Below the pieces are notes generated by a model, which was given only the letters and a program-made list of their open reading frames with translations, was not told the origin of the DNA and made no database searches. Below, one piece after another: positions 1 to 64,000 of a stretch of 64,000 bases of DNA. Both the position numbers and the translations under genes were made by a program. The stretch is from Octopus sinensis (taxonomy: Eukaryota): NCBI RefSeq assembly GCF_006345805.1, contig NC_043005.1, positions 10,292,001 to 10,356,000 on the forward strand, in the 5' to 3' direction. The stretch's first letter is position 1. Each line of letters starts with the position of its first letter.

Positions 1-530
1 CTTTATTCTTATGTTGTCTAATTCTGTTTTTATTTAATGTTCCATAATCTTTTGGATTTTATTTTTACCAGATTAATATACACTTCACATCAATGATATT
101 AATTATAATTATTGTTATGTCTTTCAAACATTTAAAAAAATTTTTTAAAAACACAAACCAAGACAGTGTTTTAAAGTTAATCATACTGACAATTAATATG
201 TCAAAATTTTAAAAAATTTTGTTATTGTTTTTTTTTTATAGTCACATGATAATGAAGAAGAGGAGAAGGAGAGAGAGGACATTGGTGAAGATAATAGTTA
301 TGATAATGCTATTGATGATGATGATTTTGAAGATGATGATGATAGTGGGGAGTAGTGGTGATGGGATTATAAAAACTTGGAAATGAGTTATAATTTCTTT
401 AAACACTGCTTAATGATGATGGGGTGTGTGTGTGTATGTGTGTGTACATATTACCATTGAGTTTAGGGCTCAGTAACTGGTTCCACATCAAACTCCTCTG
501 CATTTTATGTATGTATGTATGTATGTATAA

Positions 531-574
<44 letters not shown>

Positions 575-577
<3 letters not shown>

Positions 578-667
578 TAATCCAAACAAGAAAACAAAAA
601 CAAAAAAACAACAACGCAAGGATGTGGAACAAATAAAGTATTATTGAACGCTCAGGAAAGAAGGGAA
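575..667 (-). mobile_element. Truncated copy of the ~207-bp hammerhead-bearing mini-element (family H1) in (TA)n
   Basis: Closely matches the first ~95 bp of 15498-15705 and 38141-38346 (agttaatccaaacaagaaaac...ctcaggaaagaagggaa). Flanked by TA repeats; ends before the ribozyme. Confidence 0.85.
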
Positions 668-1037
668 TATATATATATATATATATACATACATATGTAT
701 GTATGGAGAGAGAGAGAGAGAGAGTGAATTAGGAATATTTCTAAATTTAAAATATATCATACTACCTAACATAAATCATATTTTTCATGCATTTTTCACA
801 CCTGAAGAACATGAAAAAAGTGTGTGTGTGTGTATATATGTGTTTTTATATGTATGCTTGTGTAATTATATGTGCATGTAATTGAGAATGAAGTGCCGAT
901 TCAGTTTTTGGCACTGGTTATATAAGAACGGTAAAGGGACATTGCTTTCTACCTTCTTTTATGCTTTATTAAATCCAAACCTTCTCTACAGATTGTCATA
1001 TGTAAAGAAAAAAACAACTAAAAGAAATATACATTAA

Positions 1038-1256
1038 CCCTTTAGTATTTAAACCAGCCATATCCGGCCAAAATAGTTAATCTGTTTTATGTTCAAACTG
1101 ACCAGATCCAGGCTATCATACCTACCCTACAATGTTATTCTACATTAAGTAATTACACCATCAAGATCTTGAAGATATGAGATAATGCATGATTAATTCA
1201 AATCAATGGGAATCAATAGGCATTATGTTTGATAGAATAATCTGAACACTAAAGGG
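1038..1256. mobile_element. piggyBac-type MITE, family P1 (219 bp)
   Basis: TIR ccctttag...ctaaaggg; TTAA on the left (1034-1037), ctaa on the right. Inverted copy at 46321-46539, third copy at 63763-63981. Confidence 0.9.
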
Positions 1257-2262
1257 CTAAAAGGGATGTTACTAAATATATTTAATTAAGATTTAAATTA
1301 GAAATAAGACTTAAGTATATTTTCTCCAAATATGTGTTCCAGCATGATAGCTAAAAAAATCCCGCAAGAATTCAGAGAAACCAATAAACAAACCAATAAA
1401 GGTTCTTCTCTATGGTTATTCAACATTATAACGATAGCAGTCAAATCTCCCTCAAACCACACTATTTATTACCTTAAGGAAAAAACAAAAAACTCATTCA
1501 ATAATATGATCTAGAGTACAATTATGTCCTGGAAAAATAAAATGTGATAGTCATGCCTCAGGTGCCATTAATTAGAGGCAACAATAATACACAAACACAC
1601 ACTTAATGTCTAAAATACTTATATCAATGCATATTTCTAACGATAATATCATCATTCTCATTGTTCTTTACGTCCACAGTTTTATGTTTTATGGGTAGTT
1701 GGACAGAAATTTTTTAAAGCAGATTTTTATAGCCAGATGCCCTTCCTGTCACCAACCCTTATCAATTTCCTAGCACGGTAATATTTCCTTATAAGTAGAC
1801 ATATTTTCACAGAGTATTGGAAATGAATTACATTCATTCACACCAATCATGCAATGTCAAGAGGAGACACAAATATACACTCACATACACACATACATTC
1901 ATATATGTGTGCGTGCATGTGTTTTTGTGTGTTGGGCTTCTTTCAATTTCTGTATATCAAATCCACTTACAAGGATGTATATCTTGTGTCTAAGATCTGA
2001 CATATCAGGTTACATAATCCTTCATTAAAAGCTGTTCATGGCATTACATGGATTTTTTTATAATGACCTGCCAGTTGAAATGAAGATTAACAAAGGGCAT
2101 AAAACCTGTTTTTTTTTTTTTTTAGTTCTATAAACTACTATCTAATTATCACTTACTACCTACTTTGAACTATTAAAAACTTATGAATTGATACAGCATT
2201 TAAATATAATTGAAACGCGTTAACTTCATTATAGATATATATATTTATAGGTTTATAAAAAG

Positions 2263-2495
2263 GGTGGTGAGCTGGCAGAAACGTTAGCACACCGGGCGAA
2301 ATGCGTAGCCGTAGTTCGTCTGCCGTTAAGTGTTCTGAGTTCAAATTCCGCCGAGGTCAACTTTGCCTTTCATCCTTTCGGGGTCAATAAATTAAGTACC
2401 AGTTACGCACTGGGGTTGATGTGATTGATTTAATCCCTTTGTCTGTCCTTGTTTGTCCCCTCTATGTTTAGCCCCCTGTGGGTAGTAAAGAAATA
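2263..2495 (+). mobile_element. tRNA-derived SINE family B (Meta-domain-like core)
   Basis: A-box-like gagctggcagaa, B-box gagttcaaattcc, core gcctttcatcctttcggggtc(g/a)ataaattaagtaccag. Many copies in the window. Confidence 0.9.
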
Positions 2496-2765
2496 TATAT
2501 ATATATTTATAGGTTTATTTCTAGAACCTCAAAGATGAACATGATCATGTACATATATGAATATATATATAAATCTATATGTATCATAAATGTGTGTGTG
2601 TGTGTCATTTTTTATGTGCATAAAATTGTGCATAGAAATAAGAATTTATGTAAATCTGTATTTATATGTACATGTGTATGAGCATGAATGTGTTAATCTG
2701 TGTACATACAAGTGATATGTAAATCAAAAAGAGTTGATGGCAAAAAAAAATAAAACAATAAAATA

Positions 2766-3180
2766 GGCGCAGGAGTGGCTGTGTGGTAAGTAGCTTGCTA
2801 ACCAACCACACGGTTCCGGGTTCAGTCCCACTGCGTGGCATCTTGGGCAAGTGTCTTCTGCTATAGCCTCGGGCCGACCAATGCCTTGTGAGTGGATTTG
2901 GTAGACGGAAACTGAAAGAAGCCTGTCGCATATATGTATATACATATATAAGTGTGTGTGTATAGTTTGTGTGTGTGTGTTTTGTCCCCCTAGCATTGCT
3001 TGACAACCGATGCTGGTGTGTTTACGTCCCCGTCACATAGCGGTTCGGCAAAAGAGACCGATAGAATAAGTACTGGGCTTACAAAGAATAAGTCCCGGGG
3101 TCGATTTGTTCGATTAAAGGCGGTGCTCCAGCATGGCCGCAGTCAAATGACTGAAACAATTAAAAGAGAAAAAAAGAGAA
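2766..3180 (+). mobile_element. tRNA-derived SINE family A with internal (TA)/(TG) microsatellite
   Basis: Head ggcgcaggagtggctgtgtggtaag...ggttcagtccc and 3' ...ccagcatggccgcagtcaaatgactgaaac plus tail. Near-identical copies at 6207, 58783, 63167. Confidence 0.92.
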
Positions 3181-3451
3181 TAGGAGAAAAATGTGGGGTT
3201 TTTTCATAATTGTAATAAATAATAATCTTTAACTAGATCTAAACAGGAATACTTTAAATTCAATGAATATTATTTCTACAGCAAAGGTAGAAAAATAAGG
3301 AAATAAGCAAAACTTATTTGATTTGTATGTTAAGTGAGTATATAAATCTTGTTACACACACACACACACACACACATATGTGTGCACAAGTGTGTGTGCA
3401 TATAACTTATTCTAACACCTGCTTTTCCATTATTGTATTTATATACATACA

Positions 3452-3700
3452 TCATCATCATGATTTAACATATATTTCCATGCTGGCATAGGTTGGATGA
3501 TTTGATAAGGATCCACTGGGTTCAAGAATTGCATCATGCTCCAGTGTCTGCTTTAGTATGGTTTCTTTAACTGGATGCCCTTCTTAACACCAACCACTTT
3601 ACAGCATGTAGTGGGTGCTTTTCTCATTCCACCAGCACTGTTGAGGTCACCATATAGCTCACAAGTCTAGAAACTCAAGGAATGGTGGACACTGCATCCT
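3452..3700 (-). mobile_element. RTE 3'UTR-derived repeat (family D, (CAT)n tail), diverged
   Basis: catcatc...ttccatgctggcat...ctggatgcccttc...ccaaccacttt motif chain shared with 8001, 14349, 52034, 53451. Confidence 0.75.
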
Positions 3701-3726
3701 TATGTTAGATGGGTGTTGGGGAATGT

Positions 3727-4009
3727 TATGGGAAACTACCACCTGTGTCATCTCTTGTGAAGGGTAAGAGAGTCCAGTTTGCTGGACATTGTTGTAGAGC
3801 TGAAAAAGAGGTAATTTCTCCTCTTCTCCTCTGGAAGCCATCTACTCGCAATACCAGAGGGCGCACACTCTCCTACCCTGATGTAATCTCCAGGGATACA
3901 GGCATCCAGCAACAGGACCTCCGTAATGCCATGATGGACCGTGAAGTCTGGCGTAGCATGGTAAATTCCATTGTCTCAACCACGGTCGAACAATGATGAT
4001 GATGATGAT
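3727..4009 (+). mobile_element. 5'-truncated RTE-group LINE 3' end with (TGA)n tail
   Basis: Open frame YGKLPPVSS...QFAGHCCRA...LLLWKP...RGR...MMDREVWRSMV resembles an RTE ORF2 C-terminus. The stop runs into (tga)n. Confidence 0.85.
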
Positions 4010-4918
4010 GGAGTAGAGCAGGTTCTTGATGGCTACTCACATTTAGGGGAGTGAGAATGTATTAGTGGTGTCTCCAAAGAGATAGTGGTGAGGAAGTGTC
4101 CAGGTGGTAGTACGTGGGTGGTTGTAAGAATGTGTGGGGAAGTAGAAAAGAGGTATATAGGTAGGCAATGTTTGTAAAGATTGAGAGAGGGGTTGGGGAT
4201 AAGGGGTACATTAGTAGAGGGATGTTAGTGTCAGAGTAGTAATGATGATACCATTGACAGGAGAAACTGGGAGAGATGATGTATTTAGACAGGCTGCAGG
4301 AATGAAATAGAGAAATAGACAGATGTAGTACATGGGAAGAGATAATTTGGTGGTCCTGCAAGGCGGCAGATAGAATGGCCACTGTAACAGGTGGGTGTGA
4401 AGAACAATATTAAAGGATGAAAAATGCCTATATATATATATACATATTCAACTTTTCCATGCTTGCATGGGTCAGATGGAATTTGCTGAGGAAGGTTTTC
4501 TATGGCTGGGTGCCCTTTCTGTTGCAAGCCTTCTATTTCTAAGTAAGGCAATATTTCCTCTTGGAAAACTGGAAATGAACAGCATTGCTTAGATGATGAT
4601 AATGCTCATTTACAGCCATCACATGTACACACAAACAAACATACAATATGCATGTCATCATCATCATCATCATCATTTAACATTTGTTATCCATGCTGGC
4701 ATTGGTTGCCTGGTTTAATGGGCTGGTGAGCCAGAGGACTGCGCTGAGCTCTGCAGCTAGTTTTGGCATAGCTTTTATGCCTGGATAGCCTTCCTAATGG
4801 CAACCACTTTACAGACTGAACAAGGGTGGCTAGATATATATATATATATATATATGTGTGTGTACATATACATGTATTTATATGTATATGCATAAAGTAT
4901 ATCTATCTATCTATCTAT

Positions 4919-4956
<38 letters not shown>

Positions 4957-5038
4957 CTTTATTTAAAGCAGCAGAAATTTCAACAAAACCTGTTACTCTG
5001 AGTTTCCCGTTGCCGTTCATCGGACAGTTTTTGCTAGA
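4957..5038 (-). mobile_element. 82-bp hammerhead-bearing mini-element (family H2) inside (TA)n
   Basis: Complex island flanked on both sides by TA repeats. Minus strand carries a hammerhead followed by AATAAA, like a Penelope pLTR end. Confidence 0.7.
4985..5032 (-). ncRNA. Minimal type I hammerhead ribozyme motif (GUA cleavage triplet)
   Basis: Minus strand reads CUGU-CCGAUGA-A-CG(GCAA)CG-G-GAAA-CU-CAG-AG-U-A/ACAG. Stem I is CUGU:ACAG (extendable), stem II has a GNRA loop, stem III is ACU:AGU. Confidence 0.75.
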
Positions 5039-5040
5039 TA

Positions 5041-5074
<34 letters not shown>

Positions 5075-6062
5075 TGTATGTATATATATATCATTATTAT
5101 TATTATTGTAATTATATCCACTTGCCCATTCTTGTATGAAGTGGATAGGATTAATTGAAGTAGATTTTCTATAGCTGGATGCCTTTTCTCATGAGCAGGA
5201 CATTAAAAAAAAAAAGCCACGCACACACAAACACACACACACTCACCACACACTCTCTCGCTTTCTCTTTCTCGTACACACACACACACGCAAATATGGA
5301 ACTGCACCTGAACCCACAGTTGGGAATCACACATCCATTCTTATATATATCCATCATCTTAATCATTTATAGTCATCTCCCCATGCTGGCATGGGTTAGA
5401 CAGTCTGACTGGATTTGACGACAGTTTCTGTTTTGGCATGGTTTTTACAGGCTGATGACCCTTCTAACACTAACCACTTTACTCAGTGCACTGGATTGCT
5501 TTGTTCATTGCACCAACACTTGTAAGGTCACCTTGCAACTTGCACATGAAGAGACCCCTGTAAATGAGGGAGAATAGGAGCAAGAGAGAGAAAATAATGT
5601 ATTTCTGATGATTTTTAGTAAGTTGATGAGGGTTGGTAAAATATGAAGAGATGTACAAATTTATCGTTCTGAGAGGTGGTAGTGGAGAGAGTAACAGACA
5701 CACTATTGGAAGTTGAAATATGGAAAGGACAAAGTAGGGGTAGCATCAGTGGTCAGTGAGAAAGTGAGGGACAGATTAGTAATGTTGATGAGATGTGTTG
5801 TGTAGAGGTGAGCTATCTACACTATAAGAGGAGGTAATGTGCATAAGGGGGCATAGAAAGAAAGTAGGTGATGGCAATAAGGATCCAGGGTGAGTCATTG
5901 CAAGAAAGAGATGTGTGTGGGTCGTGGATGTAGGCTTGAGAGTGAGCAATGCTACAGTGATAGAAAACTGAGGGGAGAGCAGTGGACGGAAAAGTGGCTG
6001 AGAGGGAGTGATGAATGGCAGTGAGACAGAGAATGAGATAGAGAGGTGTGTGTGTTTGTGTA

Positions 6063-6120
<58 letters not shown>

Positions 6121-6170
6121 ATACAGGATTGGTATATATCCTGTATATATATCCTGTAAATATACAGGAT

Positions 6171-6204
<34 letters not shown>

Positions 6205-6206
6205 CA

Positions 6207-6377
6207 GGCGCAGGATTGGCTGTGTGGTAAGTAGCTTGCCTACCAACCACATGGTTCCAGGTTCAGTCCCACTGCGTGGCACCTTGGGCAAGTGTCTTCT
6301 ACTATAGCCTCGGGCCGACCAAAGCCTTGTGAGTGGATTTGGTAGACGGAAGCTGAAAGAAGCCCGTCGTATATATG

Positions 6378-6432
<55 letters not shown>

Positions 6433-6637
6433 TTGTGTGTCTGTGTTTGTCCCCCTAGCATTGCTTGACAACCGATGCTGGTGTGTTTATGTCCCTGTCA
6501 CTTAGCGGTTCGGCAAAAGAGACCGATAGAATAAGTACTGGGATTACAAAGAATAAGTCCCAGGGTCGAGTTGCTCGACTAAAGGCGGTGCTCCAGCATG
6601 GCCGCAGTCAAATGACTGAAACAAGTAAAAAGAGAGA

Positions 6638-6638
<1 letters not shown>
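6207..6638 (+). mobile_element. SINE family A, full length
   Basis: Near-identical to 2766-3180. Confidence 0.92.
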
Positions 6639-6669
<31 letters not shown>

Positions 6670-6713
6670 GTATATGTCAGTATTTATGCAATGAATATGT
6701 GTTTATGTGTGTT

Positions 6714-6772
<59 letters not shown>

Positions 6773-8000
6773 ATATGTATGTATTTAGTGGTAGTCAAGT
6801 AACAACTGTTAACCAGATTTCTATGCTCCATAAATGATACTCATTTTCATCTGAATGTCTAATTATGTACAAAATTTCAATATTGTGGTAATTGATTTTT
6901 ATATTGCCCATTGTTAATCTCTTTAGTGTGTAATTAATGGAGAACCTGTCTTTGATACACTTCTATGACATGAAAATATATCATAAGTGTGTGTGTTTAT
7001 TAATATGTATAAATCAGATGCACACATACTTGTTTGTATCTCTCTTTCTAGAATAGGAACACCATACCCTTGCATGACATAAGAGTTGACTAAAAGGAGT
7101 TGGCATTAAGAAGGGTATCCTACAATAAAACAGTGTTGTGAAAATCCCTTCAGTTCATGCACGTATGTATAAGCATATCTATGTGTGTGGTGTTAGTATG
7201 TGTAATACCTCTCTCTTTCTCTCTCTCTCTCTCTCTACACACACACTGTATCTATGCAAGTTAAATATCTGTATATACATGTCTGTGTGTGTATATATAT
7301 ATATATATTATATATATATATATATATATAATATATATATATATATTTATGCACATACATATACGTATATATACCTCTGTTTGTGTATCAGGTATAATAG
7401 CGTTAAATACATTATCATTTTTATAACCAGTATATAGATATACCAATGAATTTATTAAATCTTGTTCAAAGACTTAATTATTAAAGCGTTATCATGGGAA
7501 GAAGAAAGAAATATACTAAACATATGAATATTTTTTCTGACTATTTATTATTAGTCTTTATAATTAGCATCTTTGTCATTAATACTTTTTTTTTTTTGGC
7601 ATGTTAGACATTATTTACATCAGTGTAATTTATGAATTATTTCTCTTTTGCATTAGACGGTAAAGAAATAATAAGAATAAGTCAATTTTGAAATATCTAT
7701 CAACAATATACTCTGTCAATATATATACAATGTTGGTGGTGTTGTTGCTGCTGTTGTCATCATTGTCACTGTTTATGATTAAGATGAGGTAATCTCTGAT
7801 TGAGCAGATCATTGATCAAAAGTGTAACAGTTGACAAGACCAATCCATCTTTTCTCTTTTCCATTATAATGCATTCGACTCTTCTTCAATATCCTGTGTG
7901 AATCTACTCAGTTAAAAAAACAAAATGGGTGTTGTTTGTGAAGGGATATTTTGCTGCTGTTCCTTGCTGATCAGGCAACCTCATTAGATTGACATACATA

Positions 8001-8300
8001 CATCATCATCATCATTTAGCGTCCACTTTCCATGCTAGCATGTGTTGGACGATTCAACTGGGGTCTGTGAATCCAGAAGGCTGCATCAGGCCCAGTCTGA
8101 TCTGGCAGTGTTTCTATGGCTGGATGCCCTTCCTAATGCCAACCACTGTGGGTGCTTTTACGTGCCACCGGCACGGGGGCCAGGCGAGGCTGGCAACGGC
8201 CACAAACGGATGGTGCTATGTGCCACCGGCATGGGGGCCAGGCGAGGCTGGCAACGGCCACGCACGGATGGTGCTTTTTATGTGCCACCGGCATGGAGGC
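8001..8300 (-). mobile_element. Family D repeat with ~58-62 bp internal tandem units
   Basis: (cat)n tail. gtgccaccggca recurs at 8162, 8220, 8282. Confidence 0.85.
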
Positions 8301-9118
8301 CATATATATACATATTTAATGTTATGAGTGTTTAACATATGTATACGTATACATACATATATATACATATTGTAATGTTATGAGTGTTTAACAGATGTAT
8401 ATGTTAAACAATGATTATGCATTTTCAGATATAGAACTCAATACAAAATGTAGTGTGTGTATGTCTGTACATGCACACATACAAACACACACACATGTAT
8501 ACATGCACATGCACACACAAATTTTCTAATTTTTGCTATGCTGCCCCTCTAAGAGCTACTAGGTGAAACTTAGAAGTAGCAATTGCATTTTCTGATGCAA
8601 AATAAATATTCAAAGGTTGCAGTTGCTTTTATCAATGAAAGAGGGGTATATGTGCAAAATATATAGTCTAGAATATATTGTTTATTTAGCCTGGGGTGTT
8701 TTTCTTGTAACTATAGTTTCACATCACTGCATTTATTATGATTATTCAGTATTTCAGGTTGATCTTTTATGCAATTTATAACATATCTAACTGAAATACC
8801 AAAAGGAAAATGGTTGACATGATGATTGCAGTAGTTGTGAGAATTTGAGTCATGAAAAATAAACAGTTCATTTGTAATTGACAACATACACACATGCGCA
8901 CACACACATATATGCGCATGCGCACACACACACATCAATATCATCATCATCATTATCATCATCATAGGGCTATGGCCATGCTAAGACGCTGAGAGAGAGA
9001 TATACTCAGAGAAAGACAGGAGTCATGTTGCTGCATTGATACTGTCTGCATCATTGCTGTCAGCATTGATGTCAATGAAAGATATTTCTTCAAAGAAATT
9101 ATTTACATAATCTTGCAG

Positions 9119-9148
9119 GGAATATATATTGTTGGTGTTGATCTGCAT
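9119..9148 (+). CDS. Candidate 30-nt exon (GIYIVGVDLH in phase 0)
   Basis: tcttgcag|...|gtaagt splice signals and frame-preserving length. No homology recognised. Confidence 0.2.
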
Positions 9149-9285
9149 GTAAGTAGTTCAAAACAAGTGTGCTGGGTTAATTCTTTAATCTAGGCATATT
9201 TGAAGTCTTTGTAAAGAACAATTCCAACCTCCTAGGAAAGGTTATTCCATTTTAACAGATTTTGTTTAGAACTGACTGCTTGAAC

Positions 9286-9596
9286 CAGTGGTTTGAAAAT
9301 GATGCACAACCACAGGTTGGTATGCTGGGAAATAAAGATAGGTCTGTCATAAAAATAATAAAATTACATTTTTATAATGCAAAAGAAGCAAACAGAAATT
9401 TGAAATGTAAAGTCTTGATAATTCTGCTTCATTTATTGATAATTTTCTGTATTTTATGGTATTTACATTTAATGTATAATATATATAATTTCCTATTTTA
9501 TAAATATATTTTTTTTATATTTTACAAAGTGCATCAAAATATTTTTATGTATTTTAAAGTACACCAATCAGTGCAAAAATGGTTTTGAAATCCCTG
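9286..9596. mobile_element. Old hAT-like MITE
   Basis: Imperfect TIR cagtggtttgaaaa / ttttgaaatccctg; degenerate 8-bp TSD gcttgaac / gcttaagt; AT-rich interior. Confidence 0.6.
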
Positions 9597-10137
9597 GCTT
9601 AAGTAAATGAGATATTTCAGCAGAAAAAAGTTTACATTCACTTCTGTGTTCCTTTAGATAGTGAGATAGTGCTTCCTTTTTAAATGTGCAGTTTAGTAAG
9701 AAGAGGAAGAGTAGCTCCCATGACCTTCTTCAAGGTATTCTGAAACAAGCTGGAGAAAGCTATTTTCAAACCTGGCATGAATAACTACAACACTGTATAC
9801 TTCATGAAATTGCTCCTTCCTCTGAGGCATTTAGTAGTGTTAAACGAAACATTGGCTTAAGTCAACCACCCAAAGAATGATTTTGTATAGGTTTCCACAT
9901 AATTTATGTCTACCAAATTTCACTTACAAGATAAAATGCTTTACAATTTCAAATCTCTGTAAGATTGTAACAGCTCTTTTCAAAATTCCAGCTAAGGTTA
10001 ATAAAAATAAGCCTATCTCATGTACTGATGCTGATAAATTCAAATGCTTGTGCCACCAGTATTTGTAATCTTGTACAAATTTTCAGACTCTGTTTTAGGG
10101 TGGATCTTTTTTTTTATATCAGAGATACTTGAAATAA

Positions 10138-10407
10138 CCTTCGTCGTATATATGTACATATATATATGCGTGCGTGTGTTTGTGTGTCTGTGTTTGTCCC
10201 CCTAGCATTGCTTGACAACCGATGCTGGTGTGTTTATGTCCCCGTTACTTAGCGGTTCGGCAAAAGAGACCGATAGAATAAGTACTGGGTTTACAAAAGA
10301 AATAAGTCCCGGGGTCGAGTTGCTCGATTAAAAGGCGGTGCTCCAGCATGGCCGCAGTCAAATGACTGAAACAAGTAAAAGAGTAAAAGAGTAAAGAGTA
10401 AAGAGTA
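10138..10407 (+). mobile_element. SINE family A, 3' half
   Basis: Matches the family A body from cgtcgtatata to the (gagtaaaa)n tail. Confidence 0.9.
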
Positions 10408-10721
10408 TTTAAGAACCATCTAACAGATACTAGAAATGCAAATTGGTTGTAAAATCCACAAGATCTTAAAGCGAAACCTTGCTACAGCCATTGTACTTTG
10501 TTCTTTTGAATGATGCCCTCTTGAACGATGCACCCATCAACAACCTCGCTCATTTTATAATTCATTATGGTAAAGTGGTGACCAATTAGTAAGCATATTG
10601 CATAATAATGACTACAAAGTACATCAAGCAATTCATATAGATACAATTATCCAAGTTAGCAACTCTTACTTACTGCACTTGAGAAAATGGATTATCACTG
10701 TTAAAAATCTGAGATATCTGA

Positions 10722-11093
10722 TAAGAAGCTTGCTTCCCAACCACATGGTTCTGGGTTCAGTCCTACTTCATGGCACCTTAGACAAGTGTCTTCTGAAATC
10801 AACCAAAGCCTTGTGAATGGATTTGGTTGACAGAAACTGAAAGAAGCTTGTCATATATATATGTGTGTGTGTGTGTGTATTTGTGTCTGTGCTTGTCCTC
10901 CACCACCACTTGATAACCTGTGTTGGTGTGTTTATGTCTTCATAACCTGGCAGTTTGGTAAAGGAGACTGATCAAATAAGTACCGGTCTTTAAAAAAAGG
11001 AAATAAGTAATAGGATCAATTCATTCAACTAAAAATTCTTCGAGGTGGTGTCTCAGCATGGCTATACAGTCTAATGTCTAAAATAAGTAAAAG
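10722..11093 (+). mobile_element. Older SINE family A copy
   Basis: Diverged, colinear match to family A. Confidence 0.8.
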
Positions 11094-13739
11094 ATGTGTG
11101 TCTTTGTGTATGTATTTGTGAGTATGTGCATGTTCATATTTTCATTCTTTAAAGCATTATTCTTATGTTTGTTATAAACTATGCAACTATAATTCTAAGC
11201 ACAAATGTTAAATTCTTTTGTTTTGTACAGTTTTAAGATATTAAGCAAAATAAATCTCCTAAATACTTTTTATTAATTCATGATTTTCATAAACCTTATA
11301 TTTTAATGTTAGAGTATTCTTCCCTTAATGTATAAATTTTTATTCGTCTATTTTAAGATAATTTTTATGGTAAATTTGTATTTTTAACACTTAACAGATT
11401 ACAGCTGTATTGGCTGATAATATTCTAACTGGTTCCTCTGCAAAGATGCCACTTTCTTTCCGTGTCATGTGTAAATAATCACTTGATGTGTTCTGATAAG
11501 GATTGGCCTACAAAGTGTAAAGTTCTCAGGCTAGATATAAAAGCTCTAGTAATATTTCTTCAAAGATGCCCCAGTTACCTTGATAAATTAAAGAAACCAG
11601 TATCAGAGAAAAAGACAGGTAAAATAGTTGGTCATCACCTAAGGCAATAAAAATGTTCTCACACACCTATCTTTTACAATATTTTATTAAAATATAGGAG
11701 TGAACATTGCTATTTATGATTTCTACTACAGCATAACTATACTATAGAGTTGGCAATGTTGTTACTTCATTAATTCCAGAAGTATCAATGACAAAGCTTG
11801 GTTTAATAAGATATAGCCTGAAACGAAACAGAGCTCATTAGTGGCTCCTTATACCAACTAAATTTTTATATCTTTTCTTGTCATTTAATCATTAGTAGTG
11901 AAATTATTTATTATTTAGTTCCCTATTTGTATTTAAATAAGACTGACTAAAACTACAAATTAAAGGAAGCCTTAGAAAATATAAATTAAAGTAACAATTG
12001 CTGTCTGTTCAGATTTGTTCTTCATTATATTTCTGATCTGAGAAACTAGGGAGCCATATTTTTTAGATCAACATTTCAGTGGTTATAGATTTCTTGATTA
12101 TAATTAATGAAATTTTGTTTTATAATCTCAAGTGAATAAGTATTTAAAATAATGGAAATGTTTCAAACAAATATATATATAAAAATTCATATTTAGATAT
12201 TTTTGATAATGTTTCATTAAATATATGTATTGTTTTTAAAAACACATTTCATTACAGAACATAACTTTTCAATGACTATTCTGTTTGTACTGCTATTAAT
12301 CAGTCATTAGTTTTAATTACTTGCTTAAAGATATTGATAATAAATCTGAAATTCTATTGATTATTGTATCTTTTTTTCACTCCTATAATTTCACTTCAAA
12401 TCTATATTATTTTATTTTCTTTAATTTTATCATGTGTGAAAGATTCAATCAAAAAGCTTAAAGGATCACTTTTGAACAATAATTTTTATTTCATTGTTAT
12501 TACTGCTCTTATCTTTATTATTCCATTCAACATTTACTGGTCTGCAATTTGTACAATTTAGACAAATCTGATTGGCCTCATCCATCATAAGTATTGCTAG
12601 GTGCATCAAGAACTAGAATTCTGTTGCTCAGAATGTCTAAACAGAGCAACAACAATTTGAGTTTTATGGGGTTTTTTTTATATTGCTCAGTAACAAATGT
12701 ATTATATTTTTGGCATTTTGCTGCCAACTGATCATTGCATTTCTTATATAGAAATTTAATTTTCTTGATTTATCTTGTGCAGTCTGACCTTAGATGAAAT
12801 AAAATATATATGCATGCACACATGTGCACACACACACACACATACACACAGACATGTGTATATACAGTCACATGCATGTATCCATACACATACATACATG
12901 CATGCATGCATGCATTCATGCATTGTTTCTTAGCTCCTTTACTTTTTTTATATCATCTTATTGTGACATTGGCACTAGAGAAGTTGTCTATGGTGAACCT
13001 AATGATCTGTTTTACCTTTCATTTCCTTATTCCCTCTTACAACTTGATTTAAAAATAACTTTTTATATTTTGATGTCCTTCAAATCAACAATTGCATTGT
13101 ATGTGTGTGTGTGTTTATAGTTGGTATTTATGTGTGTACTTTTCCCAAATACAGCAAAAGCTCTTCAGAAACTGAGAAACACACCTATTTGGCTGTTTTG
13201 TGTCTGATCTGAACAAACATGCTTATAAAGTTAAAATATTAACCTGTTTAGATAAACTATTTCAACCAAAAAGTATTCTTTGTTAATGAAATTCACAATA
13301 TTTGTATAGAGTATACAAGATCAAGATAATGAAGACACATGTCTTTCATTTTATGACACTTTCAAAAGTTAAAACCTATTAATGTTGATATTTTAATTAG
13401 CTATTTGTTGCTTCATCCACCTAATCTCTTGTTTGTATCATGTTTATATGATAATTTTCTAATTGGCTACATTAGGTACTTTTTTATTTCTTTTTTAAGC
13501 TTTTAATTTTAAGCTTGGAATGAAGTTTGAATGTTTTAATATACTGCAAATGAACTGAGTAGTATAAAGTAGCTCACCAACAAACTCCTACTTCTGGTCC
13601 ATGGACATGCTGTCTCTTCTCCCACCTCCTGACTTTCCCTTTTTCACCCCTCCTGCTCTAGCTTCTGCTTTTTGGAGTTAAACTTGTGTTACCTCCATTC
13701 ACTCACTCATTCACTCATCCCCTCATAAACACATATTGT

Positions 13740-13935
13740 GATCCCCCGTACTAATCATACCCTCCAGCTTTTTCACCTTGAGATGTCAGCCTGCTAGAAT
13801 TACCTACATCTTCACTATTTCCCTGTCATCATCGACTTGCAGCTTTTCTCTAGCAACATTAACTCTGCATTGATCTCACCAGTGTTAAAACAAGGACTGC
13901 AGATGTCAGATGTAGCACCCTTTCTTCCTGACCCA
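13740..13935 (+). mobile_element. Decayed LINE 3' remnant, similar to 58490-58640
   Basis: Residual frame LFPVIIDLQLFSSNIN resembles the LINE C-terminus near 58520. Confidence 0.45.
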
Positions 13936-14348
13936 CCGAACTGAGTGAAGTTTTAAAAACATCTTCATCAATAAGAGTTTGACCATGATCAAGTGATGTC
14001 TAACGAAATAGATTCCAATCCAAACTACCAAAATACAAGAATCAAATACAGAGCCAAATAAACCAAGTATCTTCAATTCTAACTTATTATATTCATTACA
14101 GTTATTGTTACTTAATCTCAAATTGGCCCTGATTGAGCACACCTGTAGTCAGAAGCATTTCAGCCTCAACACTTATGTGTATAGCATAACCTTGACTACA
14201 TTATCCAAAATGTCATTTTTCTAAGGTAGCAGGGTGTAATGTGAGAATGATTTGACTGCTGTTTCTGGCATATTGAATTAATACATGGTGGTTCATTTAT
14301 TGGTTCATATCAGGAACTCTGAGACTGATGAAAGAAAAGCATGAAATT

Positions 14349-14577
14349 GGCTGTTGCCAGCCTCGCCTGGCACCTGTGCAGGTGGCATGTAAAAAGCACC
14401 CACTACACTCACGGAGTGGTTGGCGTTAGGAAGGGCATCCAGCTGTAGAAACATTGCCAGATAAGACTGGAGCCTGGTGCAGCCTTCTGGCTTCCCAGAT
14501 CCCCGGTCGAACCGTCCAACCCATGCTAGCATGGAGAACGGATGTTAAACGATGATGATGATGATGATGATGATGAT
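14349..14577 (+). mobile_element. Family D repeat with (GAT)n tail
   Basis: ggttggcgttaggaagggcatccagctgtagaaac...ccatgctagcatgg...gttaaacgatgatgat. Confidence 0.9.
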
Positions 14578-15463
14578 GCCTAGCTTAAATGTTTAGCAAC
14601 CAAGAGATAATGGTTGACAAAGCTTGAAAGACCTATGATTTAGTATCAATAGTCCCATGTATCAATAGTCCCTAAATGCTTCACTGTTTATTTGATCATA
14701 AATTATAGTAGTTTTATGAACAGAACTTTACAATAAATATTTAGTTAAGTTTCAAACTTATTAAACAATTGAATTTAACCTATTGTTGAGAATCCATAAT
14801 TTTATTTGGATTAAAAATTGAAAAAAGAAAAAAAAAATCATAAATGAAATTAAACCCAATAGTTGTTACACTGTGATGCTGGTCAATTGATCACATGGTC
14901 ATAATTCAGATCTTGCTTCAGTCATTGTCTAGTGCTTTTGAACAAGGTATAAACTCTGCTTGCTTGTGTTTGCCTGACTAAACTTGCTTCACAGTTGACT
15001 GGCTTGCAGTAGGAAAGGCATCCAGCTGTATAAAATAAAGAAACAATTGCTCAAACAAATAAACCATCCTAAATCTGCAAGCATGGTAAAACAGATGGAA
15101 AACCATAAAAAATAGAATAGGAAAACAAAAATTTAATTGATATTTATTGATATCAGCATATTTCTTTGGGCACAATTCAATCAAAAATATTTACTCAGGC
15201 ATTCTAGTTATTTCATGTATGTTTATATATAGTAGAATCAGTAGAGCATTTAACAATATTCATTGTAATACTTTTGTTTTGAGTTCAAATCCCATTAGAG
15301 GCTACTTTGTTTTTTTTTTTACTTTTCTGTGATCAACAAAAAAACAAATAAGTATGGACATCCATACAATAACTATGCCTTCCCCCTTTAATTTTTTACT
15401 TGTGTCTTTGTTAGAAATTTATATTTATGATGATCTCTCGTGCAATTTCTACTTTATGTCCTG

Positions 15464-15497
<34 letters not shown>

Positions 15498-15498
<1 letters not shown>

Positions 15499-15705
15499 GT
15501 TAATCCAAACAAGAAAACACAAAAAAAACACAGCAACGTGAGGACGTGGAACAAATAAAGTATTATTGGACGCTCAGGAAAGAAGGGAAGAAGGAGGGTT
15601 TAACGTTTCGAGCGGAGCTCTTCGTCGGAAACAAAGGAGAAGGAAAGATCCTGAGAAGGGAAGACAGAGGAAAAAAAATTGCTGGCGGTGCTCACGAGGT
15701 CACAT
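15498..15705 (-). mobile_element. Family H1 mini-element, full unit with intact hammerhead
   Basis: Same two termini as 38141-38346; abuts (TA)n. Confidence 0.85.
15598..15632 (-). ncRNA. Minimal type I hammerhead ribozyme motif (GUU triplet, palindromic stem III)
   Basis: Minus strand reads GUUU-CCGACGA-A-GAGC(UCC)GCUC-GAAA-CG-U-U/AAAC. Stems I and II are perfect; loopless stem III ACGU implies a dimeric fold. Confidence 0.8.
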
Positions 15706-15707
15706 CT

Positions 15708-15733
15708 GTAATAACAGATTTCTTGAAAATTGT

Positions 15734-15827
<94 letters not shown>

Positions 15828-15866
15828 TATATATATGTATACAATTTTTAAGAAATCTGTTTTTAC
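15708..15866. repeat. ~159-bp quasi-palindrome centred on (TA)n
   Basis: Arms gtaataacagatttcttgaaaattgtatacata and tatgtatacaatttttaagaaatctgtttttac match at 31/33. Confidence 0.9.
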
Positions 15867-16082
15867 CCTTCAGTGTTTGAGTATATTTGTTAGTTATGAT
15901 ATTGGTAGGTTCTTTTGTTCTTTGGCATTTTTTTTAGCCATTGCTGAGCACTGCTTTTCATTTAAATTCAAAGACCCAGTCATTGATGATGTGATAGTAC
16001 TAATAAAATAAACATTTCTATGGAATAGTAGTTTGTTTCATTTGAGGAAATCACTGTTGTTGTTGTTATTATTGTTATTGCT

Positions 16083-16110
16083 GTAGTAGTAGTAGTAGTA
16101 GTAGCAGTAT

Positions 16111-16168
<58 letters not shown>
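16083..16168. repeat. (TAG)n microsatellite
   Basis: Direct reading. Confidence 0.95.
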
Positions 16169-16169
<1 letters not shown>

Positions 16170-16194
16170 ATGTCTGCTTTCCAACCAAACCGAG

Positions 16195-16450
16195 CCCATC
16201 ACTTGCAAATATATACAACCTAGTTGCTTGTATCATGCTTTCACTATTGGTGCCTTATGCAGTCATCAACAAATATAGACACTCTCAACTCTCACAATTT
16301 ACTCAATTGTGAGAGCAAGAGGGAGCAAACACTGGAACAATGTGAAATGAAGACCTTACTCAAGGATACAACATGCCACCTGATCCAAGAATTTAACCCC
16401 TGATCTTATGATTATGAGCCTTACACTTAATACGCTAGGCTGTGTACTTT
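16195..16450 (-). mobile_element. Diverged tRNA-SINE, further family (related copy ~38710-39020 on +)
   Basis: Minus strand has a tRNA-like head followed by tgttgtatccttgagtaaggtcttcatttcacattgttccagt. Confidence 0.55.
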
Positions 16451-17725
16451 CACTGCACAACTAAGTACAAGTCTGTGTACCTTGTATAATTATTATTGAA
16501 TGCAGTTTAAAATTTTGGCCAAGGTGCTATCAATGAGGTTGGTGCTTATTACTTGTAGTATGGTTGTAAGCACTGGGTGATTCTTTGGGATAAACTATAG
16601 GGGCATGGTAGAACCCAAATGTACACAGAAACGAAACCCTTTTGCATGCACTCACTTATTGGCTGAGTATTGTTGATTCCAGGATTTATGTGGTTATTAT
16701 ATTACATTTAGGACATTATGATATGATATGAAGAAAATTTGGTTGCTATTTCTACAGGTTGAGTGAACATATAAAATAAATTCCTTTATTTATTTTCTTA
16801 ATGTTTTGCCTAATCAGCTTTTATTTTTACTTTAGTAGTTTCAGTTTGAGAGCTGCAGCCATTCTGGGGTAGCAAAAGTTGTTCTACCACTTAACTGCTA
16901 GACTTCCATAGAGTCTTAACTAATTTGGTAGCAGACATGTGTTTCTGTGCATGTCCACATGTACATACCTATACATAGGTGCACCTTAATGTATGCTTAA
17001 ATTGTGCAATTCTAGGCCAGGATATTTGAATAAGAACAATATCTTACCTTTATGTCACTAACCATTCTACTTTAATGCATAATCTTTTGTGCTATTAGCC
17101 ATCTAAATATTATGTTACTTGCTTCACTTACATAATTTGATATCCTGACCAACACAGTAAATTGACAGAGTTGTTAGAGCATTGAGTAGAATACCTTGTG
17201 TATTAAATCTAGCTCTCTGCACTTTGAGTTTACGGTCACCTTTGCTTTTCATCCTCTCAGGGTCATTTAATACTATAGTACCCAGTCAAGTACTAGAATT
17301 GATTCTTCTCTCTCTCTCCCTTTCTCTCAGAATTAGCCTGGTTGTGCTGGGTGAAGGGTCATGAGAAACTACTTACTACATACTTTTCTCAATAAATGGA
17401 GAAGGATTGAGTGAGGGGCCATCAACTTTTCACTGATATGCAAGGGGAGCTGTTCACAAACAGCCAGATGTGTAGTACGATATGGAACAGAAATATAGAA
17501 TTAAGAACATGTGTGTATGTGTGTGTGTGTACATGTGTATTCCCATTCAAGCATTTGAACAGTCTTGGGTAAAATGTTAACCTACAGCTGAAAAGTAAGT
17601 ATCACTTTCTATTACATGATGGAGTGTTTTACTGTAGAATTTGACATCTATCTGTAATACCAGTTTCTCCTCAAAAAATTCTAGCAAATGTTCAAATATT
17701 TAGAAACATCTACACATACACACTT

Positions 17726-17766
<41 letters not shown>

Positions 17767-20700
17767 CATTCTTTCTTCAATCCATTTTTTTTGTTTTTCT
17801 AGCATAGGTTGAATGATCTTTGCAAATTTAGATATTTGCACCTGAATATTTAAAGCAAATAGTTTGGATGTTCTTCCTTCCATCAACTATTCAAAGATGA
17901 AGCGAATGTAGAGACTTAAATTTCATCTAGAATCACTAAAGAAGGATAACGCCTTGTCATTGGGTTTAAATACATATAACTATTATCAATCATCAAATAT
18001 TTTCACTGCATATTTAGCTTCATAATTTCCTTTTTACTTTTCTAATTTTTTTTTTACATACTATGAAACAGTATATTTTGATCTTTCTAGTCATTTCATT
18101 ATAGATGTATCTCACTATAATTTACTAGTAGGCATCGTAAAGTTAAAATAAAGTTTGAACAAACCATATCCATAACCAGTTTTGATTCCTGGTTGTTAGT
18201 GTTTCACTTCATTTATAACATTAATATGTTTGACATACACAATTTCATTCTTTCTTCCTTGAAACTCAATAATACTGATTACAAGGCCTCTCTACAGTCA
18301 TTCAGCCTGCTGACCAAATAGAAGTCCTTGTTATATTTGTTGCCAACAAAAAGGTTTTGTTTTTGCATACAAAAGGCAGTGAGACATGAATAGTGAATAG
18401 AGAAGTTCTACAACAATTAGTTGGGAAGTGTATGAATAAATAATAATAAAAAGTTGATATTGTACCTCTGGTAGATGTAGGCCAAGAAACACTTGAGAGA
18501 ATATGGTTAAATCATATCTGAAAATATTGATTTTCACAAAAACGGTAACTACCATAAGATGACATCAGATTACAATATACATGGTTTAATGTTGTATTAC
18601 AGACCTGTCTGTACCAGCATAGAATAAATGGATACTAAAACTATGTGAAGAAAACAATCAGATTATTATTATCAAGCATATAATAGATAACTTGGTATTC
18701 TGTTAATTGGGTTTATTTCTGGTTTAGCTATCATTCAAATTGAAATTAAAAATTTCATCCATCGGATTATATGGTTTTGATTTTATTGAAACTGTGTTTA
18801 ACTTTGGTTGTTTATTCATATTTACACAACAGATTCAGAATTCAGTCATAACGGCAAAAAATTATTCAAATACTGATTTTTCTTTTTTTTGTTGGGAGGA
18901 AAGGTGGATTATATTTTTAACAGCCTGTTCATACAATACACAGTTTCATTCACCACCAATACCACCAACCATGTTCTCTGGTGTCTTTCAATGCTTTTTG
19001 AAGCATACTAAATGAGAAGGGCATGCTAGCTTCTCACTCACATCATCTCCATTTTCTGAAGGAAACAAACACTGTGGATGGTCCCCCCACAACCCTCTTA
19101 AAGTGTAGTATAGCTGATTCTCAGGAAGTGTGTACATGAGAAAGAGAGAAAGACAGAGGAGAAGTAGAATCTATTCTGGTGTTTGAATGGCATGTTGTTT
19201 ATCAACCTTTGAATGATAAAAAAAAAAAGAAACATAGTTTACCTTGACAAAATTTGGACTTGGAACAGTTACTGCAAGGCTCTGACAATTCTGCCAAACA
19301 TTCACATTAGAGTCTATTTAGTTTTGAGAATAATTAAAATCTATGATAATATTAGTCTCTAACATAACTATAGGAACACAAATTTTAGTGTTTGGATGAA
19401 ATATGCATGTAGATCAGCCTAGTAGTACACCAGTTCTTATTTTATCAAATCCCAAAAGTATAAAAAGAATTGTCTGGCAGGATTTGAACTGAGTTAATAT
19501 TGTCTGTTCATTTTCTGGGTAAGTAAATTTATAAAAACACTTTACAAATGTTTGAATGGTTTTACATAGACTGTTTCTTTTGCTCCAGGATAAAATGTAA
19601 ATTATACCCTGAGAGTTGCATATTAAGTAGCAGTTGAAATAAAATTTTAGATATTTTACTTGCTACAAGTTACTGAAGTTTTAATATATTTATGTCAGTT
19701 CTTTAAAATCCATCTTTATTTAGATGAAGAGAAATGAATTTTAGCTTTTGGGTGTTCCATCAGTTTTACTGAAAATATCACAGTTATTTACAAACATTAT
19801 TAGTTATCACTATTTATGAATATATGCTTAGAAAACAAACATATGTACAGGAAAAATTATGTGAGTGTACACACACATACACACACACACGCACACACAA
19901 ACACACACACACCACACACACACACACACGCACACACAAACACACAGAAAGACAGAGATGAAAATTAATGTAGGATTGAATACAAAACTATGTGTAGCTG
20001 CAAATATAAAAAGTATTTGCAAGAAATACAAGGAAAGATAAAACCTATATATTCTAATTACATAAATGCTCTAACACATTAATTAACACACTCATATATT
20101 TCATAGGTATGTATTTTTGTTGTACTACCAAAGATGGTAAATTTTCTTGTAATAATTCCATTTTTGTATTATTGTCAACTGTCACCATCAAGAATTTGAA
20201 TCCAGGTCTTGCAGTATCATGATATAATCTGGCTGTAACTTGTTTTGAAATCTTATAATACACTTAAAAATTATGTCAGGTTTAAGTTGTATTATGTATG
20301 GAAATAGACTAAAGTTTGTATGTTTATTCCAAAGCAGTAGATTCAGTATGGTTTCATTCACCATGGCAAGATTTTCAATTAAATATAGTTTCTTAGGTAT
20401 AATTATTAGATATAAATTATCAGTATGGCTATTTGGTTAAGGCATTCAATCGTAACCACGTGTCCTAGGTTGATCGAAACTGTATGTCACCTTATGCAAG
20501 TATCTTCTACCAAAACTTTGGGTTAGCTAATGCCTTTTGAGTAAAAACTGCTAAATAGAAACTATGCTGAACCCCATGGTTCATATGTGTTTATGTATGT
20601 GTCTACCAGCTTAAACAAAAATTGGTACATTTGAAGAAAAATACCTGAGGTATATACTCTAACAAAGTTGCAAAGATATTATTCTCACTATTGGAAATGC

Positions 20701-20809
20701 AGTAAACCAGTGATTGCATATCAGAGACATTTAACCAATGGCTCTATTCTGTTCATAATGCATGGAAAAATAAATAACTGATTTATGCCACTTTGAAATA
20801 GAAATCTCT

Positions 20810-21175
20810 ACACTTGTTATAGCACTGTGTACTATGACATAACAGTGCTGTCTCTCTTGGTGTAACAGTGATAAATACCTTTGTGTTACAAACATATCAA
20901 CCATCCTGATGGAGTGAAAATTGCATTGGTATTATAAAAACACCCATCTATGTTGTCATAGTAATATTCATCTAGATATATATCAATCTTGGTATTATAC
21001 TAATATCTGAATTAGTGTTATTGATATTGGCATTGGTATTATAGTGATATCAACTTAGGTTCTATAGTCATATCTACCTCAGTGTTATAGAGATTTAAGC
21101 ATTGTTGTTAAAGTGACTGATTTCTATCTTCATGTTGCAATACATACCCTAGTGTTATGGTGATACCTAACTTAT
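20810..21175. repeat. Highly decayed ~23-bp minisatellite
   Basis: Recurring units near consensus GTGTTATAGTGATATCTACCTTA, e.g. at 20991, 21035, 21058, 21082, 21152. Confidence 0.6.
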
Positions 21176-23680
21176 TTTAATAAAACTAACATAAGACAAC
21201 AAGAAAATTTCTGTATGACTGTTTGACCTGCAATAACAACCTAATTCTCTGATATTTTTCTTGAAGTGTGAATAAACTATTTTGTTTCTACACATGCGAT
21301 TTGCATAAACAGATTTCTTGTATCAAATATTCTTTAATAGTATGGAAGAAGTGGAAGATGATGGGCAAAAGGTCATATGGTCATTACATTCTGAGTTCAG
21401 ACCACACTAATACCTGTCAAGTAAAAAAAGGGATATAATTGGCTATACCTGTCCCCTTGAATGGGCACTGTTATGCCTTTGTCAGAAAAGAATATCCCTT
21501 TTAATAATATATATTTACAAAGTAACTTTTCGATATTTAAAATTCCTATCTAAATGTTTGATTTGGATAGATTGGTTGTTAAATAACACTTTATTTACTT
21601 TAAATGAATATCGTTCATTGGTATTTTCTGTATGGTTGTAGGTATTTCTATATGCTTTAATTTTGTTATATTCATGTGTATGTGTGTGTGTGTGTATACA
21701 TGTGTTTATATATACATATATGTATATATAATTTTTTTTAAACATACTGAATTGGATGTTTTACAAGCCTTATCAATGTTAGATTCTTTTATCCTCACTC
21801 ACTTAATTTGAATTTGAATTTTATTACATAATATTTCTTAGTTAATTCTTAACTATTAATCATCAGTCACCATCATCCAATTATTGTCCATCCTATAAAA
21901 AAAAATTAAGCTGACTCTTTCATTGCAGATAGAGCTTTACTCACTTAGCTTTAATCTATCTTTGAGATTCCCATTATATATCCACAGGATGAATATATTT
22001 GAATAAATATATTTAAATTTACAAGCATATATTCAGCTAAATTGTGAATTTTATTGATTTATATAAAACTTGGAAGAAATATTATTGCATGCACGATTAT
22101 ATTGGCTATGTTATTCAATGGAATTTTTTTTTATATGATAGTCACTGAATTTTAAATTAAGATAGAACTCATTTCAAAGATATTTACTTAAAGATTTTTA
22201 TTTAAGAGAGCTAACTGAAAAATTATTCAAAATAGTTTTTTAAAACAAGAATCTACTTTTCAAATTGTTTTGATTTAGTTTTTCATTTTAGTTAAAATTT
22301 CCATATCACACACTTTTAAAGCTCTGTTTCCTCATTCGTAATTCATTATAGAGAAAAAATAGACAACCGATATCTTTCTTGTCAACTAAAACAACGCTGC
22401 TGAGATATTTAATGGCCTTAGATTGAGAAATACTTCTGATGAGTATGTCTGTGGCTTGATCTTTTACTTCATTTAATACAACAACCTGGATGTTGCTTGT
22501 CTTTATCCAAATCTACTTTTTGCCAAAATTTGGGCTGGGCTTCCAATTTGAAGATAACTGCAAACTCAATTTCTTCACTTGTCATAAACACTGCTCTTCT
22601 TCCTCTGGCTAAACCATAAAAATAGCAATAACAGTTACAAGTACTCTTTTAGTTGTAAATGTTCATGTTATGAACTTTCAGAGATACAAACAAGCTTGCT
22701 TGCAAATGCAAATTTTGAACACTGCACCTGTTTGGAAGTTCAACTACGACATAACAGATGGATTTAGCTCCTCATAATCACCTTGTAAATACATTTCTTG
22801 TCATTTTGTGCAATGTCATGCTTATCATATATTGTTATTTGTGGTTTTTACAAATAAATTTTCAATCACCCTAAAATATCTTAGAAGCTTTAGAGTGGAG
22901 CCAGTGATGATGGTGGTAGAAATATTGCAACATTATATTGGAAACCAGGGTGGATATTATAAAGGGAATTGAAAGAAGTGAGAAAATGATAAACAGAACA
23001 GATGTGCTTGGCATGATTTGCTCTACTGGTGCAAAATTTTAAAGAACAAATAGTGTATTATGTAACATCTAAAAGATTCTGTGCCAATATAAATCCATGA
23101 TAATTAGAAAGAAATGAAGCTCAGTGATGAAAGAAATAGAAAAACTGTGTGAACAGATGAGAGCATCAACATAATGATGTCTTAATTACATTCAGAGAAA
23201 GCCATAACTCGTTTTGAAGATTTAAAGGTAAAAAATAGTCAACATGTTGAGGAAGAAATATTTATTGTTGCCTGGTTGATTTTACAGGCTTGTACATAAG
23301 GGCAAGTGATGAAACTGTTAGAGCTAACATGGAAGTGATAGGCAAGTTTCATAAGTTACTATTGGAAATTATTGACAAAAAGGTGTTATTTGTGTTAACT
23401 CTCAGAGTTGATGTTCAATGTCAATAAGATAGAGTTGTAATGGAAAAATTTCTTGACTATACATACACTGAAAGGAAAAATATGTGCCTAACTCCATCTT
23501 CCCTACCAGCAGCATCAGTATTAACAAGCAGGGCAATGCCATGAATAAAGAAAGTATCATAAAATTTTAAGATCTTCTGAAGATCTGATGTTTCATTGTG
23601 ACTATGCAGTCATTTACATACTGATTAATATATGACATACTATTATTTGCTGAAAGTGTAAAGATTATGTAATCTATAAA

Positions 23681-24068
23681 GGTGCGAGTGTGGCTGTGTG
23701 ATAGGAAGTTTGCTTCCAAATGACTAGGCTCCAGGCTCAGTCCCAGTGTGTGGCACCTTGGGAAAGTGTCTTTTATTATAACCTCAGGTCAACCAAAGCC
23801 TTGTAAGTGAATTTGATGGACAGAAATTGAAAGATGTGTGTATATGTGTGTGTGTGTGCCCCCTCTACCACAGCTTGCCAACCAGTGTTAGTGTGTTTAT
23901 TTCCCTGTAACTTAGCAGTTTGGCAAAAGAAACTGATAGAATAATTACCAGGCTTAAAAAATAAGTACTGGGTTGATTCGTTCAACTAGAATTCTTCAAG
24001 GAAGTACCCCAGCATGGCCGCAACCTTATGGTTGAAACAAGTAGAAGAATAAAAAAGTAATAAAAAGA
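23681..24068 (+). mobile_element. Older SINE family A copy
   Basis: ggtgcgagtgtggctgtgtg...cagcatggccgc. Further decayed copies near 20420, 29082, 38550, 61875. Confidence 0.8.
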
Positions 24069-24672
24069 CAAAATTGCATAATTGAACATGCTTGGTACTG
24101 AATAGCAACAAAGTGAACCATCAACTGGCTGCTAATGTATGTTTGTATGTGTGTGTATCCTTTGTTATACAATTTTCTTTATAATTTGCAATTTAACATT
24201 TTGATATTTTTTTTTATCAATTTTTCTTTTTTGTTGAACATTAAAAGATGATGATGATGATGGTGGTGGGAATGACTCTTTGTATTTAGTTAGCTCTTTG
24301 CTTATTGGCAATATAATTTAGAATTTCTGCAATGAAAGAGGCTGGTTTATAACAATGAGATTTTTTTTCTTCTTCTTTGGACCGGACAAATTAGCTGATG
24401 GTAACTTACAAACTGATGATTCATCGTTTAGAATTAATTAACTAGGAAATATGAAATGATGAAATCTAAATTAAGAGGATTTGGATTGGAAAATATAACA
24501 TGGTTGAGTAAAAAAAATAATTAAAATATAATTAAGGTCTATAGATATACTCTGTAGTACATACATAGCATAGAAACAAAACATAGTTAATGCACCAGTA
24601 ATTCATTAATTATAAGTGAGCTAAGTACAAAGATAGGTTCTCTAACATCTCACAAGCATTAGAAAACATTAA

Positions 24673-24948
24673 ATCTATTTATATGGTAACAAAAAATCAA
24701 TTTCCCAGCATGGATCTATATGAAAACAGGAAATCTATTTTTTAGTATGGATCTTTATGAAAACATGAAATCCATTTTCATGTGTGGATCTGCATAAAAA
24801 CAAAAAAATTGTATTCCAGTATGGATCTATATGATAACATAAAATCCATTTTCCACTATGGATCTATATTATAACATGAAATCGATTTTCTTTTATGGAT
24901 CTGCATAAAAATTTGAACTCTGTATATCAGCATGAATCTATAGGAAAA
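24673..24948. repeat. 37-bp minisatellite, ~7.5 units, indel-free phase
   Basis: ATGGATCT-like anchor at 24710, 24747, 24784, 24821, 24858, 24895, 24932. Confidence 0.9.
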
Positions 24949-26332
24949 GTTTAAATGAAGGTTTGCATATTTGATGTTTGTGGGTGTTAGAATTGGCAGA
25001 ACCTTGGAGTAAAAATGCCTTGTATTTAATTATAAGCTTTTAGGATGTGAGTTGAAATCCCTACAAAATTAACTTTATCTTTTACCTCTCCAGGGTTAAT
25101 AAAATAAGTACCAGTAATAAACTGAAAGTCAGACTATACTCATTTCTATAAATGTATGGTTGTGTATAATACAAAACTTATATTTATTTAAACAGACCTT
25201 TCTAGTTTTTGAAATAAAGTAACATTTTGCAATTAAATTTGTTTGGCAGAATCATTAGAGTAGTTGGAGACACTCTTTTCCAGTATTTAGTTATTTGTTC
25301 TTTGCATTCTGAGTTCAAACTTGTCAAAGTACCAGTTATTTACTGGAATCAATCTTATTAACTATACCTCTCCACTAAATTTAGTGTCTTGTATCTACAT
25401 TTGAAATCTGAATTTATTAATATAACAGCCTACAATAGTTAGTTGGTATAAGTGATAAGATTGGAATAAATATATAACTTTATTTTATTATTGAAAAAGA
25501 TAACATTTTTTGGGGGCTGTTATCAAAGACCATGAAATCTATTTTAACTCTCATATCTATTTGATACATCTAATATTTTAGTATATTCATATAATAGTTT
25601 AATATTCATATATATTTCTATATTTTTGGTGTATATATTATAGGATATTGTATGAGTCATATACGTTTTCAATATAATTTTAGGAAAATCTTGATTCTGA
25701 GGACCTAGTTAGATTTATGCAACAGACCTTTAGTTAGATTTATCATATTCAGTCAACAACAGTGAAAGCATATATACTTAAGCACACATTTTTTATTCCT
25801 TTAAATCCTACTCTTTACCTTTTATCCTACTGAGATCAATAAAATAATACTGGGGATGATGTAATTAATTATCCAGAAAGTCAATGTTGAAACATGTCCA
25901 TAGTTCACTGACTGACAACAGTAAACGAATAAAAGAATTAAGCAAATGAAAGCCCATATGTACTCATATTGAGCTTGTATTCATATGTACTTGTATTGAC
26001 TTCTAATCAACCACCCACTGAACGACACCTGTTTATGTTGTACTTTAGACTCTGAAGGGATTACACTTCTTGCCTGCATTTAAAAGTATGTGTTTTATGT
26101 ATGCTAAAATCTTGGTATCAACAAATAGTGAATGAGCCAGAGATAGGACCAGCATTACTAAATATGTGATGAAAATCTAAAAATAGTTTTCACTGATGAC
26201 CATTATAAATCTTTTTGTTTGTAAGTATGGGTGATAATTTTGGACATTTTGCTCTGATTTGAGATCATCACTGCAATTCATAAAATGGCTGTACTTCAGA
26301 ATTTTATATGTTATAGTAGGAAGATAAAGAGA

Positions 26333-26366
<34 letters not shown>

Positions 26367-29300
26367 TGTCATCCCCTCTGTCAATCTACAATAGTTTGTG
26401 TGTGTGTGTACACGCATGCATGTATGCTTGTGTATAAGAGAGAGAAGAGAGAAAATAGTTTGAAATGGAATAGATTCCCAGGTACTATCTTCAGGATAAA
26501 TGATAGTTAATTTGGAGCATTCTCCTACTTCCACTTAGCATGACTTACCAATCAGTCTTAATGAGCTTTGAATATCTATTATTTCAATAAAATTTTATTA
26601 TTTAGCACAAAATATACAGCTAATTATTCATTTGTTTCTGACTGATTTCATTAAGTTGGTATCTGAATTAAAAAAGAAAAAATAAAGACATTATTCTTTA
26701 TATGGAAAATATAATACGAATGAATTTAAGGACTTGAATGTGAATGAGTCTCAATTTAATGAAACAAAATACAATTACTGAAGTAATCTTATTGCAATTT
26801 GTTAAAACATGAATAATTGGCAGTTATAACCTGAAAAAGAGATAATCCAATTTTGATAATGGAGTTACATGATTGAGAAAAAAATTCAGAAAATAATTAA
26901 AAATGAATAGTCTTCCATTTTCTTATTGCATTTAACAAAAATGTTGTTTTTCAAACAATCACAATTTCCATTCTCTTACTCATGTTTGTTGTTAATATTG
27001 CTGTCGTTGTTGTTTAACCCCCAAAGTTAGTCTACGACAAAAGACATTCCTAAGTATTACTGTCCCATCTTTTTTTGTATAAAGAAATAGTGTATCTAGG
27101 ACTATATTATTTAATGTGCCAATGTGCCTTGTTTTCTTTTTAGACTGCATAGATATACTTAGGCTCATGTTATTGTTGTTAGTGTCATTTAAGTTGTTAG
27201 TGCCATTTAAGTAGTGCTGATATTATTGTTGGTGGTGTTCCTTGCAGGTTAGACCTAGTCAAACAGATTATGATAAAAGATATTACGACTATCACTAACC
27301 TATATTTTATAATCAGTGTTAAATTGTATTAAATTGGACATCGAAGTTCTTTCTCATTTAAAATGGGAGGATGTGATTTGACAATTTATTAGCTTTTTCT
27401 AACAGCTCAGACAATTTTATAAAGACTCCCCCAACTTTCCTAAGGTTGACTGAACAGATTGAGCTATTAAAATTACTTCTCTATTATAATATACTTGCTC
27501 ATTTCATTTCATCTAGCACTTCTGAGATGAGCTCATTGAAATATATATATATTTTTAATCTTAGTCATTTCTGTGCTCTGATCATAACTTTGTGCTTTAT
27601 ATTGCTCACAAAACTTTATCTCCCATTGCCAACACCATTCTATGCAGCTCACTTGTGAACTGTGTTTGAACCCTTTTATGCCCTACTATGTCCAGTCACC
27701 AAAACAGTTTAGTGAATCATAGTTATCTCATGTGTGTTCTCCCATTTTACAGATTTCCAATGAGTCATATTCACTATTTTTTTTTATCTATTCATTCATT
27801 TTGCCTTTGCAAGTTCTTCCATCAGTTTCTGTTTGAAAGAAAAATAAGTTGAACTCTGTAACTTGTTTACAATTATATTTTTGCAAATGAATATTCTCAT
27901 TATCAGTAATCGAATTATCAGCAAAATTGAAGTAAGATGTATCATATTCTTCCTCGATATAAATAAATAATTTACTTTCTGATTAATTTGCATTTATGGA
28001 AGAGTTAACAAACACATCCACTCCTCACAACAAACCCTACCCCTTCAAAAAAAAAAAAAAGAAGGAACCTCATTCTTGTATCTTGCTTTATTTATCAGTT
28101 TTTTAAATTCTAAGTTTTTAAAATTGTTGTCCTTGTCTTTCATTTTTCCCATGTTGATTGAATAACTACAAATGATTTTCTGGAATTAATTCATGTTACT
28201 GTAACTATCCATATAAAAACAAACTAGCTTTGTTTCTGCTAAAATGAAGACAATGGTTAATTATTCCATGATGATGATGATGATGATGATGGTGATGGTG
28301 ATGGTGGTGATGATGATTAAATAAAAAAAAAATACTTTTATTTTAATCCCGAGCATCTATATTTAGGTATCCATAAAATAATGTTCAAAAACCTAAATAT
28401 TACTCCAATTACCCTGAAAATATTGATTTGTCTTTGAAATGCCATTATAAAATAAGTTATTCAACTTTATACTGTTTCTTTCTCTATTATGAATCTTTGA
28501 TGTTGTGAAGTCTCAGATCAACCTTGATCAAAATGTTCTATGATTAAAGATGACATAACCAAAGCCAGTGTGTCATTTTGTGTATCTTGATAATATATTA
28601 CACAATGTGTCTTTCCACTTTTATAAAAAGGATTGAGATGAGGAAGTTTTGACTATTATTTCTTGGAGGTTAAACAATCATGTAGTTTCCATCATTGGCT
28701 CACTAGAGCAGAATCATTTATTTACTTGTATAATCATGTTATTTCTAATGAATTAAACCAAATAAATTCTTCTTCTTTTTCTTCTTCTTATTATTATTAT
28801 CATTATTATTATTAGCTTCGTATTTGTTGTTGACAGTTTTTTCTAAAGAAAAATGATAGCTTCAAAATATTCTTGTATGTAGAAGTCCTGAGGAAATGAT
28901 TTTGAATATTGATGATTTAATAACCATGATCTTCACAGTCAAATAACAGTTATAGAAGAACACAGAGACAAGCCTGCAAGCCATGTTCTGTTGGTGTAAA
29001 CAATGTCAACATAAATATTCTTAACACAAAACTTCACTGAGGTTTTTATTAAATCAAAAATATAAATGTCAACAACATGAGTGCAGGCATAGCTGCATGG
29101 TTAAGAAGTTTAATTTACAAACACATAGTCCAGGGTTAAATCTTAATGCTTGGAACTTTGGGCAAGTGTTTTCTACCATAGCCAAGAGTTGACCAATACC
29201 TCATAAATTTATATTTAGTAGGCAAAAACTCTGTGCAATCTCATTGTTATATGTGTATGTGTCAATGTCCACTTTGCATTTAGAATGTTATGAGAATGAT

Positions 29301-31016
29301 GAAATAAGTACCGGACCAGAATAATATAATATAATCAACTAATACTCTTAAAGTTTGTACTCCACAATGGACAAAGTCTAGTGATTGAAACTAGTAAAAC
29401 TAAAAGAACAGAAAATATTCAAGTTTTTCTCTTTAATTATTTTTAGATGAATATTTTGATAGTCTGCCATTATACATATTTATATGCACACACACATACA
29501 CACACTCATACACGCACATGTGCACACCCACGCACACACACCTACACATCTTGGTACTTTAATTATAAAAGTCTTCATGTAATTGGTGGAAAATTAAATT
29601 TCTAATAAGTGCTCAAATTGTGTATTGATGCTAAATGAAAGTCTTCTTATTAATTAAATGTTACAATGATTCTGATATCAATAAGTAAGAACTATTGCTA
29701 TTTGTTAAGACTAATACCAGAAATAATAGATTTCCTGAGATTATGGGTAGTTTCCATTGGGTAACCTAATCAATGCAAGATAAAGTAAATTTTAAATACA
29801 ATATCAAGTGTCTGTTGTTGTATAAGAAAAAATTTGTGTTCCATATTGATTACAAATTTTCTTGCCACTTATTGTTGTGCTATATACACTGTTTAATAGT
29901 AAACACTATTTAATAAGATAAAAATAAAATATTGTCTGGAAATTAGTGGAATTACTATGAGAAATATTGTAGTGAGAAAAAAACGGCATCTATGTAATTG
30001 CTTGACTGCTGAAATTAGCAGCCAAATTTCCTCCTTCAAATCATGTCATTCCATCTTTAGAATGGAAATATATATTTGAATAATGTAATCTTAGATATAC
30101 AATGTCTGAAAAAAAAATATGAAGGGATAGTCATGGCTGTAATGCTTTTGATGATTGGTTGGCTTGGGCTGATCTTCTATGTAAGTACTCAATCTGATAG
30201 AAATAGTTACCAGATCTTTATCAAATAAGAGAAGAGCATTTTGGAAAATGCAATCCTAGGTGTAACCTTTAAAAGATGAAATCTTGGCTGGACTGTCTTT
30301 GATTGTAGGTCTGCTCAGTCAGGGTTGACCTGAAGCTACACAATAACAAGTGGATTCAAACATGTTAAAGTCAGTATATAAAATATTTTGAATCTAGAAT
30401 TGCGTTATTGAGATTTAAAGTAATGTGAGGTAATGGAATTATTGAATCTGATATAGCTAAATAACTGTTATAGGTTTGCCCCTTCTAGAACAGAAATAAT
30501 ACACTGTCTTAGAAGGTGTAATGAAAACTGACCTGTGCAAATTTGATACAAGAAGAGGTTAGAAACATAGTGAGATGAAAGTTGATGCCAGCTACACCCA
30601 TATTATTTACATCTAGATAGCATAAAATAGAAAATCATAATGATAAAGACAATGATTATAAAATAGACTTGTAAATATATCAAAGATATTAAACTATTGT
30701 ATGATTGAGCTTGATGTTGTAAGAATTCATAATTCTGTAGTTAATATTGGTGATTTCCTCTTGGAATTATGAGCTCTATACTGTTAAGTTGGCATTGTTT
30801 ATTTGATAAGCTGTTAGAGTCAAACAGATAGTATTGATTTCTGCTTTCGTAATTACATTTGATATCATTTAGTAATATTCTATTGCATTGTTATAAAAGA
30901 TATTGGAGGTGATAATGATAATTTGAATGAAGGTTCAGATTCAAGACTCAACAGTTACTGAAAATAAATTAATACAACCTATACATGCGTATTATTCTTT
31001 TGTTCTAAGATTTTAA

Positions 31017-31207
31017 CCCTTTAATAGGGCGATTGTTAATAAGTGATTCATTAAAAATATGTTGAGATAGAAGTAATCAATAAGTGATTCTGACTTAAAG
31101 CATTTTTGAAAGGTATAAAACTTCAGTTTAAACCCATTATTAATTTTACATTATATTTTTGGGACTCAAGGTAAGAGGCTCAAATATTAATTAGTGTACT
31201 TAAAGGG
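31017..31207. mobile_element. piggyBac-type MITE, second family (191 bp)
   Basis: TTAA|ccctttaa ... ttaaaggg|TTAA; interior unrelated to P1. Confidence 0.7.
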
Positions 31208-31368
31208 TTAAAAAATCCAAAAGAATGTCTATAATACAAATTTATTAGCCAATTTATGGTAACTAACTATGGCTGTCTTTTAGTAAATCATCTTTTGCAA
31301 TTCTCCATTATTCCCTCTCTCTCTCTCTCTTTCGGAGAGGCACTGAGCAGCTATACGCACACATACAC

Positions 31369-31522
31369 ACACGGCAGTAACTTCCACCTACCGAATTCAA
31401 TCACAAAGCTCCGGTCGGCTTGGGGCTATAGTGGAAGACACCTACCCAAAGTGCCACGCAGTGGGACTGAACCTGAAACCATGTAGCTAGGAAGCAAGCT
31501 CCCTAACCACACAGCCATGCCC
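31369..31522 (-). mobile_element. SINE family A, 5' half
   Basis: Reverse complement of the family A head and core. Confidence 0.85.
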
Positions 31523-32826
31523 GTCAAAATGAAGAGACACTGAAGTGACTAAAGTCATTGAGTATTAAATACTCTGCAGTTTAAGATTTAATCAGAATGA
31601 CTGCTTTTTGTCATTTCTGTATCAATGGGTAGGTTTTATGGGGGCAGGTGACAAGGCCAAATGGAAACAACTCATCACCTGATGTGCCACAAAGGATGGA
31701 ATTAACTTTAGAAAGAGAAGAGTTGGTTTAAACTCTCTATATTCTTAGCTCAAGTCCCAACAGACTTGTCTTTTGTTTTCATCTTACTAGAGTTAATAAA
31801 ATGATTATCGGTGATTCACTGATGTCAATTTGAGTTTACCCATTTTCACCACAGATTTTTCAGCTTTGTAATAGTGCAATAATTTTTTATTGTATCCTAA
31901 TCAGTTTCTTCTCATTTTACTTGGTTACTTTGAATTGAAAGTTTTTTAATTTTTTCATCTTCCTAGTCATCTTCCTTCTCTGTTAATCATTCAATTAGAT
32001 TAACAGTGTCTTAGTTCCTGCTTAATTACTCCTTCCATACCTTCTTTGACTGGCCTACTTTTCTTCACAAAGCTTACACCAAGTACATCATCCATTATTA
32101 CATCTCCAAATTCTTGCAATTTCTTTTCCCTTATGCATCACTTAATGCATTTGAAACTTCCTATCCCATCTCAGGACATCTGGCTCCTTTCAGATTTGTG
32201 TTAGACATTGGAAATCCTATTCAGCTCACTCATTATCAGCTGCTGAAGATCTTTCACTTCTCATGTTTCATATTACAATCTGCCTTTTGAGCAAATAATG
32301 CTTTTAACATTATTAGAAACAGGAGATCAACTAAATTCTATCCATTCTCTGTTAATCTCAAAACTCATTTAATTCACCTTGGCAACAAATATTATCTACT
32401 ACAAGCCAAGGCAGCTCTATGTAGATGCTCAATCTGCTATAAATAGCTACCAAATTTCCCTCAAACTACTCTGTCATTTTGAAAAGAATAAGATACGTTG
32501 GATTATATAGATAGCAAACTGACAAAGGAAAGATAGTGGAGTTATTATTGGAATGTCTGTGACAATTATTTTTACATGACACAAAAAACAATGTCAAGTG
32601 CCTTATTTTTTGAAATGATATAAAAGATAAAAAAAAGTTTTCTCAACTGGAAAAAAATGTACAAGAATGGTGGTTACTTTGAACAGCTAAAATCCTTAGA
32701 AGCAGTGCCCCAGCATGGTCGCAGTCCAGTGACTGAAACCAGTTAAAAAAAATTACAGAATGTGTGTGTGTCTGTGTGTATCTGTCTATGTATGTGTGTA
32801 TATAATGTATGCATATATGTGAGTGT

Positions 32827-33217
32827 GGAGGTGCAATGGCCCAGTGGTTAGGGCAGCGGACTCGCGGTCATAGGATCGCAGTTTCGACTCCCAGACCGGG
32901 CGTTGTGAGTGTTTATTGAGTGAAAACACCTAAAAGCTCCACGAGGCTCCGGCAAGGGATGGTGGTGATCCCTGCTGTACTCTTTCACCACAACTTTCTC
33001 TCACTCTTACTTCCTGTTTCTGTTGTACCTGTATTTCAAGGGGCCGGCCTTGTCACTCTCTGTGTCACGCTGAATATCCCCGAGAACTACGTTAAGGGTA
33101 CACGTGTCTGTGGAGTGCTCAGCCACTTACACGTTAATTTCACAAGCAGGCTGTTCCATTGATTCGGATCAACCGGAACCCTCGTCGTCGTAACCGACGG
33201 AGTGCTTCCATCCATCC
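32827..33217 (+). mobile_element. tRNA(Arg)-like SINE family C, full length with TSD
   Basis: Head ggaggtgcaatggcccagtggttagggcagcggactcgcgg...gtttcgactccc; (tcca)n tail; TSD atatgtgagt(g/c)t at 32815-32826 and 33218-33229. Confidence 0.9.
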
Positions 33218-34949
33218 ATATGTGAGTCTTTGAAGAGATCTGGTTTCCCATCTTTGTTCTTTCCAGAACAAAAATTTCCAGTCACAGATCAATTCAATCA
33301 ACCTCCTGAAAGTTAATATTTAAATTCTTTCTAACCAAAGCCATTATCCTTTTCCCCTACTTTAATCATATGGTTTATCAGTTTTGATGGCCCTGAAGTT
33401 AACTTTATTGTACTACTCTTGTACTTAAAACATTTGATGGTGGTAATAATGTAGCTGTTATCTATAATAATATCTCAACTATCTTTATTTATCTATTTAT
33501 ATGTGTGCATATATTATTTATATATATGTGGGTGTATAAAAAAATAATATTGCTCCAACTAATCTTAATGCTCTTAGCTTTTAGTAATTTGTTTTTCTTT
33601 GGTACACCTCTCTAATTTGTTTACCTACTTGTATTGTTTAATTTATGTTCTCTTTTATGCCATCATTCTTAGTAATGTTTCCAAGCCTGTTCCTCTCTAT
33701 TGCTAAATTCTAGTAACCACGCATCATTATAAATGCATAATTGAAACATTTGCAAGATACTTAAAAACGACACAATCTTTTCATTGTAACTTGTATTTTA
33801 TGTCAGTGTCAGTTTCATATAAAATGCAAAATAGAATGGAAAATTTTATAAATATTTTATACAAATCTTGTATAAAATATTTGTGTGATTTTTGTCTTTA
33901 CATCTAAAATTAATAAACTCGGAAATAATACTACTTCTCCTTTACTTTTTCATCAAGTATGAGTAATCTGTAAAGCAAATAAACATACATGCAACACTAG
34001 ACTTCTATTTGTGGTTAATATATGTCGGAAAGCTTCTCTATCATGAAGGTTTGGCCCTCTTTGACTTCCACATGAGTAATCATTAAAGCCAAGACCTTAG
34101 AAAAACACATATTTCATACTGATTAATAAACTGGTGAATCAAATGCATGACTTCCTATGTGATATGACGTCATTCATCTGAGATTTCTTTAGAGTCCAGC
34201 ACCTAGAAGTTTCCACACAACTGGGCACGTTGCTAGACAAAAGGAGACTATATTAGATATTGATTGTTAAATCATGTGATTTCCTACACAAAATCTGTCT
34301 GAAATGGAACATACAAATGGAAAATAAACTAGGAGTTCAATTCTATTCACTATATTTCTTTGTGTATTTAGCTACAAATATACATTTGTTACATTATTTG
34401 TTATAATTAATTTAGTCATATATTTTAAATTTAGACTAACAGAAGCAGTATGAATTCTGTGTGTGTGAGAGGGAGAAAGAGAGAATGTGTGTATATAAAT
34501 TTGTGAAAACAATGAACAGTTTTTCTATTATACATACTATGTTAATTGCATTTAACTTTAATCTTTTTAGTTTCATACTTTCTTATAATCCTTCAAACTG
34601 GAATAATAATTATTTTGAGGTCTATCAATATTTCTTGACCTTCTCAGTCTCATTTCTGGATGACATGCTTGTTAGCGGCAGGTTTTTATTGCTGTGGTCT
34701 TGTAGTGGGTTGTAAGGATGTGATATGAAATGTTTAACCTTTAATTCCAAGTTACATTAATATATCATGTTCTTAGTTTATTACTTGGGTTTTGTATCTG
34801 TATGTTGAAATTCAGTTTCTATTTTACTACTAGCAAAGTAATGAATGTTAGTCTTTATAAGTAAAAAATTAAAATCTCTCTCTCTCTCTCTCTCGTTCTC
34901 TCTCTGTATGTGTGTAGAGTAGATTATATACACACACAGATGTGTATAT

Positions 34950-35075
34950 CCATCCATCCATCCATCCATCCATCCATCCATACATACATACATACATACA
35001 TACATACATACATACATACATACATACATACATACATACATACATACATACATACATACATACATACATACATGT
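34950..35075. repeat. (CATC)n(CATA)n microsatellite
   Basis: Direct reading. Confidence 0.95.
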
Positions 35076-35354
35076 ATACAAACATACATGCATGCATGGT
35101 GATTGCTTCATCTTGCCAGAGGATAGCCATCTCACATTAAACTAATAAATAAAATGATGTAAGTGAAACATCTGTAGATTGTTAGATTTAAGTGACAAAA
35201 AAATGTACAACTTTCTTGGTCACCATAGTAGGTTTCGGTTACATGCATTGCAAAATAATTAGACTGCAAATTTTATGTCTAAGTATCTTTCTTGAAGAAG
35301 AGCAGCCTTCACCATGGCTTTTTAAAAAATGACAAAAACCTGCTCTACTCTTAG

Positions 35355-35391
35355 GAAATCTATTTAAAACATAGGCGGGACCCCAAGACAG
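35355..35391 (+). CDS. Candidate 37-nt exon (EIYLKHRRDPKT)
   Basis: cctgctctactcttag|...cag|gtatgt; only one frame is open. Confidence 0.2.
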
Positions 35392-35495
35392 GTATGTACT
35401 GGATATGACATTAAACTGCATCTGGTGATGAGTTTCCAGTTCTGGAGTTGTGGAATCACCCCTTAATTATCATCACTCCCAAGCCCATTATTCAT

Positions 35496-35562
35496 GCATA
35501 CATAGATACATACATACATATATACATACATGCATACATACATACATACATACATACATACA

Positions 35563-35596
<34 letters not shown>

Positions 35597-35610
35597 CATA
35601 CATACATACA

Positions 35611-35643
<33 letters not shown>

Positions 35644-35645
35644 GC
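35496..35645. repeat. (CATA)n microsatellite
   Basis: Direct reading. Confidence 0.95.
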
Positions 35646-38109
35646 ATGCATGTGTACATGTAGTTTCAATTTCTTGTAATTTTGAAAATGTCATATTCCT
35701 TTGTTAAATATATAAATGGTGTTTTGCTTATCCAGTTTGAATGAATTCTATAGAAAATGGAATAAAAATAGCAGATATTTTTGCTATGGTTAAATGTAAA
35801 GATAATATATTTCTTCCTCATCTTCAAAATATTTTAGATATTTATGTATATGTCTGTCTGTATGTCTGAGTACTTTCTTTATACACATAAATTACTTTTC
35901 AAAGCATTTTCAAATTAAGGTATGTAGTTAGTTCGAATTTTCTACATATGTCTAATTATTAAATGTGTGCATGTGATTGTGTGTCCTAAGATACTGCACC
36001 TGTTTCTGCTATTATTAAATTTTACTAATTACGTTTTTGGAACTAATATCATAAAATGGATTAAAAATTAATTTACAAATCTTCACCAACATTCAAACTC
36101 TAAAGTGACATAAATGTTTGTGAACTTATATTTAATGAAGAATATCTTTCTAATTTGGTTCTGCTGCTGGTTTTAAATTACTGGAGATGGTAACCTAGAT
36201 ATTAACCTTATTATAATTATTATTATTATTATTATTATTATTATCATGTTGCCATTGTTCACTGCCTTTCATCCTTTCATAGTCAATCAATTAAGTACCA
36301 GTCACACTGTAGGGTCAGTATAATCATTAAGTCCCCTCTCAAATTTTAGGCTTGCACCTGTAGTAGAAAGGATTGTTACTATTATGAAGGGGAAGAGGAA
36401 AAGGACAATGGTGATTTGGCTGAAAAAGTAGAGTGACAAGTGATATATACCCATTTGCATTTCGATCTTGACAATATTTTTAAAATTCTGTTCTAAGCCT
36501 TTATTTACCTGCAGTTAAATAATTAGATCTGGAAAGACAAAGACTCTATATATATATGTGTGTGTGTGTAAAGAGAGAGAGGGAGAGCAAAATACAAAGA
36601 CTGTGAGAATTACTGTTTCAATCAATGACTAATTTCTTAATCTTTGTAACCTTCTAAAGTGGTTGGGGAACCACAATACAAAGATTTGTTTACTGTCATA
36701 TTTTTCCTTAAGAAATTTAGATTCAATTTTTAATTTATTCAAATTGGAGCTATATATATTATATATTTATTGTTGAGTAAAACATATATATATAGGTATA
36801 AACTCAACTTTAGTCTTGGCTGATGAATCTCACTTGTGGTAATGTTTATCCAAGACATTTAGATTATGTGTAAATATTTCTGTACATTCATTCTACTTAA
36901 TATCCAATTAATCTCTTTCAAATAATTAGGTACATTTCATTTACAAGTTGATTCTTGTCTTGTTATTTTTATTGAAATATTTTTAATTATTTTTTAGCTT
37001 GCTTATTGTTAGATGATATTATTTATTGAGATTTGATCTGATTCAAAATAGACAAAATGAGATTGATGTCTTACTTTGATTTATTCATAGAAAATGGAGA
37101 TGATATCAATGATGTGTTTTATAATAGGAAAGATTCTCAAGAATTTACGATGACAAAAACTGAAAATAACTTCGATATATTTGATCTTATGTGCTGCGAA
37201 CACACACACACACACACACACTCAAATTCAGAAATCAATAGTTTGTGCACACTCATCCACTGACAAATGAAGTCTTATTCAATGTCTTTTGTGAATATAG
37301 TTTGCTAGTCACAAATTTTGTAGTCTGAAATTTGCATTAAATTCTTTAGTTTCTTGCAAAAGAAATATTTTTAAAAAATAATTGTAGTTATCAATTTCAA
37401 AAACTCTGTCAATATTTTTTAAATGCAATTTCTTATTATATTTTGAAATTTGAATCCTATAGCATTTTCTTTTTTATGCTTTGTTGAAGAAAATATTTCA
37501 CATTTTTATTCTATTTGTCATTATTCAAAATCTTGCTAAAGAACTCAGACTATTGTTTGTCAAATCCTATTTCTATCATTAAAAAATTGACATAACAACA
37601 TTCCTTTTTAGGGACAAGAGTTAATATATCTGAATCATTATCACACTTTGCTTGCTTTTGCATGTTCTATGTAATGTATTTTTTCTGAAACATAAGTTAC
37701 ATGAAAATATTAGCCTTAAATGATTGATTAACTCTTCATATGACAGACAAAATAAGATGTTAATTTCACTCAATGTTTCTTGATAATTCTTCAAATGAAA
37801 TAAGTTGTGGATTATGTTCCATGATATCTATTTCACTGAAAATTATTAGGTTGTGTATGATTACATACCTTCTCTCAATATCTATTTTATTTCTATAGCT
37901 GTTCACAACATCAAGCAATGAAACATTGCTTAATATTGCTTCAACTCATATGCAAGTCATCTTAAACAAAACTTGTCAATAGAAATTAGCAAAATCAGCA
38001 AAAGTAATTATCCCATGTAGAGGCAAGAGTAGGCTTAATTTAATAAAATTCTGAAACTGCTACTCCAACCTTTTTTGGGGAAAATATGCAATTCTTACAT
38101 TCAGATGTA

Positions 38110-38140
<31 letters not shown>

Positions 38141-38141
<1 letters not shown>

Positions 38142-38341
38142 GTTAATCCAAACAAGAAAACACAAAAAAAACACAGCAACGTGAGGACGTGGAACAAATA
38201 AAGTATTATTGGACGCTCAGGAAAGAAGGGAAGAAGGAGGGTTTACGTTTCGAGTGGAGCTCTTCGTCGGAAACATAGGAGAAGGAAAGATCCAAAGAAG
38301 GGAAGACAGAGGAAAAAAATCGCTGGCAGTACTCACAAGGT

Positions 38342-38346
<5 letters not shown>
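38141..38346 (-). mobile_element. Family H1 mini-element, full unit; hammerhead (38241-38274) mutated
   Basis: (TA)n on both sides. Relative to the 15598 copy there is a 1-nt loss at the cleavage site and a C-A mismatch in stem II. Confidence 0.85.
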
Positions 38347-38391
<45 letters not shown>

Positions 38392-41300
38392 TATTAATAA
38401 AATAGTCATAGTCAGCATTAATACTTTGAGTATCTTATTCTAGGTGGCCTTACCATATTTTCTTGAACTAGTAACCAGGATCTATTTATCTATATATCTG
38501 TCTGTCAACACAAACACATACACACACTCAAACACACATATACATGGGCACAAACATGGCCATGTGTTTAGAAACTTAGCTTAGCAATCACATGGTTTTG
38601 GATTTGATCACAGGACCCTAGAGAAGTGTCTATTAGCTTTGGGTCAACTAGTGCCTTACCAGTGAAATTTGGTAAACAGAAACTGTGGAGGCTCCTCAAA
38701 TGATATACTGGTTAGAGTTAGAATGTTGGACTTATGATCAAAAGGTTGTGGGTTTGCTTCCTGGGCCAGGTGATGCATTGTATTTTTGAGTCAGGTGCTT
38801 CACTTCACGTTACTCAGCTGAAAATGATAAGTAGCTGGGTGCTTGTGCGGCCTTTTCCCCATCTTGCTGTCACATCTGTAGTGTTTTACTCGATTAAGAG
38901 TGGGAGAGTTGAGAGAGCGTCTATATTTAATCACAAATATATATAAGCATATAAAACAGTTAGTGAAATCATAGTACATGTTTCCAGGTCCTACTCAATG
39001 TGAATGGCATCTATGAATTACACACAATGGTTTGCAAAATTGTTTTTATTTAGAGTTTTGCTGTTTTTTCAAGTACCATATGAGTATTTTTTAGAGTATA
39101 TATGCTGCATTAAACTGACTCTATCTTAGATATACAAAACGATGGGAGGGTTAGTAATGGAATGTTTTTGATTATTAACTCACTCCATGATGGGTCTACA
39201 CATTATGAACAACACTCTCTGATGGCATGTTTTCTTGTTTTTTGTATTTTTTAATGACTTCAGCTTCATCAACTGCAAGGACTGTCAGAGCTTTCTTTTG
39301 AGGGGAATTCTTTTGGTTAAAGGCCTTATTCATTCAGGATCGACTGATATGGTGCTCTCAACTTGTGTCTCCTTGTTTTTAGCAGTTCATCTTTGCTTGA
39401 TCATGACTTATTCAAGTGTATCCAAGATAATATAAATTAATGTTATTAGTCTATACCTTCAAGCACTTCTGTATACAATAATCATCATCATTGCTTTTAT
39501 GTTTGCTCTTCTATGGGTTGGATGGGACATTTTAAGAAGCTTTTTATAGCTGAATGCTTTCTCTAATATTAGTATCATCTTGCAACATGCAGGAATATGA
39601 TATATCTATCTTTAAGATCCAGGATATACATGGTTATCAACATTTCTTAAAATAAAGCATTCCATGTGAAGTGACAGTTTGAAATCTGGAAAGAAGTATG
39701 TCTACTGCATATTTAGATTCTGTATAACTCTTTAAATTTGGGGTTTTTGGCATTTGTAGTCTTAATAATTAATGCTGTATATCTCACAGGTTAAAATTGG
39801 GTAACTTAGATTATACTTTAAAATAAAATATATTGATCAATTATCTTGATATATGACTACTTTTTGTATACTATATAATCTAAAGGTACTACTCCAGAAT
39901 AATCTGACCTTTGCCATGATAGCTAAAAGAAATATTATTACTAAATTATGTATCTGCATTGTTTTCTTTCCTTCTTTCCAAACATCTATTTTATGTGAAA
40001 ATACCATAATCTTCACATGATTTTTTTTTGTGTGTTTATTTCATTTATTTTTTGTTTTATATATTTGTTTACTTATTTATTCATCATCCTCCACATCATC
40101 ATCATCATCAGCATCATCATATTTTCATTGATTGCAGTACAATTTATCCATCATCTACTTATTGAAGTAAATTAGTATTTATCTAGATTATACAAAAAAA
40201 AAGTGTAAATAATATTGAATATAAATGTGAAATTAACTATATAAAATAATCTTACATGAAATCACTGATATATTGTTTAAAATAATTTCGAAATTTGCAA
40301 TTTTATTATTGTGTAAATCTAATAAAATTTTCAAATCTTACATAAAATCATACCATATAGTTGTTCACATAACAGCTCAAAGAAAAAAATGGTTTTATTT
40401 AACCAGCAATTATTGTGTGTTTAAAACTAGGTTTCAGTTTAACTGCAAATTTTTAAGAAATAACTCTTCATTTTTTCCTATATCTAAATAATGCTTCAAA
40501 ATTCAATTGAAATAAAAGATTATGTTGTTTTTATTATGATTATTATTCAACAAATAAATAAATAATAAAAAGAATCCTTATTATCATTGAAGCAAGATCT
40601 CAAGAAATATTTTTCAATAAATGATGTTTTCTGTATTAATAATGCTCTCATTAGATCTCAAAAATAATATTTGCAAAATAAAACTCTCAGTGCCTGAATA
40701 TCTTTGCATATATTTGATAATATTTATTGGTATTGTGGCCAAATATCATGTATTGGTGCTTTCAAAAGTATTTGACATATTCATTAGATTATAAATTATC
40801 GTCTACAAGAAAGAAGCAAAAGATTTATTCTGATAATATTATGAATATACATAATATTGCATGATTCAAAAGGAACACACATGTGTGCACGTACAATGAG
40901 AAACTCCTATACATTTATATTTGTGTGTGTGTGTGTATATCATCATCACCATTCATTATAATAATAATAATTGTTTTAACATTTTGCATGCTTGCATGGG
41001 TCAGATGAGTCTACATGGGGGGTAGAATTTCTTGTGGTCTGATGCACCTCCTGATGCCAAGATTTATCTGTTTCCAAGCAAGGTAATAATCCCCAACTCT
41101 ATCAAACAACAAACATAGTTACATAGAGAGAACTAGGAAGAAACAGCACATTTTAGATGGGCCTTTTGTTTACAGAGGTTGTCAAAGATGTCAAAACGTA
41201 TCAAGAAGGCTGAATGTACTTTCACAGTAGACTGCAAGCAAATGGCACCAACTGTGCAGCTGTGGTTTACAGTCAGTGAACATGTGAGGCAAGGGGAAAT

Positions 41301-41632
41301 ACAATCTCACTCATACAAACACATACTTGTAAAAACACACACACAAACACATGACAAGCTTCTTCAGGTTCTGTCTACCAAATTATACTCACAAAGTATC
41401 GGTTGATTTGCAGTTTTGTAAAGGAGGCCAGGTGATAGTATCCATACAGCCAGACTAAACTTCTAACCACATAGCTCTGAAGCAAACTTTTAACCCACAT
41501 AACCCAATTTCACTCACATGGTATGGACCAAACATGCTACAGAAAATTAGAAAATGATACAGGCCCAAGATGCCTAGCATTAGAATGGACTCCAGAACCT
41601 TGTTGCTGTGAATTGATCTTCACCATTTGATA

Positions 41633-41745
41633 TCTTGTAAATTATGTATAAATTTTACCTTTAAAGGCATTTTTTGATATGTTGGCCATTGATAAAATTT
41701 TTTTCCCGAAAAAAATTTTATCCTATATATATACATATATGCTTG

Positions 41746-41783
<38 letters not shown>

Positions 41784-42014
41784 ACAAGTTAAATTCTTAT
41801 GCCAGATACGCCGAAACAAAAAAATTGTTGATAACCATTAAATTTATGCGTCTCGAAATAAACCGATAGAAATCTCTAAAAAATTCGTTATTACCGTATT
41901 GGTCCAATTTTGGTCCAGTCTTGTAAATTATGTATAAATTTTACCTTTAAAGGCATTTTTTGATTTGTTGGCCATTGATAAAATTTTTTTCCCGAAAAAA
42001 ATTTTATCCTATAT
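41633..42014. mobile_element. Helentron/HINE-like unit with partial tandem copy
   Basis: 96-bp direct repeat (41633-41728, 41919-42014; 1 mismatch) ending in a 32-bp palindrome. 12-bp inverted repeats at 41777-41788 and 41920-41931. Confidence 0.55.
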
Positions 42015-42015
42015 C

Positions 42016-42060
<45 letters not shown>

Positions 42061-42905
42061 ACCAGTAAATCTTATCTTACACATGCAAGTGTGAGAAAGT
42101 GGATGCTAAAATGATAATGATGTGTCCATAATATATGGACACAATCACATACATACACATACATACATATCCCTAATAATTGATAGGTGTCTGCAAATTG
42201 CAGTATTTTTTTTTTAAGCGTTTGCTCTTTATTGCATAGAATTTTGCTGTACAGACCAGACTTTTAGAGGCAATTCTTGCATATTGATAGGCATCTTCAA
42301 TGAACAGATTTGATAAAACCTACCAAGACTGCCATCAGGCTTTCTGTTTCTTTCTCGTCTGATGTTTAGAATCAGGTGCTTTGTTTAAAGTATTCTCCCC
42401 CATTGTAGCTGTCTGTATTCTACACATTTCATATAGATTGAATGTAATCCCTTTAAAGAATTTGTTGGCATATTTTTGTGATAATCAGCAGTTTTGATGT
42501 TAGCTAAAGAAATATTTTCAACATTATAAAATGCAAAATATTTATATTTAGTAATTAAGATATATTCAAATTAAAAAGCATTTGTTTGTATATTCTTTTA
42601 GTCATATTCTATATACTTTCAGCATTTGTTGATAAATTCTTTGATCAGCAACTAATTCAATTCTTGCTGTGATAATTATTGCTGTAAATTGAAATATCTG
42701 CTTATAAAAATTGCATTTTATACTTTTTACTGCATATGATGGTTACTAAGATAGATGTTATTGAATTTTATTTCTCCTTTTATTAGAAACAAGTATTTAC
42801 TACAAGAAAATAAAATATAATAAAGAAGAGAGAGGTTTGGAAGTAGCTAGATGAATTGTATACCTGAGCACTATACTACAAACTCATTATCTATCATCAT
42901 CATTG

Positions 42906-42939
<34 letters not shown>

Positions 42940-42957
42940 TATTATTATTATTATTAA

Positions 42958-43395
42958 GGTGGCAAGCTGGCTGAATCGTTGGTATACTAGACAAAGTGCT
43001 TAGCGGCATTTTGTCCGTTATTATGTTCTGAGTTCAAATTCTGCTGACATTGACTTTGCCTTTCATTCTTTTGGGGTTGATAAAATAAGTACCACTTAAA
43101 CACTGGGGCTGATGTAATCAACTATACCCCACCCCCAAATTTCTGGCCTTTAGTAGAACTTATTATTATTATTATTATTATTTTGTGGTGAGCTGGCAGA
43201 ATCATTAGTGAGTCAGACAAAATGCTTGGTGGCATTTCACTGCTTTTACATTTTGAGTTCAAATTCTACTGAGGTCACCTTTGCTTTTCATCCTTTAGGT
43301 ATCAATAGAATAAATACAAGTTGAACACTGGGGTCAATGTAATTGACTTATCCCCTCCCACTGAATTGCTGACCTTCTTGTGTCAAAATTTGGAA
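42958..43395 (+). mobile_element. Two tandem SINE family B copies in (ATT)n
   Basis: Heads at ~42958 and ~43185, each with the Meta-like core. Confidence 0.85.
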
Positions 43396-43949
43396 CAATT
43401 ATTATTATTAATGTTATTATTATTTGTTTTAAAGCATTGTACGTCTCTAGAGACAACTCCGGGAATATTGGATCATTACCAATTTTTACTGGATGAAATT
43501 TTTTCTGTTTTGGATTATTTTGCAAAGAAGACACTTTGAAACATTTGGACATCTATCCCAATACCTGGGATAGGCTAAAGGTCTGTCTTTTAGACATTAT
43601 TTTTTTCCAAAACTTTTCTGTGTGCTTGTGTTTACTCTCTATTCAGTAAGGCTTTCACTACACAAGGAGTTGTAACATGCATCAGTATGAAAGGATGTAG
43701 CTCTGGATATGCTCCCTTTGAAGCAAAAGGATAATAAAATAAATACGAACAAATACTTCAAAAAATGGGAAAATGGCAATGAAATAAACAGATACACTTG
43801 CAAACAATGACAGTCATATTTTAACACCCATAAATACAAATTTGCTCAACATAAGCAAGAGTATTGTCCACAACAAGAACTTGTGTGATATTAATAAAGG
43901 TACTGCCAACAGAACCTTTTCTAGCATTACAAATTGTAAGTTTTAGTAA

Positions 43950-44349
43950 TCTTTATATATAAAAGTCAAGTTGTGTGTCTGTCTCCTACGATTTAGATTC
44001 CTAACTACTCCCACATTTTGCGGTGCAGTGTAACCAAAAGCGGGTATCTTATAGTCATGATTCATATCGAGCCCTTCTGGGTATTAGCACGCATCTACGA
44101 TGAGTCTACGATTTTAAAAATAATTTACCATCATTTTTTTCCGTTTTAATGCATTTTTTTCGCTATTATATAAAGGAAGTAACTCTCTAAAAATGTCTAC
44201 GATGAGTCAACGATTTAAAAAAAAATTTACCATAATTTTTTTTCCATTTTTAATGCATTTTTTTTGCTATTTTTTGGCTATAACTCTCTAAAAATGCTTA
44301 TATAGTTATTTCCCTTACAAACCCGAGCAACGCCGGGTGATACTGCTAG
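43950..44349 (+). mobile_element. Non-autonomous Helitron (400 bp)
   Basis: A|TC 5' end (tctttatatataaaag); 3' hairpin acccg-agcaacgc-cgggt then CTAG|T; no TSD; internal ~102-bp tandem duplication at 44094-44296. Confidence 0.9.
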
Positions 44350-46071
44350 TAAGTCATAATGTGGTGTTCCTTCCCTGAGTAATTTATCTGAAAGGTAGAA
44401 ATTAACATTATCTTGCTGTATGAAAACTAGATGAAATTCCCCCATGACCTCAAAGGAACAATTAAAGGAAGTACTTGGTAATATGCAGCACGAAGTATGC
44501 TCCATTGATAGGAATATGGTGGGCCATAGAGAATAGTATGCCTGGTCTCGAATACTTAGGATGAAGCAAGAAAGCAGGCCAGATTGGTGTAACACAGCTT
44601 TATTGTATGGAAAACAAGTATTAAAATTGCTTTAGAAAGTGGGATTACTGCACTCATTTGACTTTATCTCATATTAATTACACAGTGTTTTAATAACACT
44701 GAAGCTTTCTAAATCTGGTATTTTTCAACTTTTCTACAGACAGTGGTTGAGCGGTTCAAATCATGTTAGAACAAATTTGCCTGTCATTTATCCATTCAGA
44801 GTTTATTATAATCTTCATCCTTGGAGTAACAACATTTTTATGTCTGCTTTTCTTTGCTGGTATGGGTTGGATAGTTTCTTTAACCTTAAGGCAGTGTTTT
44901 AACAGTGAGATGCCATTCCTGTTGCTAATCCTCTCAGTTGCCTATTATTATGTGTACTTATTCTGAAACTGGGATTACACATGGTAAGCAGTTTCATTAA
45001 ATATGGAAACAGTCATTAAATAAATACATTGGCTATACTCATTAAAACATTACATTGCAATCAATCAAAAAAATAATCAATAATATATTTATTTTATATT
45101 TTATTGATTAATTACTTAATTATTTTTTAACAACATGAAAGATAAAAATTTAATGAGTGGAAAATGACTTTTACATTTGTCTCTTTTGGTACTGAGTTGT
45201 TATAAAATTTTATGTTTTAGAAATTAATTTTCTAGTGTAGGTTGTATTTTTTTTTTATTTTAACTCTATTGGTTTTGATTATTTTTACTTGATTAGTAAT
45301 TTTATAGAAAATTAATAAGAATTAATAAGAATAAGCCACAAATTTTATAAGAACTAAAGTTAATTTGATACTAATCCTAGTATTCGCCGTTACTTTTAAT
45401 CAGATGTGAAAGCTTTACTAATGACCCTTTATATCACCTCTAAGACTTGAAGTGGGGAAGGAAGTTACCCTCAAAGTGGACTTTGCTAAAGACACCCAAA
45501 ATGTCAGGTGGTGGTTTTAGACTGGACAACAGCTCGTCTACAACCCAAGTAGGTTATAACCAGTTTTGAACTCAGATTGTAAAGGGTTAGAACAAATATC
45601 ATGAAGCATACATTTCCGCCTCCATTGCACTGAATTGGTATTTCTTATCAACCTCTAGAGAATAAAAGGGAAAGCTGACCTCAGCAAGATTTAGGCTCAG
45701 ATATTTAGATATCAATTTCTTACATAAGCACACGGGACTACACATTTTTGGAATGTGAGAAAGGGATATTGATAATTTAATCAAACACACCTCTCATGTA
45801 TTTATGTTATTGTTTGTATCTAGATAACAAAAAGAAAAAAAATCAGTGCTTTGAAATAGAGTACCATTGATATTTGTCCTCACTGAGTAACTGACACCTC
45901 CTTGTTATTCTTGTCACAAGAGAAACACTGTGAACCAGTGATGAGTCCTCGGCAAACTTGTAACTATTAACACTGTTGTCCATCCATTACGGTATAAAAC
46001 AAAATAAAATATTTTATTGTATGCACTTTACAGGCATGCATATGTGTATGTGTGTTTAATCTCATTAACAG

Positions 46072-46134
46072 ATGTACATTCTTATAACCATGGGAATAGG
46101 ATGCTATTTATTAGTTAAGTATATAATGATACAG
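46072..46134 (+). CDS. Candidate 63-nt exon encoding hydrophobic MYILITMGIGCYLLVKYIMIQ
   Basis: ctcattaacag| acceptor and consensus cag|gtaagt donor. Only the phase-0 frame is open. Confidence 0.3.
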
Positions 46135-46320
46135 GTAAGTCACCTTAGACGGTTAGAAATTAAATCTGACTACATTCTCCCATATGAGTAATAGAGAAAT
46201 GTTTACATTTCTGAAACCTATGTTAACAAAGAAAGATTTAGTGAGTTTTCTAAATAATACTGCCCTAACTTTAGTGATATGACTAGGTTGAATGTTAGCA
46301 GTTGTTACAATGTCACTTAA

Positions 46321-46539
46321 CCCTTTAGTGTTCAGATTATTCTATCAAACATAATGCTTATTGATTCCCATTGATTTGAATTAATCATGCATTATCTCAT
46401 ATCTTCAAGATCTTGATGATGTAATTACTTAATGTAGAATAACATTGTAGGGTAGGTGTGAGAGCCTGGATCTGGTCAGTTTGAACATAAAACAGATTAA
46501 ATATTTTGGCTGGATATGGCCGGTTTAAATACTAAAGGG
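46321..46539. mobile_element. piggyBac-type MITE P1, inverted relative to 1038-1256
   Basis: TTAA TSD on both sides; TIR ccctttagt/actaaaggg. Confidence 0.92.
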
Positions 46540-46554
46540 TTAATGATGTAGCTT

Positions 46555-46760
46555 CTACATGAATGGCTTAACCTGCTAGAAATAACAACCAAGTCTCCCT
46601 TGATTCACCCTCTACTGACTTAAATAACACATGTTAGATATTGTGGTCCTGGGTTCTTTGCACCTAAGGAAAAGACATGATGTTTTGTTTTTTTTTGGCT
46701 GGAATGCTTTTGATCATAAGTCTGCTCAATCAGAGATGGCATTGGGCTAAATAACGACAG
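46555..46760 (+). repeat. Representative of an old, abundant dispersed repeat (family E)
   Basis: cctgctagaaataac...ggctggaatgcttttgatcata...ggctaaa(c/t)aac. Diverged copies near 1430, 14130, 27010, 28510, 30000, 32420, 49990, 50215, 57575, 59730. Confidence 0.7.
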
Positions 46761-47436
46761 CAGTTAGAGCCACAGTAAATCTGACATCACTAATGAAAAC
46801 TTCATAAAGGCTTGAGTTGATGAGATAACTTGACACATTTGTATAAATGGCTAAAAGTAACAACCTCATATATTCCTCAAAGCCAGTCCCCTACCATCTT
46901 GGAAAATGGTAGAACACATTAGATAATGCAATCCAAGGCACTCCTAAATTGATAGAATGACTAGAGTGGAATGTTTTGATCATAGCTCTGTCTACTTGAT
47001 TAATTTTGACAGAGACTAAACAACCCACTAGCCAACCGGTCAACTTCATAAAGGTTCATTACCATACAGTAATTTATATGAACTTATTATTGCTTTTCAT
47101 GTTGCTGGTATCTGTGTGCTATGAGAAATTAATAAATATCAGTGATTTCTTGACATACAAGCTAAATGATCTCATTGCTATAAAAGCTCTGTGATCTTGT
47201 TTCAATATAAATTCAGAGCTCTCATTGCATGTGAAATCAGGTTTCATCGACAAGTAAGATCAGTGGACTCCTTGTCATATGAAGCCAGAAGTCTTATTTT
47301 CATATAAGCTATTGTCTTTCCATGCTATTGTAACATTTTATTACTGTGCTGGAGAGTGAGGCGTTTACAAGATCAATTTTGCTATTACACATTAACATAT
47401 ATATAATTATGTATATATTTATATATATACATACAT

Positions 47437-47624
47437 ACACACATATATAGGCACACACAAGTAGGTATATTTGTATGTCAGTGTATATAAATGTGTGTGT
47501 GTACACACACACACACACACACACACACATTCACATATATTTATACATAAGCACGCATACATATTACATATACATGTATATTTATGTGTATATAAACATA
47601 TCTATATATGTGTGTAAATGTGTG

Positions 47625-47656
<32 letters not shown>

Positions 47657-47850
47657 TATATAGGCACACACAAGTAGGTATATTTGTATGTTAGTGTATA
47701 TAAATGTGTGTGTGTGTACACACACACACACACACACATTCTCATATATTTATACATAAGCACACATACATATTACATATACATGTATATTTATGTGTAT
47801 ATAAACATATCTATATATATGTGTAAATGTATATATATATATATATATAT
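47437..47850. repeat. Tandem duplication of a ~213-bp microsatellite-rich block
   Basis: taggcacacacaagtaggtatatttgtatg at 47448 and 47661, with colinear downstream sequence. Confidence 0.9.
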
Positions 47851-47852
47851 AA

Positions 47853-47911
47853 CCAGGTGGTGCTATTAAGTTAGACATGGCCTGGTCCAATAATGGCCGA
47901 AACCTATCAAA

Positions 47912-47962
<51 letters not shown>

Positions 47963-48428
47963 CATTGTAACCATTCACTCTTCCAACTGTTGAAATATAT
48001 TGAGCCAGAGTTTCAGGAAGGGTAACAGAGCTTGATGCTCTTCCTGTTGCTAACCCTCACCTGGATAATATTTCTCCAAGGTCAAACAAATTATCAGAGA
48101 ACTAATTGATCTGTAGTTTTCATAAAATCTCTCAGTTGTCTTTTATATTAAATGTTTCTATTTCTTCATGTTTTAAGATACTTTGTTATTAAGTTTGCTT
48201 TAATACAAGATTTTGTTAACTAAAGTGTCTTTAAATTAATGATAATTTAAAATACTCTTCTAAGAAGGAAGTTGACTACAGAGATTTTGCATCTCTGAGA
48301 ACTCACTGCCATTTCTGTTATGTTCAAACTAAGTTGCAAAATGTGTAGTTTTATATAACTTAGATAACTTAGATATGTTTCAACCAAAGATTGGTCCAGG
48401 CCATGTCTAACTTAATAGCACCACCTGA
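47853..48428. mobile_element. Tc1/mariner-like MITE with ~38-bp TIRs
   Basis: caggtggtgctattaagttagacatggcctggtccaat (47854-47891) is inverted at 48390-48427 with 1 mismatch; TA on the right flank. Confidence 0.85.
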
Positions 48429-48448
48429 TAGGATTATTGGAATCCTGT

Positions 48449-48693
48449 TTAAGTCAAGTTTTGTTCAAGTAGTGAGTTCTTGTTGGGTGAGTTGTATCCA
48501 ATTATGGGTGGCTTATCTGGTATTCTTTGAAGGAATCTATCCAGACTTTGTTTAAAGTTGATGGGATCCTTTTCCTCCTTGATCTCCCTCGGGACAATGT
48601 TAAATAGGGCAGGGCCTGTTGAGGAAAAGAAATTATGTTGCAGTGTACATATATGTTGTGATCTTGAATTGGGCATGGTACGTATGGCCCGTG
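48449..48693 (-). mobile_element. CR1-like LINE ORF2 C-terminal fragment
   Basis: HNFFSSTGPALFNIVPREIK...FKQSLDRFLQRIPDKPPIIGY...NKNSLLE. Confidence 0.8.
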
Positions 48694-48699
48694 GTATAC

Positions 48700-48822
48700 C
48701 TATAATTATATCTAAAAAATGGGTGGTGTTGTTGTAGCCTGAATTTATATTGGAGCTGTATCGAATTATAAATGTAAGGAGGAAGTTATATTTAGGATCT
48801 TTATCAGCGTGATCATCTGTAA
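48700..48822 (-). CDS. Candidate 123-nt phase 1-1 exon (TDDHADKDPKYNFLLTFIIRYSSNINSGYNNTTHFLDIII)
   Basis: tttgttttctgacag| acceptor, ag|gtatac donor, open frame. No family recognised. Confidence 0.3.
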
Positions 48823-49247
48823 CTGTCAGAAAACAAACATACACACACACACAAGGAGAAAGAGAAGAGGAAAGAACTACACATTAGTATAGAAACATTT
48901 AAGGAGGAGAGAACTAACTAGAATTGGGTAATGATAGCAAAAATTTACAGAAAGCAGAAACAACAAAAATCGTGACTGTAAGTTTCAGGTATTACTGATA
49001 CTCTGAGTTGCAATTTATACAAGTTCAGCTTTTGGTATTATTTTACTCTAAACACTCACATGTACATATATACATACACACACACACACACACACACATA
49101 CATACACACATGCAAACACATGTACACACACACACATATGCACATGCATGTATATGTGCACACACACATACATGTACATCACAGCTGAATAGGTTGAATA
49201 CTGACTTAAGTTTCATATTTTGAGTGATCACAATTTATATATATATA

Positions 49248-49478
49248 TATTTCTTTACTACCCACAAGGGGCTAAACACAGAGGGGACAAACAAGGACAG
49301 ACAAACGGATTAAGTCGATTACATCGACCCCAGTGCGTAACTGGTACTTAATTTATCGACCCCGAAAGGATGAAAGGCAAAGTCAACCTCGGCGGAATTT
49401 GAACTCAGAACGTAATGGCAGACAAAATACGGCTACGCATTTCGCCCGGCGTGCTAACGTTTCTGCCAGCTCGCCGCC
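49248..49478 (-). mobile_element. SINE family B, young full-length copy
   Basis: Reverse complement of 2263-2495 with CpGs retained. Confidence 0.92.
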
Positions 49479-49514
49479 TAATTTATATATTTATTTATAT
49501 ATATATTTATTATA

Positions 49515-49550
<36 letters not shown>

Positions 49551-50922
49551 TGTATGTATGCATGTATGCATGTATCCACACACAGATACACACATGCACA
49601 AGCACAATTACACATATACACACACACATGGATATGTGTGTGTGTATAATGGAAAGAAAGATATTTTGCTGGTGCAAAAACAAAATTCAATATTATTATG
49701 CACTGTAGATTCATGCTTATGTATATCTAAATATCACATTTTGCTATGGTAGGCTCCTATTTACGACCGAGATAAGCAGACAGATCCATTTTATTACTAC
49801 TGAAAAGATTCAAGATAGGGAATCAATAGAAATATTTTATCATCAATGTGATGAACGCAAACACAGAAATGTCAACTTTAACTAATGTAGATAGATATTT
49901 TTGTATAGATGAACTTTATATATATATATATATATTTCTGTTGCAGTGCTGATAAAATATGCTTTACACCATTGTGGGAATGACCCTTTATGTGCTGACT
50001 AGAATTGGTAGAAATAACAGCCAAATCTCTCTCATTTTCTAGAATCTTAAAGAAAGTGAAGAAAAGCACATTAGCTTAATGCTCTTCAGGGTATTACTAT
50101 ACCTGCAAATAAAAAAAAACCCAATGGTCATGGCTGGAATGTATTTAATCATAGATGTGTTTAATCAGTTTGATTTGGATGTTAAGTAACAATGAAGTAA
50201 TGAAGGTGCCTCTAAGTAGTTGCTCTACCTGCTAGAAATAGTTGACAAATCTCTCACAAATTACACCCTGTTTTTTCAAAGAGAAGGACATATATTATGT
50301 AGTGTCAGGTATACAGAAAAACTGGATGGTCATAACTGGAATGTCTCTGATCATCAGTGTGTTCAGTCAGGCTTAACTTCAAGTTTAGCAACAACAACAC
50401 CTAACATCATTTGATCCAGTTTTCTCTATCCATATAAACAGAGCAAATTTCTTTAATACGCCTACACATCTTCACTGAAAGAAGTGTTGCAAATAGCATT
50501 CCAAACAGAACTGTTTTCAATGATTTCTATTGTTTCAAATAAAATAAATTAAATATCTGCAATACACGAAGGATTCTAATTCATAACTAAATCTAAAAAT
50601 AAATTCCTCTATATCAAGAAAATAAATTATTTTAGGAGATTCAATTCAAAACTTAAAATGTTTCTGTAATAGTTATTTTCTTCATTACACTATTAAATCA
50701 AATTTAATTTTGAAATAACTCCAAAATAATAAAATTCAAAATAGAAGCCAGTATATTTTCAAATTAGGTGTATAAAGAAGGAAGCAAAAATATTATTATG
50801 TGCAGAATTTTCCTATGTCTTTCATCTCTGAATTTTCAATGAGATCATATTTAGAATAAGAAATCTGTTTGTTGACAATACAGCCCTCCATAAACACTCA
50901 TTAAGCATCAATTTGAAAGCAC

Positions 50923-50971
<49 letters not shown>

Positions 50972-51021
50972 TTAATTTTTTTTATTTATTTAAAAAAATT
51001 TTTTTATTGTTATCATTATTT

Positions 51022-51478
51022 TTTTTTTTATTGCCCACAAGGGGCTGAACATAGAGGGAACAAACAAGGACAGACAAACAGATTAAGTCGATTACATCGA
51101 CCCCAGAGCCTAACTGGTACTTAATTTATCGACCCCGAAAGGATGAAAGGCAAAGTCGACCTCGGCGGAATTTGAACTCAGAATGCAGCAGCGGACGAAA
51201 TAACACAAAGCAATTCGCCCGGCTTGCTAACTAATATTAGTTTCAAATTTTGGCACAGGGCCAGCACTTTTTTTTGAGAGGAGGAGGAAGATGATTACAT
51301 TAATCTGAGTACTTCACTGGTACTATTTCACCAATCCCAAAAGGATGAAAAGCCAAGTCTACCTTGGCAGAACTGGAACTCAGAACATAAAGACAGACAA
51401 AATGCTATTAAGCATTTTGCCAAGCATGTTAACGATTCTGCTGCCTTGCTACTAATGATGATGATGAGGAGGATAATG

Positions 51479-51511
<33 letters not shown>

Positions 51512-51520
51512 TTAATAATG

Positions 51521-51553
<33 letters not shown>

Positions 51554-51758
51554 TAATAATCCTTTCTACTATAAGCACAAGGCCTGAAATTTGGAGGAAG
51601 TGGGTTAGTCAGTTACATCTACCCCAGTGCATAACTGGTACTTATTTAATCGACCCCGAAAGGATGAAAGACAAAGTCAACCTCAGTGGAATTTGAACTC
51701 AGGACATGCCGCTTAGCATTTTGCTCGGCATGCTGACAATTCTGCCAGCTTACTGCCT
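51022..51758 (-). mobile_element. Cluster of three SINE family B copies among (AAT)n
   Basis: Cores aaaggatgaaa(g/a) at ~51140, ~51340, ~51660. Confidence 0.85.
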
Positions 51759-52033
51759 TAATGATAATAACAACAACAACAACTATAATTTCCCCAATTT
51801 TAGAGGTTATTTATAGTCAATCACACTACTACTTTTTTGTTCAATCTCAAAAGGATCAAAAGAAAGAATATCACTTGGAAGGATTTCTGTACACAATGAA
51901 AAAGGACATAGCCAAATATTGTAGAGTATTTAACCATCATTTCTGCTTACCACTATTATTAAGCAAGTTATTTAAAATTCACTATGCTGGTGGGTTGGCA
52001 GGCAAACTGATTAGCAGCATCTTGTCTGTCTTT

Positions 52034-52374
52034 CATCATCATCATCATCATCATCATCATCGTTTAACGTCCGTTTTCCCGCGCTAGCACGGGCTGGACA
52101 GTTCGACGGGGTCTGGGAAGCCAGGGTCTGCACCAGGCTCCAGTCTGACCTGGCAGAGTTTCTACAGCTGGATGCCCTTCCTAACGCCAACCACTCCGCG
52201 AGTGTAGTGGGTGCTTTTTACATGCCACCGGAATGGAGGCCAGGGGGGTCCAGCATCGGCCACGATCGGTTGGTGCTTTTAACGTGCCATCGGCACGGAA
52301 GCCAGCCAAGGTGGCGCTGGCAACGGCTACGTTTGGATGGTGCTTTTTATGTGCCACTGGCACAGAAGCCAGCC
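52034..52374 (-). mobile_element. Family D repeat with internal tandem units
   Basis: (cat)n tail, D motif chain, three tgcca(c/t)(c/t)gg units. Confidence 0.88.
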
Positions 52375-52748
52375 AATTTAATAGTACTAACAATCTCTTA
52401 AATTTTACATGTAAGGTGGTTTCATACCACATTCAGAGAACCAAATCCTCTCTTTGCAACTTCTTCATATTCAATGTGATGAAGTGTTTTTTTTTTTTAA
52501 ATTGTGTATTTTTTCCACACACTGATTTTGATTGTTCCATACCAATATGCATTTGTACGCCTCCCCCCCACACACACACATAAGCACATATGCATACATA
52601 TGCAGATACATGCATATATGCTCACATACATAATAGCTTATGCACAGTTTCTGCCTATTTGACTCAGAACAGAACTGCATTGAAACCAACTGATACTTTG
52701 AACAATGGTGTCTCCTTGACCTTTCTATTGTCTAATTGATACAATATT

Positions 52749-52958
52749 GGTTTCAAATTTTGGCACAAGACCAGCAGTTTCAAGGAAGGGCTTCAGTCGA
52801 TTATATTGACTCCAGTGTTCAACTGGTAATTATTTTGACATTGAAAGGATATTAGGCATAGTCAACTTCAGCGGACTTTGAACAAGAACATAAGAATGGA
52901 TGAAACGCTGCTAAGAATTTTGCCCAGCTTGCTAATGATTCTGCCTGCTCACTGCCTT
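52749..52958 (-). mobile_element. SINE family B with 16-bp TSD
   Basis: TSD taattgatacaatatt at 52733-52748 and 52959-52974. Confidence 0.88.
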
Positions 52959-52986
52959 TAATTGATACAATATTAAGACGGAATAA

Positions 52987-53195
52987 GGCAGTGAGCTGGC
53001 AGGAATGTTAGCACGCCAGGCAAAATGCTTAGCAATATTTTGTCTCCCTTTATGTTCTGGGTTCAAATTCTGCCGAGGTCAGTTTTGCCTTTCATCCTTT
53101 TGGGGTCAATAAATTAAGTACCAGTGCATACTGGGGTCAATTTAATTGACTCCAGCCCTCAAAAATTTCAGGCTTTGTGCCTAGAGTAGAAAAGT
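52987..53195 (+). mobile_element. SINE family B, head-to-head with the previous copy
   Basis: ggcagtgagctggcagg head and Meta-like core. Confidence 0.88.
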
Positions 53196-53450
53196 ATATT
53201 AACACAGAGTAAGTGCTGGATGTAAAATAATCCATTAATGATTTAGTCACTATAGCTAAACTTAGATATAATCTGCTTTTTAATTTTATCTATTTAACAG
53301 TAAAAAGCCACCAGAACTATAAACAAATTATTTGTTCATAATTAGAATGATACTTTGAAAAAACCTCTGTGGCAAACCCACTTCTCTTGGTGTCCTAAGT
53401 ACATACCTGTTTTGCTTAAGTGCATATTTTGTTTTGTTCATTTGGAAGTT

Positions 53451-54345
53451 CATCATTATCATCTTTTGACATCTGTTCTCCATGCTGGCATGGGTTGGAT
53501 AGTTTGACAGGAGCTGGCCAGCTGGAGAGCTGCTCAGACTCCAGTTGTCTGTTTTGGTATAATTTCTAAGGTTGGATGCCCATCCTAATGTCAACCACTT
53601 TACAAATTGTACTTGGTGCTTTCATGTGGCACTGACACAGGTGCCTTTATGTGGCACTGGTTTGGGTGCTTTTGCGACACTGGCATGGGCACTTTTATAT
53701 GGCACCAATGCACTGATGCCTTTGCATGGCACCAGCACCCACATACCTGCAAGACTAGGATTTCTCAGCTGAGAGAGTGATATAGAAGACATGCCTGTAT
53801 GCATGGACAGTCATGATTTTACTTAGTTTTACATGTCTTCTCAAGCACAGCAAATCACCAGAAATCTCAATTCATTGTCATCTCTTATGTGAGGCCCAAC
53901 ATCTGAAGATCCGTTGTCACCACTTTGTCCCACATCTTCCTGGGCCTACCCCTTCCACATGTTCCCCCCACAACTAGAAATTGGCACTTCTTGATGCAGC
54001 TGTCCTCATTCATATGCATCGCATGACCATACCAGCACAGTGTTCTCTTTTGTACCCTTCATCTGATGCCTCATATTCCCAACTTTTCTCTTAAATCACT
54101 TACACTGTTGTACATGCACACTGATATTTCCCATCCAACAGAGCATGCTGGCTTCATTTCTTACAAGCCTTTGCACATCCTCAGTAGTCATAACTCTTGT
54201 CTCACTGCCATGTAGCATAGCTGCTTGTACACAGGCTTCATACAATCTGCCTTTCACTTTGAGGGAGAAGTCCTTTGTTACCAACAAAGATAGCAGCTCT
54301 CTGAAGTTTGCTCAGCCTGTTTTTATTCTAGCAGCTATGCTTTAT
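53451..54345 (-). mobile_element. Truncated RTE LINE: ORF2 end contiguous with family D 3'UTR
   Basis: LLVTKDFSLKVKGRLYEACVQAAMLHGSET...LCWYGHAMHMNEDS, then the D motif chain and (cat)n. Confidence 0.85.
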
Positions 54346-54492
54346 GTGAAATATATATCATCTACTCCTTATAGATTTAAAATTCAGTTAACTTTTACAT
54401 AACATATTCAAAACAAAGTCATTTTATTGAATACATTTGGTGTCAAAATAATGATTTTAAATAATGTTAAAAGAATTATTGATAATGCTTAT

Positions 54493-54643
54493 CATCATCA
54501 TTATCATCATCATCGTTTAATGTCCGCTTTCCATGCTAGCATGGATTGGACGATTTGACTGAGGACTGGAGAACCAGATAGCTGCACCAGGCTCCAATCT
54601 GATCTGGCAGAGTTTCAACAACTGGATGCCCTTCCTAATGCCG
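54493..54643 (-). mobile_element. Short family D copy
   Basis: (cat)n-gtttaatgtccgctttccatgctagcatg...ctggatgcccttcctaatgcc. Confidence 0.85.
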
Positions 54644-54814
54644 TAGACAATAATTTTCCATATTGTCTCAAGGTCATAGTGAGTCAAATATTTTCAAAAG
54701 AATAATGCCAAACACAATCAGGATCTAAAATTAGAAACAGGAGCAAAAATATATACTATGGGAGATTTAGTTTAGCATTCTGCAATTTCTTTTTCATTTA
54801 CATGAATAATTTTA

Positions 54815-55043
54815 GGGGCACTCCTTTGGTTACGACGATAAGGGTCCCAGCTGATACGATCAATGGAACAACTTGCTTGTGGAATTAACGTGCAAGTGGC
54901 TGAGCACAGACACGTGTACCCTTAATGTAGTTCTCGAGGAGATTCAGCGTGACACAGAGTGTGACAAGGCTGGCCCTTTGAAATACAGGTACAGCAGAAA
55001 CAGGAAGAAAGAGTGAGAGAAAGTTGTGGTGAAAGAGTACAGC
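54815..55043 (-). mobile_element. SINE family C, 3' half
   Basis: Reverse complement of ~32973-33205. Confidence 0.85.
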
Positions 55044-56321
55044 ACGGAATACCTTTGGTTGTAGGTCTGCTTAAACAAGGAAAGCAACAACAATTTACGA
55101 TATTCTCATACTCTGATTCTAACTACTGGACTGTGTTCCTACTGGTTCACAACCATTAAATGTTAAAACGCTGGGTGAAACACTTTCATATTTTTGTACA
55201 TTTTTTTTTAATTTCCTAAATTTGATAATGACTCAGTGTATTGAAATATTTACTTAAAGAGCCAGACTTATCAATTAATGGGACTCCATTTCCATAAAAT
55301 AAAATTGTTTTTAGCTATATGTCCTAAATTTCTCTGTGTAATGTAAATAGTATGATAGCCATCTATGATCAATAAAATCTCTACTCAAAACACACTGTCT
55401 GCTTGATTGGATTACATGATCAAATCTATGGTGATCATAACACCAACAAATATTCAATATCAACACTGACTCATGCTACTGTTGCTTGCTATGCTGATTC
55501 CATTTTCTCCTGATGTTCAATGTTTTTATTTATTTATTTATTTACTTTTTTAAAGTATTGGGTTGATAATATGAGATCCATTACTTCCTATTCATATGTG
55601 ATGGCTGGTAAACATTATATCAACCCTTATATTAATCTTTTGGGCTGTTAAAGAGTTTGTATGTTAATTGGATGTTCAACCTGGCAGAGTAAATCCCCAT
55701 CTCTTATGAACAGAAGGATGATAATGAAAAGGGAAGCAAAACAAGCAAAAACAAAAACAAAAAAACTACTGAATACAACAAGTACAACAGACCTATCAAT
55801 CTACAATGCTAAACTATAAGTGAAGTTTTTCTCAAATATTTGTCTAGTAATTCAAATAGAATCTATTGATTAGGAATTCTCTACAACAGAAATCATTGGT
55901 TCTAATAAGATATTCTATAAGAAGAATGATATCCTGAAGAGAAATTTGTTTCATCATTATATACTACAAACAATGTCTTCTAAAATAAGTAAAGGTTTTG
56001 TTTTTGCATTAAACATTAGCCATGAGCCAGAAATAGCAGAGACCAAAAATAGTTTATATAAATCCATAATTACAGCCAACTTATGCAAATGCAAGTTTTT
56101 ATGTGCAAATTTAATGTCTATTTTCTTTCCAAAGGATTCTCAATCATTTGTTAGTGATAATCTATGAAACCACATCCATTTGTAACCTTCTCTTAAATAA
56201 CCCATCTCTCTCTCTCTCCATCTCCTTGGATATACACACCAACATGTATACATATATGCATGTATGCATTCAGACAGACATGCATGCATATACACACATA
56301 CATATCTATCTACATGTGTTG

Positions 56322-56372
<51 letters not shown>

Positions 56373-56429
56373 ACATCTATATATATGCAATATGTATGTT
56401 GGTGAAATAAACATCAGAGATGCTTTGCT

Positions 56430-57293
56430 CCATGCAGAAATTGCAGGAGTTACTTGGTGACACTGCAAGCTCTCCTAGCAGTGGCTAAAACTATTGCCTT
56501 GTAGGAATCTCTTCTTTGTAATCTGGAGGTGTATGAGTCTTACAAGCTTTTTAACCCTTAGCCTATACACTTCACTTGTGTAGTGCAGCAAAGACTGAAG
56601 TTACCTTCACTTGTGGAAGGGTTCTATCTGTAGTCTCTTGTCAACTATAGCTAACTTGAACTAGTTATACCTATATTTGTCATACCTATATTTATGGTAT
56701 AACCTTCAGTCCTTTGGTTTCTAAATGAATCTTCTGCAGGAAATAGACATTGCCATATGGCAATATCTGTAAGGACCTTGTCAGACCCCTACTTGTCTCA
56801 GTCTTCCTCCAATGTCCTAGAACATCCAGTTGAAATGTGGTTCAGGATACAAAGAGTTTCTCCACATTTGTTTGCAGGATGGGTCTTCTTCATTGCTCCA
56901 TATTTTAAGGTTATTTGTAGTTGGCAAGAGGACATTTTCCTTGGTCAATACTCCAGTTTCCTCCAGGACAATAGGTGATCAAGTACCTGGCTCAATGGGT
57001 GCTTGAATGACTCAGACTACTCCGACAATCTCCTTGTATCTCCAGTATGTTTCCCTTCTTTCACATGTGTGCTACACTTTATGGTCTTGTTGGCATATCC
57101 AATTCCCTCATCACTTCAGATAGTAGTAACGTGCTGACTGCTCTTATCTTGGTGGCTTTGAATTCTTCCACTACTGATGAAATTGGTTAGTAGAGCTTGA
57201 AGGTTTTGCTGTATAGTTTTGACTGAGCTGAAATTTGGGGAAATGTCCAGCCACCTTCTTTATTTGCTACCCAAACTCTCCATTGTCTACATC
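56430..57293 (-). mobile_element. Decayed HERO-type non-LTR retrotransposon fragment (restriction-like endonuclease class)
   Basis: Frameshifted translation: RRWLDISPNFSSV / LYSKTFKLY*PISSVVEEFKATKIRAVSTLLLS / LLPTTNNLKIWSNEEDPSCKQ / CGETLCILNHISTGC (CCHC knuckle) / DKVLTDIA. Confidence 0.7.
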
Positions 57294-58489
57294 CCAATCA
57301 CGGCTAAGACATATATCAAGAATATGCTATACCGGATCATTGAAAAATTAAAATTTTCTTTTCTTTTAACATAAATCTTTCATTTGTTATGGTTAATCTC
57401 TGTTCCGTCTCTTAGAATGGATTGTATTTTATCTTCATGGAGATTATATGTTCTTGCTTAAGACTACTACTACATCAGAGAATGAAACTGATGTCTCTTT
57501 TCATCTCAGAGTATAATTTAAGTACTATCCTATTGAATGACTAAAATGTTGAAGTATTTTGTTGAAGTGTTTTACTGTTTAGCCCTAAATATATCATTGA
57601 TCCAGGAGATCTACAAGCATAACCATCCTAGTAATGGCCATCCCAATTTCTTTTAGATACAGCATATCTAAGACTACATTATACATAATATCTTCCCTTC
57701 TTTAAAATAAAGGGATGTGATCTGTTGGTCATTTAGCTGCCGTTCTCTTGCTGGTGAAGTTTTTCTGTGGGCTTTTGATTTTGATGGAGATGCTGAATTT
57801 AGAAAAAAAAAGATTTTCTCCACATCATAATGTCATAAGTTCTTTAATTTGGAGCTCTAGTTAAATATAAACATTCTTGGGGTGTACCTGTTTACCAAAT
57901 GTATTGGTGCATGTTTGTATTAGAACTGAAACAACTGTACCACTCTACTATTAGCAGTGCCAGTGGCCAGTTTGTGCATGTGTTGCAAAAGACTTTGATA
58001 ATAATATATTAATGTTACAGAATACTAATAAAATAAAAGTGATGATATGCTTGTGATTTTAACGACTACATTGACTTCACTACAATGTATTTGTAAATAC
58101 AAATTCTTAAGGAGATATTAACATTAATCTGTAGTCAAGTTAGAAAGTAGGGTGACCATAGCTGATGAGCTAGAAAATGGTTAAATGATTTAGAACATAT
58201 GGAATTAATTATTAGGTATTATAATTATAAGATATAGGTATTATAATTATAAGATTAGTAAATGCTTTGCAGTATTTATTCCAACTATTCTGAGTTTAAA
58301 TATGACTGAGGATAACTTTGCCATTCAACTTTTCTGGTTTGATAAGTATTGGAGTTGATGTAATCAGCTAATCCCTTCCATTTGAACCTTGTAGGCCTTG
58401 TGTTTAAATTGGAAACAAAAGATATCTGTTCTCTCACCTTCATTGCACTTGGTATTTTTTATTCTTTTTAATAAGATAATCAGAGTAGG

Positions 58490-59405
58490 AAAGGCCATGC
58501 AGCTGCTTCACATATCATTTGGATTGATGCGGTTAATGTTCATTTCAACATATATAAGTTGGTGTTTGAAAGAAAAATGTGTAGGAAGGGAATTTCAGAA
58601 GATTGCTGTTCAAGGGAGGAAGGATTGGGTAAAATGTGTAGTACTGTGTTTAGGACATGAAACTCAAAAATTAAGAGGGTTGACTGGAGGAGAAAAGATA
58701 GTGGAGTTAGTTCTCCTGAGTGAAGAAGGCATGTCCTTAGTTTATTCAAATAAGCAGAAACTATATGAATAATGAACTAAGAGGCGCAGAAGTGGCTGTG
58801 TGGTAAGTAGCTTGCTTACCAACCACATGGTTCTGTGTTCAGTCCCACTGCGTGGCATCTTGGGCAAGTGTCTTCTACTATAGCCTCAGGCCGACCAAAG
58901 CCTTGTGAGTGGATTTGGTAGACGGAAACTGAAAGAAGCCCGTCACATATATGTATATATATATATATATATGTGCGTGTGTGTTTGTGTGTCTGTGTTT
59001 GTCCCCCTAGCATTGCTTGACAACCGATGCTGGTGTGTTTACGTCCCCATCACTTAGCGGTTCGGCAAAAGAGACTGATAGAATAAGTACTGGGCTTACA
59101 AAGAATAAGTCCCGGGGTCGAGTTGCTCGACTAAAGGCGGTGCTCCAGCATGGCCGCAGTCAAATGACTGAAACAAGTAAAAGAGTAAAAGAGAGAGTAA
59201 GACACAATAAGCACAGAACACTGATTCACAGAATCTGCCTGTGAACCAGTGGTTGATGCTGTTTGGTGTTGAAATTTTGCCAATCTATCAGTTGTGCTTC
59301 TTCTAGATGTAGTCTGAGAGTCTGTGTGTACAACAGTATCAGCTGCAGAATCCCATGGATACGAATAATACTCCACTATGAATCTTACTTGAGTTTTATG
59401 CAACA
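58490..59405 (-). mobile_element. Decayed Jockey/CR1-group LINE 3' fragment, split by a SINE
   Basis: LHKTQVRFIVEYYSYPWDSAA ... QPLVHR ... FTQSFLP*TAIF*NSLPTHIF. Confidence 0.75.
58783..59197 (+). mobile_element. SINE family A, full length
   Basis: Near-identical to other A copies; possible TSD taaga. Confidence 0.92.
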
Positions 59406-60199
59406 TGTCTTTTTTATCAAGTCATTATAAATCAGCTCTTGAATACAACAATGGCTGAATGGTTCTTGGGTCCCTGTCAGAGAGATTGAACATGTAAATT
59501 AAAGATTTATATATTGTATCATGCTGATTCAGTTTGAGAATAGCATAGCATAAAGAGTTGCTTGCATGCTAATTCAGGTAATTCGGTTGTTTCAACAGCT
59601 GAATTCTTGTAATCAAAACTGACAGGGATACACTCTTTTTACAAATCAGCTCACTAAACACATTGTACTTTAATATAACAGAATGTTTATTATAGTAGTT
59701 ACTGCTAAAACCTTTTCACTTGGAGTCAATAAGGGAGCCTCTGCTTGATTGCTATATTTACCAGAAACAACATCCAAATCTTCCTCCAAATCATGCTTTA
59801 CAATCTTAAAACTGGGAGGAAACATCAAGCAAACAGTCTTAGATACACTATTCCTAGAAAACAAAGCTGGGATGGTTATGACTTGAATACTCTTGATCAT
59901 GAGCCTTCTGAATCAGTGCTGACTTCTGTAAATATTTTTTAACAGTGCTTTTTTTCTCTTCTTGCCAGGTGCTTCTCTAGCTATATATTTCTTTTAATTT
60001 AACTGGTTATGCTAACTTCTACACAGCAATATTTTTCTGTTGTTTAGTCCCAGATCAGTCCTTATCAAACAGGTTATTGATGAAAGACAAAACAGTCGTG
60101 ATTGTCCTGCCATTTTGTATATTGGGGACTACATTGTCCACTGCATCTTCCCTTTTTTAATACTCTTGTGCATCTTCTCTTTTTTAATACACTTGTGGG

Positions 60200-61663
60200 G
60201 CAAGTCTTGACAGAGCCTCAATTCTGCTGAGAAAGACAAGTCTTCACAAGTACAGCATATTACTATCCATCTTGGTTTCTCATCATCCTTTCTGAGAGAC
60301 ATCTTGAGGTCATTCTTCACCGCTTCATCCCACATTTTCCTAGGTCTTCCTCTTCCACAGGCTCCTCATCTATCTGCATCACACGACCATACCAGCACAG
60401 TCTTCTCTCCTGTGCACATATGATGCCTCTTATGGCCAATTTCTCTCTCAGCACATTTGTTCATTGTTGTACATGCTCACTGATGTTGCACATCCATTGG
60501 AACATACATGTTTCATTTCTCTCTAGTCTCCACATATCCTCTGCATTACAGTCCATGCTTCACAACCATGTAGCATTGCTGGTCATACAGAGGCATTATA
60601 TATCTTCCTTTCACTTTGAGAAAGAGACCTTTTGTTATCAACAGAAGTAAAAGCTCTTTGAAGTTTCTCCAGCCAGTTCTTATTCTAGCAACTATACTTT
60701 CATAGCATCTTTCTCCACTGATGTCTTGCAAACAACTTGCACATGCAAGTGCTACCAGTTAAAAGCTCCGTATACCGGAAGCTAGCAAGTGTATCGGGTC
60801 ATCAGGAGAGAATGCGCGCTGTTTCGGGGCCTACCTCTCGACGGTATCAATGCTCACTGATATGAGGCCCCGCTTGCTAGATCAGCTGGTTATGAAGAAC
60901 TCAATATACTTCTAGCCATCGCTCATCGTCTCTTTTTAACCAAATCCAGTGGCTAGCCTTCTCTACTGTAGATTGGATATCAGTCATGGATCACTTAGAT
61001 AACATAATCTATCTACTAGTACTACCTAAACCTCCTGGACATTCCAGAATATCTATTTCTTGTGTGCTCTTATTATTTATTATTCCTGCTCATCTGCCGC
61101 AAACAGATTCCACTTTCCTGTGATTCCCCTGCACCCCCTATGTGCCCATAGTTATTAGATTACTGAGTAAACATACAGAACAAAGCCATTTACTCAAAGG
61201 GGTTAGTATCCTGTATGTTTTTCTGGTAACTAGAACTGTGCTTTAAGTTAACTTTAAGACCCTTTGATTCCAGGTTTTGCTTCTACACCAGGAATTCCAT
61301 TTCTAATTCTACTACTGTTTCAGCTATAAGAACAAGGTCATTGGCACTGAGGGCTTCCCATGGGCAACTAGTCTTAAGTTCTTTTATTATGTCCTGAAGG
61401 ACTGATAAACAGGAGGGGACTGATAAACAGGAGGGGACTGATAACTGAGCCCTGACGATCTCCTATCTTCATACTAAATTCATCATTGTATTCATTGTTA
61501 ACTCTCACTTTGCTGGCAGCATCCTTGTACATGGCTTGCATAGCAGTTACTAGTCATTCATCTACTTCTGGCTTCCATGGTAACCACCAGATGTGGGAGC
61601 GAGGCACCCTGTCAAAGGCTTTCTCCTGGTCAATGAATGTTTAAATACATTGGTTTGCTTTTT
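60200..61663 (-). mobile_element. Dead RTE LINE reverse-transcriptase region
   Basis: EKAFDRVPRS, QGSVISPLLF, YADD decayed to SAND, Cys/His insert (WLCSVC...WAHRGC...VCGR), VDRLCYLSD, ESIVARIRTGWRNFKELL. Confidence 0.88.
60729..60989. other. ~261-bp structured, CpG-rich insertion of unknown class inside the RTE
   Basis: The LINE frame CYLSD|QDISGERC rejoins when this segment is removed. It contains several nested 7-8 bp inverted repeats. Confidence 0.75.
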
Positions 61664-62022
61664 TATGAAGTTATTTTATGATATAAACAAACAAAAACAG
61701 TTCTATTTTTTTTCATGTGATTGCACATTTATGCAGGGAAATATGATAGAATATTTATTTGGAAACTGAAATTATGCACAATTCTTCACTTTAGAGTTAA
61801 AAAAATAATACATTATATAATGAAATTTTAATGGTAAAACTGTGACAGTGAAAAGTACTTCACCATAATAAAGGCAAAGTTGTGTAGTAAGTAGTTGGCT
61901 TCCCTACCACATGGTTCTAGGTTCAGGTTACTACATGACAACTTGGGTGTCTTTTCCTATAGCCCTGGACTGACCAAAGCCTTGTGTGTGCATTTAGTAG
62001 ACAGAAAAGGAAAGAAGCCCAT

Positions 62023-62455
62023 TTTATCATCATCATCAAAATTTAATGTATGTTTTCCATTCTGGCATGGGTTGGACAGCTTGACAGAAACTGGCAAAGC
62101 CAGGGCCCACACTAGGTTCCATAGTCTGTTTCAGCTTGGTTTCTGCAGCTGGGTGCCCTTCCAAATGCCAACCACTTTACAGAGTGTTCTGAGTGCTTTT
62201 CACATATTACCATTACCAGTGCTTTTTATGTGGCACCTTGGTTTTAGGATATCAGTTCTATTGTGGTGAGCAGGCCTTCCTGAATACAGCAATGTGCCAC
62301 ATATCTCATTCTTCTGTCATCTCCTTTGTAAGGCTCAGTGTTTTGAGATAAGCCTTCAATACTGTGTCCCATGTTTTCCTGGGTCTCCCTCTCCCACAAC
62401 TTGCTTCCACTTTAAGTGATTGGCACTTCTCTATGCAACTGTCTCATCCATGTAT
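62023..62455 (-). mobile_element. Diverged RTE end plus family D 3'UTR
   Basis: Colinear with 53451-54020. Confidence 0.75.
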
Positions 62456-63166
62456 TCCAGTATTTTCTCATCTTCTTAATGTTCTAAGTTTGAATTTGAA
62501 AAACTATATATTTAAAATTAGCAAGAGTAGGAAAATTAACAATAATGAGCAGACTTGTCTTTCTCGTGTGAAATTTTCTACGATGCTTTTTGATGCATCG
62601 ATTTATCCTCAGTTTGGTTTCCATTGGGAGTTCGAGCCCTTAAGATTATAAAGACATGCAAAATGAATCAACTTAATTTTGTATTGATCAACAAAAAGAT
62701 AATAGCGCAAGTAACATTTATGTGATGGCCTTGAAGGTGGCCGTAGTGATGATGAAGATGGTGTTGGTGTCTGTAATAATATCTAACCTCCCAGATCTGT
62801 AACAGCCATTGGGAAAATTCAAAACCTCTGTGCAAGTGTTATGTTGTGGCCTGAAGCAATAAACTTGGGCAATGTGAGGAATATATAATGAAATCATCGA
62901 TTCTCTTCATCATCACAAGTAATTCAGTTTTTTAAGAAAATCATCATCATCATCATGATTACCATCACCACTACTACCAAAACCTTAATAAATGAAGGAT
63001 AAAACCTCTATGTGGTTTCACAAACTGATAGAAATAACTTCCAATTGTCCTTTAAACCAGCATCTATAATTTTAAAGAAACTACAGCCACATTAAATAAT
63101 GGAGTCCTACCTACAATATTTAAGTTGCTGATAACATATTTAATTCAAGGCGCATTGATAAACATA

Positions 63167-63570
63167 GGCGCAGGAATGGCTGTGTGGTAAGTAGCTTGCT
63201 AACCAGCCACATGGTTCCGGATTCAGTCCCACTGCGTGGCACCTTGGGCAAGTGTCTTCTACTATAGCCTCAGGCCGACCAATGCCTTGTGAGTGGATTT
63301 GGTAGACGGAAACTGAAAGAAGCCCGTCGCATATATGTATATATATATATATATGTGTGTGTGTGTTTGTGTGTCTGTGTTTGTCCCCCTAGCATTGCTT
63401 GACAACCTATGCTGGCGTGTTTATGTCCCTGTCACTTAGCGGTTCAGCAAAAGAGACTGATAGAATAAGTACTGGGCTTACAAAGAATAAGTCCTTGGGT
63501 CTAGTTGCTCGACTAAAGGTGGTGCTCCAGCATGGCCGCAGTCAAATGACTGAAACAAGTAAAAGAGTAA
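63167..63570 (+). mobile_element. SINE family A, full length
   Basis: Near-identical to other A copies. Confidence 0.92.
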
Positions 63571-63762
63571 CTGAAACTAATTATATAGTGAGAAAATAAA
63601 AATGTTTCTAAATAACTATTATTATTTTAAATGTTTTGTCTGATATGACAGACAATGCTAGAAATGTTTAGTTTTATTATAACTTTATCATCAAAGTATT
63701 GACTTTCTTTGCTTGATGAAAATAATAAAAAGACAGGATTGTCATGGCTGAACTGTGTCTAG

Positions 63763-63981
63763 CTTTAGCATTTAAACCGGCCATATCCGGCCAAAAGTAT
63801 TCTGCCTGTTTTATGTTCAAACTGGCCAGATCTGATCTCTCACACCAACCCTACAATATCGTTTTAAAAATTAACAGCTGCCTTATCAAAATCTCAAAGC
63901 TACCAGATAATGCATGATTAATTCAAAGCAATGAGGATGAAAAAGAATTAGTTTTGGTAGAATAATGCGAACACTAAAGGG
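63763..63981. mobile_element. piggyBac-type MITE P1, diverged, left TIR damaged
   Basis: Colinear with 1038-1256; ends ctaaaggg|TTAA. Confidence 0.85.
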
Positions 63982-64000
63982 TTAAATCAGGGCTGATGTG

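Follow-up and report, generated by a model that had tools for sequence, protein, structure and literature searches.

The window analysed here is a 64,000-nt stretch of the Octopus sinensis genome (NC_043005.1, positions 10,292,001 to 10,356,000), and the feature of interest is a 208-nt unit at its positions 15498-15705 (Table 1). The evidence supports the view that this unit is a discrete, high-copy, (TA)n-associated non-coding repeat with a Penelope-type minimal hammerhead motif. Used as a query against the 64-kb window with BLAST and nhmmer, 15498-15705 returned exactly three real copies including itself, which are the three that an earlier note on this DNA had listed. The copy at 38141-38346 is 95.2% identical over 208 nt, and that at 575-667 is 91.4% identical over 93 nt, matching the low-coordinate 92 nt of the query; nothing else in the window scored better than E 0.13. 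A TA run adjoins the low-coordinate end of all three copies, with the same starting base in each, and the high-coordinate end is common to the two long copies, so that both of the shared ends claimed in the earlier note were confirmed. Because TA runs of at least 10 nt, taken with 3-nt margins, make up 1.9% of the window, the location of three out of three copies beside TA is not attributable to chance.

The copies at 575-667 and 38141-38346 are flanked by (TA)n at either end, as would be expected if they had inserted into a pre-existing microsatellite. No ORF starts inside 15498-15705, and no complementary seed of at least 5 nt was found between its terminal 30 nt; a MITE or other DNA transposon was rejected for want of terminal inverted repeats in this comparison. 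We infer that the minus strand is the RNA strand, because it carries the hammerhead, because the truncated copy retains the 3' end of the long ones, and because a repair scar lies at the other end.

Table 1. Positions of the repeat unit, its hammerhead and the adjoining junction in the window
Feature	Position	Strand	Remarks
Full-length unit, 208 nt	15498..15705	-	putative RNA 5' end near 15705, 3' end near 15498
(TA)n run at RNA 3' end, putative priming site	15477..15498	.	from sequence
Second full-length copy	38141..38346	-	(TA)n at 38117-38141 and 38345-38381
5'-truncated copy without hammerhead	575..667	-	(TA)n at 540-573 and 667-687
Minimal type I hammerhead motif	15598..15632	-	stems, core and palindrome read from sequence; consensus in PMC4209133 supplement
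Predicted cleavage site after GUU	15601..15602	-	position 17 is listed as varying to C and A in the family, but not to G
Core position 4	15627	-	C in this copy and the majority of the family; the canonical U is the minority form
Decayed hammerhead	38241..38274	-	stem II change at 38255, 1-nt loss at cut site
Inverted duplicate of target flank, 29/31 nt	15708..15738	-	scar at 5' junction
Interrupted (TA)n array between arms, longest merged TA run in window	15738..15836	.	99 nt
Original target flank, duplicated in inverted form	15836..15866	+	from sequence

Junction scar and other repeats in the window

The picture of insertion at (TA)n needs amending at the far end of copy 15498, which does not lie directly at a TA run: about 32 nt intervene, of which 31 are an inverted duplicate of the flank. 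The segment 15708-15738 is the reverse complement of 15836-15866 (29/31), and a 6-bp hairpin at 15704-15719 overlaps the end of the element by 2 nt. Such inverted arms occur at one of the 39 merged TA runs in the window (score 24; next best, 6), and the two mismatches between the arms argue against an assembly echo. The ~32 nt were also considered as a tail belonging to the family, and this was rejected: family depth is zero by 15714 in four of four public runs, and the segment is inverted target flank. For this scar, known from one locus and the window sequence alone, the simplest history begins with a broken (TA)n end that folded back on itself, used its own flank as template and was finally joined to the 5' end of the new copy; the alternative is that the reverse transcriptase (RT) jumped to the target strand.

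Two other places in the window have comparable arrangements. One is at 6071-6204, where a SINE copy is preceded by TA runs interspersed with short segments that repeat the first letters of that SINE in direct or inverted orientation; this may likewise be a scar of fold-back or abortive priming, here from the insertion of a different retroelement. The other is at 47854-47912, where 60 bp with a TA run on each side repeat in inverted orientation (87%) the segment 48368-48427, 450 bp away, and may also have entered (TA)n by templated insertion; 48368-48427 lies at one end of the LINE-like frame 48449-48883, for which Pfam gave no match.

The window is otherwise rich in repeats. An abundant SINE-like family of ~400 bp with an internal (TA)n/(GT)n tract, which we take to resemble an octopus SINE, is found at 2757-3170, 6198-6636, 10144-10400, 10719-11094, 23672-24074, 31381-31521 (minus strand), 58774-59208 and 63158-63570. 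A second dispersed family occurs in both orientations, with some copies TA-flanked, at 2228-2506, 42957-43396, 49237-49513, 51024-51760 and 52750-53192. There is also a dispersed repeat of ~229 bp at 1032-1260, 46317-46545 (minus strand) and 63763-63986, two copies of which are 96.5% alike, and a local direct duplication of ~100 bp (41633-41760 and 41919-42054) with a TA run ending each copy. The segments 24680-24948 and 47409-47851 comprise a 37-bp unit repeated in tandem at least six times and a tandem duplication of ~209 bp that is rich in microsatellites; a search of both for a hammerhead core found none.

The hammerhead motif

The earlier note had described a type I hammerhead on the minus strand at 15632-15598. 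Its stems I and II, its palindromic ACGU and its predicted cut between 15602 and 15601 all stand; that position 4 of its core is C, away from the canonical sequence, had gone unremarked there. Stem I is GUUU/AAAC and stem II is GAGC/GCUC, the latter closed by a 3-nt loop, UCC; both stems are paired over 4 bp in copy 15498 and in the majority of the family. The elements of the motif run in the order stem I, core CCGACGA, an extra A, stem II, GAA, the palindromic ACGU, and U17 (15602). The core is thus CCGACGA rather than CUGANGA, a U4C change, and lacks the canonical core of the minimal hammerheads of Penelope-like elements (PLEs). The other features of those hammerheads are present: the extra nucleotide between A9 and G10.1, the G10.1-C11.1 pair, GAAA, palindromic 15.2/16.2 without loop 3, and an NUH site (ACGU then U17).

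In the alignment of PMC4209133, the consensus of the metazoan PLE minimal hammerheads is matched everywhere except at U4. Like the motifs described there from PLE terminal repeats (pLTRs), that of the unit has a short stem I, the extra nucleotide after A9 and G10.1-C11.1, together with a palindromic ACGU lacking loop 3, an NUH site, a U-rich leader and an occurrence as dispersed single copies. It differs in having a stem II of just 4 bp with a 3-nt loop, and in that the published consensus has U4 whereas the family of the unit is mostly C4; the core variant given in PMC4209133 is U3-A8.

With any one core mismatch allowed, the motif was matched in none of 5000 dinucleotide shuffles of the element, and three of 100 shuffled windows gave a match to the same descriptor; as the motif was already in view when the descriptor was drawn up, these counts are to be read accordingly. 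In the window itself, 15632-15598 is the sole match, no other hammerhead with a one-mismatch core being found. The motif is intact in one of the three copies, copy 15498. In copy 38141 a C.A mismatch closes stem II and one base is absent at the cut site, and copy 575-667 ends ~11 nt before the cut site, so that it has no hammerhead. The base paired in stem II at 38255 is kept by 81-94% of the family, which also keeps the base lost from copy 38141.

Folding prediction does not return the hammerhead as the minimum-energy structure, in which the core pairs instead with ACGUU (z -0.44; 61 of 200 shuffles were equally stable). A nearest-neighbour model, which ignores tertiary contacts in the core, gave -3.8 kcal/mol for the active monomer versus -6.5 kcal/mol for the best fold, and -5.7 versus -22.5 kcal/mol for the double hammerhead. 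An Rfam search of the window gave 97 matches at E up to 1, all below gathering scores and none of them a hammerhead; most were miRNA models driven by microsatellites, and a CRISPR-repeat match inside the element was judged to be chance.

The family in public sequence runs

Part of the unit is contained in 23 of the 24 public runs listed, from 10 studies and under four organism labels. Seven of the 24 were aligned to the unit: six contig runs (organism labels A-D) and one raw WGS run. The contig runs yielded 3,898-24,292 aligned pieces each, and summed depths on the unit reached millions, compared with tens for single contigs. These values point to a very high copy number, as the earlier note had anticipated from three copies in one window, contig depth being no count of copies and no measure of the share that is full-length. 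The raw run, X21, which has the same species label as the best-matching run, gave four reads in 1,934 million letters and was used in no count; label, filter or sample type may differ. One run whose contigs contain the unit is guessed to be RNA; contigs show neither strand, ends nor level.

Adding 10 nt of TA to the reference as bait at the RNA 3' end allowed the junction to be followed across the family. Depth running into this bait was 55, 57, 53 and 57% in the four runs so examined, with no variants of at least 5% listed in the bait. A fixed 3' end inserted in (TA)n, which is a feature of EN+ pLTRs, is thus found both in the three window copies and in 53-57% of family depth.

At the far end, the two long window copies belong to a minor subfamily, and the commoner subfamily differs at ~7 of the last 26 nt. 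In the minor subfamily, 45-59% of depth continues into TA at this end. The loose-end consensus of the commoner subfamily reaches the same terminal GGTCACA in three of four runs at 38323, as it does in run X1 on the other reference, and then turns into mixed AT-rich sequence; run X4 differs in the last letters of GGTCACA. That the commoner subfamily stops at the same point indicates that the far end is a boundary of the element and not an accident of two sister copies. TA abutment and the common far end are both, then, family-wide in public contigs, in agreement with the claim that insertion sites are associated with (TA)n.

The listings for the six contig runs contain no head-to-tail joint between the 5' and 3' ends, and the loose ends listed beyond either end are AT-rich flank rather than the opposite end, which argues against common tandem arrays. 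The same loose ends, a minority of the total with 381 and 556 further ones beyond the listings, include no optional 30-40-nt 3' tail of the kind found in pLTRs and no common continuation other than TA, such as a partner ORF.

Both core types occur in the family. On the better-matched reference, U4 made up 28, 26 and 24% of depth in three runs, as against changes of 2.4, 3.1 and 0.7% on the partner strand of the same CpG; other CpG sites were changed in 0.3-11%. The disparity between 24-28% and 0.7-3.1% means that U4 marks a subfamily rather than decay, C4 being the majority. The share depends on the reference: on a poorer, decayed one it was 6-12%, a value that is probably too low, since U4 pieces align less well to it. 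At position 17 the variants listed are C (4-25%) and A (3-11%), with no G among them. U4 and C17, both compatible with activity, are the only hammerhead variants to exceed 20% in any run.

The earlier note had proposed, as a check, that the hammerhead core should be more conserved than the flanks. This was not borne out: variants of at least 2% affect 12 of 35 positions inside the hammerhead and 24 of 173 outside it (from 40 of 45 rows). CpG sites account for nine of the 12 variable hammerhead positions, a pattern to be expected of dead copies. Compensatory base-pair changes were not among the variants listed, in tables that are unphased and for a family that is very uniform. Depth is similar to the left and right of the predicted cut site (5.1 versus 4.4 M in X1; 5.0-5.7 versus 6.1-7.1 M in X2), and from the lack of a step there, most copies or templates appear to derive from uncut RNA.

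Origin and copying of the unit

The explanation that we favor, at slightly better than even chances, is that a Penelope-like retrotransposon, probably one of the Neptune type, left the unit behind as a solo pLTR, and that the RNA template of the unit had likely escaped cutting by a ribozyme predicted to be slow. Several properties of PLEs are in line with this. In PAc of Anolis, the enzyme cuts both strands of AT-rich DNA and RT starts inside the RNA; uncut RNA is the main substrate, and the hammerhead cuts only with protein (PMC11167929). The transcription start of Penelope lies inside the pLTR (PMC2377424), pLTRs of ~200 bp, including solo copies, and inverted junction structures are known (PMC3846280), and minimal hammerheads are mostly dispersed single motifs (PMC4209133). 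The step from PAc, a Poseidon, to the family of the unit is an extrapolation.

From Penelope biology, the GIY-YIG nuclease of such an element would cut (TA)n, and its RT would start at a fixed site inside the source RNA, copying from an internal start in the upstream pLTR to the RNA 5' end. Copying to that end would make the length of the unit equal to the distance between transcription start and RT start, so that fixed-length solo units would result with no need for a separate element. Broken (TA)n ends might at times fold back and copy flank before joining the 5' end, as suggested at the one locus described above. The U4C change would slow cleavage, such that C4 sources would yield more full-length units than U4 sources.

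In print, we found U4C for a viroid only; work by Lunse et al. (2016/2017), which reportedly deals with dimer-cleaving variants of PLE hammerheads, may list U4C forms. The natural viroid variant (cited in PMC3088659) has the same core change, but in a full ribozyme with tertiary contacts, unlike the minimal motif of an animal repeat considered here. The change lowers activity in vitro and is viable in a viroid (PMC3088659), and by analogy the U4C motif of the unit is predicted to cleave slowly.

As to the type of PLE, both Neptune and Naiad elements have an insertion bias toward microsatellites (PMC8557442), a likeness shared by the (TA)n-inserted unit. Since Naiads are without canonical hammerheads (PMC8557442), the combination of (TA)n bias and a hammerhead of normal topology points to Neptune rather than Naiad. 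Probe words of the unit were either absent from the Naiad/Chlamys/Hydra sequence file of PMC8557442 or lay in unrelated sequence.

The likeness to solo pLTRs and other EN+ PLE sequences (PMC3846280; PAc, PMC11167929) extends to the ~200-bp length, the fixed 3' end, the AT-rich target, the presence of copies that span the hammerhead site, and inverted junction structures. There are also differences. Both ends of the unit are fixed, it has no internal ORF start, and the optional tail of 30-40 nt is missing from the loose ends listed; and the inverted piece at copy 15498 is target flank rather than element sequence. ORF features of the pLTR type are lacking: unlike Penelope and Poseidon pLTRs, the unit lacks both an ATG beyond its first base and a splice acceptor that is constant across the family. 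An AG at 15652 was considered as a splice acceptor before the hammerhead and set aside as a rare allele, the family having another base there. Inspection of the 48 open frames of the window revealed no RT or GIY-YIG ORF, and a Pfam scan of nine of them gave nothing at cut-off. Pattern scans of metagenome (two), viral (one) and prokaryote genome (one) contigs gave no matches.

A rather unlikely alternative is that the 207-nt unit is a self-propagating, SINE-like non-autonomous element, itself transcribed, either from an internal Pol II promoter or with the TA run ahead of it as a TATA-like signal, and then copied again by a Penelope-like enzyme acting in trans; this was the main reading of the earlier note. 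Its fixed ends, several subfamilies and very many contig pieces would all be as expected, as would the lack of an ORF continuation among the loose ends listed, and the family occurs in the contigs of the run guessed to be RNA, which is no proof of transcription. Non-autonomous PLE derivatives are known (MRC1, PMC8557442), as is pLTR-flanked cargo moved in trans (PMC3846280). However, no promoter was identified in the unit, and PAc RNA needs sequence downstream of the RT start (the first 172 nt of the ORF, for starts at 111-118; PMC11167929), which a solo copy would lack; solo copies would then be dead ends, and for this reason we rank this alternative second. T8 runs at RNA-strand positions 28 and 178 and the lack of an A box speak against a Pol III SINE in particular. 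A tRNA-derived Pol III SINE was rejected on those two features, with just two weak B-like words in mid-element and no tRNA in the window.

RTE-related retroposons target TA, and a short element or tail moved by a microsatellite-targeting LINE outside the Penelope group (RTE, R4/Dong or HERO), merely carrying the hammerhead along, is a further possibility, albeit an improbable one. LINEs of the RTE, R4/Dong and HERO types are active in octopus (PMC13282606, table 1), and no partner ORF was identified. Against this, the motif has the specific signature of minimal PLE hammerheads, and the unit has no poly-A or short tandem tail besides the TA run, which also flanks the 5' side in two of three copies.

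Slightly more improbable again is that the unit is a monomer of a non-LTR retrozyme, spread via self-cleaved circular RNA. Metazoan non-LTR retrozymes (PMC7229834; bioRxiv 10.64898/2026.07.22.740005) are likewise small and non-coding with a type I hammerhead and a proposed PLE origin; the unit falls within their size range of 150-450 bp (PMC7229834), and monomers are common in retrozyme families (bioRxiv 10.64898/2026.07.22.740005). However, none of the three window copies is in tandem, no 5'-to-3' end joint was listed in the six contig runs (contigs showing presence, not absence), the ends are fixed and neither is at the cut site, and retrozymes carry canonical rather than minimal motifs (PMC7229834). 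The earlier note had suggested a non-autonomous, microsatellite-targeting family that is either Penelope-mobilized or retrozyme-like; a (TA)n-associated unit with a Penelope-type motif is the supported part of this proposal, the retrozyme-like part being unsupported in view of the minimal motif and the lack of any tandem copy or joint listed. That the hammerhead likeness is a chance occurrence inside an ordinary repeat is very improbable: the lack of an Rfam match, a stable fold, excess conservation and covariation would fit, but none of 5000 element shuffles matched, the changes that are common in the family either lead toward the canonical core or preserve NUH, and consensus features that were not searched for (the extra A and the palindrome) also match.

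Returning to the solo pLTR explanation, we consider it an unlikely extension that the most prolific sources of the family have been selected for a crippled hammerhead: U4C would leave the RNA leader uncut, to be copied whole into (TA)n, where the adjoining TA run might even act as a TATA-like signal when the next round begins.

In Octopus vulgaris, 190 families of Penelope-like elements together make up 6.8% of the genome (PMC13282606), so that the family is probably present in repeat libraries already, with its ribozyme unnoted. The sequence of the unit was not found in the searched supplements of PMC4209133, PMC8557442 and PMC13282606; the supplement text of PMC4209133 has no match to 'octopus' and no cephalopod entry. 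Among the papers listed on cephalopod hammerhead ribozymes, none describes such an element in its title or the start of its abstract.

The kind of element is already known, and the value of the family is as a test case and for annotation rather than as a new class. Hammerheads are present in most PLE clades, cut poorly in vitro, and are dispensable for insertion in one reconstituted system; a single abundant family in which canonical (U4) and altered (C4) cores occur together offers a direct test of the hammerhead's role. If the reading in which sources are selected for a crippled hammerhead is true, the family would amount to a natural experiment with U4 and C4, showing that Penelope hammerheads limit, not enable, retrotransposition; where transcription starts and where RT starts could then be read straight from the genome through the fixed length of the unit.

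What the first reader, a model, noticed from the sequence alone, without database searches (positions are those of the whole stretch)
60729..60989. Unclassified ~261-bp highly structured insertion splitting an RTE reverse transcriptase
Seen: removing this segment rejoins the minus-strand LINE frame (...CYLSD|QDISGERCYES..., matching the RTE motif YLGDQVSSGGGC). I find no convincing TSD, TIR, tRNA head or tail. It is near 50% GC with about a dozen CpGs, in a window that is otherwise CpG-poor, and no second copy is visible. Its stems are nested: accagtt/agctggt encloses a tccg/cgga hairpin and ctagcaag/cttgctag (60782, 60873), which encloses cggggcct/aggccccg (60825, 60865), which encloses acc/ggt and tatca/tgata hairpins. 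These are flanked by acttgca/tgcaagt and ctagcca/tggctag hairpins, and actgatat/atatcagt could form a long-range alternative pair. One arm is nearly contiguous while the partner arm is interrupted by looped-out subdomains, as in a multi-junction ncRNA. Inference: a young insertion of an undescribed structured RNA or small mobile unit, or foreign/artefactual sequence.
Basis: partly seen in the sequence, partly recalled or inferred. Interest (0 to 1): 0.85.

Follow-up and report, generated by a model that had tools for sequence, protein, structure and literature searches.

The report
Hero retrotransposon tail with hammerhead-like fold
The insert is the worn tail end of a common jumping gene (a Hero-type LINE), and in intact relatives that tail folds into an unusual, untested rearranged version of the hammerhead self-cutting RNA.

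Summary
The insertion is real but not unclassified. It is the 5'-truncated 3' end (about 60721-60980, minus strand) of a Hero-type non-LTR retrotransposon: the last ~25 codons of an RT plus restriction-like-endonuclease ORF (85% identity to a relative) and ~180 nt of 3'UTR. Public runs hold the family in the order of thousands of copies, with one fixed and one truncated end. This copy folds only marginally (z -1.9) and is decayed.

The family tail is the interesting part. In 58 of 83 related loci the 3'UTR holds a full hammerhead core in the non-circular SGC order. Stems I and III covary, position 17 is never G and position 7 is free. Unlike the validated SGC ribozymes of Eckert et al. 2023, the chain is open between A9 and G10.1, where two extra helices close a junction. 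I found no paper linking Hero to a hammerhead.

Odds: Hero identity about 0.95; regulated self-cleavage about 0.5; protein-docking fold only about 0.4. No cleavage was tested.

The parts
60302..60720 (-).
   Evidence: 73% to a second copy at 54003-54343; relatives P0126-P0141
60721..60728 (-). Ambiguous 8 nt: 3' terminus of the Hero copy and/or host codons (microhomology)
   Evidence: family contigs align to 60719-60726 with mixed flanks beyond (tables 7 and 8); host relatives with DQVSS would also fit
60721..60980 (-). 5'-truncated Hero-type LINE fragment (5' edge 60980-60989 uncertain; no clear target-site duplication)
60901..60979 (-). Last ~25 codons and stop of the RT-RLE ORF (IQSTVEKASHWIWLKRDDERWLE..)
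60868..60880 (-).
   Evidence: pairs with 60782-60789 (8 of 8) and 60795-60798 (3 of 4; 4 of 4 with the family-majority letter)
60853..60867 (-). Hairpin H; 13-14 nt holding strand B are missing from this copy at 60852/60853
   Evidence: 13-gap alignments table 8
60840..60846 (-). Stem III 5' strand and GUC triplet; predicted scissile bond between 60840 and 60839
   Evidence: analogy to hammerheads (inference)
60834..60839 (-). Stem I 5' strand
   Evidence: 6 of 6 pairs with 60806-60811
60817..60831 (-). Strand B' (stem II position), GAAAC block and stem III 3' strand
   Evidence: stem III 4 of 6 in this copy, 6 of 6 with family-majority letters at 60820 and 60845
60799..60811 (-). Stem I 3' strand and CUGAUGA block
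60782..60798 (-). Helix A, 3' strand
60735..60779 (-). Two terminal hairpins; the one at 60767-60779 is also seen in L002 and L003
60990..61402 (-). Decayed host LINE ORF, upstream part
   Evidence: X2 record 16 and X1 record 8 continue into it

Best explanation
Identity (shown, about 0.95): a Hero-type LINE was copied by target-primed reverse transcription into an old RTE copy and stopped after ~260 nt, leaving the ORF end and 3'UTR. The copy has since decayed and is dead. Fold (shown by covariation): intact Hero 3'UTRs form a ~125-nt double-pseudoknot, in the order A - hairpin H - B - D - stem III - NUH - stem I - B' - GAAA - III' - D' - I' - CUGAnGA - A'. This matches the described architecture of a type-SGC hammerhead (B = stem II, D = the stem I-II helix), re-opened between A9 and G10.1, where helices A and H close the junction. 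Function (inferred, about 0.5): a slow or protein-gated self-cleaving and re-ligating ribozyme inside the protein-binding tail. Uncut or re-joined RNA is the template. Cutting would process read-through or tandem transcripts, or retire RNA not bound by the element's protein. The products would stay paired through A, B, D and III.
For: Protein: P0003 85% identity, E 3.8e-7; P0006 is a 1089-aa RT protein ending in the same motif; its best PDB hits are R2 proteins. The VQK[AG]G motif occurs only in three HERO rows of the RT alignment in PMC5678591 file 6 and in 75 of 95 relatives of 800 aa or more. Copies: summed depth 1.2e5-8.6e5 over 60728-60958 in X1 and X2 vs 29-72 in the unique flank; mixed flanks at 60721-60726 (agreement 0.40-0.48); one shared continuation at 60980-60989 (0.72-0.78). 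Core: 58 of 83 loci, vs 0 of 58 reverse strands, 0 of 50 upstream stretches and 2 of 580 shuffles. H17 was not constrained: C26, U15, A13, G0 of 54; N7 U27, C15, G6, A6. A-H-B junction with no unpaired bases: 27 of 38 non-redundant loci vs 83 of 1406 swapped and 24 of 760 shuffled. All six helices covary: 79.6% paired vs 58.0% shuffled and 35-48% slid. Family-majority letters restore stem III of the window copy. One extra base between A9 and G10.1 is natural in other hammerheads (PMC3705267, PMC4209133 passages).
Against: No cleavage was tested. Eckert et al. state that no known hammerhead has more than 1-2 nt between CUGAnGA and its stems; two helices there have no precedent that I found. A cis 10.1-11.1 pair is possible in only 5 of 54 loci. 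RNAalifold kept only helix B plus a pair that ties up catalytic G12 (25 of 28 rows). Cutting ~120 nt from the 3' end would sever the template. Copies run through the site, with no indel listed there at 5% and no loose-end pile among the 24 of 1302 rows shown. Hero membership rests on a motif and on likeness by eye, not on a tree with named references. The descriptor fails on the window copy, and a profile from the distant loci did not find it; the link runs through L001-L003 (72-82% over 83-88 nt) and the protein.
Confidence: 0.55

Rival explanations
1. Same Hero tail, but the fold is a non-catalytic docking structure for the element's RT-endonuclease (perhaps a domesticated hammerhead), as the R2 3'UTR is for R2 protein.
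For: Core broken at A9/G10.1; possible Y-G12 pair; copies pass the site unscarred as far as listed; the position at the template's 3' end is where R2-group proteins bind (established knowledge, PMC6765202 passage). An earlier AI note read it this way (e1-7941993, unchecked lead).
Against: The helices share no bases with stems I and III, so they can coexist with the core. A binding site does not obviously predict H17 never G, free N7 and a near-constant C11.1 across loci under 80% alike, though these rules also follow from the fold alone.
Confidence: 0.38
2. The high-copy unit is a short non-autonomous element (SINE-like) that only borrowed a Hero tail.
For: Full-length copies of this exact family were not seen; loose ends reach only a median of 48-112 nt beyond the insert.
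Against: The insert itself carries the Hero coding end, and the shared continuation reads on without a stop in that frame (read by eye). O. vulgaris is reported to hold 8.2 Mb of Hero in 14 families (PMC13282606 supplement row).
Confidence: 0.05
3. Foreign DNA, an assembly artefact, a solo LTR or a Penelope end.
For: A TG...CA stretch with an imperfect 4-bp repeat can be drawn at 60727-60982 (sequence); the left junction is not bridged among the 32 records listed.
Against: Right junction bridged in X2; very high depth in 4 of 4 runs; one fixed and one truncated end; Hero protein match; no plasmid or phage match.
Confidence: 0.02

Closest known systems
Hero clade of restriction-like-endonuclease LINEs (HERO-1_BF, HERO-2_DR, HERO-1_SP)
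   Same: Single RT ORF with CCHC knuckle and PD..E..K endonuclease residues; VQK[AG]G motif; relatives in fish, lancelet and bivalves.
   Different: No 3'UTR ribozyme-like fold is described for Hero in the papers I could search. The window holds only a decayed 260-nt tail.
Type-SGC hammerhead ribozymes (HRIMA-1 and variants; Eckert et al. 2023, PMC10085705)
   Same: Block order S-G-C, a short link from stem I to the stem II position, an extra helix joining the other sides of stems I and II, and the full core (their text; our). I did not see their figures.
   Different: Theirs keep A9 joined to stem II and, by their text, were not found in genomes of known organisms. Here the chain is open at A9/G10.1, with helices A and H inserted, and the motif sits in an animal LINE 3'UTR.
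Hammerheads of Penelope-like elements (Cervera and de la Pena 2014, PMC4209133)
   Same: Retroelement terminus, conserved G10.1-C11.1, tolerance of an insertion between 9 and 10.1, head-to-tail tandems.
   Different: Type I minimal ribozymes in a terminal repeat of a different class of element, proposed to act as dimers; insertion of one base only.
HDV-like ribozymes of R2 and L1Tc
   Same: Self-cleaving RNA in a non-LTR retrotransposon that frees it from a co-transcript (PMC6765202 passages).
   Different: Different fold, at the 5' end rather than inside the 3'UTR.

Membership tests
Hero clade LINE | ORF ends in the clade's C-terminal sequence | tested here: met
   19 columns invariant between P0001 and 4 relatives, at their C-terminus
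Hero clade LINE | RT followed by CCHC knuckle and restriction-like endonuclease | tested here: met
   In relatives only: P0006 RVT_1 355-587, CCHC 870-885; P, D, E, K near-invariant in 12 C-terminal pieces. A strict PD..E..K pattern did not match P0006. The window holds only the last codons.
Hero clade LINE | RT groups with named HERO elements | tested here: inconclusive
   VQK[AG]G only in HERO rows of a published alignment and in 75 of 95 relatives; no tree with named references was built
Hero clade LINE | Dispersed copies with fixed 3' end and 5' truncation | tested here: met
   tables 2 and 7
Type-SGC hammerhead ribozyme | CUGAnGA, GAAA and NUH in S-G-C order | tested here: met
   58 of 83 loci; all three blocks present in the window copy
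Type-SGC hammerhead ribozyme | Covarying stems I and III | tested here: met
   stem III is broken in the window copy (4 of 6)
Type-SGC hammerhead ribozyme | Stem II formed by the strand directly after A9 | tested here: not met
   cis pair possible in 5 of 54; the partner comes from upstream strand B
Type-SGC hammerhead ribozyme | Helix joining the far sides of stems I and II | tested here: met
   helix D of 4 bp or more in 40 of 54; 83% paired, 6 of 6 pairs covary. Equivalence inferred from the paper's text.
Type-SGC hammerhead ribozyme | Site-specific self-cleavage after NUH | not testable with these tools
   needs an in vitro assay
Rfam RNA families | Covariance-model match | tested here: not met
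   none over the insert at E<=10; none at gathering score in 8 of 8 loci scanned
Solo LTR or MITE | Two fixed ends with target-site duplication | tested here: not met
   one end continues in other copies

The most novel reading that the evidence does not exclude
Hero retrotransposons across animals carry an active hammerhead ribozyme of a topology not described in the papers searched: the non-circular SGC permutation, further opened inside the catalytic core at A9/G10.1 and closed by a multi-helix junction. It would act as a gated nick or ligation switch at the template's 3' end, and would be the first SGC-type ribozyme placed in genomes of known organisms.
Probability: 0.45. Interest if true: 0.8.

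Novelty: new variant of a known kind. Interest (0 to 1): 0.6.

Why it matters
The insertion event is ordinary. The tail fold matters in either reading. If it cleaves, it extends hammerhead topology (a core split across strands), gives SGC ribozymes a genomic home, and raises the question of how a LINE tolerates a cutter in its own template. If it does not cleave, it is a conserved protein-docking RNA built on a ribozyme core, in a little-studied clade related to the R2 elements now used for genome engineering. One in vitro transcription gel separates the two.

Tried and rejected
No whole genome is held for this window, so copies were judged from contigs of public runs. Rfam: nothing over the insert. 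Plasmids and phages: no match. Viral contigs: 0 matches to an 18-nt motif and no confirmed protein relative among 26 candidates. A canonical-order hammerhead pattern gave 5 window matches vs 3.7 expected, none in the insert. The first host-LINE protein search failed, and Pfam gave no family for either host fragment; the RTE name therefore rests on the motif and on recall. Penelope end and solo LTR readings were dropped. No RNA holder was listed; run X8 is only guessed to be RNA, so nothing is claimed on expression. An nhmmer profile from the distant loci missed the window copy. RNAalifold on alignment A4 recovered only helix B; it cannot draw pseudoknots, and six rows are visibly misaligned. 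The supplements of PMC4640811 held none of the four terms searched. Look-ups of earlier findings by sequence or place were blank.

Full report
Observation. The minus strand reads CYLSD, 87 codons, then QDISGERCYES in one frame. Uninterrupted relatives read YLGDQVSSGGGC (P0131), so an insertion of about 260 nt does split an old LINE. The listed arms exist, and perfect inverted pairs exceed base shuffles (6 vs 1.6 at >=7 bp; 0 of 60 shuffles reach it). Global folding is marginal: z -1.94 and -1.28, matched by 9 of 49 background windows. Rfam, plasmids and phages gave nothing.

Copies and ends. No genome is held. 20 of 24 listed runs, from 11 studies, hold part of 60600-61120. I laid 4 of them at 80% likeness. 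Summed contig depth over 60728-60958 is 1.2e5-5.7e5 in X1 and 3.7e5-8.6e5 in X2, against 29 and 72 in the unique flank. The tool warns that this is no copy number, but the order is thousands. At 60721-60726 loose ends are mixed (agreement 0.40-0.48), a true terminus. At 60980-60989 they share one continuation (0.72-0.78), a truncation. The element therefore lies on the minus strand and is 5'-truncated. X2 record 16 bridges the right junction (60927-61160, 3 other letters); X2 may be the source sample. X1 and X8 have only 21-30 letters on the insert side. The left junction is not bridged among the 32 of 10,891 records listed. There is no clear target-site duplication, and 60721-60728 may be insert, host or both.

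Identity. The frame at 60904-60990 gives a 29-residue peptide. A search returned 4 of 4 candidates at E 3.8e-7 to 4.5e-4, with the match at their very C-terminus. One is a 1089-aa RT protein whose best solved relatives are R2 proteins. Its C-terminal 390 residues find 158 proteins, the named ones from fish, lancelet and bivalves. In the RT alignment of PMC5678591 (supplementary file 6, passages only) VQK[AG]G occurs only in three HERO rows, and 75 of 95 long relatives carry it. O. vulgaris is reported to hold 8.2 Mb of Hero in 14 families (PMC13282606, passages and one supplement row); that the host is an octopus is my recall from its SINEs. I file the insert as Hero-type; no tree with named references was built.

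The tail fold. 83 related loci were fetched (80 of 275 confirmed metagenome stretches, 3 from genomes). A descriptor for NUH, then GAAA, then CUGAnGA, with stems I and III of at least 3 bp, hit 58 of 83; 70 of the 83 have 200 nt or more downstream. Controls: 0 of 58 reverse strands, 0 of 50 upstream stretches, 2 of 580 shuffles. L031 was dropped because the script mis-assigned its block, and three identical motifs were merged, leaving 54. Position 17, unconstrained, was C26, U15, A13, G0; position 7 took all four bases. In 38 loci under 80% alike, stem positions 4-6, beyond the required three, pair in 36, 31, 26 (stem I) and 35, 36, 27 (stem III) of 38, vs 0.36-0.68 when partners are swapped (best-score picking favours them slightly).

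Stem II is not canonical. The base after A9 can pair with 11.1 in only 5 of 54. Instead the strand before GAAA pairs with an upstream strand B, the strand after CUGAnGA pairs with an upstream strand A, and hairpin H fills the gap with no spare bases: 40 of 54, and 27 of 38 vs 83 of 1406 swapped and 24 of 760 shuffled. A sixth helix D (4 bp or more in 40 of 54) joins the far ends. On 28 loci that I chose from the 57, mostly for a clear junction, the six-helix structure gives 79.6% paired vs 58.0% shuffled and 35-48% slid; 34 of 37 pairs change on both sides. Selection and kinship inflate this. RNAalifold alone found only helix B plus a Y-G12 pair. Rfam has no match in the 8 loci scanned.

The window copy. 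It is 82% like L003 and 80% like L002 over 87-88 nt of 3'UTR. It keeps all three core blocks, stem I (6 of 6) and helix A, but lacks 13-14 nt with strand B. Stem III is 4 of 6, and 6 of 6 with the family-majority letters at 60820 and 60845. H goes from 5 of 5 to 4 of 5 with the majority letter at 60854, which lies at the deletion edge.

How it may work. Shown: identity, truncation, covarying fold, decay. Inferred: function. Eckert et al. 2023 (PMC10085705; parts 2-5 of 8 read, supplement searched by terms, figures not seen) validated SGC hammerheads at 0.007-0.13 per min with a helix like D, found none of them in known genomes, and state that insertions next to CUGAnGA do not exceed 1-2 nt. 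One extra base at A9/G10.1 is natural in CChMVd and Penelope hammerheads (PMC3705267, PMC4209133; passages). I put regulated cleavage and re-ligation at about 0.5 because the variation follows hammerhead rules, and docking-only at about 0.4 because the core is split, G12 may be tied up, and copies pass the site without listed scars (only 24 of 1302 loose-end rows shown). Head-to-tail Hero pairs in 10 of 44 loci give a cutter something to process. The one pair I could compare (L026, L033) has different tails, which fits insertion next to older copies or template jumps better than copying of a circle. An earlier AI note on another genome (e1-7941993) saw a similar motif and judged its helices to conflict with the ribozyme. 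I find that they share no bases with stems I and III and only replace stem II. That note is a lead, not support.

Prior art. Searches for Hero with hammerhead or ribozyme, for hammerheads in non-LTR UTRs, and for non-circular or type-SGC forms listed no paper whose title or abstract start joins the two; most were seen as listings only. The Eckert main text has no 'Hero' or 'reverse transcriptase', and its supplement no 'Danio', 'Octopus' or 'Eukaryota'. PMC7650587, PMC9004415, PMC8967140 and PMC6765202 were seen as passages. Repbase, Dfam, subscription papers (including the original Hero descriptions) and bioRxiv supplements were not visible and could hold a description.

Verdict. An ordinary nested insertion of a known clade, whose family tail is a new variant of the SGC hammerhead architecture with untested activity. 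Interest 0.6.

Noticed in passing
hairpin H of loci L006, L011, L015, L025-L027, L029, L033, L034, L039, L040, L045, L056, L058, L062, L064: The H loop is self-complementary, with different cores (GATC, GGCC, ACGT, GTAC): 16 of 27 non-redundant loci vs 3.3 expected from shuffles (the null is lenient because a closing pair adds symmetry, and kin are not independent). It suggests kissing-loop dimerisation. Absent in L001-L003 and in the window's family.
   Followed up: partly
L006, L008, L019, L025, L026, L032, L039, L047, L056, L064, downstream of the tail: A second Hero 5' end follows head-to-tail 40-370 nt after CUGAnGA in 10 of 44 loci with 200 nt or more downstream (3 of them built the profile). 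7 of 38 are confirmed by ORF. L026 and L033 lie 3.7 kb apart on one contig and have different tails.
   Followed up: partly
table 5c, window 60963 back to 60822: One low-depth joined form (depth 134-303 in X1, X2, X9) goes back from the ORF end into the 3'UTR: a partial tandem of the tail in a few copies.
   Followed up: no
window 57127-57243, minus strand: Weak tblastn match (41% over 39 aa, E 0.003) to the RT region of P0009: another old LINE fragment.
   Followed up: no
window 2758-3185, 6198-6640, 58779-59202, 63158-63570 and others: A ~420-nt SINE-like repeat in many copies, 88-94% alike. It resembles octopus SINEs as I recall them; the host was not tested.
   Followed up: no
window 6501-6761 and 15601-15861: Background windows with folding z of -9.8 and -12.8, probably simple repeats or palindromic elements; not examined.
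   Followed up: no
L081, L082: Hero C-termini on short contigs of two bacterial genome records, probably animal host contamination.
   Followed up: no
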